DNA of 64,000 bases from Giardia intestinalis (Eukaryota). Where the stretch lies: the NCBI GenBank assembly GCA_000002435.2, contig CM018793.1; one strand, 5' to 3'. Below are positions 1 through 64,000 of this stretch, piece after piece (position 1 is the stretch's first letter; the number at the start of each line of letters is the position of its first letter). The position numbers were made by a program, and so were the translations under genes. Below the pieces are notes generated by a model. The model did not search any database. It was not told where the DNA came from and was given only the letters and a program-made list of their open reading frames with translations.

Positions 1-271
1 CCAGACTGCACTAATGAAGGCGGCCAAAAAGGGATGCGTTGACTGCATTCCTCTTCTTTCTAACGAACTGACAATTAAGGATAATAAGAATAGAACTGTT
101 ATGATGCATGCGGCTAGCTTTGGACAGCTCAAGTTTCTTCAAGCGCTGCCACCTGACGGGGTGCTTGATAAAGATATAAATGACCAAACAGCAAAAGAAC
201 TTGCTAAGGAACACGGTCACGAGGATTGTGCTAATTATCTGCATGAACTGGAGGCTGCCATTATCTCTTGA
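1..271 (+). CDS. Ankyrin-repeat protein, C-terminal fragment (5' end lies outside the window; reading frame runs from nt 2)
   Basis: The frame is open from the window edge (QTALMKAAKKGCVDCIPLL...TVMMHAASFGQLKFLQAL) with typical ankyrin helix-turn motifs (ALM.AA..G). Stop is at 269-271. Convergent with the next ankyrin gene. Confidence 0.55.
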   Translation, partial: QTALMKAAKKGCVDCIPLLSNELTIKDNKNRTVMMHAASFGQLKFLQALPPDGVLDKDINDQTAKELAKEHGHEDCANYLHELEAAIIS

Positions 272-302
272 CTGTCAAGGAGGAGCTGAGAAATGTGTGT
301 AT

Positions 303-309
303 ATTCACT
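303..309 (-). promoter_or_regulatory. Giardia-type polyadenylation signal AGTGAAT (AGTRAAY) overlapping the TGA stop of the ankyrin gene
   Basis: Minus-strand mRNA reads ...AAG TGA ATATACAC, so AGTGAAT spans the last 2 nt of the Lys codon, the stop and AT. This is a position typical of Giardia 3' ends. Coordinates are +/-2 nt. Confidence 0.45.
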
Positions 310-2665
310 TAGACTCCTGCTCATTGAGAAATACGCTTTCAGTCATCATATTAACTACCGAATTATTTGCTGAAGCATTAGAAACAGCTAATGTTGCGAT
401 TTGTTCTTGTAAGAGTACAATTGCTTCTTTCATCTGCTCCATATTGACCGTGATCTCCCGGAGCTCCTTATCCTTTTGTTGTAAACGCTCTCTCATGACT
501 CCTATCTCGCTATCCTTCGCTGAGAGTATGTTTTTCAGTATCTGTATGTCTGTGTCACGCCGCTCATCGCGCTCCTTCAGCTCAGCCATTTCGCTTGTTA
601 TGGAGGCTAAGAGCTTGGAGTCTATGTTACTCATTGGCCTAGTGTGTCCCCCATGAGTCTCCACGGCGCCAGGCAAGCCCCGAGACGCACCAGAAAGACT
701 TCCTCCCAGTGCATAGCTTGGGCTCCGCAGCTCGACGCTCGGCCCACTATTTGTCATATGCTCATCTCTATTCATGACGTCTACATTGTCCAGTCGTAGG
801 AGGATGGGAACAGTTAGCACTTCAACCTGGCCTTCTTCTAAAGCCACAGTTAGATAGGTCTTCCCACACTTGTTTCTTATGTGGCCTTCATAAGGGACCA
901 AAGCCATCACACAAGAGAGATGCCCGTGCATCGCTGCATGCATGAGGGCAGTGTATCCTGATGAATCCCTGAGCTGAGATTCATGGTGAATAAGTAGGTC
1001 TACGCAGTCCAGTCTTCCTGCAGCGGCGGCCAACATAAGAGCAGTCCTTCCATATTTGTCCGTGGTTCCTTTTTCCTTGTCAAGAAGAAGCTTTGTTGCG
1101 ATAGCGCATCCAGCCTTTGCTGCATACATGAGAGCTGAAGTTCCTGTCTTGTCCTTCCGGCAGCACTCATACATCAAAAGTAACGATACTATGTCTGATT
1201 GATTAGCGTCTGCGGCATGCATGAGCGCCGTCTTTCCGTGTGCATCGGTTAGACACGCTTCTTCATCCATAAGAGTCCTGCAAATATTGAGGTATCCTCT
1301 TGATGCTGCGCGCATCAGCGCACTCTGCCCTGTCTTATCTCGTATTCCTGCCTCGACATCAAGCATGGACAAGGCCTCTTCAGCGCCCACTTGTGCAGCA
1401 AACATCAGGGCGGTCCGGCCTTGCCCGTCTGTCATGTGGCCTTCTCTGTTAACAAGAAGCGACACAATAATTGAGTGATTGCAAAGTGCAGCGTACATCA
1501 GCGCTGTGTGCCCGCATGCATTCTTTCGTCCGGCCTCTTTCTCCATCAGCATTTCAACTATCTCTCGATCGCCAGCAATAGTTGCGTACATCAAGGGAGT
1601 CCAGCCTGCAGCGTGGCTGATGTCCGCTTCGCAACTGAGCAGACACTTTGCGGCGTCTGGATGACCCGCCTCCATCGCCAACATGAGAGCTGTCTTGTCT
1701 GTTCTGTCACGTATGCTTCCTTCCCGCTGAGCAAGCAGGCGTACGATATTACAGTGGCCATTCTGTGCGGCGCACATGAGAGCCGTGCGTCCAGACTCTA
1801 ACCTCATGCAAGACTCTTTGTCAATCAGCAATTCGCATATGTCGTAGTGGCCGGCCCGTGCTGCAAACATCAAGGCAGTCCACCCAAATGAGTCTGCCAG
1901 ACCTGACTCCTTCTCGTACACCAACTTCACAATGTCTATGTGACCCGACGTGGCTGCTATCATGAGTGCAGTCGATCCGAACTTCAGTTTTTTTCCTGCT
2001 AGTCTCGGTGCAAGTGCCCTCGCAAGGTCTACGTCATTGGTAGCGGCGGCATACATAAGATCTGTCCAGCCAAACGTTGTTGATATCTCGTTCTCCGAGT
2101 CATACAAAATCTGAACTATATCGCCGTGTCCGTTGACGGCTGCATAGAGCATCGCAGTCATGTGACTCTTTGATATGTGGCATGCTTCCTTTTTATATAA
2201 AATCTTGACAATCTCTGCATGGCCATTCCTTGCGGCATGCATTGTAGCAGTCCATCCATATGAATCAACGCAACCCGCCTCCTTATCCACAAGCAGCTTT
2301 GCAATATCATAGTAGCCCTGTTCGGCCGCATGCATGAGCGCGGTGGTCTGTCCCTGCTGCTGGTGTGCTGCAGATGAATTTGTCATTGAGACATGCAGTT
2401 TAACAGTCTTTGCATCCTGATGCTTTGCTGCGTCGAGTAGCGTGCTCCCGGGGCTTATGCTCCGTGCTATCATCGACCGCGGGCTTGGCGGCCGAATGCT
2501 CAATGACATTGGACTGGTGCTCCGGATCAAGGCAGCCCCGGGGCTCGCTCCTCTCAATCCAAAGTGTCTCGGGGTTACTGGTCGGACTGAGTTGGCCCCG
2601 ATGCTTGGGGCACGTGGGACGACCGGTGCTATGCGCGAAGTCATGGCCGTACCGTCGCGGAGCAT
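305..2665 (-). CDS. Ankyrin-repeat protein with a C-terminal coiled coil (Giardia 'protein 21.1'-like family)
   Basis: 786 aa with a true ATG start (MLRDGTAM). It has >15 tandem ~33-aa ankyrin repeats (TALMxAAxxGHxxIVxLL consensus) followed by a heptad-rich coiled-coil tail (KERDERRDTDIQILKNILSAKDSEI...). An AGTGAAT poly(A)-like signal overlaps the TGA stop. Confidence 0.8.
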   Translation of the reverse strand: MLRDGTAMTSRIAPVVPRAPSIGANSVRPVTPRHFGLRGASPGAALIRSTSPMSLSIRPPSPRSMIARSISPGSTLLDAAKHQDAKTVKLHVSMTNSSAAHQQQGQTTALMHAAEQGYYDIAKLLVDKEAGCVDSYGWTATMHAARNGHAEIVKILYKKEACHISKSHMTAMLYAAVNGHGDIVQILYDSENEISTTFGWTDLMYAAATNDVDLARALAPRLAGKKLKFGSTALMIAATSGHIDIVKLVYEKESGLADSFGWTALMFAARAGHYDICELLIDKESCMRLESGRTALMCAAQNGHCNIVRLLAQREGSIRDRTDKTALMLAMEAGHPDAAKCLLSCEADISHAAGWTPLMYATIAGDREIVEMLMEKEAGRKNACGHTALMYAALCNHSIIVSLLVNREGHMTDGQGRTALMFAAQVGAEEALSMLDVEAGIRDKTGQSALMRAASRGYLNICRTLMDEEACLTDAHGKTALMHAADANQSDIVSLLLMYECCRKDKTGTSALMYAAKAGCAIATKLLLDKEKGTTDKYGRTALMLAAAAGRLDCVDLLIHHESQLRDSSGYTALMHAAMHGHLSCVMALVPYEGHIRNKCGKTYLTVALEEGQVEVLTVPILLRLDNVDVMNRDEHMTNSGPSVELRSPSYALGGSLSGASRGLPGAVETHGGHTRPMSNIDSKLLASITSEMAELKERDERRDTDIQILKNILSAKDSEIGVMRERLQQKDKELREITVNMEQMKEAIVLLQEQIATLAVSNASANNSVVNMMTESVFLNEQESK

Positions 2666-2718
2666 GAGAAAGTTTAAGAGGTAGGGGAAAATGTTTACTG
2701 AGTTTGAATTTTTGGATT

Positions 2719-3882
2719 TTATTCGGTTAAATCGAATACGATGTTCTGCATCATGGCCTTCAGGCGCTCTGCGTCTTGCTCTTGAGTCTTTAAGTTCCTT
2801 TTCTGCACCTCAAGCACTAATTTTTCGGCAGCCAACTCCTCCTGCAGCTGAGCATGAGACGAAACGTCTGTCAAAGCTCGCTGAGCAGCCTTGGTAAGTT
2901 GCTCTATCACTGTCTTTTGCTCCTGGATCACTGCCCTGAGAGAAGTAACAAGCTGATCGGAGGAGTCCTGCTCGTAGGCGTTGGTCCTTTGGGTCTTGCT
3001 GCTATCCCGTAAAGCCTTCCGTATGTCACTAGCCAAGCTCTTCGCAGTCTTAGCACAGAGCTCCGGCTTGTCAAACTGAAGGGGCGCTTTGTCATAGATA
3101 CCTCGATCTTCCAGCACCTCAAAGTGCAAGCTTCTGAGTTCCGAATCCAGCTGGCGAATTGCATTCCTATAATTCTGGATTGTGATGGTTGATTGCTCGT
3201 CTACAGATTGCTTGCCCTGTGCTTGTTGTTGGGATTGTTTGGGGTTATCTGGACACAGTAAATTGAATAGGTCGGAATTATCAGGATTATCAAGTCTCAG
3301 TCCCCCAACTCCTCCGCCCATACCGAGGTAAGATCTAAGTCTGTCAGTCAGCGCCTTGTTTTCGTAAATTACCTTTCGCTTGGCATGCTCGAGCTGCTTG
3401 TAACGCCTGGTGAGGTCGTCGTATGAGGCTGTAAGAGAGCGGAGCTCCTGCTTGAGATTTGTAATGGTCCCTCGAAGCTCGTTTTCTAAGGCCTTCGCGC
3501 CTTGAAGAGAAAAGGTTAACTCACGGAGTTGCTTATCGTGGGCGTCGTTGGTACGCTCTAGCCGCGTGTCCTTCGCTCTATTGTTACTCTGGAGCCTAGA
3601 TATTTCATCGGCCAGGACAGAGTTATCCTCCTGTACCCTTTGGAGCTGCTTAAGGACTTCGTAGACACAGTTGACGGTGGATACTACGTCATCTCCGTCC
3701 ATTTTCAAGCTCAGCTTCAACATTCCGGCCTTACCGGGTCCAAGGAGTGCACCCAACCGTGCTATCAGCTGCTGTGTGCAGGGATACACTGCAGCGGCAC
3801 TCTCACAGAACCCAGAATGCGACACCTTGTCTGGTAATGGTATTCCATCTATGTATGCGCCTAATGTCATATCGTCGTCCAT
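2719..3882 (-). CDS. Coiled-coil protein, function unknown (possibly cytoskeletal)
   Basis: 395-aa ORF. The track start at 3906 is TTG; the first in-frame ATG gives MDDDMTLGAY. The central region is strongly heptad and charged (LQRVQEDNSVLADEISRLQSNNRAKDTRLERTNDAHDKQLRELT...; EELAAEKLVLEVQKRNLKTQEQDAERLK). No enzymatic motifs. Confidence 0.55.
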   Translation of the reverse strand: MDDDMTLGAYIDGIPLPDKVSHSGFCESAAAVYPCTQQLIARLGALLGPGKAGMLKLSLKMDGDDVVSTVNCVYEVLKQLQRVQEDNSVLADEISRLQSNNRAKDTRLERTNDAHDKQLRELTFSLQGAKALENELRGTITNLKQELRSLTASYDDLTRRYKQLEHAKRKVIYENKALTDRLRSYLGMGGGVGGLRLDNPDNSDLFNLLCPDNPKQSQQQAQGKQSVDEQSTITIQNYRNAIRQLDSELRSLHFEVLEDRGIYDKAPLQFDKPELCAKTAKSLASDIRKALRDSSKTQRTNAYEQDSSDQLVTSLRAVIQEQKTVIEQLTKAAQRALTDVSSHAQLQEELAAEKLVLEVQKRNLKTQEQDAERLKAMMQNIVFDLTE

Positions 3883-4333
3883 GAGTTTGTCGGGCTGCTC
3901 CGTCAACGATCCACAGAAACTGGTAAGGAAGTAAATTTTTGGGGTCTGTGTCTCGAATCGATGGGCCAGCGCTTCCCCTATTCCGGCAGTTCAAGCTTTT
4001 TGTGGGGACTCAGCATAATGCAATCCATCTACTTACCAAACGATGCTGTTGTTCGCTAAGTTTTTCTAATGATAAGCAAAAGCAGCGTAAAAAGTCGATA
4101 TATTTCAAAACCTTCTTCTGTAATCTGCTTCCACAGATGATATTTTAGGACCCTGTTATCTTGGCTCAATCAGAAAATATTGCCTATAAGCTCTATAAAA
4201 AACCTGATGGGCTGCGAAGATCGGGATTGAGTATCTTTTTCTAGATAAAACGCTGTACAGGTGCCCATAGAGTCTATAAATCTATTTTCTCAAAGGGGCT
4301 CGAAAACTCTCATCAAAATTTGAGAAAATCTCC

Positions 4334-6451
4334 ATGTCTATTAAATCCACTTACAGGCCTCCAATTTCACTTCAGCACTCCGCAAACAGGTATGTTATAG
4401 AAACGAACAATCCAGCTCCTCCGACCCTTTGTTTAGACGACCGATCTACCTACCCAATAAGTCAGCATGCGAGGACAACTAAGTATGCGAGTAAAACACA
4501 AAGCCACGAACAAGGGACGAACAGGTCCACTAAGCCTTCTGCATCCATGGAATCGTCTTCAATGACGTCCTTTCTGAAGGCCAAAAGCTCAAGGGAACTA
4601 GACATCAATGGACACATCTGTCCAGATTTGGAAGTTGACAAAATCTCTCTAGAGGCTGGTCACCCGCGAAAGAGAAGTAAGGTGTCTGTTGCGCTGCCCA
4701 TTGTATCCTCGGCTACTAGAATCTGCTCAAGCTTAAGTAAAGCTCAGCCACCGGAAAATCTCTTGAACACTCCAATCGAAGGTCTCACTAAGTCTCAGGA
4801 CGACTCTTCGGTTGACAGCCCACTTGACAACGATCGGCTAAATCAGGGGACAGCGTCCCTCAATAGAATCAATCAACTGCTTCCTCAATCCGAAGCATCG
4901 CAATTGTGCAGGTCATTAGAAAAAAATAATAGTTCCTTCTATCCGGTACTTATTGATAAAGCCTCAAATACAATGGTGAACCACATGCAGACAGCCTGGC
5001 AGGCATCCCTTGAGCAGAAGTATTCACAAATTGACACAGATGCGAAGGACGCCTTACTTTCTTCATCCAATCCTAACGCCTCTATTGGTAGGCGTGATAG
5101 GTATGTATTGTCAGTCGAACAATTCTTTACTCGAGAAGGAAAGGGGATTAACGGAAGGTGTAGAGTGCATGGTGACACTATTAAATCTCCAACAGGTGCA
5201 GGGTCCTGTGCACACCCGAGAGCGACAGCAGTTGATAGAGCCTTGGGAGGTACCCTTTCCCTATCTGCCCCAGGGGATTATTGCGGCCACCACAAACTTT
5301 GTAACAGTATCTATTCATCTGCACGCGAGCATAACGAGCAGCATCACCAGTCTCTGATCGAGGCACCTCTGTCTCATCTTGTTCCGCAGCGACCATATAC
5401 AGCTCTCAATAGAATCCCGCATGTTCTTAGTGATCATATGAAATTCTTGCAAGAACCTAGGAAGCGTGCTATACGTGCACTTATAAAATCTCTTCCTGCC
5501 ACTGTCAAAGCTAGTTCTATTCCTTTGAAACCCATTTCCGCAACCACACAACAACTCGGCTCCACTGACCCACCCATGCATGTACTGATCAATGGAGAAC
5601 AAGTCCCAATAACATATTCAACCGATGACTCCCCAGTTGTGTCCAAGTTGAGAAACAACTTCTCTTACACGGATTTAGAATTTACACTTGGTGCACATAC
5701 AAATTTGAATACTAGACTGAGGACAGAGACAAAGGTGGATACCAGTACACACCAATACCTGCAAAAGAGAGCCACGGAGATAGACATAGCCCAGCAATCA
5801 GAAAAGCTAGAGCAATTAGAGCAGCTAAAGCAATCACCACCCAAGCACCAACTTGATAGCAAAGATACACGAGCACAGAAGCGTAGCATATTGATTAACA
5901 ACGTTTGCTCAGTGCCATTGAGGGCATCACCAACGAAGAATCCTTTCTGTTCACCCCTTAACTTCTCAAATGTCGATAGTGACGAAGACTGCACACATAC
6001 GTGCAATTCGCTGAGTGATTTATTGGACAATTCGGTAACTAAGCAAAGAACGACGAGTAATATATTAATTTTGAAAAGACGCGAGGATGTCTTGAAAAAC
6101 GATACACTGCGCAGCATAGCCAATAGCTTAAAGAGTTTAGAAGCCATGCAACAGACACGAAAGTCTAGTAGATCCTTTGCTAAGGCCCAGCAAAACAGTG
6201 TCACCGAGATCCTCCCTAGTTACAAAGAAAACACAACGAGAGTACCCTCACCACACTCTCCGCATTCTCCAAGGAAAAGAGCGGGGGAGCACAATAGCCT
6301 TGAGAGGACACTCCATCTAAAAGACTTAGCAATGCAATCGATGGGCCTGGAGCCTACGCAAAGCTACAACAACTGTGCACCCATCAATTCTGTATCTTCA
6401 GCGTTTCCACAAACTGCAAAGAGCACGCGTTTCTTCACCTTCAATGCTTAA
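4334..6451 (+). CDS. Ser/Thr/Pro-rich low-complexity protein, lineage-specific hypothetical
   Basis: 705-aa ORF with a true ATG preceded by an A/T-rich box (caaaatttgagaaaatctccATG). The composition is biased (S, T, N, Q, P) with no TM segments or catalytic motifs. A long uninterrupted frame in a compact genome is itself evidence of coding. Confidence 0.5.
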   Translation: MSIKSTYRPPISLQHSANRYVIETNNPAPPTLCLDDRSTYPISQHARTTKYASKTQSHEQGTNRSTKPSASMESSSMTSFLKAKSSRELDINGHICPDLEVDKISLEAGHPRKRSKVSVALPIVSSATRICSSLSKAQPPENLLNTPIEGLTKSQDDSSVDSPLDNDRLNQGTASLNRINQLLPQSEASQLCRSLEKNNSSFYPVLIDKASNTMVNHMQTAWQASLEQKYSQIDTDAKDALLSSSNPNASIGRRDRYVLSVEQFFTREGKGINGRCRVHGDTIKSPTGAGSCAHPRATAVDRALGGTLSLSAPGDYCGHHKLCNSIYSSAREHNEQHHQSLIEAPLSHLVPQRPYTALNRIPHVLSDHMKFLQEPRKRAIRALIKSLPATVKASSIPLKPISATTQQLGSTDPPMHVLINGEQVPITYSTDDSPVVSKLRNNFSYTDLEFTLGAHTNLNTRLRTETKVDTSTHQYLQKRATEIDIAQQSEKLEQLEQLKQSPPKHQLDSKDTRAQKRSILINNVCSVPLRASPTKNPFCSPLNFSNVDSDEDCTHTCNSLSDLLDNSVTKQRTTSNILILKRREDVLKNDTLRSIANSLKSLEAMQQTRKSSRSFAKAQQNSVTEILPSYKENTTRVPSPHSPHSPRKRAGEHNSLERTLHLKDLAMQSMGLEPTQSYNNCAPINSVSSAFPQTAKSTRFFTFNA

Positions 6452-6476
6452 ATATATTTATTCACATCGGGCTACT

Positions 6477-8006
6477 CTACGTACTGAAATTGTCAGTGTT
6501 AGTCATGCTGTAATCCCTAGAGTTTGTCACTGCATTATCATAAAAGGAGTGCTCTCCATTAAAGCTGTTGAGTGCGTCATCCTTTTTCTTAGCTTTCTTG
6601 CTCCCTGAAATTGGGCACATAAACTCAGCAAAAAGAGCACACACCAAAAGGTGATTAAAGTGCAACATGTCGTATGCTCTAAGCCTCCCTGGATGCCAAA
6701 TCACATAGACTATGCTGGTTAACAAAATTAAGCTCTCCCATATGATGCAGAAGAAAGTAAGATAGTAGACTCTCTTGGCATCTATATACACCTTAGTCCT
6801 GCGCATACAATCCATCATAAGAAACATCATAATTAATGAAACAACATACGTTACCGTAGCAATGGCAGCAAAGACGTAAGAGGACGCTGTGTAGGATTTG
6901 CCCAGAGCGGGATCAATGTGGCAAAGCGTGATAGACGCAGACCCGATTGCTGCAAAGATGGGAGTCACAATAACTGGTATTTTGCCTCTAAAGAATGAAA
7001 GGAGCCTCACTAGCTGCACAAACTCGTTAGGGATAGAAACAAGAAGATGTCTGCACGCCATTAGTAATAGAGTAAGAGATCCCACGATCGAGAGTTGCTC
7101 CAGGGCGGAGTTTGCGATGATGTATTCGAATGTGTCATCAAAGTACTGCAGTAGGGAAAGCGGCGTAAAGGAGAAGAGAGCACAGAGTGACATCCAGATG
7201 GAAAGCTTGGAGAAGAATGGAAACTCTGAGAATCTCCCAGGCCACGATAGGCGAAGCACCCAGGAGATATGAATGAATACCGCGGCCCCGATAGCCATGC
7301 CCACGCAGATGAGAACCACTGAAAGAATGCCGCTTTCTTTGGGTCCGGGAACAACTTCAAAAAAGATAGAACTTACAGCACTGGGGTTAGAGAACAATAA
7401 CGTCGAAACCTCAAGCTTGTAATAGTTCTCGTCAATCCCATCTTTTTTATAAAAGAAAACATTTGATGGCTTGGACTTCGGGCCACGGTTATTCAATTTT
7501 TTAACAAAGAATGTTCTCTTTTCTAGAAGTTCCCATGAATCAGGAGAGTCTTGAGCGTATGACCAACCCATCCATTCGTGTTCGTGCAGATCCCGGTGAG
7601 ACGGAGGAGATGACGGGTCGGTGTCATCATTAGAGGTGCCTCTACTGACCGCCCCAAGGGTTTTCGTCTTGTAGATAAAGTAGGTCATGTTGAGGCTTAT
7701 TTGTTCTGTTAAGTTTAGCTTCATTCGAAAATCAATTTCTCTACTGAACGGAGAAAAGGGGCCGAAGATCATCGAAAAGGGTTTTGCCGGGGTTGGATTG
7801 CTTCTGAAATCTTCGCCAGCACAGAGATACTCGTTGAACGGAACAACATTACGGGGACATAGATCTGGGGATACCGAGTAGAAGAATCCATGATAAAAGG
7901 AGATGGCTATCGTGCCTGCAATTGCACCCAGGCCCAGCAGCAACGCCCCGGCCACCAGGGATGCACATGCACACCGCGAAAGCTTCTCCATCCTCGAAAA
8001 AGTCAT
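6477..8006 (-). CDS. Seven-transmembrane protein with an ~220-aa N-terminal ectodomain, LUSTR/GPR107-GPR108/TMEM87-like (putative)
   Basis: 509 aa. The ATG is preceded by aattaaaaacttcc. It has an N-terminal signal anchor (LVAGALLLGLGAIAGTIAISF), a ~200-aa hydrophilic domain with N-glycosylation sequons, then 7 hydrophobic helices (ILSVVLICVGMAIGAAVFIHI ... FNHLLVCALFAEFMC) and a Lys-rich cytoplasmic tail. This topology matches the Lung-7TM-receptor family. I inferred homology from architecture only. Confidence 0.55.
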   Translation of the reverse strand: MTFSRMEKLSRCACASLVAGALLLGLGAIAGTIAISFYHGFFYSVSPDLCPRNVVPFNEYLCAGEDFRSNPTPAKPFSMIFGPFSPFSREIDFRMKLNLTEQISLNMTYFIYKTKTLGAVSRGTSNDDTDPSSPPSHRDLHEHEWMGWSYAQDSPDSWELLEKRTFFVKKLNNRGPKSKPSNVFFYKKDGIDENYYKLEVSTLLFSNPSAVSSIFFEVVPGPKESGILSVVLICVGMAIGAAVFIHISWVLRLSWPGRFSEFPFFSKLSIWMSLCALFSFTPLSLLQYFDDTFEYIIANSALEQLSIVGSLTLLLMACRHLLVSIPNEFVQLVRLLSFFRGKIPVIVTPIFAAIGSASITLCHIDPALGKSYTASSYVFAAIATVTYVVSLIMMFLMMDCMRRTKVYIDAKRVYYLTFFCIIWESLILLTSIVYVIWHPGRLRAYDMLHFNHLLVCALFAEFMCPISGSKKAKKKDDALNSFNGEHSFYDNAVTNSRDYSMTNTDNFST

Positions 8007-8085
8007 GGAAGTTTTTAATTATACTTCTGAAAAGACGTGACCCAGTCGAGACAAAAGCAAAAGACAAGACCGAAAGGTAAAGCCA

Positions 8086-9252
8086 TTACAGATTTTTACT
8101 AGTAGGGCAGTTCTTGTAGGGATAATCCACTATGTTTGGCTTGGCGATGGGAAGCTCACAGTATAGAGAGTAGAAGTACTGTGAATAGTCATGGACGACT
8201 GTGCGGTGGGAGAGGCTACGCTCCTTGGCAGTTTTGGTGAATGACGTGCTCAAGTCCAAGAAGCTATCGAACCATCCTTGTTTATCCTCTGTGAGAACAT
8301 AGTGTAACGTTTCCTCGGCCGGAAGATTGTTCGTGTACCCTACTTCTATGGCGCTTTCAGCATACTGCTTACCCACCCGTACAGCACTGTCCATAGCACT
8401 TGTTGCTAAGCTTTCAACCTGTGCCTTTGTGTTGCTGTATGCCATCATTGTTGCATGCGATGTCATATAGTAGACCACGTCACTGAATCTCTCTGCCACG
8501 CTCTGTATGTCGAGAAGCATGTCTATCTCGAGTGCCAAGTCAAATAGACTGAACGACTCTTCAATTGTCGCCAACTCTGTACGAACCCAGAGGGGCTTGA
8601 TTGCCACGGAAATGGGGAGCTTTTGACCAGCCAGGTAAAGCATGCGGATGTAATCTGTATACGCGGTTGGATTGGCCGGTTCCTGGTCAATATGGAGTGT
8701 CCCAATCAGCAGATCTGAATTGGCGTTCTTAAACAATCTGACTGCCTCAGCAATCTGTTCCATGCGCTCATAGTTTTCCAGGTTATCGGGCTCATCATTA
8801 AGATATACCATTGGGTGGGTCGTGATCTTTTTAGCCGTTAGCTTTGCAATCGCAGAGCGGACGGCCTGTGAATGTGGAATTTGCAGATTGGAAAAGTACG
8901 CATCCCATTCCCATTCTGCAGAGCCTATAAAGAGGTAGACCTCTGAGATCCCGTGCTGCTTGCAGAACGCGCAGAGATACGTAATCTCATCATGTTGGTC
9001 CTCTAGTAGAACTTGCCACGCAGGTGTACTCCCAACTTTACTGTCTGTCGTGTGGGACCAGACGTAGAGACCTTTGGAACTGGAGACGTATGTACCAAAA
9101 GACGGCACTACTGGAGGCTTTCCGTCTCCCGTAGACAGCGTGGAGAAAGTTGTCGACGAAGTAAAGATGATCCCTGCTGCTAGTGCACTTAAAACAATTG
9201 CCCCAACCGTAAACCCTATGGCAACTCCTAGGTCCTTGCTTGGTCTGTGCAT
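8086..9252 (-). CDS. Membrane-anchored hypothetical protein, possibly a TIM-barrel (clan GH-A-like) glycoside hydrolase fold
   Basis: 388 aa with a true ATG after gccgaaaaaaacc. It has an N-terminal signal anchor (LGVAIGFTVGAIVLSALAAGIIF) and a Ser/Thr-rich stalk. The globular domain has alternating beta/alpha-like segments and acidic motifs (VYLNDEPDN resembling the NEP acid/base strand; LFDLALEIDM as a candidate nucleophile strand). The fold assignment is an inference. Confidence 0.45.
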   Translation of the reverse strand: MHRPSKDLGVAIGFTVGAIVLSALAAGIIFTSSTTFSTLSTGDGKPPVVPSFGTYVSSSKGLYVWSHTTDSKVGSTPAWQVLLEDQHDEITYLCAFCKQHGISEVYLFIGSAEWEWDAYFSNLQIPHSQAVRSAIAKLTAKKITTHPMVYLNDEPDNLENYERMEQIAEAVRLFKNANSDLLIGTLHIDQEPANPTAYTDYIRMLYLAGQKLPISVAIKPLWVRTELATIEESFSLFDLALEIDMLLDIQSVAERFSDVVYYMTSHATMMAYSNTKAQVESLATSAMDSAVRVGKQYAESAIEVGYTNNLPAEETLHYVLTEDKQGWFDSFLDLSTSFTKTAKERSLSHRTVVHDYSQYFYSLYCELPIAKPNIVDYPYKNCPTSKNL

Positions 9253-9359
9253 GGTTTTTTTCGGCCCAGCTTCTCAGATTAAAACTACAGCATCCTACAG
9301 GAACACACTGTAGAGCCGACGACCCAGTTGCGTCTAAAATAAAAGCTGCTGCTTGGATG

Positions 9360-9381
9360 CTAAAATGTAAAAATTGAATCC
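9360..9381 (+). promoter_or_regulatory. A/T-rich initiator-like box abutting the hydin-like ATG (representative of most genes in the window)
   Basis: aaaatgtaaaaattgaatcc precedes the ATG. Similar boxes occur at 8007-8020 (aattaaaaacttcc, minus strand), 9253-9265 (gccgaaaaaaacc, minus strand), 55860-55887, 26810-26833 and 59872-59887 (tctaaaaaacca, minus strand). This is consistent with Giardia's very short 5' UTRs. Confidence 0.4.
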
Positions 9382-12300
9382 ATGAAGGCGCTTTCGCTTT
9401 CGCCATCAAAGGTTGAGTTTTTGGGTGTAACCACCGGCCGTGTTTATACCAAAGCAGTGAAGATTATTAATGTATCAAAATCATCGATTAAGGTTCGCAT
9501 GAATGCCCCCACCACAGAGAGCTTTCGCCTTCAAGCAGACGTGGAGGCTAATCTACCTCCCGGGCTCTCTCAAACAATCCACATCTCCTTTTATACAGAG
9601 GACACTGTAGGGTCTGAGTACCACGACTCTGTAGTAATATACTCAATGCACGAACAGCTTGAACTTCCTCTGTTTGCAGAAAAGTGCAGGCCTCACTTGT
9701 TCCCGGACACTTCTCACCTCTCTTTTGGCAATCTAATTCCTGGATACCCCATTACCAAGGACTTGGTGATCACGAATAAGGGAACAGAAGACGGACAGTT
9801 TACTATTAAGATTGATGCGAGTGAAGAGGAGTTTGCCCGAGGGTCTCAGAGCGATATTCCCCCGCTGTCTAAAATCTTGTCCTTCAGCACTATGACCGGG
9901 AGAGTGCCGTGTGGGAAAGCCGTCACTGTGCGTGCGACAATAGTTTGTAACAAAACTGGCGCATACCGCGGAATTGTTCGGCTTATTGATCAGTACAAGA
10001 GCGAAGAACTCATAGATGTTTCGTGTAGCATCATAGAGCCAGGACTGGTATACTATCATTACTTAGACGATCTCTCCAAATCTGAGGCAATTACAAGCAA
10101 ATTTTCCACTACACGGCTATCTACTTTTGAGACCAAGACGTTTGACCCCGACGATCCTCGTTCTAAGCCCCGAACTCTTGTCCCTCTAGACATTTGGAAA
10201 TGCCAGGCAATCTTTCAGGAGGAGACTACCAAAAAGATAGTTGCACAAAATGTCTCACCATATGTCATGAATTATGAGTTTCAAGTGGAAGTTCGGGACA
10301 AAAAGCCACTTTGTGACATCGGGAAGAAAAAGCTTAAGGCAGGTGAAACAGAAGAAACTGTCGCTGCAGCGCAAATGTTGGAGGACATAAGCTTTATACG
10401 CATTGAGCCCTCTGCAGGTGTTCTGCAGCCCGGTGAAAAGGTAGAGATTCAACTCACGTTTGCTCCTCGACTAGACCTAAATCGCATCGAGCGTGTTTGC
10501 AGGTTCATGAGCAATACAACGCTTAGGGAATGGCGACGCATCTTCAGCTTTGTCGCAAAGCAGGGAAAAAATAAGGGAACCACCAATACAGATGATGATT
10601 CAGACCTGGACTCATTTGACACGACTCTAATTGAGAAGATGAGCGATGACGAGCTGAAGCAATTCGGTACCGAGTTCCGCTTCTTCAAGACCAATTTAGA
10701 TAACATAGCATACGTATACGAGGTCAGGACAAAGTGTTCGGCGTCCTCTCTTCATAAGACCTTCACAGATGCAACGTTCTTCAGCGTTAGCGCCATGGCT
10801 ACCCGTCCTCTGGTCTCTATCTCTGATACGGTTATGCACTTTTCGGCCGCGCAGGCCCAGAAGAACTTTTCGGTCAAGAATGTTTCTGTTGAACGCGTGA
10901 AGCTTCGTATTGTTGCACCATCACCATATCACATAGATGATCCCCTGAATCACAACGAGCTAACGACGTTCTTACTCCCTAAGGAGCAACGGATCTTCTA
11001 CTTGTTCTACAATCCAAAGTCCATGACCGCGTTTAATGATTATATGTATCTTTACTTGGGTGAAACAGACTACTATCAGGTTACAGTTTCGCTAGTAACA
11101 AATAAGGACAAGGAAATGACAACAAGGTTGAAGAATGTAAAGGCTGTACTGGACACCGGAAACAAAAGAACAGTAGAAGGCATGGCGTTGGGAGACCGGA
11201 AGCTCCTCAACGCAACAGAGCTTAAGAAATACAAGGAAGAGCAGCGGCTTGCCTGTGACAAAACCTATAATGCCAACAAGTTGAAAATTGCAGGAAAGGC
11301 CAAACAAGAAGGTCGGAGGACTCTTGCCCAAGGGGGGATGGCTGCCGAGTCCAGCAAGTTGTACAATTATAACAGGATGTATCTGGACAAGGATAGCGAT
11401 TCTAGCGAAGAAGATGACGCAAAATATAAGACTATCAGTCAGACTGGAGAGCTGAGTACCTCAGGACTAGCTGGTGCTACAACCAAGCAACCTGGGATGG
11501 AGAGGGCTATGGAGGTATCCAGCTCGGCAGCCAAACCGTCAGCTAAGCTATCTTCGTACAACGATGCACTGGATTTAGGGATGGAGCCGGAATACGGAGA
11601 TAATGACTATGACAGCAACTATTGCAACAAGCGCAAGAAGTCTAGGGTAGCTGAGGAGCTAGATCAGCTAGATAGAGACCATGGAACTACAGTTGTGCTC
11701 CAACCAAAGAAAAGAGCGACGTTGGCAAATGACACAACAGCACCAGTAAAGCTCTTTGGGCCTTCCAACTATGATAATTTAGAGCTCCTAAGAATATCTC
11801 AAGACATCAAGGAGTTATCCACTCGTGAGCTGGCGCTTATTTCAACTGGACCAATGGCCTTTGACTTGGGAACAGTCACCGTTGGAACTAAAGTCGTCAG
11901 GTACTTCAAAATTGCAAACGACTTGAAGAGCTTTATCAAGATTGAGCTCAAGACAACGCAGAGAAGCGTCAATGATGAGAAGCAACGGAAGAGGGAGGTA
12001 GAGCTTGTCGAGGATAGCTCCTCTGAAGATTTCATGCCTGGAGAAACTCTTCCTTCTGACCTCGGGTTCCAGCTAGGTGTGCCAGATATGAAAAAGCTTA
12101 AGCAGCCTCCTGCAACCGTTCCGTTGTCGAGCGCTAGGGCACAATCTGTACCGAACCTGATGGACCGACCGTCTGATGGAGGAACAGATGCTAGAAGCAC
12201 ATTTGTACACCAAATAAGTCCGCTCAAGGCTGCAAAGGTTGAGGTGCAGCCGTACATTCAATACCTTCCCCCGGGATCAATGGCTGGCTTCCCGATTAGT

Positions 12301-15300
12301 ATCAAATTTGTTAATATTACGCCGAATTATGCAGATATCATTAAAATATACATTAACGACAAGGAGTATGGCGTCATTAATCTGACGGCCTCCATAAAGA
12401 AGCCGACGCTTCGGCTCAACATAAAAGCATACACTCAACTCAAGGAGGCCAGGGACCTCATAGAAAAGTATGCCAATTTGTTAATGCGGAGTACGAGCGA
12501 CAGAGGACGCGACGAACGCGAGAGGGATGCTTCAACTCCGATTAGCGCAAGCACAACTCAATTCAAATCTCAGATGATGTCCGATATTATTTACTTTGAG
12601 CTGACACCTGCAAACATATACGACAAGGTTATTCAGAGAAACATTTCCATTATTAATACGGGCACAGCCCCAACAGCATTGGCCTTGGCTGTCGGTGCAG
12701 ACTGTGTCTTTTCACGAAACTGCGTCGCCGGAGGAGACTTCCAGGCGCAGCCACTTTCCATTTCTGGATCGTATAGCAATAGCACTGTCACCGAAGGCCT
12801 CAAGAAGAGCTCCAGCTCTGCATCCATAACTAAGGCTAGCACCGTCGTTCATTCAGCAGTTGACGTATTCGCACTGAGCGAGACTGAAGTCAAAAACTTC
12901 CAGAGCGAAAGTAACAAGTCGGTGCTCCTCACGTGGTGTCCTTCTAATGCAGAGATTACCGCAGGAATCTTAACCATTCAGGCGACTAAGGCCGATATGC
13001 TATATGTGCCAGTAATTGCACATCTTCTGCCTGGCAAGGCCTCCTTTCTCGAGAAGTTCATTGACTATGGTCTTATTAATATCGGAAAGGTCTCACGTGT
13101 CTCTTGCACTATTGCAAACAAAAGCACAGAGATAGAGTGCTACTTTGAGCTTGTAGAAGATGACATAGTCAGTGCGTCAATTACAGAGCCGGGAAGGAAT
13201 CATCTGACGGTTGACGTCACGCGGGGCCGCTTGGGTCCTGGTGAGCGGTTACAGCTCCAGGTCAGCCTTACTACCAGGGTGTTGGGGCCTGTATCGACCA
13301 AGCTTTGCTTCAGAATTATTGGGGGTGAGCAGATAGAGCTGCCTGTCAGAGCACTGGTGGAATCACCGCAAATTATTGTTAGTGAAGCCATTGAGGGCCG
13401 GTCCTCCCTCACAGTCATGCCTTCTCCAAGCATGATATCCATGACAGGAACCGTCTGCTCTTCTCCTGGGAAAAGCGTGACAAAGAGCAGGACAACCTCT
13501 CGGCAATCCAAGCAAAATCCCCATGGGTCTCCTGCAGGCTCCCTTGGTGGAACAAACAGGGTGAAAGTCAAGTGTCAAAACATTTTGCCCGAATCTGATT
13601 CTGAGTCTGAGGACCTAACATTTACGCAGCCTCTTCTTATATCTCCGTCACACATTTCATTCAATGAGGGCGTGACGCAGAGCATACCGACTCTCAAGAA
13701 GTTCAAGGTAACCAATGTAAGCCGAGTTCCGGCAGACCTATTTGTTGATTGCACTCTTTCTCAGTACATAACCCTCGTCTCTGAAATTGGAGTAAGCGAC
13801 TCAGGTGGTGATGCAGGGGTTATTAGTACATTGATTACTAAGAATGACCTATTGGAACGGTTTCGTTTATTAAGTGACACACACATTCTTCAATCTTTTC
13901 AACCGCTGAAAGCATCCCAAGACGTGGAGTACAGTCTATCAACCTACATCAATGAAAACTCTGGTCTTGGAGTCACAGAGTCTCTGTTGCGTGCTCAGAG
14001 CAAACTTGTTGATAGACTTGCACAAAAGCACAATCTTCCCGTCTTTCCTGGCACTAATGATATCGACTATCAGTCATACACTGCATCTCTACTCAACCTA
14101 AATGAGATTCCAGACATTGATGGCAGCGGAAAGCTAAAGCAGCCATCAGAACTCATGGGTGTATCATCGTCAAATGCAGATTACAACCGCGTTATGCACA
14201 TCTATATACCTCCAGGCTCCTCCACCACGCTGATCATGTCCATCCTTGCTTTGGACCAGAAGGCAGCTGTCAATGACTGCGTGTTCTTTTACTTGCTAGG
14301 ACAGACTACATGTAGTGAAATACTATCTGATCCTTCATCCATTTCTGTGCAGAAGTCGGCTCCTTCGATTGGATCCGATGTGGGGGTAAGGCGCGCGTCC
14401 CGCAAATCCTCAGAAATCAACGCGGATGTATTGAAAGAGCTTGACTCCTCCTTCCTTCCTGCCTCCCGCAAGTCTGTTAGGGAGTCTACCGGCAAATCAG
14501 AGTCTACACTGAACACACTGAAGGCTGTTGCGGGCGGTAAAGAGCTTTCAAACGTACTTATCTTGTCATACAGTATTACGCCGGCAGCTATATTCACAAG
14601 CACCTCCCTGGTGAACTTTGGCATTAAAGTCTCCGATTCGTCGTACAAGCAGAGCGTCGCAGTTTATCCCCCCATGTTTAGGGACATCTTCCAGAAGCTT
14701 CTGGCACATACCGGTTTTGGTGGCCCAACGACTGGTTCGGGCGACGAAAGTGCAGCAACATCCCTGGCGGGCACTACCGAGCTTTCTGGGGACCGGTTCC
14801 ATGCTATAGCGCGGGAGCTACCCTTTATTTCACAGATGGCTCTTTCGGGCCTTTACTATCAAGACGTTAATCTTATCAATCAGACTAATAAGGTGATTCT
14901 TTTTGTAGCGCTGGTCACAGACTATAATGATCAGCTGCTATCAACAAAGCTGTATGCCCTCAATCAGCCGTTTGGGAAGATACAACCTTATGACAATGTC
15001 AGCGTTCGTGTCTTCTTTTCTCCTACCAAGGTCGGTGTACACAATGCCAAGTTAAAGGTTTACTACATGGAAGTGGTCACCGGTGACGGTGAAGCATCAA
15101 CTCACTCAGAAGCTGCACCGGCTTCCAGTGAGCAAAAAACATTGGCATTCTCTAATGATATTAGTAATACACCTAGAAATATGAGCCCAGAGATAAGTTT
15201 CTTCTGCAATAAAGGATTTGTGCTCAGCAACTATCTGACAATTCACTTACAGAGCGTCGCGGTTTTCCGCACAATAGCATTCTCGGCCAATCCTGTTATC

Positions 15301-18300
15301 TTCCCTAACACTGCTGTTGGTGTCCCATCTCGTTGCCTATTCTATATCCGCAATCTAGGGTATAAGCATAACGTGAAGCTAACCATTACGTTCCCACCGG
15401 AGCTGTCAAAGATAGCGTTCTGTGTCATTTGGCCCCTTGGAAACATCATCAATCATATGATAAAGACCCTCCCTGTCCTGATAACATTCATAAGCAACAC
15501 TGTGATGAGCTTCTCAAGTCGGTGTGTGATTTCAGATGATACTGGCACCCCGTATAACTTGACAATTGGAGGCAACTGTGCAAATGATCCGTATCTATTA
15601 CGGGAATATCTCCGGGTCAACTCCAAGCGCTTACAGCAATCTACACCTTTGCAAGCACTTGCTCAATCTGCTGCTCTAATGGAACCAAGCGTTGATGCAT
15701 CAGCTGACGGATTTCAGAAAGAGTTCTATGACTTGGTGCCTCGCAGCGTAGACCCGTACTCATTGACAACTCCGGAATTTGGCATCTATCACAGTTATAG
15801 TCAGTTGACGGAAATCTGCAAAGCAGATGAGACAGACCCAATCTTGCGTAAGTATGGGCTAAACAAAAATGTCTTGCTGGCTTTGGAGAGTATCAACTGT
15901 AACACTCTTGTTGAGTTTAGCGAATATAGCAAGGCCCTTGGTCTCGAAGAGGTCTTCCATAACATACAGAATAAGAAAGACGCTTTTCTAGCTGTTGGCG
16001 TGTCTCCGTGGGACGATGAATCCATTGCAAGGGTAAAATCCTTTACTCTGATCAACTACACCTCAAAGAAGCCTGATGCACAGCCCCTAGGAACAGACCG
16101 CAGTGACAAGCAAAGCAGCACCAGAGCGTTGGGCTCTACCAAGGACAAGCAAAAGTCTCTCTTCCAGCACATCAGGCGGATGGTCTTCGGGCCATATGCG
16201 ACCACGGAGTACCCACGCTATTCCAACGCTAACAACCGTCTCGCATTTTACTGGCATTTTATCTTTCGTACTGTAGGGCTGAACTCCGAATCTTGCCTAA
16301 CACCCTACATTCCCTTCATCCCAGATGTTGTGGGTCTTTCTACAGAGAATAACATTACTATCAGCTTCATGATCCAAACCCTCTATTTGCTGCTCAATCT
16401 TCGACTCAATACTAACCTCCCCTTCCCTGCGCAATTCACACAGTCTACTTCAAAGACGTCGCCGTTTCTGTTATGGGCGTGTGGAATCCTGAAGAAGGAT
16501 ATTAGTATCAATCCGAAAACACTTCAGAACCTACCATCTATTAACAAGCTTCGAGTGGAGTTTCTTCATTCGTGTTATGACGACATGCTGACTGCCTTGA
16601 AAATCAATGGCGCCATGCTCAACAACATACCATGCGAGCTGCTCATGGCACGGGAAGACTTTCTCAACTGGTGCAAGTGGTCAATTGCAAAGGTGTCGAG
16701 AAACAGTTACACGAGTGCGCTTGCTGATGTAGTTAATTTAGACCAACAACCACCAGGAGACAAGGATGTTGGAAGACCGCACGAAAAAAGTGCAAAGCTT
16801 CAATCTAGCGTGCACAATAAGATGAAGCACTCAATAGCCCCTGCTGCTTCCGTCCTGCCTACAGATGAATTTGAGCCTCAACTGGTATCGCCCATGATTA
16901 CCCAAACAAGCTCTCTCGTTATTCTCGATATCCTCCGGGCTGTGCACGAGTTTTCACACCGCTCTGCCTGGTACTTTGTGCTAAGCGAGCTTGTCAGGCT
17001 TTTCATTTTGAACACAACCTCAAATGCAAAGGTTCTCGAGGCAAATATCCAAAAGCACAGGGTCTGGGTGAGCAACGAGGCAATTGAGTTTGAACTAAGC
17101 AAGGGCATATTTGACATAAAGTGCCAGAAGGAGTCTATAGCAGATTTCTTCGCCAAATTTGATGCATTTTCCAAAGCCACTAAGCTGAACGAGAACGGAT
17201 GCTTGCTTTATCTCTTCACGTACCACGCGTCCTACATGATACACGGAACCGAATTTCAGGAGATTGTAGTTAATCAAAAGTACACAGCACCAGCCAAGGC
17301 TGATATAAAGGACAAGAAGAACATTGTTACTCGGTCGCAGCTAGCCTTGCAGAAGAGCACAAAAAGAATCGTCCAAGATTCTGCTATTGATACGCTTGCT
17401 GGGACCTGCAAGGAAGAACCCCAGGGGTCATTATCTCCTCGTAGGTCTGCCAGGGGGACGCCGAACTTCTACGTGCTTAAGTCTTCACGGGCTCTGTTCT
17501 CAGGGCTTGAAGTGGGACTTACAATTCTTAGCCACTACCCTTACTGTGATGGAATCCGAAGGCGTGCAGAGGAGCTCATGAACGCCTCTGTTGCTATTGC
17601 AAAATCTTTCTTGGAGCTAGGCATCTCCAACTTCACACCGGACTACATTTTGAATCTAAAGATCAAGATCCCAGAACTCACAGACAGGATGTTTTCTGCG
17701 CTAGAATCTGCAAGATCTGCACTATGGTTGGAGATTGAGCAATTCCTTCGCCTTGAGTTTAATATCAGCCTTTTACCCTCAAGCTTGTACATGACAAGCC
17801 CCTCCTCGACATTTGACTACTCTCACAACGTTGCATACACAAACGCACTAGCGACAAATCATCAGATTCTTGCGACTCTGCTCTACCAGGTTCTGCCGTC
17901 ATATCTTCCATATAAGGCTCTTCGCGTCTTATCCAACTTAGGAGACACAGTCACACAGCCTCTAGAGGTCTCTAATGTTATGAAGTCGTCTTCAATAAAG
18001 TATAAAACCAGCATTCTTTACCCACGGAGTGACGACGTTTCTGCAGGTGGGCCTAGCTGCGAAATAAAGCTGAACACAAGCATGTTGACGATCGAGCCAC
18101 GTATGTCGTCGACTCTCTTCATCAAAATGACGCCCCGCTTCGCAAAGCCCTGTGTGGCGCTGATCGGCCTGAGACCTTCATATGAGGTTTCTTCCCAGAC
18201 CTCTTCAGGCTCCTTCTTGGCACCGTCCTTTGTTGCAGTGGTCATCGAGACAAATGACACCGTCCCTGTGAAGGTTTACGAGGTAGAGTCTAAGTGTCAG

Positions 18301-21300
18301 CAGCAAGCGAAGATTTCTATAGATGTAGACAATAAAAATGGGCTTGAAGCAAACTACAAGATCCGCATTACCGAGAAGTTCGTTGCGCTTGATTCTGCGT
18401 CTTTATCGGCAAGCGTCAAGCCCAAGAAGGTGTTTGGATACATGGAGCCCCTGACCACCCAAGCAGCAAAAACAGTCAACCCAGCTGATAAGAAGGTCCC
18501 CGATACCGTTGTGCAACCGCTCTGTGGTGTGACAGTCTCTCCCATTGCTTTCAAGACCAACGAACGGTCTCTTAACATAAAGCCCAGAGGGCGTCAGGCC
18601 ATGAACCTGTACTATATGCCGACGCATCCAGGAGCGTATATCGCTTCGGTTATATTTGAAGATGCTAATTTGGGCTCGTTTATGTACGAGTTGCGCGGGT
18701 ATAGTATCCTCCCAGATATTTCTCACACGTACAACATCAGCTCTTTGGCCACGGAATCTAGGACTTTCAATATAGATATAAACGACCTACTTGGCCACGA
18801 CCTTGTACACAAGTATGTTAACCATGAGCTAAAACAAGTTGTGGACACCAAGCAAACAGATGATGGTAAACAGGCACAAATGATCCAGCTGACGTCATCT
18901 ATAGACCCTCTTAACAAGGTTTTCACCCTTAAATATGTTAGTAGACCCAACGTTGAACCGGATGTGCACGCCTTCCGCTTTTTGATCGCTACAGACACGT
19001 TCACCAAGCAAGGCCTAATTTATCTTAACTTGCTCAAGCGTCAAGAAGAGATCCAGATGGAGATGATTGTACCGGCGAGGGAGACGGTTTCTCAGAAGTT
19101 GCCCGTTAGGAATACGATGGACAATGACTGCCTTATGAGTGTGACAATTACAAGTCAAGGCCAAAATGCGTTGCAAAGGGCAGGCCGCGGAGGAGCCCAG
19201 AAGCAACAGCTATCTAGCCTTATCAGTTACTTCTGGGTTAACGGCCAGGCAATGACTGATGGGGTGCCATTTACGATGTTGGTACGGCCTCATGACTCTC
19301 CATTCATCTTACTAGAATTCAAGCCTAAGTGGATTGCTCTGTTCAATGCTAAATTAGTGATTGAAAATAGCACTAAGGATCTGCTCGTAGACGAATACCT
19401 CTTGAAGTGCCAGGCAACAGAGCCGCTGACGTCCGGAATCATCAATCTAGAAACTGTCGCCATGGAGCCTGTTGTCTATAAGTTTACTATCAGCAGTCCT
19501 CCACTCCTTGAGACTGGTCAGGCTTCTAATTTGCAGCAGCAGCAAGCCCAGCAACTCACTAGGTATACAGTATACTTACAGGACAAGAAGGCTGTTTTTG
19601 AGCTTTCTCACTCATCTTTCGACCTGGCTCCAGGAACTTCGCAGGTTGTTGAACTTCGTGGCTTTTCTCCATGCTCTGGACAGTCGAAAAACATCCTTTT
19701 CATCCAGAACAATGGGACCAATACCTATGAGTGGTATGAGGTTGTTCTCCATGTGAAGCCACGCGAATGCAGTGGTGTCGTAGAGTTGCAAACGTCGACA
19801 AATCTCAACGCCCGTCACGAGTTCTCTATCACTAACACACGTTCAGACGTTTATGCAAACGTGAATGTTGAGGTTATGAACATTCCGTACTATTTGCTGT
19901 CTTTCAGCCCGTCTATGCAAATTGAGCCGGGAGATACCCAGTCTCTTATCCTGAATGTTAGGCCTACCTGTCGAGGGGTGCTCAAAGGCGTGGTTATCTT
20001 TAATTCTATGGAGCTGGGGGAGTTTTGGTATGAGCTTGTCGTGACTTGTAACGAACTAACTGTGAAGGAAGAGACAATATACTCTTTACTTTCTGCCCAA
20101 GTGAGTAGTAAGATCATGATTGAAAATCCAAATCCCACCACTGCACTAACTTATACAATTGAAAACTCCAACCATAATGCGTTCACCTCCCATCCCAAGT
20201 CATCCTTTATCGTCCAACACAGCAGTCAAGAAATAGTGAAGATTAACTACCGTCCAACAAAAGTCAATCTCCCCGAGATAGGAGAGTTCTATGTCTCTGG
20301 GGTGGATTCAAAGGGTGTTATCCAGAGCGAGTACAAGTACGTCTTTCGCGGAATCGGGCAGATGCCGAAGGAGCAAACAATCACTAAGATCTATGCAAAT
20401 GTGGGGTCGTCCAATGCCGGTGTGGTGACGTTCAAGAATCCCTTCCTTACAAGTTCACTTCTTCGCTTCGAGTACGAGAACTCACCCGATCTCCAATTTA
20501 ATATTCGGCCTGAAATGATTATTCAGCCATTTTGCGATGTGCAGCTTCCGTTTACTTTTACGCCCAAGTCCCTGAAGCTAGTGAAGGCGAAGTTTCTAGT
20601 ACATGTGCAGCAACTTGCCGACACTGAGGCAGGAATAGACACCGCCGAGATTCTTAAGATGGGTGAGGAAACCTTCACAACGCTGCTGAACAAGTCTGAA
20701 GTCTATACTTTTACATATCCGATTGAGGCAACTGCAGAGATAGTTCTAAACGAGACCTTTGCCTTTATGGCGTGCTCCGCCAGGAACAGTGTTTCTGTCA
20801 GTAAGCCAGTACCATTCGATTCTCTTGCGCGCTATTCTGCAGGGGATATGTCATTCTACATTGAACCTATTGATACCCGGACCCTTAAGCCAGACTCGGC
20901 TTTCTACATTGCGCAGAAGTCGATACAGTTCTTTTATCGGCCCAGCGGCTCTATGTCTCCCTCTGGGTCTACTAGGCTGCCCCAGGTTCTGGGAGGGATA
21001 GGTAGTGCGCCGCAGATTTCTCTTTCCTTTACCCCCATGAAACCTTTTGCATGCGACGTTAACATGATAATTTCCATCCGCAATAGTGGACGGTATAAGC
21101 TTCCTCTCCAGCTGGTAGCAAATACTCCAAAGCCAGAAGGGACAATAACAGTCGAGCTGGCCAACAGCAACACTGAGGGCGAATATATTCTCAAGATATG
21201 CAATATTTACAACGTGTACACAGAGTACAAGGCATCATTCAGCCCCACGTCTTCCGAGCGTTTTTCTGTTTCTCCGTCGTCGGGGATACTCGAGCCAGCA

Positions 21301-21486
21301 CAGCCAGCAAACTTAAGCAATCAGAAAATGACTCACATCCGGATTTCTTGTAGCCCAGGAAGTAGCCAAGCTAGAGGACAGCTCTTTGTAGAGACTAAAG
21401 ATGTCCTTTTCATATGGGATGTTATTAGTGGATATAAGAAGTACGTTCCGCCGGCGGGCGTTAGCAAGGTTGTGTGCCACGAGTGA
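9382..21486 (+). CDS. HYDIN: Giant hydin-like protein (ASH/MSP-domain rich; axonemal central-pair C2b projection homolog)
   Basis: 4034-aa uninterrupted ORF with a true ATG after aaaatgtaaaaattgaatcc. The N-terminus aligns position-by-position with the first ASH domains of human HYDIN as I recall them. SPSKVEFLGVTTGRVYTKAVKIINVSKSSIKVRM corresponds to FPSEIVFQNYTPCEVYEVPLILRNNDKIPRLVKV. DSVVIYSMHEQLELPLFAEKCRPHLFPDTSHLSFGNLIPGYPITKDLVITNKGTEDGQFTIK corresponds to HTLTCVTEREKFIVPIKARGARAILDFPDKLNFSTCPVKYSTQKILLVRNIGNKNAVFHIK. Further beta-sandwich-like modules (…L.F..V.VG…K.F.I.N.G….F.I) repeat along the protein. Confidence 0.72.
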   Translation: MKALSLSPSKVEFLGVTTGRVYTKAVKIINVSKSSIKVRMNAPTTESFRLQADVEANLPPGLSQTIHISFYTEDTVGSEYHDSVVIYSMHEQLELPLFAEKCRPHLFPDTSHLSFGNLIPGYPITKDLVITNKGTEDGQFTIKIDASEEEFARGSQSDIPPLSKILSFSTMTGRVPCGKAVTVRATIVCNKTGAYRGIVRLIDQYKSEELIDVSCSIIEPGLVYYHYLDDLSKSEAITSKFSTTRLSTFETKTFDPDDPRSKPRTLVPLDIWKCQAIFQEETTKKIVAQNVSPYVMNYEFQVEVRDKKPLCDIGKKKLKAGETEETVAAAQMLEDISFIRIEPSAGVLQPGEKVEIQLTFAPRLDLNRIERVCRFMSNTTLREWRRIFSFVAKQGKNKGTTNTDDDSDLDSFDTTLIEKMSDDELKQFGTEFRFFKTNLDNIAYVYEVRTKCSASSLHKTFTDATFFSVSAMATRPLVSISDTVMHFSAAQAQKNFSVKNVSVERVKLRIVAPSPYHIDDPLNHNELTTFLLPKEQRIFYLFYNPKSMTAFNDYMYLYLGETDYYQVTVSLVTNKDKEMTTRLKNVKAVLDTGNKRTVEGMALGDRKLLNATELKKYKEEQRLACDKTYNANKLKIAGKAKQEGRRTLAQGGMAAESSKLYNYNRMYLDKDSDSSEEDDAKYKTISQTGELSTSGLAGATTKQPGMERAMEVSSSAAKPSAKLSSYNDALDLGMEPEYGDNDYDSNYCNKRKKSRVAEELDQLDRDHGTTVVLQPKKRATLANDTTAPVKLFGPSNYDNLELLRISQDIKELSTRELALISTGPMAFDLGTVTVGTKVVRYFKIANDLKSFIKIELKTTQRSVNDEKQRKREVELVEDSSSEDFMPGETLPSDLGFQLGVPDMKKLKQPPATVPLSSARAQSVPNLMDRPSDGGTDARSTFVHQISPLKAAKVEVQPYIQYLPPGSMAGFPISIKFVNITPNYADIIKIYINDKEYGVINLTASIKKPTLRLNIKAYTQLKEARDLIEKYANLLMRSTSDRGRDERERDASTPISASTTQFKSQMMSDIIYFELTPANIYDKVIQRNISIINTGTAPTALALAVGADCVFSRNCVAGGDFQAQPLSISGSYSNSTVTEGLKKSSSSASITKASTVVHSAVDVFALSETEVKNFQSESNKSVLLTWCPSNAEITAGILTIQATKADMLYVPVIAHLLPGKASFLEKFIDYGLINIGKVSRVSCTIANKSTEIECYFELVEDDIVSASITEPGRNHLTVDVTRGRLGPGERLQLQVSLTTRVLGPVSTKLCFRIIGGEQIELPVRALVESPQIIVSEAIEGRSSLTVMPSPSMISMTGTVCSSPGKSVTKSRTTSRQSKQNPHGSPAGSLGGTNRVKVKCQNILPESDSESEDLTFTQPLLISPSHISFNEGVTQSIPTLKKFKVTNVSRVPADLFVDCTLSQYITLVSEIGVSDSGGDAGVISTLITKNDLLERFRLLSDTHILQSFQPLKASQDVEYSLSTYINENSGLGVTESLLRAQSKLVDRLAQKHNLPVFPGTNDIDYQSYTASLLNLNEIPDIDGSGKLKQPSELMGVSSSNADYNRVMHIYIPPGSSTTLIMSILALDQKAAVNDCVFFYLLGQTTCSEILSDPSSISVQKSAPSIGSDVGVRRASRKSSEINADVLKELDSSFLPASRKSVRESTGKSESTLNTLKAVAGGKELSNVLILSYSITPAAIFTSTSLVNFGIKVSDSSYKQSVAVYPPMFRDIFQKLLAHTGFGGPTTGSGDESAATSLAGTTELSGDRFHAIARELPFISQMALSGLYYQDVNLINQTNKVILFVALVTDYNDQLLSTKLYALNQPFGKIQPYDNVSVRVFFSPTKVGVHNAKLKVYYMEVVTGDGEASTHSEAAPASSEQKTLAFSNDISNTPRNMSPEISFFCNKGFVLSNYLTIHLQSVAVFRTIAFSANPVIFPNTAVGVPSRCLFYIRNLGYKHNVKLTITFPPELSKIAFCVIWPLGNIINHMIKTLPVLITFISNTVMSFSSRCVISDDTGTPYNLTIGGNCANDPYLLREYLRVNSKRLQQSTPLQALAQSAALMEPSVDASADGFQKEFYDLVPRSVDPYSLTTPEFGIYHSYSQLTEICKADETDPILRKYGLNKNVLLALESINCNTLVEFSEYSKALGLEEVFHNIQNKKDAFLAVGVSPWDDESIARVKSFTLINYTSKKPDAQPLGTDRSDKQSSTRALGSTKDKQKSLFQHIRRMVFGPYATTEYPRYSNANNRLAFYWHFIFRTVGLNSESCLTPYIPFIPDVVGLSTENNITISFMIQTLYLLLNLRLNTNLPFPAQFTQSTSKTSPFLLWACGILKKDISINPKTLQNLPSINKLRVEFLHSCYDDMLTALKINGAMLNNIPCELLMAREDFLNWCKWSIAKVSRNSYTSALADVVNLDQQPPGDKDVGRPHEKSAKLQSSVHNKMKHSIAPAASVLPTDEFEPQLVSPMITQTSSLVILDILRAVHEFSHRSAWYFVLSELVRLFILNTTSNAKVLEANIQKHRVWVSNEAIEFELSKGIFDIKCQKESIADFFAKFDAFSKATKLNENGCLLYLFTYHASYMIHGTEFQEIVVNQKYTAPAKADIKDKKNIVTRSQLALQKSTKRIVQDSAIDTLAGTCKEEPQGSLSPRRSARGTPNFYVLKSSRALFSGLEVGLTILSHYPYCDGIRRRAEELMNASVAIAKSFLELGISNFTPDYILNLKIKIPELTDRMFSALESARSALWLEIEQFLRLEFNISLLPSSLYMTSPSSTFDYSHNVAYTNALATNHQILATLLYQVLPSYLPYKALRVLSNLGDTVTQPLEVSNVMKSSSIKYKTSILYPRSDDVSAGGPSCEIKLNTSMLTIEPRMSSTLFIKMTPRFAKPCVALIGLRPSYEVSSQTSSGSFLAPSFVAVVIETNDTVPVKVYEVESKCQQQAKISIDVDNKNGLEANYKIRITEKFVALDSASLSASVKPKKVFGYMEPLTTQAAKTVNPADKKVPDTVVQPLCGVTVSPIAFKTNERSLNIKPRGRQAMNLYYMPTHPGAYIASVIFEDANLGSFMYELRGYSILPDISHTYNISSLATESRTFNIDINDLLGHDLVHKYVNHELKQVVDTKQTDDGKQAQMIQLTSSIDPLNKVFTLKYVSRPNVEPDVHAFRFLIATDTFTKQGLIYLNLLKRQEEIQMEMIVPARETVSQKLPVRNTMDNDCLMSVTITSQGQNALQRAGRGGAQKQQLSSLISYFWVNGQAMTDGVPFTMLVRPHDSPFILLEFKPKWIALFNAKLVIENSTKDLLVDEYLLKCQATEPLTSGIINLETVAMEPVVYKFTISSPPLLETGQASNLQQQQAQQLTRYTVYLQDKKAVFELSHSSFDLAPGTSQVVELRGFSPCSGQSKNILFIQNNGTNTYEWYEVVLHVKPRECSGVVELQTSTNLNARHEFSITNTRSDVYANVNVEVMNIPYYLLSFSPSMQIEPGDTQSLILNVRPTCRGVLKGVVIFNSMELGEFWYELVVTCNELTVKEETIYSLLSAQVSSKIMIENPNPTTALTYTIENSNHNAFTSHPKSSFIVQHSSQEIVKINYRPTKVNLPEIGEFYVSGVDSKGVIQSEYKYVFRGIGQMPKEQTITKIYANVGSSNAGVVTFKNPFLTSSLLRFEYENSPDLQFNIRPEMIIQPFCDVQLPFTFTPKSLKLVKAKFLVHVQQLADTEAGIDTAEILKMGEETFTTLLNKSEVYTFTYPIEATAEIVLNETFAFMACSARNSVSVSKPVPFDSLARYSAGDMSFYIEPIDTRTLKPDSAFYIAQKSIQFFYRPSGSMSPSGSTRLPQVLGGIGSAPQISLSFTPMKPFACDVNMIISIRNSGRYKLPLQLVANTPKPEGTITVELANSNTEGEYILKICNIYNVYTEYKASFSPTSSERFSVSPSSGILEPAQPANLSNQKMTHIRISCSPGSSQARGQLFVETKDVLFIWDVISGYKKYVPPAGVSKVVCHE

Positions 21487-21493
21487 TCACGCT

Positions 21494-22948
21494 CTAGTCT
21501 GCCCCGAATAGATCGCGCACGTGGTCCTCAGGTCTTCTTCTTTCATGGACGGAACTCTGTGCAGTTCTTCCGTTATCCTTCCCTTGAATAACCCGTTTTC
21601 TGGTACCTATTGGGGTCTTTTCTAAAGCTACTTCTGGAGCAGACTGGGGAGCTGGGGTATTGAGAGATGTGTTGGCGAACTTTGCCTTGTCGTAAAGAGC
21701 CTTATCTATGTAAAACCCATGCATGTAAGGTATACAGAGAGAGGAGTCTGCCACTAAGTCCAACCCAACCCTCTCCAGATCCTCCTTGGTCACAAAGTAG
21801 AGCCCTTCGTATGAGCTTGTAAGCGCGTTTGTGGACATGTCTGCAGCAAGGTCGTCCAAGAATGCAGCAAAGACAGGAGATGGTCCGAGCTCAGGGACAT
21901 AGAAGGTATTAACGACCATGTCCTCACACGGAACCATCAGCAGGCCAGACTCAGGAAAGACGGTAAAGGAGTTAATGGTCACATCTGGTTCAATAACGCA
22001 GAACAGCTTGCTTTTGCTAGTAGTTGAAGCTGTGCTCTCGTCTGGCCTGAACATGCGTATGGAGCGACTATCGGCAGAGATAAGTGTATGCGTGGAGTAA
22101 CTTGTGTGGAAGCATATCTCTCTAATTGGAAGGTCGGAGTGATGTGTAAATTGATGAAGAGGATGGGATGAGCGTATGTCATAGAGAATAACATCAGACT
22201 CACTGGTACCGGCAGCAATCTGCAGACCGGTTTTGTCAACAGCAACCGCGGTACCTTCGTTTTCCAGCGCTATGCTAGAAACAATGCCTCCCTTTGTCCT
22301 GGCGTCATAGGTGCTCAGTGAGTGGCCATCAGCTGCAAAGGTAAGGCAAGTCTCGGGAGAGTAGACAAGTGCATTGACTCCAAATGCATCAGAAGAGATG
22401 AGCTTCCGCGAAAAAGATGGTGTGTCCCAGGATGTGCGAAAGCGGCCTTCTTGCAGGTCCACTCTGTAGATTTGTCCCCCAACTCCACCAACAATCAATT
22501 GGGGCGTGTGGCAGTCAAATGCAGAACACCTAGGGGGCCTAGGAATACGCATCTTGTACAGTTTCCCACCCTTGTTGTGAAATTCTAAGTTTCGATCTAT
22601 TTCGACAAGGGCCATGAGCTGATAATCATCGGAAAGAAAGTGGAAATCGACAATCTCCGAGTCTGTGTTCCGCTGAACCTTGAGGCCCGTGTTTCCCAAA
22701 TCGTAAAGCCGCAGCATAGGAGGATAGCATCCGCATGCAGCGAAATACTGACAATCATTGGAAAACCGAGCCTTGGTTGTTAGAGTGGGGAACGTGAGGT
22801 CTTGCAAAACATCAATCCGCTGCTTGTTCGTAGGTGCTTCTTGCATGTTCTTTCGTTCCTGCTTTGAGAGGAAGGCTGGGATGCCCTTTCCGGGCGTCAC
22901 GTTGAAGACTTTCACGTTATTGACAGTTGTTGTGACGAGGAGCGACAT
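21494..22948 (-). CDS. NOL10: Nucleolar protein 10 (NOL10/Enp2) homolog, ribosome biogenesis
   Basis: 484 aa from the first ATG (the track start at 22951 is TTG). Blocks are collinear with NOL10/Enp2. Examples are NNVKVFNV, RIDVLQDLTFPT, GCYPPMLRLYDL, LKVQRNTDSEIVDF..LSDDY, YKMRIPRPPR, VGGVGGQIYRVDLQEGRF, WD-like LYDIRSSHPLHQFTHHSDLPIREICFH, ADSRSIRMF, and the C-terminal YFVTKEDLERVGLDLVADSSLCIPYMHGFYIDKALYDKAKF (cf. human [41 protein letters not shown]). Confidence 0.85.
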   Translation of the reverse strand: MSLLVTTTVNNVKVFNVTPGKGIPAFLSKQERKNMQEAPTNKQRIDVLQDLTFPTLTTKARFSNDCQYFAACGCYPPMLRLYDLGNTGLKVQRNTDSEIVDFHFLSDDYQLMALVEIDRNLEFHNKGGKLYKMRIPRPPRCSAFDCHTPQLIVGGVGGQIYRVDLQEGRFRTSWDTPSFSRKLISSDAFGVNALVYSPETCLTFAADGHSLSTYDARTKGGIVSSIALENEGTAVAVDKTGLQIAAGTSESDVILYDIRSSHPLHQFTHHSDLPIREICFHTSYSTHTLISADSRSIRMFRPDESTASTTSKSKLFCVIEPDVTINSFTVFPESGLLMVPCEDMVVNTFYVPELGPSPVFAAFLDDLAADMSTNALTSSYEGLYFVTKEDLERVGLDLVADSSLCIPYMHGFYIDKALYDKAKFANTSLNTPAPQSAPEVALEKTPIGTRKRVIQGKDNGRTAQSSVHERRRPEDHVRDLFGAD

Positions 22949-22994
22949 CAATTAATTGCATAATAGAAAGAATTCACAATGATTCCAAGAAGCG

Positions 22995-24719
22995 TCAATT
23001 GCCATAGAAACAAGCTCCGTCACGGCAGATCCCTCTTCCCTTGCATACAGTTCCATCGGCCCCAATGCACGCCGGGGTTGTGCAAACACCGTCAATGAGT
23101 TCTGCCTCTCCGTTGCAGCGGCACCGAGCAACTCCGTCCTCTGTTATGCAGTGTCCGAACCCGGCACAAACGCGCCGGACACCGTCTGCATATTCAGTAA
23201 CGCACGCATCCGGGACGCAGCCCCAGGCCAGAACTGCCGTCTCGCCTTCAGGGCATTCCCGGTTTTCACAGCGCGTACCACTGTAGCCCTCGGGACATGC
23301 ACAACCCTCGGGTCCGAGACAGAAGCCAACGCCACTACAGATGGGTTTGAAGGAAAGATCGCGATTTAGGCACTTGAAGTGGGTACATGTACTTGTTTCT
23401 AACGCAAGGTACCCATCTTCGCAGTCGCAAAGAAAGTTATAATCTTCAGGGTGTTCTGCTGAAAAGGAAACAACGCAGCCTCCATGCCCGCTGCACTCAA
23501 CAGGGTTTCCATTGGCATCATAACTTATGCAGGATAACGAGACGCACCTTTCACCGATCTGGAGTGCCTCATCGCTGCACTTCTGGCAATATGTTCCCGT
23601 AGTTATCGAGAGGCAGATGCAGCGGCGAGCCTCCATGTCGCATTGGCCCAGTCCAGAGCAGAGCTTGGGATCTCCATTTGGAAGGATGTCAGTGACACAG
23701 GAATTGGGGTAGCACTTGCCATTGTAGGGCACATACTCTGCGCGGCACACACACGTCCAGGACATACCTTCACGCTCACATGTCCCGTACGGGCACACCT
23801 CTCCGTCGACGATGCAGTTGGATGGCATGCAGACGTTCTTATCGATGAGCTCGTACCCCTCGTTGCAGGTGCATGCGTTGTTTGCGCAAACCCCGTGGTC
23901 ACCGCAGACGTGTCCGTCGGGGGAGATGCACCCATCGGTCACACACTGACCCTCAAAGTAGCGCGTACCTGCAGGGCAGTCGATAATCTTGTACTGGCAG
24001 ACGTCGCCCTCAAAGCCCTCGTCACAACGGCATGTTCTGTCTGGCTCGCAGATCCCGCGATCGCTGCAGGCCACGATCCTGTCCTCCGGCTGGGACGCAC
24101 ACGTGAATGGAACACACTTGTAGTTGTCGAGGACAGTACTCGGGTAGCAGATGCAGGAAATGATCCCGATGGGGTAGAAGAAGCAGACCCCGAAGCCCCC
24201 GCACTCGACGGTGTCGCCCTCGTGGTTCTCGCTGAGGCAACGCTGGTCGACGCAGTGGTCTTCGAAAAGGACCGCATCGGGTGCGCACTCCTCGCAGAAG
24301 GTCCCAGCGTAGAAGGGATCACAGACGCAAGCGGGCGTGCCATCCTCAGCAACACACGCTCCAGCTCCACCGCATATCTTTCCGTCGTGCACGCACTCGT
24401 CGGGAGCACACGTCGGGGAGACGCTTGTGTAGCCCTCGTCGCAAGCGCAGGAAAAGCCATCCGGGCCCCTCTTGCAGACACCGTGATCGCCGCAGACAAG
24501 CCCCATGCTATCCGTACACTCCGCAGGCGTGCACCCGGCGTTCGACAGTCTGTAGCCGTCGTCACAATAGCAATAGTTCACCATGCAGACCCCGTGGCCC
24601 GCGCAGACTGTTCCGTCGAAGACGCACGCCTCCGGGTAGCACTCCCCGTCGACCTCGATTTCGCCCTCGGGGCACGCGGAGAGGAACCCCGCTAGGAGCC
24701 CAAGAAGTACAGGAAGCAT
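22995..24719 (-). CDS. Secreted high-cysteine EGF-like repeat protein (VSP/HCMP/tenascin-like, no membrane anchor)
   Basis: 574 aa with a true ATG after caaaaacaa. It has a signal peptide (MLPVLLGLLAGFLSACPEG) and about 13 tandem ~40-aa modules of the form C.P..C..DG.VC.GHGVC....C.C..GY, with many CxxC and GHGVC/GFGHC motifs. The C-terminus (CKGRGICRDGACFYGN) has no hydrophobic helix and no CRGKA tail. The locus is GC-rich and has spurious long antisense ORFs. Confidence 0.8.
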   Translation of the reverse strand: MLPVLLGLLAGFLSACPEGEIEVDGECYPEACVFDGTVCAGHGVCMVNYCYCDDGYRLSNAGCTPAECTDSMGLVCGDHGVCKRGPDGFSCACDEGYTSVSPTCAPDECVHDGKICGGAGACVAEDGTPACVCDPFYAGTFCEECAPDAVLFEDHCVDQRCLSENHEGDTVECGGFGVCFFYPIGIISCICYPSTVLDNYKCVPFTCASQPEDRIVACSDRGICEPDRTCRCDEGFEGDVCQYKIIDCPAGTRYFEGQCVTDGCISPDGHVCGDHGVCANNACTCNEGYELIDKNVCMPSNCIVDGEVCPYGTCEREGMSWTCVCRAEYVPYNGKCYPNSCVTDILPNGDPKLCSGLGQCDMEARRCICLSITTGTYCQKCSDEALQIGERCVSLSCISYDANGNPVECSGHGGCVVSFSAEHPEDYNFLCDCEDGYLALETSTCTHFKCLNRDLSFKPICSGVGFCLGPEGCACPEGYSGTRCENRECPEGETAVLAWGCVPDACVTEYADGVRRVCAGFGHCITEDGVARCRCNGEAELIDGVCTTPACIGADGTVCKGRGICRDGACFYGN

Positions 24720-24905
24720 TTGTTTTTGCTAGTCTGCTACAAAGTTGATCACTCGTTTTGTGTGGTCACAATTTTGTTCACGGAGGTAATAAAAATACCA
24801 GGCATAGCAGGGGCAGCTGTAACAATTAGAAGCCTAAGCGATGACATCTCTTTGTCTGCTATCAGACTTTAAATAATTCCATTTAGCTGCTTTAAGCTGT
24901 GCTGC

Positions 24906-26804
24906 ATGGATGTAAATTATACCATGAAGGTGCCAGTCCAACAGCAGGATGCCAGACGACGAAGACAGTGGCTCAACACCTCGGACAACTCTAAGCTTGT
25001 CTTTCGCAGAGAGCTCCTCGAATCTGCAGATAGCGTTGCTTTGAAGACGGAGCGTTCGGTTGCGCCAATCCGCAAACAGGATGGGGCTCTTTTTGAGAAC
25101 GGCAAGTCGTTTTCTGAGCTAGGTATTCACGAGCAGATCTGTGAGATATTGAAAAGTAAGCTCCAGGTTCATAATCCGACGTTTATTCAGCAGCAAGCAA
25201 TTCCGCGAATAATGAGTGGAGAGGACGTTATAATCAAGGCACAGACCGGGTCAGGAAAGACCCTTGCATTCCTTCTCCCTGTTTTGACCAAGCTATTTAC
25301 CGACTATCAGCAACGGGGTCCGTCCTCGTTCAAGCGGGAGGAGTGGGCTTCGAAGGTCTTGATTGTTAGCCCCACAAAGGAGCTTGCCATGCAATCGGAG
25401 CTGGTGGTTGCAAGCCTCCTCTCACGGACTGTGATGGTTTCGGGGTCCTTGATTGGTGCCGTGCCTAGAGACAAAGAGAAGGCTAGTCTCCGTAAAGGAA
25501 TTACCGTGATATCTGGAACACCGGGGAGGATCCAGGATCACCTCAATCAGACTGCCTGCTTCAAGCTGACGAATATACAGGTCGTTGTTCTGGACGAATG
25601 TGACCAGCTGATTTCTCACGGGTTCTCCTCTGCTTTGCAGGCCATTTTGTCCCATGCACGTAAAGCTAACCCAAAATTGCAAGTGATCTTGGCCTCTGCG
25701 ACGGCGGATCGTCGCGTCCTAGACTTTGTTCGAAGCAGTGTTCGCGAAGCAATCCCAATAGGAGATTTATTTTCAGCTGAACCGGTAAACCCTCAACCAG
25801 AAGCTGGGCTTGCCAAGGCGGTTACACCTGCGTCTCTTGAACAAAGGTTTTGCATAGTGCCGAGTAAGATGCGGCTTGCCCTCCTAATCTCTACCCTTGC
25901 TTTCGAGACGGTGAAGGCTAGCGAGTCCAAAACTGCTGTACGGATCCTTGTGTTTGCAGAGACCAAGGACGTGTGCTCTTTGTTGAACGAGATCTTGATG
26001 CGGCTTTCCGAGGCAGAGACATCTGAAGATCACTTCATACTAGCTAAGATCTTTCATCTTCACGGGTCTCTGGGGGTTGAAGATCGCCAGATTGTCTGGC
26101 ACAAGTTCTTGGAGTCTGGTGGGATTCTGGTGGCCACTGATGTGGCGGCGCGTGGCCTAAATCTAGGATCAGGAGCACTGTCATCGGGGCTGCACGGAGT
26201 CGACCTTGTTATTCAATTTGAAGCACCTTCATCGTGTGAGCAGTACGTGCACAGAGTTGGCCGTGCAGGTCGTATGGGACAACGTGGAAGGTCCATTCTT
26301 TTTCTCCTTGAAAATGAAGCTGGCCTCGTGCCATTGCTGGGCAGTTATGGTATTGCTCTTGCAGCTACTCCCGTTGACGCCCTTGCGGAGCGGGTCCTTG
26401 AGTACAGAAAGCCAATTCGATTGATGGAAAGGGTACAGGCTAAAGTTGAGGAGCTGATTGCGGGCGACAAGGAGCTTCGCCACATGGCCGTGCAAGCATT
26501 CTCAATGTATATCCGGGGGTACTCCATGAAGTCCTCAGATGTACGCCACATTTTCAATCTGAAGAGCTTGCACCTGGGACATATAGCGAAAGGATTTGGA
26601 CTATCCGAGCCTCCATCTAAGGTCTTGGGGGAGTTTCGGCCATCCAAGAAGCAGATCAAGGAGGCGCGGATGGAGAGGCTTGCAAAGGTGCATGGAGTTA
26701 AGATGAAGAGCAAGTGCAATCCACGCCTCAAGACGAAGTTTGACGCGTCGGAAAGAGACAACAGACCGGTCTTTAAGGAACAATACTCTTTACCGAATAA
26801 ATAG
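24906..26804 (+). CDS. ATP-dependent DEAD-box (DECD variant) RNA helicase with a C-terminal DUF4217, DDX10/DDX18/DDX31 (Dbp4/Has1/Dbp7)-like, nucleolar ribosome-biogenesis class
   Basis: 632 aa. Canonical motifs are present: Q (PTFIQQQAIP), I (AQTGSGKTLAFLLP), Ia (PTKELA), II (VLDECDQL), III (SAT) and VI (HRVGRAGRMG). The C-terminal tail (AFSMYIRGYSMKSSDVRHIFNLKSLHLGHIAKGFGL) matches the DUF4217 signature. An alternative start is at ATG 24924. Confidence 0.88.
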   Translation: MDVNYTMKVPVQQQDARRRRQWLNTSDNSKLVFRRELLESADSVALKTERSVAPIRKQDGALFENGKSFSELGIHEQICEILKSKLQVHNPTFIQQQAIPRIMSGEDVIIKAQTGSGKTLAFLLPVLTKLFTDYQQRGPSSFKREEWASKVLIVSPTKELAMQSELVVASLLSRTVMVSGSLIGAVPRDKEKASLRKGITVISGTPGRIQDHLNQTACFKLTNIQVVVLDECDQLISHGFSSALQAILSHARKANPKLQVILASATADRRVLDFVRSSVREAIPIGDLFSAEPVNPQPEAGLAKAVTPASLEQRFCIVPSKMRLALLISTLAFETVKASESKTAVRILVFAETKDVCSLLNEILMRLSEAETSEDHFILAKIFHLHGSLGVEDRQIVWHKFLESGGILVATDVAARGLNLGSGALSSGLHGVDLVIQFEAPSSCEQYVHRVGRAGRMGQRGRSILFLLENEAGLVPLLGSYGIALAATPVDALAERVLEYRKPIRLMERVQAKVEELIAGDKELRHMAVQAFSMYIRGYSMKSSDVRHIFNLKSLHLGHIAKGFGLSEPPSKVLGEFRPSKKQIKEARMERLAKVHGVKMKSKCNPRLKTKFDASERDNRPVFKEQYSLPNK

Positions 26805-26833
26805 TCAAATACCTTAAATATCTTAAAAACTCT

Positions 26834-29800
26834 ATGCTCATCCTGTTGCTCTTGACACTATGCTACACACTCTTTCCATTCCCTACTATTAGTCCTCCGA
26901 TAAGCGTTGCAAATCGATACAGTCAAATGCTGCAGACTATCGGCCCTTTTCAAATCGTTAGGGACCAGACCATGTACAAGTCGGAGTCGCTCAATAAGTA
27001 CAAGACTGCCTTTTCTTCAGAAGCAAAGCAATACTATGACACCTTTGATGGTGGCAGGTACGGCTGGGATGATCTAAATGATCCAACGAAGGCATCAACT
27101 TTGCAAAATATTTTGTACAGACTTATAGTTATGGCAACGGCCTATTTGACAGACGGTATGGAACTCTATCACAATGAAGATTGCAAAATTAAGATTTTAC
27201 AGGCATTTACAATATTTTCTGGTAAGTACAATCCAGCTCTATATTATTCTAATGATCATCACACATGGGATATAATCATTCCAAACACTCTTGTCAATCT
27301 ACTACCGCTGCTAGATGAGATCTACTCTAACGACCCCTCCCTCTCTGTTGGCTATCAAAATGCATTGACGCGAGTTACTGAGGCTCTCCTAACACTTCCA
27401 AAGAGGTCCCCCTTTATTAACCAATGCACAAATCTTCCATCCACATGGTATAGAGATACAGAATGCACACTAAGTTCCATTGTTATGGAACTACAGATGG
27501 CAAAGCTAACCATTTTTGGATCTATACTCATTGGCGATCTTTCTCGAATGAACGTGTATTACAACAGGATCATTGATCTATTCCAAGTTAGACACTGGAA
27601 CTATGAGCTTGCCCCCACCGATGACCTCCATGACGGCTTTCGCTCAGATGGGACGTTTGTCGAGTACTTCTCGTCTATCATACCTGGCTCCACAGGGTAC
27701 TCCATGCTTTCGCTGATCGCCTCCATCCTTGCTCCGTCTCAAAAGATCATTGAGCAGCTGACAGCTTCTGGCAACACTGATGCCGCCCAATCGATACAGA
27801 CTGCCGTGCATAGTATAGCAGGTAAGGCTGCAACTTATATCCTAGACTCTATTCTACCGTTCGTTGTCAATTGTGGAGTCCCTGACATGATGGCAGGAGC
27901 TGATGCAGCAAACGACTCCAAGCCTCCGCTGTCCAGGCTCAAGGACATTTCTATGGGCATCATGCAGTTTGCATATGCAGCTTCCCTGCAAAATAGTCTA
28001 CCCTCTAACCTCAATGAGCTACTGGGACACGTGTTCAAATACCTTAACTATCACCTTACAGACTGTCCACAAATCATCGATGAGATGACAGGGCACTACA
28101 ATTTTCCCATCATAGGCGAGTGGAATCGCTCAACGGGTCTCTTTCTCAGTGTGCCCACCTATCCTGGAGAGATCATGTATGGTCATTACTTTCTTTCATA
28201 TGGCGATAGGTATGTCTACAATGCACATGACTTTTCGGTCAACATAGCCATGAACTCGTACAAAACCCGTAATTTCCAATGTATCCGAAATCTCAACAAG
28301 CTGGGATTTTATCAAGCAGCCGGGGCTATCATGCCCAGCGTGCGCTACCATAAGGATCAGTACAATCATCATGTCCTGTTTGCGTCGGAGAAGGGGTACA
28401 TGGGGACCACTGCTTACCCAAAGTTTTCCTCTAAATGCTCGTCTCAGACCCACCTTTTTGGCTCTCTCTCAGATGGAAAGTTCGTCTCCAGTATTACAGA
28501 CGGGGAGCATGGCAGTGCATCCATGGACTACTACAATGCGCCAGAGAACGATGTTCGTTATCGTGCTCTTTACCTCATCGAATCTATCTCACAAGGGGTT
28601 CATGTGGCGCAGATGACCACTGGTGGCGCAAGACTCGGTGATCTTACGGCAAACGTGGCTGTAGTACCTTACGTAGATGGCGATACTTTTGAAATATACC
28701 TCGATGGCGCTAAAAAGACTCAGGATACAATCTCTTTCTCCAAAGCATCACGCATCCTCATCAAAATGACCCCGAAAAGCGGGAGCCAGTATGCTGTTGC
28801 TCTCTTCTTGCGCAAGAATTTATCCGGAACAATCAAGAACGTGACAATCAACAAGCCATATACTGACTTGGGTGGCAGTTCAAGCACAAAGATCAAAACC
28901 TACGGGATTCACATTTCCCTCACTCTCAAGCTAACCAGTTTTTACTACACAGATAAGATATACTGGAACGCTCGCAAAGCTATTTTCTACTCCTATTACC
29001 CGTACTTACCTTATTCAACCAATGACCAGGACTTGGCTACTATGGAACAAAAGTACAGATTGCTCTTCAAAAAGGGTCGGGTAGATGAGAATGCTTCCGT
29101 CCATAGTAACAAATACATGCTGGTATCCTTCAGTAACTCCACGCAGGATATTATCGCAATCAGCTTCTTTGAAAAGGGGAGTGCGACTCTTGCAAGCGGG
29201 ATAACCATTGCAGCAAATGACACGGTTCAAATCTTGTTTAAAGTGACTGATAATACATACTATCTCATAATGCGTGATCCTGTTATTTCCTCTCCGCGAC
29301 CAATTCGAGTTGAGGTTCAAGGCCTTATTGATATGCATAATCTTCAGCACTGGTGTCATAATGCGGGAGTAGTTGATTCTACTACACTTGTCATTGAGGA
29401 GTCGTTTCTTGGTCCATCGCTTTGCCAAGTACGAGTCGATCGACAGGTATCACAGACACCAGATGACAAGCCTATTCCACCCACCAATCCTCCTTCTCCA
29501 ACTCCCCCGCCTTATATTCCACCATTCCTGCCTACGGATGATCTGCTGTACGACAATTCAACAGATGTCATTGTGATTCCAGATAACCAGGCGATGAGGA
29601 CGGCAAAGATTGCAGCTATATCTGCCTCTATTATAATTGTGTTGGTAATTATAGTTGTGCTTCTAGTTGTGTTCCTCCTCCGATGTAAGAAAACTGCAAA
29701 AGATCTAAAGGCTGTTGAAGGAGCACTCAAAATGACACCCATACCGCCATCAGGAAGAGAGCCACCTCATGCCTTTTCCGTTCTAGATAATGATAGCACA

Positions 29801-30043
29801 GTGCTAGAATCAATCCATAGTGTGCACAGTACGTTTAGTGAAGCGTCTGCCATTAATACAACAGATCCTGACCCAAAGGAGGCTCCCCAACCTCGTAGAG
29901 TTAAAGTCCAACGGTCGCTCCCATCAAAATTCGGTAGCAAGAAGACTACTGCAGTTACTAACTACATAGATGAGGACGGTGTGGACAACGATAGCTTCGA
30001 CAGTATTTCCATTCACCATGCTGCAAAGATGTTCACACAATAA
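26834..30043 (+). CDS. Large type I membrane glycoprotein, hypothetical (ectodomain of unknown function, possibly alpha/alpha-toroid plus beta-sandwich like polysaccharide lyases)
   Basis: 1069 aa with a true ATG after ttaaaaactct. It has a signal peptide (MLILLLLTLCYTLFPFP), many NxS/T sequons, a Pro-rich stalk (PPTNPPSPTPPPYIPPFLPTDD), a single TM (IAAISASIIIVLVIIVVLLVVFLL) and a ~130-aa cytoplasmic tail. The lyase-like hint rests only on the segment DGFRSDGTFVEYFSSIIPGSTGYS and is weak. Confidence 0.65.
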   Translation: MLILLLLTLCYTLFPFPTISPPISVANRYSQMLQTIGPFQIVRDQTMYKSESLNKYKTAFSSEAKQYYDTFDGGRYGWDDLNDPTKASTLQNILYRLIVMATAYLTDGMELYHNEDCKIKILQAFTIFSGKYNPALYYSNDHHTWDIIIPNTLVNLLPLLDEIYSNDPSLSVGYQNALTRVTEALLTLPKRSPFINQCTNLPSTWYRDTECTLSSIVMELQMAKLTIFGSILIGDLSRMNVYYNRIIDLFQVRHWNYELAPTDDLHDGFRSDGTFVEYFSSIIPGSTGYSMLSLIASILAPSQKIIEQLTASGNTDAAQSIQTAVHSIAGKAATYILDSILPFVVNCGVPDMMAGADAANDSKPPLSRLKDISMGIMQFAYAASLQNSLPSNLNELLGHVFKYLNYHLTDCPQIIDEMTGHYNFPIIGEWNRSTGLFLSVPTYPGEIMYGHYFLSYGDRYVYNAHDFSVNIAMNSYKTRNFQCIRNLNKLGFYQAAGAIMPSVRYHKDQYNHHVLFASEKGYMGTTAYPKFSSKCSSQTHLFGSLSDGKFVSSITDGEHGSASMDYYNAPENDVRYRALYLIESISQGVHVAQMTTGGARLGDLTANVAVVPYVDGDTFEIYLDGAKKTQDTISFSKASRILIKMTPKSGSQYAVALFLRKNLSGTIKNVTINKPYTDLGGSSSTKIKTYGIHISLTLKLTSFYYTDKIYWNARKAIFYSYYPYLPYSTNDQDLATMEQKYRLLFKKGRVDENASVHSNKYMLVSFSNSTQDIIAISFFEKGSATLASGITIAANDTVQILFKVTDNTYYLIMRDPVISSPRPIRVEVQGLIDMHNLQHWCHNAGVVDSTTLVIEESFLGPSLCQVRVDRQVSQTPDDKPIPPTNPPSPTPPPYIPPFLPTDDLLYDNSTDVIVIPDNQAMRTAKIAAISASIIIVLVIIVVLLVVFLLRCKKTAKDLKAVEGALKMTPIPPSGREPPHAFSVLDNDSTVLESIHSVHSTFSEASAINTTDPDPKEAPQPRRVKVQRSLPSKFGSKKTTAVTNYIDEDGVDNDSFDSISIHHAAKMFTQ

Positions 30044-32576
30044 ATATGAGGCTTAGTGCAGGCTGAGGGCGATGCATAGATGCGTGGTCTAACAGGTTAT
30101 CTCATACAGTCGCCGATAATCTGAAATACAGATCCCTATAAGGCTATATGCATATGTACACCGCCCGTCTACATTTCTATGCGTTGGAGATGAACTTTCT
30201 TGCTTATTGTTATCATTATGAAAACAAAGCTGCATAGTGAAGATGGATTTATCAAAGTAGAGGAATTTCACAATAGTGTTGTGATAAGAACACATGAGAT
30301 AGTGATTTTTAATCTAGATAAAGCTGGCTCACTTCCCTAACCAAACCCATAGTATAAGAATGAGCCATATTGAGCATATGCAATAGCTACCAAAACTGAT
30401 ACAACTACTATCAATATGTTCGTTATTGTATGGCGGAGGAATAGATGATCCTGTTCCCCTACTGAAGCGTCTTCTTCTAGATAAGTACCTCCCCCTTGTT
30501 AACCTGATTCTGGCCGGGACAGGAGTGGCCCTCATGAACGGGAACTTCATCGACTACGCTACCATCGACACTGTTTATCTGTGCAGCGAGGACAGAGTGC
30601 TCTTTGTTGTTGACATCGAGAAGAATCGATATTTTTCCTAAATCTTGCATCACGTATATCCTCGCACGTCGAGGGTTCAGCCTGTACCATATGAACGGCT
30701 TGACTGAACGAAAGCGTGTCTTATTAGTAACACTATTTAGTAGTAAATGTTTGTAGACCTCCCCGGCGAAACGCCTTAGGCCAGGGCTTCTGAGCATCGA
30801 CGTGCACCGTCGCACTGATGATGCACAGGAGCATGAGTCTTCTCCAATGACGAGGACAAGCGGACCGAGGAGATGCGTGTGCTCGTGAGCTCCTGGGCTG
30901 GGCTTAGCAGGGTCGGCCGATGGACGTTTGCAATCACAGACCATGACATTGAGAATGCATCTTCAGCGTGTCACAGATAAGCCCTGGTATCCCTGAGCTC
31001 TGGAACTGCAAACCGGATCCCGCGCAGACATGTGGGCGTTGAACTGTATACTGAGCCGCGGACGCTTGCTTTGTTCCTTGATCCTCGGGATTGGATACAT
31101 GGTCACTAGCGATTGACTGTGCTCCCTGCCAAATGCACCAGCTATGCGCCGTCATGGCTGCACATATCCATTCACAGTATGCGATGTGCCTACTATCCGG
31201 GTAGACACTAATCCTTAGTCGCAGAGGCCACTTGCAGATACGCTCAGCCACTGCGGCCTCTGCCTGTATCTGTGTACTGGGGCAGCTCCGTGCATGCCTG
31301 GGCCCTTGTCGTGCAGCTACCCTTTGCCTGCAAGCGTCCACTTGCACATGCTAGCCTGACTGCTGTCGACGCCCCGTGGTCTGGCAAGCAGTTACAATGA
31401 AGGCATAGGCTAATGACCCCTATGTAGTCGTTGACACACGAGTAACAGCTGTGCCGTGCGACTGCAGTCGATTCTCACCATCTACTAGGCACCAAGATGA
31501 AAGTGACGCACTGTGGGACCTACGCCTTTGTGTGCCTTAGATCTACGACCCTCGATCCTAGTGTTGGTTCAGAGGTCTCTTGCTTGACCACAGTGGGGGT
31601 CTTGCAATGGTGTGCACTCAGTCCCCATGGTCAGGACAGGGTGACTGGTATGAGTCGCGACGCATATCCTGCCCATGCTCCGACAAACGGACGCTCCAGA
31701 GGCTCCGAAATACACGGTGCTCTCCTGTTCTGTGGGAATCGGTATGCTCAGGGATACCCGGGACTTGGGTGTGTGTCCGGGTGGGCACCAGGCACTCCGG
31801 CAACACTGGCGGTAGAGTGGGATAGGAGACAGGTGTATTCTGTCGGGTGCTGATGGCAGTGCTCCCGGTGGCCATCCACTACACGTGCCCGTCCGTCTCA
31901 TAAGGCCAGGCTGGCCTGCACAGCCCCCCACTGTGGTCAGCTGATGGGAGACCCAGTGGAAGAGAGCCCTCGGGGACCGGAATCCATGGGAGACGGGTGG
32001 ACTCAGTCACTGGTCATGCAAGGGTTGCCATAGCCCCATCGAGGTCCAGTACCATCACAGCCTGTCACAGGGCGGGTAGAGCTGCACACGACAATGCAGG
32101 GCTCGCTGTCGCTGTGATCATCGTCGGTATCCTCTGCTGGTAGCCATCTATCTACGAACTCTCCAGTGAGTGGCAGATCCCAAAAGGCTAGTAAGAAGCA
32201 AGCATCTGTATACATGCTACTGCATCCCGCATGTTCTCAGTACTGCTGTACACTGGTAGTACGGGAAAGTTTGTAGTTGGGCTCAGATTGAAGAAACGCG
32301 ATCTTCTTTTCCTCCGCCAAAGCTAGATTTATTCTGGCCATAGGATCAAGCTCCGGCAAGGAAGCTGTCCAGTGTGCCAGCTCACTCTGACTGATCCGCT
32401 TGGACAACAACCCGCCGTAGTAAAGTAACGTAAATTGTGTGTCATACTTGGTAGTTCCAATAGAAGGAAAATTCTCTGTCCTAATAACCACAGGACTCCC
32501 ATGAGACATGGAGACAGCTCTTCTTTAATTGAGTCTAGTACAGGCATGCAGTTGAAAAAAGAGGCACTGCTCTGGA

Positions 32577-35500
32577 GTGTTTGATCAAGTTCATCTAGAA
32601 CACATTATGAATGCGCACAACATGGTGCTGTGCTCTAACATGGTCAAGGACGCACCATTAGACCGTTCTAACATACGTCAAGGGGAGTTCTCTCCTGCGT
32701 TTTCCTCATTGCTTCCAGCTCCTATTCTCTTCCATAGAGTGCACAGTAACTGTCTTACTTGTTTTCTTTCAAATGGAGAGCTCTACAAGCTGTTTAGAGA
32801 CGACTCTGGCCGCATTGAAGCAGAGCTTGTTTTCCGTCTCCCTCTCTCCAACGCCCTGCTAACTGCTGGTTGCTTTGCGCATGGAAGCAAGAACATTATT
32901 ATTGTATGCTCAATCTTACAATCTTCATTAGATTCTACCCGATTTCCAGTCTCTTTCGACTCACAAATCAGTGTATATTATCATCAGAAAAAACAGTACT
33001 CCGTCCCTCTTCCTGGGTCTGTAATTAAAGAGTGCATTCCAGGGGATGGCTATATAATGCTTCTAGGCCACGAAGGTGAAGTTTTCTTCTACACCTGTAC
33101 AGGGGACTCTTTGACCCTTATTAGGAAGTTCTCTAGTTCACATGACTTAGCGGTAAAATTACTTATACACTGCGGAAAGCTCTTTGCGCAATCCTCTTTT
33201 AATGTAGTTTGCCGACTGCTGATGTTAAACGTGGCTATTACACCCTTAGCCTTCACCTCTTCCTCGCACCTATTCTTACTATATCAGAACGGTGCACTAT
33301 TGGCATTGCATGGCCTTTCTATTACTCTCTATGCACTTTTGCAGCCACATCAACTCGGGAAAGCGCTAACCTTTTCTGCGTTCTGTTCTGACAAGCAATC
33401 AACACCATCTAAGACATCATCTATAGTTCGGCCAACAACGATTTCATTAGCATCTGGCTATCTGTTCGTCGGCTTTGCCAACGGCTTTCTCAGCGTTTAT
33501 GCTCTGGAGAAAATCAAGGACGACATGTCCCAGGGAAAGTTAGCCACACAACCAATAGTATCATTCAATACTTTAGAGCTATATAAAAGTATCCACTCAA
33601 TAAGCACTACTGTGCACACAAGTGATGACCAGACCTTACACAAAGGAGTTTCAGCACTGCATCCCGTGTACCTGTGGGACACGACCACCTGTCAACCACG
33701 TCTTGAATCGCAACAAGATGACGACGATCACACAACTATCTATCTGACTGAGCTTTCTAATCAGGCAATGTCCTCGACCATGCAGGATGTCCCAAGCCCC
33801 TTCAGCCACCTTAATCTGTACCTTTTAGTAACGATTAGTAACTCAGCTGATGTATTCCTTTTGAGAGTTTTCCCACAGAATGAGCTAAAATTAGTCTTAA
33901 CATACGAGAGACCCGCCCAGCTGCAAATGCTTGCAGTCAGCATCACCCAGATCCTTTTTCTTACAAACAGTGGATTCACTCAAGCAATTTACGTACAGCT
34001 CTCTAATGGCTCCATCTTTCGGCTCCTGCTTCCTGCTCACGTATTCCTTTACTCTGCCCTCAGTCCACCTCCACCAAAAGCACCACATAGCCCTGACAAA
34101 TTAAAAGAGCATAACACTTCTTGCAACGATAACAGCGTTGCTGATATTGTGTCAGATTTACTTGATAAACCGCTGAGTACTGGCATGCAGCCGTCACGAC
34201 ATCCCCTTATCTCTTCCACCAAGAATCTAGAGAAAATGGTCGTCAACAGCTCTATAATTATCGCTAACCTCTTCCCCTATGGGCAATATTATTCTGATAA
34301 TAGCATGACTGCTGTATCAGCCGACAAACTCCATTCTGCAGATCCCTTCATTACCAAACAGCGAAATGCAACTCTACTAAATGCATTGCTAACAGATACC
34401 CAGCTAAGGCCACCTGCTACATCAGTATCTCGCTCAGGACAGGCTACACGTAGCCTCCCTCCTTCTCATACTGGGCCTTCTGGTCCGTGCTTCACCAACT
34501 TGTTTGCTCAGAATAGCCCCTTAGTAGCACAAGCGACGAAGAGTAACAATTCAGCACTGAAGTCTCTTGAGAGGCATGCAACTCTTAAAATCGCCAAAGC
34601 AATCCCTAACGAGAAAGTCTATCACCAAGTAATCCTAAATCCTATGACTCCTGTTCGGTCACGCTTCGTTCTTAATTTTTTACCAACTGGAAATCCTGTT
34701 TTGCGACTGTTAGATGGGACTATCAGCAAACCAAAGCCTATACTTGCCCAAGTTAACGCTTTATTTGGAGGCGCTGATGTTCAGTCACAGATACCTACTA
34801 AGCACTCAAACCATGCACAAGCAGAGCTCACTTCCATAGCTCCTCAGCTCTCAACGAGCAAACCGACTCGGCCACGACCACCCTCTCCTCCTCAGCTGCA
34901 TAGAAGTCATCTTCTAAATATTGAGCTACCAATGCCCTCATTTTCTGCAGAAGGAATTAAATCCAAACAGCATCATTTATCTGCATCTCCATTCACTAGC
35001 ACGCGAAAAGCGACTAACAATTCCATCGCTGAACATGTGCTTCCACTGCGTGATAATATTGCTCTGGGGGCTAGAATATTGCCAATAAGGGGTAAGAGCG
35101 AAAGCTCTTTAGACGAGCTGTTTCTTTCTCACTTAGAGTCACGTGACTTAAGCACAGAGTGCACGGCTGTAGACAGATGCTATACACCTTTTGGTCCGGT
35201 AGAATCTCTATCAGTTTACCGGCACTCGGACTTCTGCAAGAAGAATGGTGACTTGAGGCTGATATATCCCCACAAGCGGCTTACACACGGGTCTGAAGAC
35301 TCGTTTAGCTGCACTCTAAACTTTAGTATCCAATCAGAAGACGCACTACAAGAACGCTCCAGAACGTCTCAATCCAAGAGTATCTGGACAGGCTCAGTGC
35401 GTTCTAAATACAAGTATAAAGCCGCTTCAGGACAATTTTTGGCCAATTCACATCTCCATGCAAGTGCCCTTAATGTAGCTCCGGCTAAGATATATTCTCA

Positions 35501-38500
35501 CTCAGATAACCTCAGAAAGAGATGGCACTCCAAGCATTTTACCACAAAAAGACATTATAGTCACGGATTTTCCACTTCAAAAGCCAGCCATCATGGAAGA
35601 AATCGTCCTGCAAATGCTGTAAGCTTTTTCGTAGTCAATCTGAACGACCTCTTTGCAAATTCAATAGCTAAGCAGATTCTGAAAATTAATGTGACCTCAA
35701 CTAGCACAATAATACCACAGCCATCAGCTCAAACCTTGGCAGCTAAACTTCCTAAGAAAATAGGTATTGAAGATACTAGCAGAATCTTGGATGAGCATAT
35801 GGGCTATGAAGTGCTAAGTCACGATGAGGAAAAGCAGCCCAATCTCGGAGGAGACCGGCGGCTTCTCACCTCGAAGTCAGGACTCTGGGATTCCTCCACT
35901 ATTGTAAGGAATCCCGATAATGGCGTAGATAGTAGTAAGCTATGTGATTCAAGATATTTACCACCCGATCCAATTATTCCCTCCGCTTTAGTAACTGATC
36001 AGGTGGAGGTTTTAAACAACCAGATTATCACTGATCCACGAGAGTTGTGCACTGACAGCTCTCTTTCTGAAATTCCTCCTAAAATAGGGTTGCCTATGCA
36101 AAGTGTGCAGGACCACACTTTACCACGAGAACAGCACAATCAGGCTGATATGGTTCCCGCATCTTCTCAGCTGCATGATCCATGTGTCCTAGTTGACGAA
36201 GGAGGGCAGTTAGTCATATTTTCGACACCCATAAGTCCAATTCTTAGTGATATTATTAAGGATTGCACCCTCAGACCTGTATTAGATGGTCTAGAAGATC
36301 TATCTCAGGACTCTGTTGAAGAGCCCCTGGCTTTGAAGTTGCCAGGGGTATTTCGGCACAACTTTTTCGGGTCGCAGGAGGATGCAGAGCTAGGGATAAG
36401 CCTGGATCTTTTCCCACACAATAAGATGCGCATTTCACACAACAAATATGATCTCTTGAGCATTTGCACCTATCGTGGTCCCCTGCCCCAGATAGACGAT
36501 GACACAAAACGATTTCTAGAGGTCATGGAGCAGCGGAGCAGGTTTCATCTTGATACCAGTGATCCTGGCAATAGCCTTACACTTACAGGGTCCTACATCT
36601 CCGCACAGCAAAGTGTACTCAAAAACTTGGGGCTGTACCGTCAAACTATATCCACTATGAGCGCGCAACTGCAGCGAGCTAATCTGAAGAAGGATAGAAT
36701 GCAACAGCTATACAGAGAGATAATTAGACGCATATTAAACAATATCGATCGCCTTTGCGAGCAAGATTGCATTAAAAAGGTTACGCTAGGAAAGGACAAA
36801 TACTATTCCTTAAGGAAACAATGTGTAATAGAATACTCTGGTTCAGACGCCGAGTCGTTCTCACAAGATAGTGACTCTGAGACAGATGGTTTACGCAAAT
36901 GTCATGATAATTCTAAAAATCCCTTCGCTGAAGAGTCCATACTTCGACTACAAGATGACTCATCCGTTAATCTAGAAGAGCGTCAAGTATATCAAGAAAT
37001 ACCAGAGGAAGCACTCACTGGTGACCCATCTATTCTGACTTTGGATCAACTTAACACTAGTCTCTCAAAGGAGGATTCGTCCAGTCAAAACTGCCAGGCC
37101 AATAATTCATTCCTAATGAATGCAACGCCAATTAATGAGCCGAGTATCAGTAACATCGATGCAAAAAGTTCCCAATCTCCAAAACATTATGATATAATAG
37201 CGGACCATTCTAGTGATCCCTTCAAGGACTCTTCAAATCAAAACCCTATTCTACCTGCGGAGGATTCAAGACCTTCTTCTCCTGAGGTGCATGTCTTTGA
37301 ACGATATGAACATGCAGGAGAGCCATCGCAGAGATATGTCATTCATAGAGACCGAACAAAGGTTCTCTTCGATATTTACGCAGAAGATCAGGAGTACTCT
37401 GACACAGACCCTATATACACAGAGGATAACCCGAAGTATGTACCACTAATGTTGACCACTGAGCAATATAGGACCTTGTTTCACCTTGATGCAGACCTGA
37501 GCAGGCGGCTGCGACGGCTAGATGTGTCTGATGCACCATCTCTATACGCTAACACCATAGATCACCGAGTAGACCCACAATTATGGTTCATGAAAACAGG
37601 ATATATTTTTTCTCCACTGGAGGACAGCGACCCACCAGCCAAGGAGCAATCCGTTGCTCAGCGAAATGCTCTTTCGTTTCAACGAGTTAGGACGCATCTT
37701 ACCCTAGGAGACATAGCGGAGCATCATACTTATGAGGACATGGTCTCCTTGTTGACAACTGCATTACCCGATGGTGAGAACAGCGAAGAAGCACGCATAC
37801 CAGAGGAAACGCCGGAAGACTTAGACCTAGATATTTTCGAAGAAAGCGTCAGCGCCCTTGCCTACGAGGATTTGACTCCTGACCAGAAGCTAAGATACTT
37901 GCTGAACGAGCCGTATGTTGATGCAACACATTTGTATCTAAGCAAGACTCTTGATGAGTTAGGGTACTTTATGCAGAAGAGGAACAGAGACCGTCAAAGG
38001 AGAACCATTTACGCCGAGGAGAGTATTTTCGATCTGATGGCCAACGGGTTGGGGTTCACAAAACCTCGCATGCCAGATAACTACATGCTGGACGACCATA
38101 CACGGAAGCACAGGGTTGATCAAGCATATGGAAAGCTTCTTTCATTTGCAAGTACCCCTCATTCGGGTTGCTTGTCTGGTTTTGGGAGAGCTGAACGCGC
38201 TGACCTCACAGCTGCAAACCAGTTTTACTGTAGTGCGTCTATTAAGCAAGCGTCTAAAGCTCCATCTGATGTAGAACCTGACATCTTAGTGCGAGATTAT
38301 AAGCGGTCGCACTACTATCATAATCCCCTTATCAATTTGCTTCAGTGCTATTACCTAGTGCGGAATTACGCTGCATTAAACGTTTATTTTTCTCGACACT
38401 TAGTGCTAACTGATAAGATATATACACGACCCAAATCTGCTCCATTGTGGCTTGGAAAGAAGCGAAAAGAGCAATCCATTCTTGATCTTTGGGAAGAGAC

Positions 38501-41500
38501 ATACGGTGTTGCTCAAAACAGAGTGCTTTGGGACTCTACGCTTGCTTTTAAGAGAGCGTCACCAACCAGGCAGCTCAGTGTTGATCATGCTGTTTCCGGG
38601 CCACAACTGGATAGCAGCGCTCTCAGCTTTCTTAGAACTGAGGTGCTTACTAGCAGCATAGGGAACGGACATCCCCTAAAGCATGGGAAGACCCTGGCAA
38701 CCCCTTACATACATACGTTCTTCAACAGTATGCGCTGGAAAGGTATCGACTACAGGCAAGCGATCGCAGAGATGTCTAAGGCAGACCTATATTCCGCAGA
38801 AGTTGCAGGTATGTTCGCAAAGTTATACAAGATCGAGCGTTTGGAGACTGAAAAGCACCTTAAGGACCTGTACGATGTGGCAAATCGCACAGGAAATGCC
38901 AAGCTTTACGGTCTCTGCATAAACGTCATGCTCTTTAGGCCATACCTGAAGAAGAATCCTTTTAAAAGCGTACTAGCTGGTGTCAATAGTCTTGTAGATG
39001 ATGACACCTCGACAGGGTCTAATAGCGTTACTAGTGCCCTGTCTCCCCGACAGCCAGTTGATGATACCACTGCCAAAGACTTGTCTGATATTTTCACCTG
39101 TTCGTCTGCGGCATCGCTTCTACTGAAGCTACAGGAAAAGCGCAAAAGAGAGCAACAGGAGAGAAAGCGCAAGCGTGCTTTAGAAACTAATACGAAGGCT
39201 CTGATGTTTGAGTTAAAAGCCGGAACTGCAGTTGACATATCGAATATATCTATCCCATTTGATATGCGCTTCGATTACAAGGACTTACGTCCAGGAAGAT
39301 GCTACTTTTGCGCCGGGGTTTTCATTGAAATCCCGTTCTTACCTCCTTATAAGTTCGAAAAAGATAACGATTTGGAGGAAGAGCTCAAAGGGCTTGTTGA
39401 TAAACAACTGGGTGTCTGCAAGGAATCAGCAAACGCCTATGCACGCGGGCCCGATGGCGAGCTTACTGACCTTGAAGAGTTGATCAAGCGGGCAAGTAAG
39501 ATCAGTAATGAAGATGTCACTCTTTTTGACATGAAATTTCTCTACACAATGTACCCTGTTTTATATACAAATCTTACAGAGCTTCTATTAAGCAAACGAA
39601 TCAAAAGAATGGACGTTAATTCAGATATCTCTGACATTTCCAAGCTTATCACCAACTTCACCGTCGAAGAGCACTCTCTAAAATTGGATCCTCACGCTCA
39701 GGAGCAGGAGTGGAAGTCCGCTATGTCAGACTCGTTTTGCTCACTATCTGCATCAGAACTCGAAGGCTATGCAAGCAGTATAGATCACGTCGCAACCGAA
39801 GTTATCGCTAAGGTCACTGATTTGGATATATACTTAAACACATCGGTAGTCAGAGGATTAGACCAACCGGAGAGCCCTCTAAGATCAGCGCCCTTTTTAC
39901 AGCAAACAGGCCAGCCAGACTCGTTCGGTAATAGCCCTGTACCAATAGACAAGAGCAACGCCCAGCCAACGCCACCACTTACCCCATTAGCAGATTCGGG
40001 GATAAACATTGCTGAGCTCAGTCCGGACAATCGAGTGCTACCTACTAGCTACAAGACTATCATGAATCTTCAAACGGACTACGTATTTGAAACAAACTAT
40101 AAGTACTATGAGCACATAGTCATGCAATCCACACTCAATGATAGGGTTTATAGGTTCGGATTGATGCCAATAAAGGCGGTCATGCGGGACATTTTGTTTG
40201 AGTGTCTGGCCTCCTTGCCACCATTTGCGCGATTTATTGCAAAGAAGCTAGTTGAAAACGGAAATATCTTTCGTCCAGAGGAGCTCCAGATGTTGCCATT
40301 TGTCTTGTTGCAGGCTCAGTTGCTTTACAGGCCAGCCAGAGATTTACTTATATACTTGCGTCATGCCATGAAGAAGATACATTTACTAGAAGTGCAGAAG
40401 ACTCAGAGGAAAGCAGTGGAAGAAGAAAATTTTATCCGTGCTTCCTTCAAGGATGATGCGCTGCAGAGTGATCAAGAATCTGTCACAGGCGATCGTCCGT
40501 CAGGGTCCAATGCTTCGTGGAGAGAACTAATGTATAGACCATGTTCTCAGCTTCTGGACTTCGATGGATCTTGGGGGGACAAGGAGTCAGATGTTAATAG
40601 CAACAAGCGTCTTTTTAACTACTGTGTCCTTCTCCTTTATCATACTCGTTTGGCTGCAGGAAGAACTCGTCAACTGATGATATGGAAGCTTCGGCAGATC
40701 GCAAAGCGTGACAAGGGCGGTTTTCAAAAAGGGGACGCTTTTGCTGAGGTGGCATCTAAATATAATAACATTGCAACGAGCACAGCTGCACACAACAACC
40801 TTATAGAGGCTGCACGTTTTTCAACGTTCTACGAGAACACACTGAGCGACTTCAGCGGCATTGTTGCCATGGGCCGACGAGCATCTCCAGTGGTCATTTA
40901 CTTGCGTAGGCTAAACGACCAGTTCGTTTGTCTGTACGAAGATTTCTGTCTGAAAAGTAGCACAGCAGATGACTATGTAGCTAATATGAGATTTCTTGTT
41001 TTAGAAGACATGAGGCGTGAAGCACAAATACATGCCTACGCAGTTCTACGTATTTATGGCTACAAATATATAGACGATGCTCTGCTAGGAATTAAGTCCA
41101 GCAGCCTTCTGCTTGTCTATCCGCTCTCGCTAATTATCAACATACACACGTTATATACACTGAGTTCTAACTTGATTGCACATGTAATGCATAGCAAAGC
41201 CCAAGCCTTCGGTGATTCTCCCACTCAAATAGATTGCAACACGGACACGGAAAGTTTAAGTACAAGGGATCTTTCATCGCATAGTAGCGTTAAAAGTGTT
41301 TACAATTTCACTGCTCTTCTATTTATGATGTTTATAAAGCACCACGTCAATAGGATACGCTCGGGATACAGCTTTCTTATCCATGTAGCTGCTATGCTTT
41401 ATCAGAACGTCACAGAGACGCATCTAGCACATTGCTTCTACAACTTGGTGCTCTTTGAGCTGAAGTTGCGCATGGACAATTCCTATGTCGTGGACTGGCC

Positions 41501-42830
41501 CCGCTTGACAGTGCTGTTGGGTTCGTTTAACACTGAGATGCTTGCAGAATGGCTAGAAATTACATTCAAGAACGTTTACATGACGACCAGAAACGCAGCA
41601 AAGAAGGATGTCATTAGTTATCTGCAGAAGCAGCAAACAATGATTTCAGCATTGGTTTCTTTCGTTGCACATGACGAGCATACAATCTGTTTTAGCAATG
41701 CCTCTATATCCGCAAAAGGAGAGCTCAGCACACAAGCAGACCCAGAGGAAGATCACCCGGCACCACCCAACGCAGCAAACACTGAAGCCCACACAGAGGC
41801 AGGAATAGACGTGCCACTCGGGCTTATAGAAGGTATGCGTCAAATATCATCTCCAGCACGCCATGAAAGGCTTACGAAGGCCACCGATGAGCTCCTGAAA
41901 ATAGATAGGGACCAGTTTGTCACCGATGATATGATAGAAAGGGTACAGCAGCGAGGAAGCTTTGCCACAAACATGCAGAGGGATAACGTAGACGCAATGC
42001 GAGCAGAATTAGACTTTCGAATGAATGAGCTCAAGGTCATCCTGGACAATCAAGAGCCGAGTTCCAATGCTGCCGACTACGAGATTACAGAGGTGCGTGA
42101 CGAAAGGCAGGCAGACGAAATGGGCGAGCAGTTCATTGAGTATGCTGTATCTAAACAGCTCACTGAGAAGCTTCGCGTTATAAGGAGAAATCTATCTCCA
42201 ACTAGTTTCCGGACAGATGAAAGCATGGATCTCGTCACTCCAATGCGTGAGCTTAGAGAACAATGCATAAAGATAGAGTCTATAAAAAGACAGCATGAAC
42301 TGAATGAGATGTTGCGACTTTCGTCCACTGAGTCGCCAGAGGTCAAGAGTACTTTGTCATCAATTATCAAGAACGCAGAAGAGACAACACACAAATTAGC
42401 ACAGAATGTCAACGACATTAGAATACGTGGATCATCGATGTCCGCATGGCGAAATCAAATCAGGCACATGATACAGGAGGGTTCAAAGCACTTGGGCACA
42501 AGGCATTCTCCAGACAACAAGATAACAGGAGCTGACTCCGGCCCCTATCTCAAGGGGGACACCTGTATACGAAGTGCCGATTACGTACTGACTTCTGATA
42601 TACAACTACCCTCTAGGATACAAGGAACTGTGAGAAGAATTTTGACCCCTCAACCAGGAAAGATTGGAGGCTCTGCACTTGTAAAACAGCCCCCAGCCAG
42701 TACAGTTCCACGGCGCCCGTACTCCATCCTAGGCCACATACAAGGCAGTCCTGAGATGAATACAGAGGTGAGAACATGCTCTCCTCCTCCGCCGGGATCA
42801 ACAATATTCAGTAGTGATCTGTATGAGTAG
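32577..42830 (+). CDS. Giant hypothetical protein (3417 aa; the true start is probably ATG at ~32607)
   Basis: One >10-kb uninterrupted frame. The track start is GTG, and the first ATG (MNAHNMV) is 10 codons in. The N-terminal ~330 aa are hydrophobic/beta-rich (possible propeller). There are long S/T/P-rich presumably disordered stretches, a basic cluster (KRKREQQERKRKR, near 39.15 kb) and helical/coiled segments near the C-terminus. I saw no nucleotide-binding or catalytic motifs. Confidence 0.7.
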   Translation: MFDQVHLEHIMNAHNMVLCSNMVKDAPLDRSNIRQGEFSPAFSSLLPAPILFHRVHSNCLTCFLSNGELYKLFRDDSGRIEAELVFRLPLSNALLTAGCFAHGSKNIIIVCSILQSSLDSTRFPVSFDSQISVYYHQKKQYSVPLPGSVIKECIPGDGYIMLLGHEGEVFFYTCTGDSLTLIRKFSSSHDLAVKLLIHCGKLFAQSSFNVVCRLLMLNVAITPLAFTSSSHLFLLYQNGALLALHGLSITLYALLQPHQLGKALTFSAFCSDKQSTPSKTSSIVRPTTISLASGYLFVGFANGFLSVYALEKIKDDMSQGKLATQPIVSFNTLELYKSIHSISTTVHTSDDQTLHKGVSALHPVYLWDTTTCQPRLESQQDDDDHTTIYLTELSNQAMSSTMQDVPSPFSHLNLYLLVTISNSADVFLLRVFPQNELKLVLTYERPAQLQMLAVSITQILFLTNSGFTQAIYVQLSNGSIFRLLLPAHVFLYSALSPPPPKAPHSPDKLKEHNTSCNDNSVADIVSDLLDKPLSTGMQPSRHPLISSTKNLEKMVVNSSIIIANLFPYGQYYSDNSMTAVSADKLHSADPFITKQRNATLLNALLTDTQLRPPATSVSRSGQATRSLPPSHTGPSGPCFTNLFAQNSPLVAQATKSNNSALKSLERHATLKIAKAIPNEKVYHQVILNPMTPVRSRFVLNFLPTGNPVLRLLDGTISKPKPILAQVNALFGGADVQSQIPTKHSNHAQAELTSIAPQLSTSKPTRPRPPSPPQLHRSHLLNIELPMPSFSAEGIKSKQHHLSASPFTSTRKATNNSIAEHVLPLRDNIALGARILPIRGKSESSLDELFLSHLESRDLSTECTAVDRCYTPFGPVESLSVYRHSDFCKKNGDLRLIYPHKRLTHGSEDSFSCTLNFSIQSEDALQERSRTSQSKSIWTGSVRSKYKYKAASGQFLANSHLHASALNVAPAKIYSHSDNLRKRWHSKHFTTKRHYSHGFSTSKASHHGRNRPANAVSFFVVNLNDLFANSIAKQILKINVTSTSTIIPQPSAQTLAAKLPKKIGIEDTSRILDEHMGYEVLSHDEEKQPNLGGDRRLLTSKSGLWDSSTIVRNPDNGVDSSKLCDSRYLPPDPIIPSALVTDQVEVLNNQIITDPRELCTDSSLSEIPPKIGLPMQSVQDHTLPREQHNQADMVPASSQLHDPCVLVDEGGQLVIFSTPISPILSDIIKDCTLRPVLDGLEDLSQDSVEEPLALKLPGVFRHNFFGSQEDAELGISLDLFPHNKMRISHNKYDLLSICTYRGPLPQIDDDTKRFLEVMEQRSRFHLDTSDPGNSLTLTGSYISAQQSVLKNLGLYRQTISTMSAQLQRANLKKDRMQQLYREIIRRILNNIDRLCEQDCIKKVTLGKDKYYSLRKQCVIEYSGSDAESFSQDSDSETDGLRKCHDNSKNPFAEESILRLQDDSSVNLEERQVYQEIPEEALTGDPSILTLDQLNTSLSKEDSSSQNCQANNSFLMNATPINEPSISNIDAKSSQSPKHYDIIADHSSDPFKDSSNQNPILPAEDSRPSSPEVHVFERYEHAGEPSQRYVIHRDRTKVLFDIYAEDQEYSDTDPIYTEDNPKYVPLMLTTEQYRTLFHLDADLSRRLRRLDVSDAPSLYANTIDHRVDPQLWFMKTGYIFSPLEDSDPPAKEQSVAQRNALSFQRVRTHLTLGDIAEHHTYEDMVSLLTTALPDGENSEEARIPEETPEDLDLDIFEESVSALAYEDLTPDQKLRYLLNEPYVDATHLYLSKTLDELGYFMQKRNRDRQRRTIYAEESIFDLMANGLGFTKPRMPDNYMLDDHTRKHRVDQAYGKLLSFASTPHSGCLSGFGRAERADLTAANQFYCSASIKQASKAPSDVEPDILVRDYKRSHYYHNPLINLLQCYYLVRNYAALNVYFSRHLVLTDKIYTRPKSAPLWLGKKRKEQSILDLWEETYGVAQNRVLWDSTLAFKRASPTRQLSVDHAVSGPQLDSSALSFLRTEVLTSSIGNGHPLKHGKTLATPYIHTFFNSMRWKGIDYRQAIAEMSKADLYSAEVAGMFAKLYKIERLETEKHLKDLYDVANRTGNAKLYGLCINVMLFRPYLKKNPFKSVLAGVNSLVDDDTSTGSNSVTSALSPRQPVDDTTAKDLSDIFTCSSAASLLLKLQEKRKREQQERKRKRALETNTKALMFELKAGTAVDISNISIPFDMRFDYKDLRPGRCYFCAGVFIEIPFLPPYKFEKDNDLEEELKGLVDKQLGVCKESANAYARGPDGELTDLEELIKRASKISNEDVTLFDMKFLYTMYPVLYTNLTELLLSKRIKRMDVNSDISDISKLITNFTVEEHSLKLDPHAQEQEWKSAMSDSFCSLSASELEGYASSIDHVATEVIAKVTDLDIYLNTSVVRGLDQPESPLRSAPFLQQTGQPDSFGNSPVPIDKSNAQPTPPLTPLADSGINIAELSPDNRVLPTSYKTIMNLQTDYVFETNYKYYEHIVMQSTLNDRVYRFGLMPIKAVMRDILFECLASLPPFARFIAKKLVENGNIFRPEELQMLPFVLLQAQLLYRPARDLLIYLRHAMKKIHLLEVQKTQRKAVEEENFIRASFKDDALQSDQESVTGDRPSGSNASWRELMYRPCSQLLDFDGSWGDKESDVNSNKRLFNYCVLLLYHTRLAAGRTRQLMIWKLRQIAKRDKGGFQKGDAFAEVASKYNNIATSTAAHNNLIEAARFSTFYENTLSDFSGIVAMGRRASPVVIYLRRLNDQFVCLYEDFCLKSSTADDYVANMRFLVLEDMRREAQIHAYAVLRIYGYKYIDDALLGIKSSSLLLVYPLSLIINIHTLYTLSSNLIAHVMHSKAQAFGDSPTQIDCNTDTESLSTRDLSSHSSVKSVYNFTALLFMMFIKHHVNRIRSGYSFLIHVAAMLYQNVTETHLAHCFYNLVLFELKLRMDNSYVVDWPRLTVLLGSFNTEMLAEWLEITFKNVYMTTRNAAKKDVISYLQKQQTMISALVSFVAHDEHTICFSNASISAKGELSTQADPEEDHPAPPNAANTEAHTEAGIDVPLGLIEGMRQISSPARHERLTKATDELLKIDRDQFVTDDMIERVQQRGSFATNMQRDNVDAMRAELDFRMNELKVILDNQEPSSNAADYEITEVRDERQADEMGEQFIEYAVSKQLTEKLRVIRRNLSPTSFRTDESMDLVTPMRELREQCIKIESIKRQHELNEMLRLSSTESPEVKSTLSSIIKNAEETTHKLAQNVNDIRIRGSSMSAWRNQIRHMIQEGSKHLGTRHSPDNKITGADSGPYLKGDTCIRSADYVLTSDIQLPSRIQGTVRRILTPQPGKIGGSALVKQPPASTVPRRPYSILGHIQGSPEMNTEVRTCSPPPPGSTIFSSDLYE

Positions 42831-42844
42831 TACTTATAGGCCTC

Positions 42845-45800
42845 TCATTGCGAAGCATATGTAACTACCGAATTAAAGAGGAGCGTTTCTTCACATCCTC
42901 GAAGCAGCTTTGTACACATGTTCGTGAGATCAACTGGCTCGACAGACACCTGTGTCTCCTGAGCCCCCGCTGCAGGCTTCTTTGCTCCTTGTGGCTTCTT
43001 CTCCTGTGCTGTAGGGGGCTTATTTTTCTTTAGACTTTCATCAATCCTTTGCTTTAAGTGGTCCAAGAGATACAACGTAGTTATAGATGCAATAGTAGTA
43101 GGCGAGAATGGAATCTCGTTCATAACTATAATCCTGGGCCCGGAGGAGAGGAGAGATAGTCGCACTCCAAAGTCTGAATCTATAAATTGCAGGCTTGGCG
43201 ACCGAAGCAGCTCGCGCTTAGATCGCATGTTACTGAACTCAAACTCGGAATGTAGGATAGCGATCTTTTTAACAGCAGCAAGTGTCTTTGGTTTAGCAAT
43301 TACTAGCGACGGTTTGAGGAGTAGACGTGGAGCGGCGAACGAACATATGAATGCTAGGCTATCCTCGTTCAGATACTGCATTATCTCATATGGCACGCTC
43401 GTCAGCGGATTGCCGTGATTAAATACACCTCTAAGGAATGGAATCAGATCTGCGAATGCGAGATTCAGCCCACTCGACAATGCAAAGGAAAGGTCGTCGT
43501 GTACATCGATGCTTGCATTGCCCTTATGACACTCTGACGCAAGAATTTCTGGCTCTATCAGCGTCTCCCTATCCTTAAGCCGTGGAACAATCACACGAAT
43601 ACGTCCAAGATCAGAAAATACAATGTTTAAAAGCACCGCATATGGCAAGCAACACATAGAGTAGTCAGATAATATAAGTGTCAGGGAATGAAGCTCTTTG
43701 TCATCTGCAGACTCTGATGTGGAACCTTCATTAAAAGCACAATTGGCTGTTATTTCCTGTGGCAGCGCACTTCTAAGGTTATCACATAGTGATGTAATTA
43801 TCTCGTGGAGAAGATCGCTGGCCTTTTTCAGGTGAGAAGGAATAAATCCATACAACTCTGCTGTACTAACTAACTTGGCTGACGCTATCGTCTTTGGCGA
43901 CATGGCGGATCTTTGAGAGGTTGCGGAAGATAATGGTCGTATGGTCCTCGAGTTAGACTCCATGGGTGCAGAGTCAGTATCGTTTAATACTTTAGTGTTA
44001 GCTACCTCCGACTGTCCTAGCGCAGAACTAGCACGCGAGCGCGCCGATTTGCGTTTGTAATACAGTCGTGACATACCCTTCCTGATTGACTTTAGATAAG
44101 TGAAGAGATTCTTCAGGATGATTGTTTCTCGATCTGGATCCAGTTCTGCCTCCATCCTGCTCAAAACTGTCTGAAGTTGATTGATGACTGCTGCTGGTAC
44201 GTAGTTCCAGTAGGAAGCCATGAGTCTTCGTGCACAACTATACCAGTCTGTGTAGCGTAGTGATGCTTTTGCAACCTCATCACTAAATGAAGAAGACTCC
44301 GATGTTTCTATAGGCCGGATGGTAACAACGTCCTTTTGAATATAGCATATAATTGTCCACTTTACCATGGGATTTAGTTGAAGATAGATGTCGCTGCCAA
44401 TACTGGCACTAGTGGTGATAATCCTAGACTTTTCTGATATGCCCGGGAGGGCTGATTCGATAGCGGTTAAAAGATCATGCTGTAGCTTAAGATAACGGGC
44501 ATCTAAGCTTGTTATTATTGCCGCTACAGGATCCTGGAATAGTGCTGCAAAAATGTGGGCCCTATCCGGCGAAATAGTTAAGAAATCCGGAGACATGTCT
44601 AGAGAACCATCGGGCAAAAGGATTGATGGTGCTACCTGCTGAGTCTTTCCCTTTGAGTCCTTTCCAGACCCTTGTACCGGTGCTGTGGGCGGTCGTTTGT
44701 GAGTGAAAACATACTCGCCGTGGATCCTGAGAAGGTCGTCGTAATGAGGGTCAAAAAGAGTTAGTGACTGCAAGTCCTGAGCTGAAGATGCGGATACTAT
44801 AATTGGACTGGATGTATGTGCACCTATCAGTAGTTTGTGCCCTATAATCGCCCCACTACTCCATACTATATTTGACAATAGATTTGTGGGTCCTACAAAC
44901 TTCTGTGACTGCATGTAGACGATCTGCGAAAGCATCTGCGATTGCACTTCGGTTAGGATACTCGCCCGTGTAAGATAGAGACAACTGTCAGACAACGACG
45001 GGGAGGTTACTGCTCTGCTAAGGCGGCTGCATATCAAATGGTCAAGAACCTCTAGCACAAAGGGAGCGTGGCTATACGAGGCAGAGATAGAAAGCAACGT
45101 CTGAAGAGAGTCATAAAAAAGCATTAATAAACGAAATTCTCTGGTTGAAAATACCAAATCTATCAGACTAGATGTATTATCAGAGTTGGAAGATTGCTGT
45201 GTCTTCTTTTGCGACGTGGATGCACCCTTTTCAGCTGACCCTACAGCTGCGTCGTCCTTCCGAAGAGAAGAGCTATCTAAAATCTCCTGGACAAAGCTAG
45301 GAATGGAACTGTCTGCCTTCGCAAGGCCATTCAGCAGATCAATATATTTTTGAACAGATTCATCGTGACCATTCATAGCAGAATGCAAGTCCAAGGAACT
45401 CAATAGCGCAATACAGATCAGACGGATTGAATAATGTAACGGATTGGGGGGAGGATACACAACGCTCAGGGAAACATCACGCTCTTGGTCATCCGTACTT
45501 GTACATCTCGATGATATAAATTCCCCGATGTTAATCTCATCTAGCAAGCAGACACCTATCTGTGCAGTGACACGCAGAAATTCTTTAAATCCTTGTCTAT
45601 ATAGTCCTGTGAGTGTCGACAGCGCAAAGATAGCTTGTGGAAGACTGTGGACACCGTACGCCGGGGGGAGCGAATCGCCCTTCTTGTCGACAGCCGCGCC
45701 CGACTTTTTGTCAACATTATTTAGATCTGCAAGGAGACCAGGTAGAGCCTCAGTAAACAGCGGTGCTTCCTTACCATAGCGTGCAACAATTGTATCTACA

Positions 45801-48800
45801 AAGGGTATAATGCCTATCTGTGTCTGCTGAAAAGGACCACGAGTCAGAAACAACCTTAGGAGCTGAACAGTGAAATCGGCTGCGTCATTTATCGCAGACC
45901 CTAAATCGGATGTTGCTTTCTTTTTGATGCTGTCGTTACAGGAAGAGTATGCAGGTATCTCGTCCAGGTTTAGGCCAGTAAAGTCTAGCTTACAAAAGCC
46001 AGATGCCAGAAGAGCCTTATTGGATGCAAAAAGCAACGACGGGAGATGAACGCAGAAGCTAGTGGGGTTTCTACAATATTCAACCACACTCATCGAGGTG
46101 GGATCAAACACAAATGAAGACGTCGTTTCTGTTAGCCATCGCGCAACAACATGGTTGGTCACGAGCTTGCTTCCTAAGACAATGTCTTGGATTTGCTCTG
46201 GGATTGTCTCCACAATGAACGCCAAGCGCTCCAAAATGATTGCCTTCAGCAACTCTAATTGCCGTCGTAAAGGACACTCCTTCAGATGAGGGCTACCAAG
46301 AACAAACGAGGGGCCTGTAAGCTTCAGAAGAATGAGGGCAGCCAACTCAAGCCGCTTTCCAGCCATTCCAGCAAGAGACACGTGTACCTTATCCAGGGTG
46401 GTATCGGCAAGAAATTCCATCAGCGAAATGTGTGGTGCCGTCAATAATGCAGCGATTATAAGAATAGAAAGTCGTGCTATTCTTGACTGCTCTACAGGGT
46501 GATCGGATAGATGACCCAAAGCATCCTCCACGAAAGCAATACACTCTATCAGAGAACTGTGGTAGTTGTGAAGCTGACCACTGGTGGGAAGCAGCACTCG
46601 GCTGGGCCTAAGAAACAGAAGAGAGTACTTAGTATAATCAGAGAAGATGTACCCCATGCTCGTGCCCAAAGCCCCTGCTTGCAATAGCTGGATGCTCAAG
46701 GTGCCAATAAAGGCGCCTGCATCGAGAACATCCGGGGGAATCCCTCCTTCGACAACAAGCTTTTCGGAGGTACTAGTTAGGTTGTCGTGCTCGCTGAAGA
46801 AGTGGGCCGCATACTGATTTTCTCGCCAGTAGGCATGGTCGCCATAAACCGCTACCACGTTAGATGCGTGGAGACACTCTAAAATTGTGGATTGAAGCGT
46901 TCTGACCCTCTGAATGACAAGTGAGTCGAAAAGATAACAGCCTGCTCCAACCGCCGTGTAGTCAGAAAGAAATCGCGCACGCTTTTCTCCAAGTTGCCTT
47001 TCTTCTAGGAGAGGTGAACATGGTTTTAGGCTACGCACAGTCGCTAAATGCTTACTCCGAAAGTTGTCTTGTTGTGAAGAGAACCGCTTTGTATGTGAAA
47101 GAAGACGCCAAAGAAAAGCCTGAAAAGACTCCATGTCCGCGCGTGCAAGTAACCGCACCGCAGTGGTGAGGCGCAGATAAATGTCCATCAAGGGGAGGCT
47201 GAGATAGAAAGAGGTGTGGCTTTCATTCTCAGAATCTACTGACAAATGAGGCACATAACTATGAAGGGGACTTTCAAGAGATCGGCTTCTCTTAGTCAAC
47301 TCAGTTGAAACTCTCTCAGTTATGTGTGCAAGCGCTATCCGATAAGTTCTTTCATCCATAAGGAGATCGAGGGCATAGATGGTACATTGCGCTGCCGTTA
47401 CCCGGGATTGGAAGAACTCAATAATTCCTTCTAGAAGAAGACGAGGAGCATGACAGAGCGTGATATATGATGTAAGCTCCTCTTGAAGCGGCTGCAAAGG
47501 TGCTTGTTCACCATTAGTAGATGCCTTTCCACCACACAGCTTATGAAGTGCGTGCTCAAATAACGATACATTCAGATCCTCGGTCCCTATAGGTGTTTCA
47601 TTAAGGATATAACTTCCAACGGAGATGGAGCCCCAAAGGGTTGAGTTGATAGCATATACTAATATCTTTGACTGTATGTGCCTAAGTATCAAGGATCCAG
47701 AGCCGCATCTAGATGACTCTATGGCAAACTTCTCAAAATCTGTAAACAGATTGTTACTGATAACAAACTTATCTAGCTGGGCTGCCAGCAAAGACCACAG
47801 CTGCTCAGTTTCGTAATCTCGTAACCATGCAATGACAAGTTGCAAAGCTACAATCGCTGTGGCAAGGGAGTACCATGTCAATGTGGCGAGATAGGCGCGA
47901 ATCGTTCCTACCAAAGCTACGCCATACATCACCACAATGGAGCCATAGGAGCAGCTCGATAATTGAGAAGTGTTATCAAGAAAGGTATGTTGTCGAAGAA
48001 CCACCATTTCCACATAATCAGAAAGAACAAGTACGCACGTATCAGCATGCGATGGGCCAACCATCGATATCGGCGTGGACAGACGCTGAAACAACTCCTG
48101 CTCCCCCAACACCGTAGATCCTAGTTCAACTTGAGTATTCAACCCTTTTAATAGCTCAAAAAGATACTGCTCTGTATAGGTAGATGGATCGTTTGTATTC
48201 AGCATAGACTCTGTCGACTGCCAACCAGCAGAAATCGCTTGCTTAGTCATAAGTCTGTGATACAGGTACATCACCTGGAGATCCTCATCAGATGGTGGTG
48301 TCAACTTTGATTTACGAACGAGATAAGAAAGGGTAAGGGAGACTGTATCTTCGTTGATAGATGGACGCACAATAGTTTGATCCGCATTGTGCTGATCTGT
48401 AGCCTTTGTCTGCTTACTTCCCTGCTTTGTGGCAGTCGCAGTACGAGAGGCTGGCCTGCTAGTAGGTTGAGATACCACAGGTGCACTATCTTCAGTAAAG
48501 AACGGCTTGGATTCCTTGGAAATTAGCTCTAAAAGGTCAGCATCATGCTCTTCTTCCAGGTAAAGACCCAGTTGAATTAGAACGGAATACTTCAATGCAG
48601 AAAATGCTAGTGAAAACTTTCCGCGTATTTGCGTGTCAGAAAGAGCCTCTAAACGAAGAGAAGTAGTTTCCAGAAGAAAGAGGATGTTTTCTGATAAACG
48701 CGTATACTCATTGGTGCGTACTTCTGGCAACGATAGGAGCAGCTTAATTCCTGCAAAGAGAAGCTTCACCAGTTGAACCTCTGGGAGATTGAGGGACACA

Positions 48801-51800
48801 ATAAATGGTCGTATTTCATCATTGAAGTCTCTAGTAGCCGCTAACAAAACAAGATAATACAGTGACAGCTCGTAAGATGACGCGACCAGAAACATATTTG
48901 CCTGGAAAACGGGAACACACTTAGAATAGCGCGTGTGTAACATGAGAGTTTCTATACATAAAGACACGAGCATCTGCATCCATTGCGTCGGCTGCACCAT
49001 GGTTGTCGGAGGCAGTTGAGTCGCTGCATTGCTGTGCTTCACAACCGGTCCTGTGTGAAGAAACATGTCGTCGACACAAAGTGACAATTGTGTCGTTGCA
49101 GTTTGCCGCAAGAGAAGCTGCTGTCCTGCTGACTCAGACGCATTGGCCACAAGGTCTCTAGTTGCCGCAAGGAGCTCTTTATCCGCAGACAACACATCCA
49201 TAGACTTGATCGTTTGCGAGACAGATGCTCCAGAAGCGGGCGATACCAGTTTATAAAGCTCAAAAAGTCGGTCGGCTATCTCTATGCGGGCTAGCTGCAT
49301 GGCCCGCTTAAAGAGAAGAATGAGCCCAATGGTTATGTCTGCGACACATCTGCTGTACATTGCGGTGCTCACACGTCCAGTTCTATGGCTCTCAACCAAA
49401 AGACTAGCCGTTTCATATGCTGCATCATAAATCTGATGTACTAACTCTGTCGTCTTCGCACCCTCAGGACATATGCTCTGGCTCTCGTAAGGAAAGATGA
49501 CTGTATTAAACCGAGCATATTCAAGGTATGTCTTTGCCGAGCTCAACAGGATATCCACTGGCTCATTACAATTGTCTAGCGCTATATGTTTCGAGGCAAG
49601 CAAAAGGTAAAGATTCTCCAAAAGAGTAAAGACAGAGGTAACAGTTTTAGAGGCGTACAGCTCTGTGGGATAGGTGGAGTTGAATCCAATTGCATAAAGT
49701 GTGGCTGCGCCTAGATAGAGGAGATCATATAAAAGCGTAAACGTAAGAGGGAAAGAATCTTTGAAGGTAGATGTAATCATCGCAGCAGCCTCCGGAAGAG
49801 TGGTCACAGCTTCTACCACGGCTACCTTCTTGTCCCCCTTCTTTGCAACGGACGTACTTGGGGGCCTTTTAACCTCTTCAACTGGTGGGCCATCTACCAA
49901 CACCTGAGTGGTAGGAAGATTGATACATTGCTTGTTCATATCTAGAAATATAGTTAGGCACACTGAGTAAAGCTTTGTCTGGTCCCGGGCATGCTTGAGT
50001 AGGAGATAGGAAAAAGATCCTAAAGCCAAGTAGCAAGATATTTGCAGGGGTGGGTCATTAAGTAGGGGTTGAAGAGTGGGAATCAGTGAAGACAGGCTCG
50101 CTCCTGGGGTACAACCAGAGATAAGTGATTGCTTTTTATCGCCACCTTTATCGGACTTTTCAGGTACTGAGATGCTATCGAAGGCTATCGCATTGATCAC
50201 AATAGACTGAATGACACACATCACATCTGGATGATATGTGAGTGTGTCCCCTTTGATATCGTAACGATAAATAGGTCGTCCGGAGACAAGAGATAAACAT
50301 TGAATGGATTGCTTGTAGATCCTGCTAAAAGTAGAAATAAATGTGCCTAGAGTACCCACCAAAGCAGAAGGTCTATTTTTTCGCGGAAAGAAATCTGGAA
50401 ATAACTCCGTTGTATCAAGAGACAAAGTGATGAACGCGATAGGCAAGTGACAAAAAGAAATTATTGCAGCGCAATCGTCCTGCGATGGTAGCTTCTGTGA
50501 GCGAGGCGTTCTATGACAAGTTGACAAAGCAGCGACCAATAGTGACTCAGAAAAACTGTAGCTGTCGGGATATTGTACTATTCTAGCTGTATTACTTGCA
50601 CCAATTTGGCCAGATTGCTGAGCACCATCTTCAGGTACAGAGGCCGAAACATAAGGCTCAGAGAACAGGAGGACTGTGCAGGAGAGACCTGCCAATCTAG
50701 ACATGGTCATAAAAGAATTACATATGGTCAGATAGTCCTTTGTGAGGACAGCATAGTGATTAGAACTAGCCACATTTGCAGCTTCAGCGTTCGCTGGTTT
50801 TCGCGGAACACCGGTTAAGAGTTCGCAGTATGCTGAATAGTCCGGAGGCAGCTGGTCCTTATCTGAAATGTGGTCCTTCAAATACGCAAAACTACGCTGT
50901 AGAAAGTCAAATCTCTTCTGTACATGAGTAAGCAGTGATTCATATCTGGTATGAAACGATAGGATACCCTCACATAAGTTGTACGGCACGACGATCCTGT
51001 GAACTGAAAACGTTCCTAATATCGGTTGCAGGGCGTTACAGAGAACGTCAGAGAGATGCAGATATGTCCGGGCTATCTTTTGGAGCAGCTCTCTGTTAGA
51101 GGTAGCCAGGTTAAAACGTGAACAATCAAACTGGGATACAGGTGCATCCTTTCCTTTCGCCTTATCCGACGTCACTGCACCAACCATAGCGGGATATAGC
51201 TCAACACCAGACCCCCCTTGCCCCTCCACAAACAGAAGCAACTCATCATAGTGACCAAGAAAAATCCTGAGGAAACCAGAGATGCATGACAATATACAAG
51301 TGATTTCGTGGCATGCAGACTCCGATATGACCTTTCGTATGCTTGGGCTCCGGGGACGCTGTTGCATTTGTGCATCCGTATATTCCTTTGCAATCTTCCA
51401 CACTAGAGGGAGAACCCTTTCTATGGCTACACAGAGACATTCAATGAAAGATGCTGTCGCCAGAAATTGACTCATAGAGAGAGGAAGACAGGAAGTAGGG
51501 GGAATGTGATTGACCAAGATCGCTCTGTGAGCAAGCTCAATAGCAACGTGCAGAATATTAGTAGAAGTAGGATCTGGGTGCGCGATAAGCGACTGTGAAG
51601 TTGCAAACAAAAGAACGTTCAATATCGTAATTCTCATTGCTTTATAGTCAGCATTTAGAGCAGTGTTGGAGGTGTAAAAGAATGCTTCTCGCTCAAGATA
51701 AGGTTCTGGAGATACTAGGTCTATCTGATATGGTAGGGCAGCAGGAGTAGTGTCCTTCTTTGAAAGACTCGCAACTCCACCGTTCTTCACCTTCCCAACT

Positions 51801-52144
51801 GATGGACTTTGAGGTCTGGAATTAATATTATCTACTTTCGGTGGTGTGGGGTCCTTTCCAGTTATCGCATGGAGTATACCGAGCGCAGTATTCTCTATAA
51901 CCTCTGGGTCTGTGACAGTGACAATATTATAAACGTCTGACAGGTAGGCAGAAAGCTTGTAATTGAGTGCACGACCCATGGTACCATTCTCCCTTTCTGT
52001 CTTTAGCCAGGTCGAAAAATTCTCTGGTATATCTGTATATGGGACTGGTACACTCATGGGTTTTTTTAATGTGAGTGCTAAGATCTCAATAGCAAGGATG
52101 CCACATGTCATGCAGATCTGTTTGTTATACCTATCCTTAAACAT
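42845..52144 (-). CDS. Giant hypothetical alpha-helical (HEAT/ARM-like) protein (~3100 aa)
   Basis: 9.3-kb uninterrupted frame. The track start at 52201 is TTG, and the first in-frame ATG gives MFKDRYNKQ. The composition is Leu-rich and amphipathic-helical throughout, suggesting solenoid repeats, with an S/T/Q-rich linker around 48.3-48.5 kb. No P-loop AAA modules are present, so this is not a dynein or midasin. It converges on the 3417-aa gene with 14 bp between stops. Confidence 0.7.
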   Translation of the reverse strand: MFKDRYNKQICMTCGILAIEILALTLKKPMSVPVPYTDIPENFSTWLKTERENGTMGRALNYKLSAYLSDVYNIVTVTDPEVIENTALGILHAITGKDPTPPKVDNINSRPQSPSVGKVKNGGVASLSKKDTTPAALPYQIDLVSPEPYLEREAFFYTSNTALNADYKAMRITILNVLLFATSQSLIAHPDPTSTNILHVAIELAHRAILVNHIPPTSCLPLSMSQFLATASFIECLCVAIERVLPLVWKIAKEYTDAQMQQRPRSPSIRKVISESACHEITCILSCISGFLRIFLGHYDELLLFVEGQGGSGVELYPAMVGAVTSDKAKGKDAPVSQFDCSRFNLATSNRELLQKIARTYLHLSDVLCNALQPILGTFSVHRIVVPYNLCEGILSFHTRYESLLTHVQKRFDFLQRSFAYLKDHISDKDQLPPDYSAYCELLTGVPRKPANAEAANVASSNHYAVLTKDYLTICNSFMTMSRLAGLSCTVLLFSEPYVSASVPEDGAQQSGQIGASNTARIVQYPDSYSFSESLLVAALSTCHRTPRSQKLPSQDDCAAIISFCHLPIAFITLSLDTTELFPDFFPRKNRPSALVGTLGTFISTFSRIYKQSIQCLSLVSGRPIYRYDIKGDTLTYHPDVMCVIQSIVINAIAFDSISVPEKSDKGGDKKQSLISGCTPGASLSSLIPTLQPLLNDPPLQISCYLALGSFSYLLLKHARDQTKLYSVCLTIFLDMNKQCINLPTTQVLVDGPPVEEVKRPPSTSVAKKGDKKVAVVEAVTTLPEAAAMITSTFKDSFPLTFTLLYDLLYLGAATLYAIGFNSTYPTELYASKTVTSVFTLLENLYLLLASKHIALDNCNEPVDILLSSAKTYLEYARFNTVIFPYESQSICPEGAKTTELVHQIYDAAYETASLLVESHRTGRVSTAMYSRCVADITIGLILLFKRAMQLARIEIADRLFELYKLVSPASGASVSQTIKSMDVLSADKELLAATRDLVANASESAGQQLLLRQTATTQLSLCVDDMFLHTGPVVKHSNAATQLPPTTMVQPTQWMQMLVSLCIETLMLHTRYSKCVPVFQANMFLVASSYELSLYYLVLLAATRDFNDEIRPFIVSLNLPEVQLVKLLFAGIKLLLSLPEVRTNEYTRLSENILFLLETTSLRLEALSDTQIRGKFSLAFSALKYSVLIQLGLYLEEEHDADLLELISKESKPFFTEDSAPVVSQPTSRPASRTATATKQGSKQTKATDQHNADQTIVRPSINEDTVSLTLSYLVRKSKLTPPSDEDLQVMYLYHRLMTKQAISAGWQSTESMLNTNDPSTYTEQYLFELLKGLNTQVELGSTVLGEQELFQRLSTPISMVGPSHADTCVLVLSDYVEMVVLRQHTFLDNTSQLSSCSYGSIVVMYGVALVGTIRAYLATLTWYSLATAIVALQLVIAWLRDYETEQLWSLLAAQLDKFVISNNLFTDFEKFAIESSRCGSGSLILRHIQSKILVYAINSTLWGSISVGSYILNETPIGTEDLNVSLFEHALHKLCGGKASTNGEQAPLQPLQEELTSYITLCHAPRLLLEGIIEFFQSRVTAAQCTIYALDLLMDERTYRIALAHITERVSTELTKRSRSLESPLHSYVPHLSVDSENESHTSFYLSLPLMDIYLRLTTAVRLLARADMESFQAFLWRLLSHTKRFSSQQDNFRSKHLATVRSLKPCSPLLEERQLGEKRARFLSDYTAVGAGCYLFDSLVIQRVRTLQSTILECLHASNVVAVYGDHAYWRENQYAAHFFSEHDNLTSTSEKLVVEGGIPPDVLDAGAFIGTLSIQLLQAGALGTSMGYIFSDYTKYSLLFLRPSRVLLPTSGQLHNYHSSLIECIAFVEDALGHLSDHPVEQSRIARLSILIIAALLTAPHISLMEFLADTTLDKVHVSLAGMAGKRLELAALILLKLTGPSFVLGSPHLKECPLRRQLELLKAIILERLAFIVETIPEQIQDIVLGSKLVTNHVVARWLTETTSSFVFDPTSMSVVEYCRNPTSFCVHLPSLLFASNKALLASGFCKLDFTGLNLDEIPAYSSCNDSIKKKATSDLGSAINDAADFTVQLLRLFLTRGPFQQTQIGIIPFVDTIVARYGKEAPLFTEALPGLLADLNNVDKKSGAAVDKKGDSLPPAYGVHSLPQAIFALSTLTGLYRQGFKEFLRVTAQIGVCLLDEINIGEFISSRCTSTDDQERDVSLSVVYPPPNPLHYSIRLICIALLSSLDLHSAMNGHDESVQKYIDLLNGLAKADSSIPSFVQEILDSSSLRKDDAAVGSAEKGASTSQKKTQQSSNSDNTSSLIDLVFSTREFRLLMLFYDSLQTLLSISASYSHAPFVLEVLDHLICSRLSRAVTSPSLSDSCLYLTRASILTEVQSQMLSQIVYMQSQKFVGPTNLLSNIVWSSGAIIGHKLLIGAHTSSPIIVSASSAQDLQSLTLFDPHYDDLLRIHGEYVFTHKRPPTAPVQGSGKDSKGKTQQVAPSILLPDGSLDMSPDFLTISPDRAHIFAALFQDPVAAIITSLDARYLKLQHDLLTAIESALPGISEKSRIITTSASIGSDIYLQLNPMVKWTIICYIQKDVVTIRPIETSESSSFSDEVAKASLRYTDWYSCARRLMASYWNYVPAAVINQLQTVLSRMEAELDPDRETIILKNLFTYLKSIRKGMSRLYYKRKSARSRASSALGQSEVANTKVLNDTDSAPMESNSRTIRPLSSATSQRSAMSPKTIASAKLVSTAELYGFIPSHLKKASDLLHEIITSLCDNLRSALPQEITANCAFNEGSTSESADDKELHSLTLILSDYSMCCLPYAVLLNIVFSDLGRIRVIVPRLKDRETLIEPEILASECHKGNASIDVHDDLSFALSSGLNLAFADLIPFLRGVFNHGNPLTSVPYEIMQYLNEDSLAFICSFAAPRLLLKPSLVIAKPKTLAAVKKIAILHSEFEFSNMRSKRELLRSPSLQFIDSDFGVRLSLLSSGPRIIVMNEIPFSPTTIASITTLYLLDHLKQRIDESLKKNKPPTAQEKKPQGAKKPAAGAQETQVSVEPVDLTNMCTKLLRGCEETLLFNSVVTYASQ

Positions 52145-52215
52145 GTCTTCTTTGGAGTCATTTCCGCGGACTCCACCGAAAGGCTTGCCGTGAAAATTCA
52201 AAAATTTAGCGGCAA

Positions 52216-52518
52216 ATGATCCCTCTAATTTTGCCTTGCTCTAATCACCTGACAGAGCCTTTGCCCAAGAAAGACGTTTTCAGCTTTGACTTGGACAGCG
52301 AGCGACTCTTGAGTTTTGGATGCCACGACCAATGCAGTGAAGAGCGAGACAGTCCAGATCTTCAAATTCCGACGAGAATGCTTACTGTTGAGGATACGCG
52401 AGACTATAGCTTATCATACCCTGGAGCCGCGGAATACTTGGAGACTTCCGTATATGATTATGATTTACTCGTGACTTTGGCAACCGACAAATTTAGGAAT
52501 CTAGCGGATTGTCACTAA
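52216..52518 (+). CDS. Small acidic hypothetical protein (100 aa), doubtful
   Basis: True ATG with an A/T box (aaaaatttagcggcaaATG). It fills the otherwise unexplained 388-bp gap between the giant gene's start and the PFK 3' end. I saw no recognisable motif (not verifiable offline). It could instead be the 5'-UTR/promoter region of the divergent giant gene. Confidence 0.25.
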   Translation: MIPLILPCSNHLTEPLPKKDVFSFDLDSERLLSFGCHDQCSEERDSPDLQIPTRMLTVEDTRDYSLSYPGAAEYLETSVYDYDLLVTLATDKFRNLADCH

Positions 52519-52554
52519 TGCAAGCTCCAGGTCGTGACGCAGACCTTCGCAATC

Positions 52555-52561
52555 ATTCACT
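52555..52561 (-). promoter_or_regulatory. AGTGAAT poly(A)-like signal downstream of the PFK stop
   Basis: The reverse complement of attcact is AGTGAAT, about 28 nt 3' of the TAA (52589-52591). It matches the AGTRAAY consensus. Confidence 0.4.
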
Positions 52562-52588
52562 TGTTGCTCGATCGGCTGGCCTAAAGCC

Positions 52589-54223
52589 TTACTTTCGAGC
52601 CTCTTCGATCAGGGTTATCGTGGGGCGTGCACAGACAGCGGTCCCCTCTGCAGATTCTGTAGCAATTTGCTGGATTGGCCCTGGGTTTTGGTAATCATCA
52701 TTCATGAGCCAAGTGTCACGGTTTCTTGCTAATAGCTTGTACGGATTGCCATTCAGGTCGGTCATCTGCTTCATAATGACAGGGGTCTTGTGGCCGTGGC
52801 GCATCTCCATGTTCATAAGGCATGTAAGAGGAAGGCCAATAGGAGACCAATCGGCGGGAGGCCTGACAAGGTTGCGAAGAGAGGCCATGTAGCCTGTCTT
52901 TCCATTGCAACCCAAGATTGCTGCAACAGCCCCCAAGCTATAACAAAGGGAGCAGTCGAAGTCGGAGGGCGCAGCACACCTTCCCTCATAGCCAAAGAAG
53001 TGATAGAGCGGAGTAAACTTTGTCTTTGAACCGCGCTCCCTCAGCACTTGCTGCACCCCTGCCCCCAGAAACTTTTCCGTTTCAATCTGAGAGATTGCAA
53101 TGTTACCATGGGGGTCTCTATCAAGAAGCAACTGGGTGCGGATACTGGCGGGAATTGCCATGAAGGTCGTTCTCAGTGGATCTGGAAGCTTAGCCGCCAC
53201 GGCGTCCGCAGTGAGCTCTCCGGTCCAGTGAGGCAGAAGTGTGTTATTGAGGTATGCAAAGAGCTCGTTGTTCTCGGGAATGAACTCAATAAGTCCCTCT
53301 GGAACCAAGCAGACCCCATAGTTCTTGCCACTGTCAGCTCGCTTCGTAACACAATCAGCCAGATATTCAAACAGCTGGCGAGATGTCATTTTCTTACTTA
53401 GGATCTCTTCACCGACGAGGCAGATGTTTGCGTGTGTCTGCAGCCCGCACTCTAGCGTAATATGAGAGGCCGAACGGCCCATAAGCCTGATGAAGTGCCA
53501 ATACTTCTTAGCGCTAAGACAATCATAACATATGTTGCCTATGAGCTCTGCGTAGACTTTCGTAGAGCTATCAAACCCGAAGGAACATTCGATCCCCTTC
53601 GTGGAGTACAGGTCACGGTCGATTGTTTTGGGAACGCCGATTACAGCAGTCTTTAGACCACGCTTGAGAAAGTCCTCGGCGAGGAGGCATGCGTTAGTAT
53701 TGCTGTCGTCTCCCCCAATGATACAAATTATGTCAAGGTTATTGTCCTTTGCAGTTTTGGCGGCTGCATCAAAATCCTCAGGCTTAGCAATCTTGTCGCG
53801 GCCACTCCCGATAGCATGGAAGCCACCCATATTTCTGAAGGGCTCGAGGAACTTCTCCGTGAGCTCAACATACTTGTTAGTCATAAGGCCTTTTGGTCCG
53901 TTCTGGAACCCGAGGAGAACAGACTTGGGGGCGATCTGCTGCAACTTATCATAGAGACCACAGAGCACATTGTGACCACCGGGGGCTTGTCCTCCAGAGA
54001 AGATTACTCCAACCCTCTTTGGCTCAAGGAGCTTCGGTGCACCAGTGTCGGGCTGAATGTCAAGAAGGGGAAGATGCGTGGTCTTCGGGAAGAGCGCCGC
54101 TATATCCTGCTCGTCAGCGACAGGGTGCGTCTTCTCTTCTGTGTGGAGATGATAGCTTGCGCCCTGAATTGCACGAGGAAGCGCTGGCTTGAATTTCCTA
54201 CGGTAAACCTCGAAAGCAGACAT
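52589..54223 (-). CDS. PFP: Pyrophosphate--fructose-6-phosphate 1-phosphotransferase (PPi-dependent phosphofructokinase)
   Basis: 544 aa from the first ATG ([11 protein letters not shown]; the track start is GTG 5 codons upstream). It contains a PFK-A fold with GGDDS (the Gly-to-Asp substitution diagnostic for PPi- rather than ATP-dependence, vs GGDGS), [16 protein letters not shown], and the long N/C extensions typical of the ~60-kDa protist PPi-PFKs. An AGTGAAT poly(A)-like signal lies about 28 nt 3' of the TAA stop. Confidence 0.92.
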
Positions 54224-54319
54224 TTCAAATTGAGCCACACGCTAGCTAATTTTTGACCAGTTAATAAACAGGCAAGGTTTACAGGTGCCCGCAGTTCCAC
54301 CAATTCTATCTCAAACTCT

Positions 54320-54892
54320 TCATGTATGTCTCCATATAGCTGCTAGCAGTTCACGCCAGTCGTCTTGTGGATCTCCTGTAGCATAGACGACTCTTGATGC
54401 TTCGTTGGGAAGATCCTTAGCTAGTCTGGGGCTAAGCACAGTTCGCAGCAACTCTAATTCTTTTGAACGAGTGCTGACTACAATCTCGCATCCAATGGAA
54501 ACAATTTTAAGGAGTTTTAGAATATCATCTACAGTTTTATCCAGATCTACTGGACCTGCAATGTATACTACTAGCATTGTATGTGCTAAATAGACATTTG
54601 GGAGTGAATCAGCAATAGCCGAGTCTATATGACTTGGAGGTACGCACGCCACTCTGGCAATACAGTTTAAGAGGTGCACATACCCTGTGTTGACAAGGAG
54701 TGCAGTGTGTTGCTGATCATGAGCTGTGGTCATGTTTGTCAAAAGCCGGTAGACTGCGACTGAATCGCCATGTGCTCGTCCAAGGATAAGGATTGTGGGA
54801 ACAAAGCGTCGTTTCTTCACTGCTAGGCAAGAAACTACTAGAATCGTCAGAAGCAACGATTGCAAAAGAATTGTAACTATGGTTATGCCCAT
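54320..54892 (-). CDS. N-terminally membrane-anchored small GTPase-fold protein, divergent SRP-receptor beta (SR-beta)-like with a degenerate P-loop (putative)
   Basis: About 190 aa from the first ATG (MGITIVTILL; the track start is TTG). It has a TM helix (ITIVTILLQSLLLTILVVSCLAV) followed by KKRRF, then ILILGRAHGDSVAVYRLL (P-loop-like position but GxxxGDS rather than GxxxxGKS/T), VPPSH (cf. SR-beta DFPGH switch II) and STRSKE (cf. NKxD). The architecture matches SR-beta. The function call is an inference. Confidence 0.45.
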   Translation of the reverse strand: MGITIVTILLQSLLLTILVVSCLAVKKRRFVPTILILGRAHGDSVAVYRLLTNMTTAHDQQHTALLVNTGYVHLLNCIARVACVPPSHIDSAIADSLPNVYLAHTMLVVYIAGPVDLDKTVDDILKLLKIVSIGCEIVVSTRSKELELLRTVLSPRLAKDLPNEASRVVYATGDPQDDWRELLAAIWRHT

Positions 54893-54954
54893 ACTAATGG
54901 CCAATTATTCGATTTACTTTCATAAGCGGCAAGATTTATCCGTGAAAGAGCGCG

Positions 54955-55836
54955 TTACTTGAAGCAGTTGATAATTTCCATGAACGCCTTAGCAAACTTA
55001 GGGTCTCTCATGTGAACGGCAGCGGCGGCCGGATCCTTGGCGACTTCGTCAAGCTTCCGAGTAAACTCAGGGTCCTCCATGGCCTGAGCAGTAGTGTTAT
55101 TCGATAGCAACTTCTGAGCTGTGGAGGCGGAGAGGCTCTGTGCCTCTGATTTCAGATTGTCAAGAACACGAAATGCTTCTGGTAGGGGACCCCCCTTAGA
55201 CTTTGCAGTTTCGACCTCTGCATACACTCGGTCTGCAAATGATTGTTCCTTCTTCTCCTGTGCCTTGGCAGATGCCTTGTTTTGCTGTTCTTCGAAGAGA
55301 CGTTTTGCCTCTGCTTCCTCCCGCTTCTCTGCTTCGACCTTCGGATTCAAGCCTTTAATAAGCTCTGCAACGTCTTCGCTATAATCAAGGCTCTGTGCCT
55401 TCTGATAAGCTGCAAGCGCTTCTCCGTAATGGCAGAGATAAGTGTAGGCTTTGCCAAGAAGCCTAAAGGAGCCAACGTGGGTAGGGGAGCGCTCTGTAGC
55501 AGCTTTGAGATCCCGTATAGCAGCAGCAAGTTCACCTATGTCAAACAACACTTGTGCTCGGGACATAAGCATCAAGGCCGAACACGGGCAGAGATTAATA
55601 GCATCCGTGAGAAGGAGGATGGCTGTATTCAATTTTTCCGGGTAGGCATTCAATGCACGGGCTCGTAGTTGCATAGCCTCTTCGAAAGCATCGTCATCGT
55701 ATGATTTGAGAGGATCGCCTAGACTTAGGGCTCGGTAATCAATGAGCAGCTGTTCCGTCTCATTGGTTCCCAGGTCCATTTCCTCTAAGTCCGGTAGCTC
55801 AGAACAAGAACTACAGCTCGAAGGATCTTCTGCCAT
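54955..55836 (-). CDS. TPR-repeat co-chaperone with a C-terminal STI1/DP domain, Hsc70-interacting protein (Hip/ST13)-like or SGT-like
   Basis: 293 aa with a true ATG. The N-terminal region is acidic, followed by 3 TPR motifs (AMQLRARALNAYPEKLNTAILLLTDAINLCP...; AAAIRDLKAATERSP...LLGKAYTYLCHYGEALAAYQKAQSLD). Next comes a charged K/E linker (EAEKREEAEAKRLFEEQQNK), then a DP-repeat STI1 segment (AMEDPEFTRKLDEVAKDPAAAAVHMRDPKFAKAFMEII). Confidence 0.68.
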   Translation of the reverse strand: MAEDPSSCSSCSELPDLEEMDLGTNETEQLLIDYRALSLGDPLKSYDDDAFEEAMQLRARALNAYPEKLNTAILLLTDAINLCPCSALMLMSRAQVLFDIGELAAAIRDLKAATERSPTHVGSFRLLGKAYTYLCHYGEALAAYQKAQSLDYSEDVAELIKGLNPKVEAEKREEAEAKRLFEEQQNKASAKAQEKKEQSFADRVYAEVETAKSKGGPLPEAFRVLDNLKSEAQSLSASTAQKLLSNNTTAQAMEDPEFTRKLDEVAKDPAAAAVHMRDPKFAKAFMEIINCFK

Positions 55837-55887
55837 AGTGCGTTTTCACACCTACACAAACCTTAAAAAATAAAAGATTCAGTCAGA

Positions 55888-58800
55888 ATGACGCAGCCCC
55901 CTGCCTTGTCTACCCTTCAGACCATCCGCACATCAAGGATAAAGGCTGTTGACTTTCACTGCCAGCAACCATGGGTCGTGCAAGGGCTGTTCAGTGGGGA
56001 GCTGGCCCTCTATGACTGGGCAGTAGGAAGAGTCCTTAAGACCATATCTGTTTGTCCGCACCCTATTCGCGCAGTTCGTTTTCTTCCAAAGACTAGTTTT
56101 CTTCTTGTAGGTTCTGATGATGGCGTTCTACGCCTTTATGAATCTGGCTCCCTTCAGAAGCGTGCCGAAGTGACGGCTCATTCTGACTGCATCCGGGCCA
56201 TTGAGATCCATCCTACAAGTGATGAAACCGTCGTATTTACAGGTGGCGATGATGGAGTCATACGTGTCTGGAGTCTCAACAGTCAGGCTACCGGATTTAA
56301 TTTAGAGCAAGAATTGCACGGGCATGCGCACTTCGTGATGTCACTCTGCATAGACCCAGCAGGTCTCAAGCTTATCTCTGGATCGATGGACTCTACAATC
56401 AAAGCGTGGGATGTCAGCCGCCTTGTCAATATGGAGTCATTCCGTGCCAAGGCTACTATAGCCGCAGATGCTCCTGCTGTTGGGGTTCTCCAGACAAACT
56501 TCAGCACCTATACTAATGATGAAGAGGATAGAGGCCTCGCCATGACTTATGCTACTTTGGCGGCACAAGGACTTACAAGGGCAATCGGAACAGTCTTGAA
56601 AAGGGGGAGGGATGACGGGTATACGTCTGCCGATGACATGAAGACTCTTATGCCGAAAGCCACAGCGATTTCGTTGTTTACGTTATTTGGTCACGAGCAA
56701 GGGGTCAATAGCGTGTGCTGGTGCGAGAGTCTCAACAATGATGTTACAAGCAATCCGTATTACACCGGGGGATTGCAGTACATTGCATCAGGATCCGATG
56801 ATACAACTATCAGGATCTGGGACACTCACTCTCGTGCGGTCGTTCGTGAGTTTGACCACCACTCAGCAAGTGTCAGCTGTGTTTCGTATGTTACTGGTTC
56901 TAGCTATCTTCTCGCTGTTGCTGAGGATAATAATCTTTCCATCATTAATACAACGTCCATGACTTTGGAACGCACAATGAACTATAGCCTTGGGAGAATG
57001 TGGGCTGTCTCTTACAATTTTGATGTTTCTGGGGTCTATGCTGCAATTGGCTGTGACCAAGGGCTTGCTGTTGTGAGGATAGGTGAAAGTACTCTTAAAT
57101 ACGCCTCCTATGACGGATCCTCAACTGCTGGACACAGATCTTTTCTAGCAATTGCGGGAACTCCAGTTCCTGGAAGTCGTAGCATAATTCCAGGGCCAGG
57201 AGCTGGCGTAGCATTTTGCACCTTGACAGGCGCTTTAGAGCAAGTGGAATGGAAGACAATTTCACCGGAGGAGACAGGACCTTTTGTAAAGGACTTAACT
57301 TACAGCCCGAACGGTCGCTTCTTGGCCATAACTGGAGACGGTAGCTACGCACTAGTTTCTACAATGTCTCTCAAAAAGAAGATTGTCGGCTCTTGCTATG
57401 CACTCGCTTTTGCGACAGACTGTGAGCCCTTGAATTTTGTTTATAGAGACGACGCGCTGGATGAAAAGGCCTCCAAACTTTTGCTCACTGATCGTGCCGA
57501 AGAGGGGCTATACGCTATTGTTGATGAAAAACGGAGAAGACTGGCAATGCATTCTCTAGCAAAAGAAAATGTGGAGCTATGTTCTTTGAAGCTTATTTAT
57601 ACCGCCCAGACCCTTGTTTCAGGGCCCTTGCTGGCTGTGCTAGCTGAAGATGCTGTTGTATTCTTTGACTGGTCCCGAAGCTTCAAGTTCCTCTGTCAGG
57701 TCAACGTGACGGCAACATCCTTGATTTGGAGTGGCGCTGGAGACATGCTTGCAATCACTTCGCCCGCGGAAACATACATCCTTGGCATAAACTGGGGATA
57801 CATAACTGCAAATATTGATAATGAAGAAGTTTATGATAAGGAAGATGGGTTACTGAATGCGGTAGCTCTTTTGCATGTTATAGACAAGGAAGTAGAGTCC
57901 ATAGCTTTCAACACTGATGGAACCTCCATTCTTTATTGCGTAAGTCTTCGGGGGAGCTCCAGCCAACTAGAAAATTCCACTAGCCTAATTTATCAGATGA
58001 GTACCAAAGAACTTATCTCTTTGGTAAACGTATCATCTGAATCGGCTGGAATATCAATAATGCCGTCTGCCATAGTTGTAGAGGGTGCTAATAGAATATT
58101 GGGCATAGGGCTCGTTCAACCCATTAAAGAAAAGGATGGTGATGTAATTAACTTACAGAATGACCAGATCATTGTACTTGGCACGCCAATACACAATGGA
58201 TCTGGGTCGTTGCATTCTAACACCATAACCCTACTGAACGCTAGGTTAGATAACCGTATGATTAAGTTGAAGCAGCTTCTGCTGGAAAAGAAACTGCAAG
58301 AAGCACTTGAGTTGGCCCGTTGTTTCACAGAAAATACCGTTCCCGCAGCTCACCAACTTATTAAAGCAGGCTTATCTTACGAAGACGTTGAGGGAATTCT
58401 ACATAATGCCGAGCAAAAGAGTCTAATCGCTTCGTATGCTGGTCGTGTGGACATACAGCTTACTCTCTTTCCTAAATCTGCTGATTATGATAGTCCCGAA
58501 GCAAAGCGGAAGATGGGCGACTTGGCCTTTCGTAGTGGCTATTTGGAAGATGCGTATTCTCTATACAAAGACGTGGAAAATTATCCCATGTGCTTTTTGT
58601 GTGCCTATATTGTGGGTAGTGTTGAAAAGCTTAATGAGTTAAGCAGCCTCACTACTGATCTTGCTCTAAAGTATCGCATAGCTTGTGCTATTGGTAATGA
58701 CAAACTAGCCTACCAAGCGCTCGATGGGAGGGCGTGTTCCCCTCCTGAAATGGACGATGATAAACACTGTAAAGGGAACCCGGTCCTTAAGTATATATTT

Positions 58801-58899
58801 GCTGATAACCATGAAAATGTTGCTGATTCCGCAGCGCTTCTCAAAGAGGCTTGTGACTATTTAAAGAAAAGCGGAAGATTGATTACGTTCCAAGGATAA
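55888..58899 (+). CDS. COPB2: Coatomer subunit beta-prime (COPI beta' / COPB2)
   Basis: 1003 aa with a true ATG after ccttaaaaaataaaagattcagtcaga. The N-terminal double WD40 propeller is collinear with COPB2. [27 protein letters not shown] matches [28 protein letters not shown], and [32 protein letters not shown] matches [59 protein letters not shown] and [11 protein letters not shown] correspond likewise. A C-terminal alpha-solenoid follows. Confidence 0.9.
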   Translation: [1003 protein letters not shown]

Positions 58900-59169
58900 T
58901 CCAAAGATTATCTTTTATGCTACAATATTGTGAATATAGTGCTAAGATAATTTTGTCATCGATCGTGCACACCAACAATGACAGTGCGCTCCCCAGTGGG
59001 CCCTGATGCTGAGAAGCGCTTAGGCGCATGGAAACTGGCCCAGTGCCCTCTTGATATCCTTACTCTACAATTGACGCCCGACTCGGCGGCACCATCCTTG
59101 TGCCGGGTCCGAGACTGAGCCGGCGGCTGGCTCTGGAATCGGCCGGGAAGAACAGCCAAAGAGCACAGG

Positions 59170-59871
59170 CTAGTCGGCCCCGCTCAGCCACTGGTTGATA
59201 TAAAGACATTGCTCGGGAGAGATGGCGCTCCCCGGGCCACAAACATACAGGTGAGGGCACTTGCAGCAGGGGGTTGCTGCCACGTGCATGCCCTGGTGTC
59301 CAGGCACCTGGTCGTAGCTCGGGCAGTAGGAGTAGAAGTCGCTGTTGACTGATCGATATGCCGGACCCATGTTTGTGAGCATCTCCACCACAGCGCCATC
59401 TGCTATCAAGGCCCCCACGATCACCCGGACCTCCTCAGGTGTTAGAGTCCCGACCTCGTTCTTCTGAATGGCCTTGCAGATGTCATCGAAGACGACAGGC
59501 GCGCGTCCCACCGCCTTGTACACAAGGGCAGACAGCTTGGAGAGTTCGTCATCGCTGAACCGGCCGGCCAAGGACGAGGAGACGGCGTCGCTGGCCCGGG
59601 AAAGCTCCTTTGGGAAATAGTATCGCGCCTGCTTTTCCTGTACCGAGACTATCAGCTGCCGTGTTTCGAGCTTCTTCAGTGAGTCGGCGACGTTTCCTGC
59701 GGTGTAGCCCCGCCTCTGCAGGACGTCCTTCACCTCAGAGGCCGTGATTCCACGTGTCCGGGCCTTCAGCGAATGCATGCATACGACGACGTAGACATTC
59801 CGGAGATCCGTTTCCTGTAGTCCTGCATAGTTCTTCTTCATGGTTTCTGAAAGCTTCACGTCGGGGGGCAT
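59170..59871 (-). CDS. POLR3F: DNA-directed RNA polymerase III subunit RPC34/RPC6 (POLR3F)
   Basis: About 233 aa from the ATG (MPPDVKLSE) after the A/T box ctgttctaaaaaacca; the track start is TTG 11 codons upstream. It has tandem winged-helix-like segments and the C-terminal Fe-S type cysteine module CCKCPHLYVCGPGSAISPEQCLYINQWL (cf. the RPC6 C-terminus C..CP.F..C....ISP..C.YF..WL, recalled from memory). Confidence 0.72.
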   Translation of the reverse strand: MPPDVKLSETMKKNYAGLQETDLRNVYVVVCMHSLKARTRGITASEVKDVLQRRGYTAGNVADSLKKLETRQLIVSVQEKQARYYFPKELSRASDAVSSSLAGRFSDDELSKLSALVYKAVGRAPVVFDDICKAIQKNEVGTLTPEEVRVIVGALIADGAVVEMLTNMGPAYRSVNSDFYSYCPSYDQVPGHQGMHVAATPCCKCPHLYVCGPGSAISPEQCLYINQWLSGAD

Positions 59872-62800
59872 TGGTTTTTTAGAACAGGTAGTGGAGAGGC
59901 ACAAGCGTGGGCCCTGGACGGTAGCGTGACGACCAGTACTGACACAAAGGCCTTCCAGAAGTTGTGTGGCATTCGGGAGCCATAGGCTGTGCAGGGCGTT
60001 GATCTGTTATCTTGAATGATTGTGCACGCCAGGCTTCTTCAATTAGAATGGTTACTAACATTACAGCTTTCTGCTAGTCGTCCTTTGCAATCCTTCCGTG
60101 ACGGCCTTCATCTGACGCTCTATACAGCTACTCACTGCGGTGATCTCGCAAACCACGTGAAACATATCTGTGCTGCAGTAGAGCCCACCTAGACTACTCC
60201 AGACCAGAATCGCCTTGCCTTGTCCTCAGCTCCAGCGACCATAGGCTTTCCCTAGAAGGCCGACGCATCCTTCCCTACTATCGTGCAGCTGAGGATCACA
60301 TCGGGATACAGCTCTTGTTCTAAGGAAGAGCCGGGCTGCACTTGTCCTGTATACTTGCGCAGCACAGAGAACCCTACAAGTCGTAGTGCTAGGTCGTGTA
60401 GTGCGCTGTTTTGCTTTCTTGCATGGACTGCGGGGCTTATGCAAGAAAGTTGATAGCAAGAAACGTGTACACACTGGTGCTTATATCCTTCTGCTTGATA
60501 CAAGGCAGCAACGACGCGTTTTTGTACACACAGTCTAGGATTAATGGCTAAGTACCTTCACACATTGCGTGCCCTGATTTCTGCTTGCTATGGGCCTGTC
60601 TGAGCTCTACAACCCTCTGCAGAGAGAGCTAATCTACCTAACGTTAGCCAAGGCCGCATTCTGACGCTGATAAGCTGGCCACTGACTCACCAATCAACAG
60701 CACATGCCACCTTGCACTTCTACCCATAGAAGCTGCATCTCGGTGTTCTGCTTAACCATAATGTACGGCCTCTCTGCAAGACACGCGTTCCCTGTCTCGG
60801 CGCAGCCATAGTAGGATCTGTGGTCAAATGCGTAGAAGAACGTACCCAAAAGGTATCGTCTCGGCTCTCCACCTACTGTGATGCGTACTAGCATATGCCA
60901 AGTAACTAGTTCATGCGTATCTGTAAGAGTCTTCAGATACCGCGTAGATATGCGCAGAAGTACTTAACCCTGCCCGTACAGCGCGGCCCCTAGATCACAG
61001 ATCTTTGCAAACAACCTGGACCGCTATCACATGTGCTTCTCCGAGCAAGAAGGCAGTACCTCGGGCTCGCCTAAAAGTAACCGCTATGGATCAGCAATCC
61101 TTTAAGGAGTGTCTCGCTAGCATCACACGTGCCTATTGGTGGGTGGTTTGTACATCCGTGATATGGCTGTTCTTGTACCTCCAATTACTTCGAGAAAGAA
61201 CCAGGGAGCGCTCCTTGCGGATTACAGCCGTGCCACATCAAGCATGCGGCCGCACACCCTTCCAACGTGAGTGACGCACACCGCTGAGACCCATGCACGT
61301 TGCTCCGCGGTGTTGCATTGGCACGCAAGTAGGCTATTCTGAAGACTGCAAACTGTTTCAAGCACCCTGTTACTCCATTCCATATCTTGCAGACGCGCCA
61401 CAGCGGACGCTTTCACAGATGCCTATAGCAGAGGAGCTCCTTCGAAGTAAGGGTTACCTGAAGGTCTTTCTTTATATTGAGGTGACTTGCTAGCCAGCTG
61501 GTATAGGCGTCGAAGGAGCCCCATACCTCGCCTCGGCGATATACCCACCTGCGCACTCGCCGCCCTTCAAGCCTGCCTGCGCTCCCAACGAACTCGGCGA
61601 AGGTGGGCAGCAGGCGCGCTGGGAAAGTTCGGCACCCCGTGTTCCCACGACGTCTCCGATCGCAGTACTGGCGGGGCCTGACGGCGCTTCTCTTCCTAAT
61701 TCGGAACGAGTTAAGGAGTTTCCGCCGTAGGATGGCCGAACTGGCGGTCGGTGGGGCTGTGCAATGCACAAAAGACTTGAGCTTGTAAATTTAGCTTGTT
61801 ACAATTGGTCTATCGCCGGGGCTGTGTACAAGGGCTGACCAATCGAAATGGGATAAGCGGAACGGTCTCTTGCCGAGGAAAAAGATCGCGCCCGAGGCAG
61901 TGCTGGAGTCGTCCTCGAGGGCAAACATCTGGGGACAGCTACCAACATGCGACCCCTGCCAACCAGCACACGGAATTTGGTCGATAAGCTGACTAGGCAG
62001 CATGCATCTAGGGGATTAGCGTTTACCAAAGGACCACGCGCAGTCTCTTGAATAGATGAGATGTCGCGTTTGGGTCGAAGGCAGTTAGGTAGCTTCTAGC
62101 CCCCAGAATGCTAACCAGTGCCCTGTAGGCTGTCTTGCTAGCACTTGCCTTTCTGCACCCACTGATTGCAGTGTGTCGAACGGATAGCTTCTAGAAGGTA
62201 ATGCTAGATTCAGGAGGGATCACCGCGGAGCCCTCCGGCACGTGCTTAGTCAATTAAGGGGTACTACTACGATGTGTATCACATACTATAGCCAGTTACG
62301 CCAGCATGGGAGGCTAGCCATGTCTGGGAAGTAGTAGCTAGTGACACGGTCGACTGCCGGCCATGAGAGCTCCGCGGGGCTGTTCTACTGCGGCTCCATC
62401 CTTACACAGAAGGTGCTGCTATGGGCTAGGATGCGCTGCAGTCCATCAAAACTTGATGGCGAGAGTCTCGATGAAGACGGAGACGTGCGTGTTCTGAGGG
62501 CTGATCCTGCTTCTATTGGTACCTTATCATGCGCTGCTCTCCGTGAAGCAATAGAACTGCATGCCGGGAGCTTCATTTATATGTACACATGACAAAGCAG
62601 GAACAAGTAGTTCTCTTGGCTGCTGATCAATGGCACCTCTGTAGCCTACGTCGATCCGGTGGCGAGCCGGCTATTGAAGCTTCCTGTGTCCAATACTAAT
62701 ACTGCCTACGACGGGCGCCATACTAGCCAAGAATTTGGATAAACAATACCACGATTCATGGGTACGGAGAGTGGCTAGATCGCGTGACTATGCCTTCCAG

Positions 62801-64000
62801 TTCTCTGCTCACCGCTGGCCGCGCACCAGCTATCTTGGATGCCACAAGAAAAGAGATCAAGCGTTATGCTCTCATTACAAGTATCTCTACGTGGCTCAAC
62901 AGAATACCTGCCCTGGCACTGTATGCGTTCTAAGGGCCTCTTACTCAACGAGCAGGACACGGACCCTGTGGTGCTACATCCAGACACAGGAAGGGTGGAG
63001 GCTGACTGCTAGAGACAGTACGGGCCTGCACTGCCTGTCAGGCCAGTCGGATCCTCATGCGCTCTCCGGCCCCTCTGCTGGGCGCTGAGTCCTTGCTAAC
63101 CTTAGTTACACACCGTCCGCGGAAGCACATGCGGCAGACCTCGCGGACATGCAGGTGTGCTCCGAAGTCTAGTAACCTGGGCACAGGATGCTGTGGCCAT
63201 CTGGTTAGTATTACAGCTTCATCCTGGGCGCGTACAGGTGACCCAGATTGGCACGGGACGTACGGGAAACCGACGGAAGCCATCTGGTGGCGGGATGCAC
63301 CACAACCAGCCCCGTCGCCCGATATAAGATACCTCCAGCTGGAAACAAAGTATTCTGTACTGATACGTGCTCGTTCAGAGGTGTGCCCTATTTATCACTT
63401 CCTGCTCGGGTAGTCGGGAGCTAGCTGTTTAGTGCATCTGCCTAAAGCTAAGTAAAGGCAATAGTGGGCACAGCAGCCAAGAACGGCCAATCAGACAGCC
63501 ACCGGACGCACCTCTTCGCTGTTATCATTGTCAAATCTGGAAGCAGCTGGTGCTTTATTGACACACTATGAGTGGCTGCCTGGTCCCAGCCTTCTCCCAT
63601 GTTGCAGCACAATGCCCACACACCGCAAGGGGCGCACAAGTACTCGGTGCGTATGTTACAGGGCTTGTATGATCGTGGATGGCCGACATGAGGCTAATCT
63701 TTTTGCTTCAAGTAACTTGGTTGATGAAGGATATGGAGCTGTGGTCTTCAGGGATAGCCTCTGGTCCATCATTGCGAGATCAGCCATAGATAAGCATGAG
63801 TATATCCAGTCACACCACAGTGGAGCCCTTAGCCAAGGATGGCAAATGCTCAAGGCCCAACGTCCAAGAAAGATATACAAGTGCTCGGTCCCTTCTTCTG
63901 AGAGCCCAGCATCCTCCCAGCGGGTCTGGAGGCCATGGTGCTCTTCATAAGGAAGGGTATAAGAGTCAGACGTAATTGCTGACTAGTCACTGTTCTGAAT

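Follow-up and report, generated by a model that had tools for sequence, protein, structure and literature searches.

The minus-strand gene GL50803_28888, which lies in a stretch of 64,000 nucleotides of Giardia intestinalis DNA (the window), very probably encodes a pseudoGTPase of the Arf/SRbeta class that is held in a membrane by an N-terminal transmembrane anchor. The best reading, which we hold with moderate confidence, is that the protein is a diverged, nucleotide-independent paralogue of the SRP receptor subunit SRbeta that would serve as a scaffold on a membrane, probably that of the ER. It is not the SRbeta orthologue of Giardia, a role filled by XP_001704099.1, and it is an additional, hitherto unrecognised relative that is absent from the 2021 survey of ARF and SRbeta proteins.

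The open reading frame at 54320..54904 on the minus strand comprises 194 codons when counted from a TTG, whereas its first ATG, at 54892, gives a protein of 190 amino acids. The translation from the ATG is exactly identical to XP_001707506.1 (GL50803_0028888, UniProt A8BDQ8), which is annotated in the databases as "hypothetical protein". Sequence alignment showed that the N-termini of the orthologues align to the ATG. Entries of 194 amino acids are DHA2_150126 and one MetaClust record; the WB reference and most others have 190. The gene occupies a gap with a TPR/STI1-type gene and a PPi-phosphofructokinase (PFK) gene on either side, all on the same strand, and the flanking gaps measure 62 bp and about 95 bp. 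In the 3' flank (54239-54319, minus strand) the sequence CCTGTAAACC is found about 35 nt past the stop codon; we take it to resemble AGTRAAY, the polyadenylation signal of Giardia, from which it differs at one position.

54320..54892, minus strand: coding sequence of GL50803_28888, 190 amino acids plus the stop codon (54320-54322), translation equal to XP_001707506.1
54893-54904, minus strand: in-frame TTG extension upstream of the ATG, adding four residues to give the 194-amino acid form

GL50803_28888 is a real gene and not a chance open reading frame. Relatives that share 98, 83, 63 and 52% identity with it occur in further assemblages of G. intestinalis and in Giardia-like lineages. An exhaustive profile search with the family against a library of 1.84 billion representative proteins identified an orthologue in G. 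muris, GMRT_10292 (E 1e-7, 25% identity), which also has 190 amino acids. Beyond this protein the search gave nothing credible: two spurious matches to repeat or giant proteins were returned, and neither a canonical SRbeta nor an Arf appeared among the 1.84 billion proteins. A word-indexed homology search retrieved Giardia relatives only. Judged from these searches, this family of single-pass membrane proteins appears to be confined to the genus Giardia.

The most divergent intestinalis-like lineage has the same gene order: coatomer beta-prime, TPR-STI1, this gene and PFK. G. muris does not share this order; the 547-amino acid downstream gene there is not a PFK, so microsynteny lends no support to that orthologue. 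The G. muris locus (CM016925.1, 1124909-1135481) has an ankyrin-repeat gene on one side of the orthologue and the 547-amino acid gene, which has no Pfam match, on the other; its intergenic gaps are only 3-6 bp and the local order is completely unlike that of G. intestinalis. The dN/dS ratio of GL50803_28888 is 0.22-0.24 (Nei-Gojobori) and that of the adjoining genes 0.02-0.05. The gene is under purifying selection, which is much weaker than on its neighbours. In an RNA-seq study, ORF 28888 is among the hypothetical genes that are up-regulated in 7-h encysting cells touching intestinal epithelial cells (PMC9094438). The change is modest and comes from this single study, with log2FC values of +1.9, +1.5 and +1.4 at a logCPM of about 5.

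Elsewhere in the window, a 100-amino acid open reading frame (52216-52518, plus strand) lies between PFK and an open reading frame of 3118 amino acids. A syntenic copy is present in a divergent Giardia lineage (L001 6395-6697, minus strand; 68% identity, E 1e-48, no gaps) and no Pfam match is on record for it; this conservation makes a genuine small gene, of unassigned function, the probable reading. Nearly half of the window is filled by three giant uninterrupted open reading frames.

9382-21486, plus strand: giant uninterrupted open reading frame of 4034 amino acids
32577-42830, plus strand: giant uninterrupted open reading frame of 3417 amino acids
42845-52201, minus strand: giant uninterrupted open reading frame of 3118 amino acids

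The N-terminal part of GL50803_28888 consists of a membrane anchor and a short basic stretch.

54818..54886, minus strand: N-terminal transmembrane anchor, about residues 3-25 (ITIVTILLQSLLLTILVVSCLAV)
54797..54817, minus strand: basic juxtamembrane motif KKRRFVP, residues 26-32, running straight into beta1

The best 19-residue Kyte-Doolittle window covers residues 5-23 with a mean of 2.56, and a helix spans residues 3-26 in the first, full-length AlphaFold2 model. In the model of the soluble domain nine residues separate the anchor from beta1. A single N-terminal transmembrane anchor directly ahead of the G domain, which is a trait of SRbeta, is thus present. There is no charge before the anchor and a charge of +4 after it (KKRR), so that the positive-inside rule places the N-terminus on the lumenal side and the domain in the cytosol; on this basis the segment would be a reverse signal-anchor and everything after it cytosolic. 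The alternative of a cleavable signal peptide was rejected by reasoning, as the hydrophobic stretch of about 21 residues has no positive n-region and is followed by four basic residues. The sequence KKRRF corresponds to residues 26-30, and all five lineages, G. muris among them, retain the pattern [KRQ]-R-F-[VR]-P and have the invariant R-F-x-P-T-I-L. The SRbeta of S. vortens shares this juxtamembrane stretch as HRFVPRLALIG. Gly2 is not conserved among the orthologues, and a transmembrane helix takes the place of the amphipathic helix of the ARF family.

The remainder of the protein is predicted to form one domain with a C-terminal helix.

54326..54796, minus strand: predicted small-GTPase-fold domain, residues 33-189
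54332..54358, minus strand: C-terminal helix WRELLAAIW, residues 179-187, alpha5 in the model

An AlphaFold2 model of residues 27-190 reached a pLDDT of 84.4 and a pTM of 0.84, with the topology beta1-alpha1-beta2-beta3-alpha2-beta4-alpha3-beta5-alpha4-beta6-alpha5. Its input consisted of 18 sequences, all from Giardia, and the model is therefore not biased toward SRbeta. Foldseek comparison of this model with the PDB gave 702 matches at E<=1e-3. The best 50 of the 702 were all small GTPases of the Ras superfamily (best E 5.5e-7), and among the matches listed the highest TM-scores belonged to Gtr/Rag, Arl1 and Arl2 (0.59-0.64). In a fold comparison the model scored 14.6 with RagD, 14.1 with mouse SRbeta (2fh5_B), 13.8 and 13.6 with Arf-containing chains, 13.1 with both Arl2/Cin4 and yeast SRbeta (1nrj_B), 13.0 with Sar1, 12.7 with Arl13B, 12.6 with mammalian SRbeta (7obq_v), <=11.6 with Rab, Ras and Rho proteins and 10.5 with a CheY-like receiver. 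According to the model, the 164-residue domain folds like the small GTPases of the Arf/SRbeta/Sar/Rag branch. In the C-terminal helix, W179, E181, L182, L183 and A185 are invariant within the G. intestinalis group. Spironucleus SRbetas have similar C-terminal sequences, W(DI)RELV and W(NI)NELL.

It is scarcely credible that GL50803_28888 is instead a spurious open reading frame or a small membrane protein of unrelated origin whose domain is generic, of the Rossmann-like or flavodoxin-like kind. The initial annotation had kept an unrelated small membrane protein as its alternative. What speaks for this reading is that Pfam, PDB-sequence and distant database matches are missing, the PDB sequence search having given only a chance match to PriA (E 0.21), and that the first, shallow AlphaFold2 model (full length, 5 sequences, pLDDT 51.7) had no significant Foldseek match. 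The transmembrane anchor, the KKRRF stretch and the Arf-like core that the initial annotation had read from the sequence are borne out by the hydropathy mean of 2.56, the pLDDT of 84.4 and the Foldseek matches.

The positions at which a GTPase carries its nucleotide-binding motifs could be located on the model.

54761..54781, minus strand: degenerate P-loop (G1) GRAHGDS, residues 38-44, between beta1 and alpha1
54701..54727, minus strand: loop equivalent to switch I, residues 56-64, with variable columns and low confidence in the model
54629..54646, minus strand: remnant of G3/switch II, CVPPSH, residues 83-88, at the end of beta3 (VPPSH is 84-88)
54458..54475, minus strand: remnant of G4, STRSKE, residues 140-145, directly after beta5, placed by the secondary structure of the model

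The degenerate P-loop that had been noticed earlier was found exactly between beta1 and alpha1, the altered G4 (RSKE) recurs as STRSKE directly after beta5, and the VPPSH that had been compared with switch II does occupy the G3 position at the end of beta3. Compared with the canonical GxxxxGK[S/T], GRAHGDS is one residue shorter and has Asp for Lys; it aligns to GQRGAGKT of the S. vortens SRbeta. The GxxxxGK[ST] motif is absent from all orthologues, which carry GRAHDDS, GRAHDDL, ECERSDS or GTNEAAS (five lineages together with GRAHGDS). The switch-I-equivalent loop, residues 30-38 of the model, has a pLDDT <50. The DxxG motif is absent from every orthologue (CVPPSH, CIPLRH, CILPSQ and YIPRAK), with Pro and sometimes His remaining. 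C83-V-P aligns with D-L-P of the S. vortens SRbeta. Pro as the third residue of G3 is of the SRbeta type, unlike the D-x-G-G of Arf and Sar proteins; 14 of the 17 SRbeta sequences from outside the diplomonads have D-x-P-G-H, and three of the four diplomonad SRbetas have D-x-P. Likewise [NT]KxD is absent from every orthologue (STRSKE, SAQSKD and SLLSPY). G4 discriminates poorly in metamonads, however, because NKxD is also missing in all four accepted diplomonad SRbetas and in parabasalid-like SRbetas (12/17 non-diplomonad sequences).

The Lys-Ser/Thr pair of the P-loop, the Asp and Gly of G3 and NKxD are all lost in every known orthologue of GL50803_28888, and canonical nucleotide binding is predicted to be lost across the genus. 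It is quite improbable that the protein still binds a nucleotide, or some other phosphate ligand, by way of non-canonical residues, which would make it an atypical GTPase or NTPase. Nucleotide binding does persist in some proteins without the canonical motifs, which fall under the pseudoGTPase classes ii-iv of Stiegler and Boggon 2020 (cited in PMC13393502), and Ser44, at the Ser/Thr position of the P-loop, is kept in four of five lineages. Against these points, the shortened P-loop with Asp or Ala for Lys is unconserved even within the genus, and the G3 Asp and NKxD are missing everywhere.

In their survey of the ARF family, Vargova et al. 2021 assigned XP_001704099.1 as the SRbeta of Giardia (PMC8358228, supplement); the survey covers eight Giardia genes, and GL50803_28888 is not among them. 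SRbeta is present in essentially every eukaryote sampled and is one of three such ARF-related GTPases (PMC8358228). XP_001704099.1 (GinSRb) is a transmembrane-anchored protein of 202 amino acids with the P-loop GDAHSGKT, which is kept in 5/6 sequences of its family that were examined, or 4/5 lineages. Its orthologues are 67-98% identical, and the family matches the canonical SRbeta profile with 97.5% (E 8e-12). When the window was searched by tblastn with XP_001704099.1 and with the GL50803_28888 family, it contained no SRbeta and no second copy. In the XP_001704099.1 orthologue of one lineage (P0048) GDAHSGKT is replaced by GDAYSGTT, with Thr for the P-loop Lys; going by this sequence, canonical nucleotide binding may likewise be disappearing from the genuine SRbeta in part of Giardia. 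The accepted diplomonad SRbetas are eroded as well: they lack NKxD and the Gly of G3, and three keep D-x-P, with DFH in SsaSRb2. The sequence GLGQTCKT is found in S. salmonicida SRb1.

A Pfam scan of GL50803_28888 and its orthologues gave no match at E<=10, neither to SRPRB nor to Arf. XP_001704099.1 also has no Pfam match at E<=10 and the S. vortens SRbeta falls under the SRPRB threshold; because the accepted Giardia SRbeta is itself unmatched, a Pfam miss is no evidence against SRbeta ancestry in diplomonads.

With a separate, P-loop-bearing gene in the role of SRbeta, the paradox of a nucleotide-independent SRP receptor falls away, and this part of the initial annotation is not upheld. Its proposal of a pseudo-GTPase version of SRbeta survives in the fold of the Arf/SRbeta class, the SRbeta-like anchor and the dead motifs of every orthologue, and fails in that XP_001704099.1 is the SRbeta of Giardia. 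The initial annotation had also stated that a canonical SRbeta elsewhere in the genome, combined with a match of this open reading frame to another family, would speak against it. A P-loop-bearing SRbeta is indeed encoded elsewhere, but GL50803_28888 matches no other family. That GL50803_28888 might still be the functional SRP-receptor beta of Giardia, working without nucleotide, is very improbable and already largely refuted. The SRbeta-like architecture and fold would fit such a function, and most microsporidian SRbetas also lack G boxes (PMC13393502). The recognised SRbeta, however, is the other gene, with its match of 97.5% and its GDAHSGKT, and GL50803_28888 meets the canonical SRbeta profile (41%) only at the anchor and beta1.

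The preferred reading, a diverged SRbeta paralogue, draws on profile comparisons within the diplomonads. When the GL50803_28888 family including the anchor was aligned by hhalign to four diplomonad SRbetas, a match of 93% (E 3e-7) over 171 colinear columns was obtained, in which the P-loop positions coincide, C-V-P falls on D-L-P and W..EL falls on W..EL. The corresponding values were 0.3% for Arf and 4% for Sar1. Most of the signal in the 93% match is due to the S. vortens SRbeta ("RSHRFVPRLALIGQRGAGKT"), which is the closest detectable relative outside the family. This protein matches canonical SRbeta with 97.3%, and its next-best match is the GL50803_28888 family (77.9%, 141 columns), as compared to 38% over 43 columns for the accepted Giardia SRbeta. 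The HMM of the family scores it with 17.5 bits, a value reached by none of 2000 shuffled sequences in which the hydrophobic N-terminal segment was preserved (maximum 12.6). Sequences in which the transmembrane helix was kept and the rest shuffled scored about -0.6 bits on average, which shows that the match is not mere hydrophobicity.

Without the anchor the signal in the sequence is weak and non-discriminating. Once it was removed, HMMER gave <=5 bits against every GTPase tested and hence cannot by itself support homology, and the hhalign match to the diplomonad SRbetas was 24%. For the soluble domain, hhalign gave 10% with the S. vortens SRbeta, 8% with the Giardia SRbeta family and 15% with Giardia Sar1. 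The two S. salmonicida SRbeta paralogues showed no affinity to the family (0.1-2%), and assignment to either of them was dropped for lack of signal. The SRbeta link thus depends largely on one bridging sequence, the S. vortens SRbeta.

These figures also bear on a different origin, from another ARF-family GTPase, Sar1 or an Arf-like protein, in which a transmembrane helix replaced the amphipathic helix and nucleotide binding was lost afterwards; the resemblance to SRbeta would then be convergent. We consider this unlikely, though it is the alternative that we take most seriously. The soluble domain matches Giardia Sar1 (15%) as weakly as the SRbetas (8-10%), and N-terminal transmembrane anchors were gained independently by other ARF-family proteins (PMC8358228). 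Such an origin is hard to reconcile with the full-length profiles, which favour diplomonad SRbeta at 93% over Arf and Sar, with the RFVP...L-x-G and W..EL helix common to the S. vortens SRbeta, whose score exceeds all 2000 shuffles, and with an SRbeta-type Pro at G3 where Arf and Sar carry Gly-Gly.

On the reading as an SRbeta paralogue, GL50803_28888 would most likely have arisen from an SRbeta gene that was duplicated in the diplomonad lineage. Such a duplication is plausible because S. salmonicida carries two SRbeta paralogues (PMC8358228, supplement). The anchor would put the domain in the cytosol, where it would be a class-i pseudoGTPase devoid of nucleotide and fixed in one conformation. 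If nucleotide is indeed not bound, it follows that the protein would act as a constitutive membrane-bound scaffold and not as a switch. More speculatively, it may reside in the ER membrane, as SRbeta does, and offer a nucleotide-independent docking surface for the SRX domain of SRalpha or for another partner near the translocon; this role might be most important under the raised secretory load of encystation. A broader proposal, which we put forward as a distinctly long shot, is that Giardia, and perhaps diplomonads generally, have a two-protein SRbeta system in which a nucleotide-binding SRbeta is accompanied by a permanently "locked" pseudo-SRbeta that anchors SRalpha, or another partner of the longin/SRX type, to the ER independently of GTP and whose expression is raised in encysting cells that have to move much cyst-wall cargo through the ER.

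The set of proteins with a small-GTPase fold in Giardia is larger than catalogued, GL50803_28888 adding to the eight genes of the survey. The literature search found nothing on the nature of this protein; one RNA-seq paper (PMC9094438) mentions ORF 28888, and the gene does not appear in the accessible part of the supplement of a structure-based Giardia annotation (PMC6312909). The purpose of the SRbeta GTPase cycle is poorly understood, despite the near-universal presence of SRbeta. A P-loop-bearing SRbeta and a motif-less look-alike in one cell allow a direct comparison of nucleotide-dependent and nucleotide-independent forms, and a two-protein system, if true, would amount to a natural experiment on the use of the cycle. 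A "hypothetical protein" whose transcript reportedly rises when encysting cells meet host cells also becomes a testable candidate for the ER and secretory pathway of a human pathogen. If the protein is only a fast-evolving scaffold without a link to SRP, it would be a further case of pseudoGTPase evolution in reduced parasites.

Among known proteins, GL50803_28888 resembles SRbeta (SRPRB, PF09439) in having an N-terminal transmembrane helix and a basic stretch that leads directly into beta1. Its length of about 190 amino acids is like that of diplomonad SRbetas (177-202 amino acids), and with the S. vortens SRbeta it shares RFVP...L-x-G, Pro at the third position of G3 and the C-terminal W..EL helix. 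Unlike SRbeta, it lacks the Lys/Thr of the P-loop, the Asp of G3 and a Pfam SRPRB match, and because these residues are missing the GTP-dependent SRX binding of the yeast and mammalian type cannot apply to it. It further differs from an SRbeta orthologue in coexisting with a separate, P-loop-bearing SRbeta, and it evolves faster than its genomic neighbours (dN/dS 0.22 vs 0.02-0.05). The traits of the ARF family proper (PF00025), namely an amphipathic helix or myristoylated Gly2, D-x-G-G-[QH] and a profile match, are missing. Arl10-type proteins keep functional G motifs. GL50803_28888 resembles metazoan Arl10 (PMC8358228) in that a small ARF-like GTPase begins with a transmembrane region where an amphipathic or myristoylated N-terminus would otherwise stand.

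The predicted GTPase fold combined with the loss of the binding residues is characteristic of class-i pseudoGTPases (Stiegler and Boggon 2020). The members AAGAB (G domain) and CENP-M are soluble and belong to other branches, whereas GL50803_28888 is transmembrane-anchored, belongs to the Arf/SRbeta branch and occurs in one genus only. The G1-G5 boxes are missing from most microsporidian SRbetas, and ArlEM is a putative pseudoGTPase (PMC13393502). These two are the closest precedents, as diverged, motif-mutated, membrane-attached and possibly nucleotide-free class-i proteins of a reduced parasite (PMC13393502). The degenerate microsporidian SRbeta is, however, the sole SRbeta and the orthologue, whereas GL50803_28888 comes in addition to an SRbeta that has a P-loop, and ArlEM is lipid-anchored whereas GL50803_28888 has a transmembrane anchor.

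What the first reader, a model, noticed from the sequence alone, without database searches (positions are those of the whole stretch)
59950..64000. 4-kb ORF-poor GC-rich tail of the window: candidate ncRNA or decayed gene/mobile-element graveyard
After the RPC34 gene (start ~59871) no frame exceeds 140 codons up to the window end. Both strands carry only short, Arg/Pro/Ala-rich overlapping ORFs (e.g. 61413-61769, 61490-61771), which is typical of translated GC-rich non-coding DNA. Given the gene density in the preceding 60 kb, 4 kb without a gene is anomalous. It may continue beyond the window (subtelomeric or VSP-pseudogene zone, retroelement remnant, or a very GC-rich RNA locus).
Basis: seen in the sequence. 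Interest (0 to 1): 0.55.

Follow-up and report, generated by a model that had tools for sequence, protein, structure and literature searches.

The report
5S rRNA gene in gene-poor spacer

Summary
The window is Giardia intestinalis WB. The ORF poverty of 59905-64000 is real. The longest ORF is 140 aa and the longest stop-free run is 161 codons, which is what random sequence of this composition gives. "GC-rich" is only relative: 53% against 47% for the rest of the window. Rfam finds one feature, a full-length 5S rRNA gene at 61624-61743 (-), 86 bits, under the flagged ORFs. Its sequence is identical in an A2 isolate and at three loci with unrelated flanks. The WB copy differs by one wobble-compatible base.

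The rest shows no protein-domain remnant, VSP or kinase similarity, repeat, tRNA, Giardia ncRNA 3' motif, intron signal or telomere repeat. Compared with assemblage E it is collinear but only 76% identical. Substitutions show no codon periodicity and indels are mostly 1-2 nt. It cannot be aligned with assemblage B except at the 5S gene.

In P15 the orthologous spacer abuts a VSP gene, which fits the published note that VSP neighbourhoods are gene-poor. Dispersed 5S genes (8-10 per genome) are already described for WB.

Verdict: an ordinary, known feature. The decayed-gene, VSP-pseudogene and mobile-element reading is not supported. Side observations: RPC34 is duplicated, and the 5S-RPC34 linkage is conserved.

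The parts
59905..64000 (.). ORF-poor, fast-evolving non-coding spacer. It runs off the window. The orthologous spacer in P15 is about 4.5 kb, from the VSP stop codon to the RPC34 start.
   Evidence: ORF lists. ORF lengths equal the random expectation. No Pfam hit in six frames. WB-P15 identity is 75.7%, substitutions show no 3-periodicity (p=0.57), and 59 indels include only 4 that are multiples of 3. The stretch is collinear in DHA2 at 98.6% and in P15 at 77%. It cannot be aligned with assemblage B.
61624..61743 (-). 5S ribosomal RNA gene, full length, one of the dispersed copies of Giardia.
   Evidence: Rfam RF00001 at 86.2 bits (gathering score 38), model positions 1-120, E=4e-18. The MFE fold gives the three-way junction, -48.7 kcal/mol, z=-2.85. 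The gene body is identical in DHA2, L024, L032, L033 and L034 although the flanks are unrelated. The WB copy differs only at window 61696 (position 48, A->G, U-A to U.G).
61744..61775 (-). Proximal upstream flank of the 5S gene, a candidate external promoter region. This is inferred only.
   Evidence: In alignment A3, TCT at -32..-30 is invariant in all five contexts. 'GCACAGCCCCAyC' at about -25..-10 is shared by this locus and the unrelated locus L034, but not by L024. The T-run at -30..-27 is present in WB, DHA2 and L024, and absent in L034 and in the degenerate P15 copy. No firm motif emerges.
59170..59871 (-). RNA polymerase III subunit C34 (RPC34) gene, the left boundary of the spacer.
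   Evidence: Exact match to KAE8305907.1 / XP_001707501.1, with Pfam PF05158. Codon periodicity of WB-P15 substitutions is p=2e-13.
59125..60307 (.). Approximate extent of the duplicated RPC34 unit (copy a, on the coatomer side). The spacer proper is outside it.
   Evidence: Ten short-read assemblies end at 60307 and others end at 59130. The a and b copies are 99.3% identical over 1249 nt in assemblage B and 99.0% over 409 nt in DHA2. They are 100% identical over the 378 nt available in P15. A cluster of variants lies at 60371-60512 in contig L012.

Best explanation
The tail is a long, essentially unconstrained intergenic spacer of the kind found next to VSP genes in Giardia. It carries one functional-looking dispersed 5S rRNA gene at 61624-61743 on the minus strand, 1.75 kb upstream of the RPC34 gene and in the same orientation.

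The 5S gene is presumably transcribed by RNA polymerase III from an external upstream element. Giardia 5S genes lack the internal control region and TFIIIA (PMC3369914). Transcription would end at or near the invariant GAACTTT/C. The RNA folds into the standard three-way junction and enters the large ribosomal subunit.

The 'Arg/Pro/Ala-rich overlapping ORFs' are chance reading frames. Three of the six frames of the 59% GC gene are stop-free.

The remaining 3.9 kb or so has no detectable coding or structured-RNA content and drifts at least as fast as synonymous sites.

What is shown: the identity, integrity and conservation of the 5S gene, and the non-coding mode of evolution of the rest. What is inferred: expression of this particular copy, the nature of its promoter, and that a VSP gene follows beyond 64000 in WB as it does in P15.
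For: 5S gene:
- Rfam gives 86.2 bits over the full model and the fold is canonical.
- The gene body is 100% identical in A2 (L011), L024, L032, L033 and L034, while the flanks are unalignable.
- A short-read contig (L012) stops 29 nt into the 3' end of the gene. This is expected at the edge of a dispersed repeat with k=31.

Spacer:
- Random-like ORF lengths and no Pfam hits.
- No VSP, kinase or other protein similarity.
- The longest frame has no homologues apart from itself.
- No other Rfam family at E<=1 and no tRNA.
- No Giardia ncRNA 3'-processing motif (motif from PMC3510501), and the intron 3' signal is at chance level.
- WB-P15 identity is 75.7%, against 85.9% at RPC34 third codon positions. 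There is no periodicity, and indels are mostly 1-2 nt.
- Nothing aligns with assemblage B between the 5S gene and RPC34.

Context and literature:
- The P15 orthologue lies between a VSP gene and RPC34.
- The literature reports 8-10 dispersed 5S genes in WB, and gene-poor regions around VSPs with more allelic variation (PMC3369914, PMC7000408).
Against: - No expression data could be consulted. Transcription of this copy, which carries one substitution at position 48, is unproven. The published RT-PCR cannot tell near-identical copies apart.
- The orthologous copy in P15 is degenerate: 54 bits, 12 substitutions and a 9-nt insertion in the helix III/loop C region. The locus is therefore dispensable in at least one lineage.
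- 53% GC is higher than in Giardia's usual AT-rich spacers. That would also fit very old, fully decayed coding sequence.
- Some 100-nt windows reach 86-89% identity between WB and P15. These were not explained individually.
- The sequence beyond 64000 in WB was not obtained.
Confidence: 0.85

Rival explanations
1. Graveyard reading: the tail is the remains of one or more decayed genes (VSP/HCMP pseudogenes, NEK kinases) or of a retroelement (GilM/GilT/GilD). The 5S gene is a passenger.
For: - GC of 53% resembles coding rather than ordinary spacer DNA.
- In P15 the spacer abuts a VSP gene.
- The RPC34 neighbourhood is recombinogenic, with duplicated and truncated RPC34 copies next to VSPs.
- Xu et al. 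annotate 306 pseudogenes, 208 of them pseudo-VSPs, often in arrays (PMC7000408).
Against: - No Pfam domain, including VSP PF03302 and reverse transcriptase families, in any frame at E<=1.
- tblastn with neighbouring VSPs and kinases and about 120 other VSPs gives nothing below E=0.005.
- No repeats.
- No residual codon periodicity in the WB-P15 substitutions.
- ORF lengths are random.
Confidence: 0.08
2. The tail encodes additional functional non-coding RNA, either a long non-coding transcript or small snoRNA-like genes that Rfam does not cover.
For: - A few 100-nt windows are 86-89% identical between WB and P15, against a 76% background: 61068-61150, 60671-60772 and 61301-61447.
- Giardia ncRNA genes lie in intergenic regions (PMC3510501).
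Against: - No Rfam hit at E<=1 other than 5S.
- No instance of the 12-nt ncRNA 3'-end motif in the tail.
- Nothing between the 5S gene and RPC34 aligns with assemblage B, even with word size 7. Known Giardia ncRNAs are conserved across WB, GS and P15 (PMC3510501).
- The peaks are within about 3 SD of the background, among about 80 windows.
Confidence: 0.05
3. A protein-coding gene is present but hidden, either interrupted by introns or trans-spliced, or formed by one of the short ORFs.
For: Giardia has a few cis- and trans-spliced genes. The longest frame, 63465-63947, is 161 codons.
Against: - The intron 3' motif CTRACACRCAG occurs at chance frequency, and no exact match lies in the tail.
- The trans-intron/ncRNA motif is absent.
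- No homologue of the longest frame turned up among 1.8 billion representatives, apart from the same locus and a chance match to a bacterial repeat protein.
- Frameshifting indels and the lack of periodicity against P15 argue against coding.
- P15 and DHA2 have no long ORF here either.
Confidence: 0.02

Closest known systems
Dispersed 5S rRNA genes of Giardia intestinalis (8 in the 2007 WB assembly, r0002...r0026; 10 in the 2020 assembly; Feng et al. 2012, PMC3369914; Xu et al. 2020, PMC7000408)
   Same: - Single, non-tandem copy at an internal chromosomal site, far from the 18S-5.8S-28S units.
- Normal length with no insertion.
- The sequence is essentially the canonical one shared across assemblages.
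- AT-containing upstream flank, and no eukaryote-type tandem array.
   Different: - Nothing essential differs. This copy carries one substitution (position 48, A->G) relative to the sequence found in A2 and in three other loci.
- I could not map it to a specific r-number or see the GenBank feature table. That it is one of the annotated ten is therefore an inference.
Gene-poor, variation-rich regions flanking VSP genes in the WB genome (Xu et al. 2020)
   Same: - A long stretch without ORFs in an otherwise 81% coding genome.
- The P15 orthologue directly abuts the 3' end of a VSP gene.
- Divergence is higher (1.3% WB-DHA2 against 0.4% in RPC34), with a cluster of variants at 60371-60512.
- Short-read assemblies break here.
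   Different: The VSP neighbour is shown only in P15. No VSP or pseudo-VSP sequence lies inside the window.
Rfam RF00001 (5S_rRNA)
   Same: Full-length match at more than twice the gathering score, with all five helices.
   Different: None relevant.

Membership tests
5S rRNA (Rfam RF00001) | Covariance-model score at or above the curated gathering score (38 bits) over the full model | tested here: met
   86.2 bits, model positions 1-120 of 120, not truncated.
5S rRNA (Rfam RF00001) | Three-way junction with helices I, II-III and IV-V | tested here: met
   The CM structure line is satisfied. An independent MFE fold gives the same architecture, -48.7 kcal/mol, z=-2.85.
5S rRNA (Rfam RF00001) | Purifying selection: gene body conserved while the flanks diverge | tested here: met
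   120/120 identical in DHA2, L024, L032, L033 and L034, with unrelated or unalignable flanks. The WB copy is 119/120.
5S rRNA (Rfam RF00001) | Transcribed by Pol III and incorporated into the ribosome | not testable with these tools
   The literature reports RT-PCR products from the 117-bp genes of WB (PMC3369914). That assay does not separate copies.
Functional copy at this locus in all assemblages | The orthologous copy is intact in other assemblages | tested here: inconclusive
   Intact in A2 (88.3 bits). Degenerate in P15: 54.3 bits, 12 substitutions and a 9-nt insertion. Present upstream of RPC34 in a B-like lineage (L024 overlaps L019).
VSP / HCMP gene or pseudogene | Similarity to the VSP family (PF03302, CXXC-rich repeats, conserved C-terminal tail) | tested here: not met
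   No Pfam hit in six frames at E<=1. tblastn with four neighbouring VSPs and about 120 fetched VSPs gives no hit below E=0.005.
Non-LTR retroelement remnant (GilM/GilT/GilD) | Reverse transcriptase or endonuclease domain remnant | tested here: not met
   No RVT or other Pfam domain in six frames.
Non-LTR retroelement remnant (GilM/GilT/GilD) | Nucleotide similarity to the GilM/T/D consensus sequences | not tested
Subtelomeric region | Telomere repeat (TAGGG)n or rDNA units nearby | tested here: not met
   No TAGGG array with up to 2 mismatches. No 18S, 5.8S or 28S hit in the window.
Giardia snoRNA/snRNA-type ncRNA genes and trans-intron halves | 12-nt 3'-end processing motif HCMTTYHHTHAA (PMC3510501) | tested here: not met
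   One match in the whole window, at 43724 inside a long ORF, and none in the tail. Chance expectation is 3.5.

The most novel reading that the evidence does not exclude
The VSP-spacer-5S-RPC34 block could be a recombination module. RPC34 exists as two near-identical copies in every assemblage, one next to coatomer beta' and one next to poly(A) polymerase. The 5S-bearing spacer is joined to the coatomer-side copy in assemblage A (WB, DHA2), but to the poly(A)-polymerase-side copy in E (P15) and B.

Two independent metagenome contigs join this locus's 5S upstream half to the downstream half of another 5S locus, exactly at the end of the gene. If these joins are real rather than assembly errors, two things would follow. 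The RPC34 repeats would flip or exchange a segment that contains a surface-antigen gene and a Pol III gene. The dispersed 5S copies would act as breakpoints for ectopic recombination.
Probability: 0.15. Interest if true: 0.4.

Novelty: already known. Interest (0 to 1): 0.12.

Why it matters
It matters little beyond clean annotation. The flagged 'odd ORFs' are a textbook example of spurious reading frames across a GC-rich structured RNA gene, and the surrounding emptiness is a known property of VSP neighbourhoods in Giardia.

A few minor points may be useful to specialists:
- This 5S copy lies 1.75 kb upstream of a gene for a Pol III-specific subunit, and the linkage holds in assemblages A and E and a B-like lineage.
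- The orthologous copy has decayed in P15.
- The WB copy carries a diagnostic G at position 48 that would allow copy-specific expression tests.
- The duplicated RPC34 unit and the 5S copies mark places where draft assemblies, or the genomes themselves, are rearranged.

Tried and rejected
- Repeats: in-window direct and inverted repeats and tandem repeats gave nothing. tRNA scan gave none.
- Rfam: at E<=1 in the tail and at E<=10 around the 5S gene, only chance-level mir-885 and WT1-AS hits.
- Protein domains: six-frame Pfam scan negative.
- Protein similarity: tblastn with VSPs and kinases from the orthologous loci and all 157 fetched proteins negative.
- Longest frame: an exhaustive HMMER search of 63465-63947 found only the same locus (P0158) and a bacterial repeat protein whose repeats inflate a chance match.
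- Sequence motifs: Giardia intron 3' motif, ncRNA 3' motif and telomere repeat were all negative or at chance. The bacterial promoter/terminator scan is irrelevant for a eukaryote.
- Extending the WB sequence beyond 64000 failed. The DHA2 contig ends at 63889.
- Identifying the gene between the two RPC34 copies (KAE8305908) failed. None of six WB VSPs on the same chromosome carries that accession. The closest A2 VSP lies at an unrelated locus.
- Two metagenome scans for the 5S sequence found nothing.
- A shared 5S promoter motif (T-run at -30..-27) looked promising with two lineages but did not hold at a third locus.
- The inversion hypothesis for the RPC34 repeats could not be resolved with draft assemblies.
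Full report
**Identity of the window and check of the observation**

The two genes to the left of the finding translate to proteins that match Giardia intestinalis WB exactly. These are RNA polymerase III subunit C34 (59170-59871, minus strand; KAE8305907.1 and XP_001707501.1) and coatomer beta' (55888-58899, plus strand; KAE8305906.1).

The longest stop-free frame is 161 codons. The ORFs at 61413-61769 and 61490-61771 exist as described. First-order Markov simulations of the same composition give a longest stop-free run of 137 +/- 28 codons, and 15% reach 161. The ORF content is therefore what non-coding DNA gives by chance.

The tail is the longest ORF-free stretch in the window. A second stretch, 30044-32576, is 2.5 kb.

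'GC-rich' holds only in relative terms. The tail is 53.0% GC. The rest of the window is 47.1%, its short spacers are 29-47%, and third codon positions are 48.6%. The only real peak (57-59%) lies at 61250-62000.

**What is there: a 5S rRNA gene**

A scan of the whole window against Rfam gave one match above threshold. It is 5S rRNA at 61624-61743 on the minus strand, at 86.2 bits against a gathering score of 38, and it covers model positions 1-120. The RNA folds on its own into the canonical three-way junction (-48.7 kcal/mol, z = -2.85).

The gene sits under the 'Arg/Pro/Ala-rich overlapping ORFs'. Three of its six frames are stop-free, which is why both strands show overlapping ORFs there.

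I recovered other copies by searching for spurious ORFs called across 5S genes and fetching their contigs. The 120-nt gene body is identical in:
- the A2 isolate DHA2, at the orthologous locus L011;
- a B-like metagenome contig, L024;
- an unrelated locus on a 106-kb contig, L034;
- two further metagenome contigs, L032 and L033.

The flanks of these copies are unrelated or cannot be aligned. The WB copy differs at one base, window 61696 (position 48, A to G), which turns a U-A pair into U.G.

A short-read contig from the RPC34 side (L012) stops 29 nt inside the 3' end of the gene. This is expected at the edge of a dispersed repeat in a k=31 graph.

The orthologous copy in assemblage E (P15, L017 8000-8128) is degenerate. 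It scores 54.3 bits, with 12 substitutions and a 9-nt insertion in the helix III/loop C region.

**What the rest is: unconstrained spacer**

Every search of the remaining sequence was negative:
- No Pfam domain appears in any of the six frames at E<=1.
- tblastn with the VSPs and kinases of the orthologous loci and with about 120 other VSPs finds nothing.
- The longest frame has no homologue among 1.8 billion representatives, apart from its own locus and a chance match to a bacterial repeat protein.
- There are no repeats, tandem repeats or tRNAs.
- No other Rfam family reaches E<=1.
- The 12-nt Giardia ncRNA/trans-intron 3' motif (PMC3510501) does not occur.
- The intron 3' signal is at chance level.
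- There is no telomere repeat.

Comparative data agree with this:
- The tail is collinear with DHA2 at 98.6% up to that contig's end at 63889. It is collinear with P15 over 59122-63952.
- In a WB-P15 alignment the tail is 75.7% identical, below the 85.9% seen at RPC34 third codon positions.
- Substitutions are spread evenly over the three phases (p = 0.57). RPC34, as a control, gives p = 2e-13.
- Of 59 indels, only 4 are multiples of three.
- P15 and DHA2 have no long ORF there either.
- Between the 5S gene and RPC34 nothing aligns with assemblage B, even with 7-nt words.

A few 100-nt windows reach 86-89% identity between WB and P15. They lie within about 3 SD of the background and have no counterpart in B.

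**Context**

In P15 the orthologous spacer runs from about 380 nt past the stop codon of a VSP gene (L017 3489-5516) to RPC34 (10001), roughly 4.5 kb. The WB spacer therefore probably continues a few hundred bases beyond the window and ends at a VSP or a related gene. I could not retrieve the WB sequence to confirm this.

Xu et al. (PMC7000408) state that regions around VSPs are gene-poor and carry more allelic variation. They also report that the new WB assembly has ten 5S genes at internal positions, predicted with RNAmmer. Feng et al. (PMC3369914) describe eight dispersed, non-tandem 5S genes of 117 bp in WB. According to that paper the genes lack an internal control region and TFIIIA, and RT-PCR products come only from the normal-length copies. 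The gene found here fits that description and is almost certainly one of the annotated copies. This last point is an inference, because I could not see the feature table.

**How it most likely works**

This copy is a stand-alone Pol III unit. In the upstream flank, only TCT at -32..-30 is invariant across all contexts. A 'GCACAGCCCCAyC' box at about -25..-10 is shared with the unrelated locus L034 but not with L024. A T-run at -30..-27 is present in WB, DHA2 and L024, but absent in L034 and in the decayed P15 copy. I therefore cannot name a promoter motif with confidence. Downstream, GAACTTT followed by C is invariant, and similarity then stops.

Expression of this specific copy is not shown. 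The G48 variant would allow a copy-specific test.

**Side observations**

RPC34 is duplicated in every assemblage examined. One copy lies next to coatomer beta' and one next to poly(A) polymerase.
- The two copies are 99.3% identical over 1249 nt in assemblage B, and 99.0% over 409 nt in DHA2.
- They are 100% identical over the 378 nt available in P15.
- P15 also has a third, truncated copy next to another VSP.
- In WB the unit spans about 59125-60307. Short-read assemblies end at 59130 and at 60307, and a cluster of variants follows at 60371-60512.

The 5S-bearing spacer is attached to the coatomer-side copy in WB and DHA2. It is attached to the poly(A)-polymerase-side copy in P15 and, through the L024-L019 overlap, in B. 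This could reflect an inversion between inverted repeats, repeat arms longer than I could see, or mis-joins in draft assemblies.

Two independent metagenome contigs (L032, L033) carry this locus's 5S upstream flank and gene, but switch to the downstream flank of another 5S locus exactly at the gene's 3' end. These are either assembler chimeras or real recombinants.

Two 5S loci, L017 and L034, each lie 1.3-2.5 kb downstream of a VSP 3' end.

**Verdict**

The decayed-gene, mobile-element and VSP-pseudogene reading is not supported. What is there is a known kind of feature in a known kind of region, so interest is low.

Noticed in passing
window 30044-32576: A second ORF-poor stretch (2.5 kb, 51% GC) lies between the 1069-aa and 3417-aa ORFs. 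It has only ORFs of 155 aa or less. There is no Rfam hit at E<=1 except a sub-threshold Hammerhead_II (20.5 bits against 37), and no ncRNA 3' motif.
   Followed up: partly
window 59125-60307; L017, L018, L019-L023, L031: RPC34 is duplicated in assemblages A, B and E, with one copy next to coatomer beta' and one next to poly(A) polymerase. The copies are 99-100% identical, which suggests gene conversion. P15 has a third, truncated copy fused to other sequence next to a VSP (L018 5743-6771). Short-read assemblies break at both ends of the unit.
   Followed up: partly
window 59905-64000 vs L017 5517-10000 and L019 1-1230 / L024: The 5S-bearing spacer is joined to the coatomer-side RPC34 copy in WB and DHA2, but to the poly(A)-polymerase-side copy in P15 and in a B lineage. 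The cause could be an inversion between inverted RPC34 repeats, longer repeat arms, or draft-assembly mis-joins.
   Followed up: partly
L032 1-2209 and L033 1-1515 (window 61623-62258): Two independent metagenome contigs are 100% identical to DHA2 over the 5S gene plus 514 nt upstream. They leave the window's sequence exactly at the 5S 3' end and continue into the downstream flank of another 5S locus (88% to L034 3775-3925). They are either chimeras through the 120-nt repeat or real ectopic recombinants or duplicates.
   Followed up: partly
L017 8000-8128 (orthologue of window 61624-61743): The P15 (assemblage E) orthologue of this 5S gene is degenerate: 12 substitutions, a 9-nt insertion in helix III/loop C, and 54 bits against 88. 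It is probably a lineage-specific pseudogene.
   Followed up: yes
L034 6103-6222 and 7540-7577; L017 3489-5516 and 8000-8128: At two different 5S loci the gene lies 1.3-2.5 kb downstream of the 3' end of a VSP gene, in the same orientation. This hints that dispersed 5S genes may tend to sit in VSP-flanking gene-poor DNA, but it rests on two loci only.
   Followed up: no
window 60371-60512: There is a cluster of 14 differences between the window and an otherwise identical A-type short-read contig (L012). It lies just outside the RPC34 repeat unit, and other assemblies break at 60307, 60421 and 60454. This looks like a local hotspot of allelic or strain variation.
   Followed up: partly
window 59872-59904: Gene callers disagree on the RPC34 start. 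The models are 233 aa (ATG at 59871), 244 aa (TTG at 59904, used for DHA2_121062), and 264-285 aa in assemblage B and some Logan contigs.
   Followed up: no
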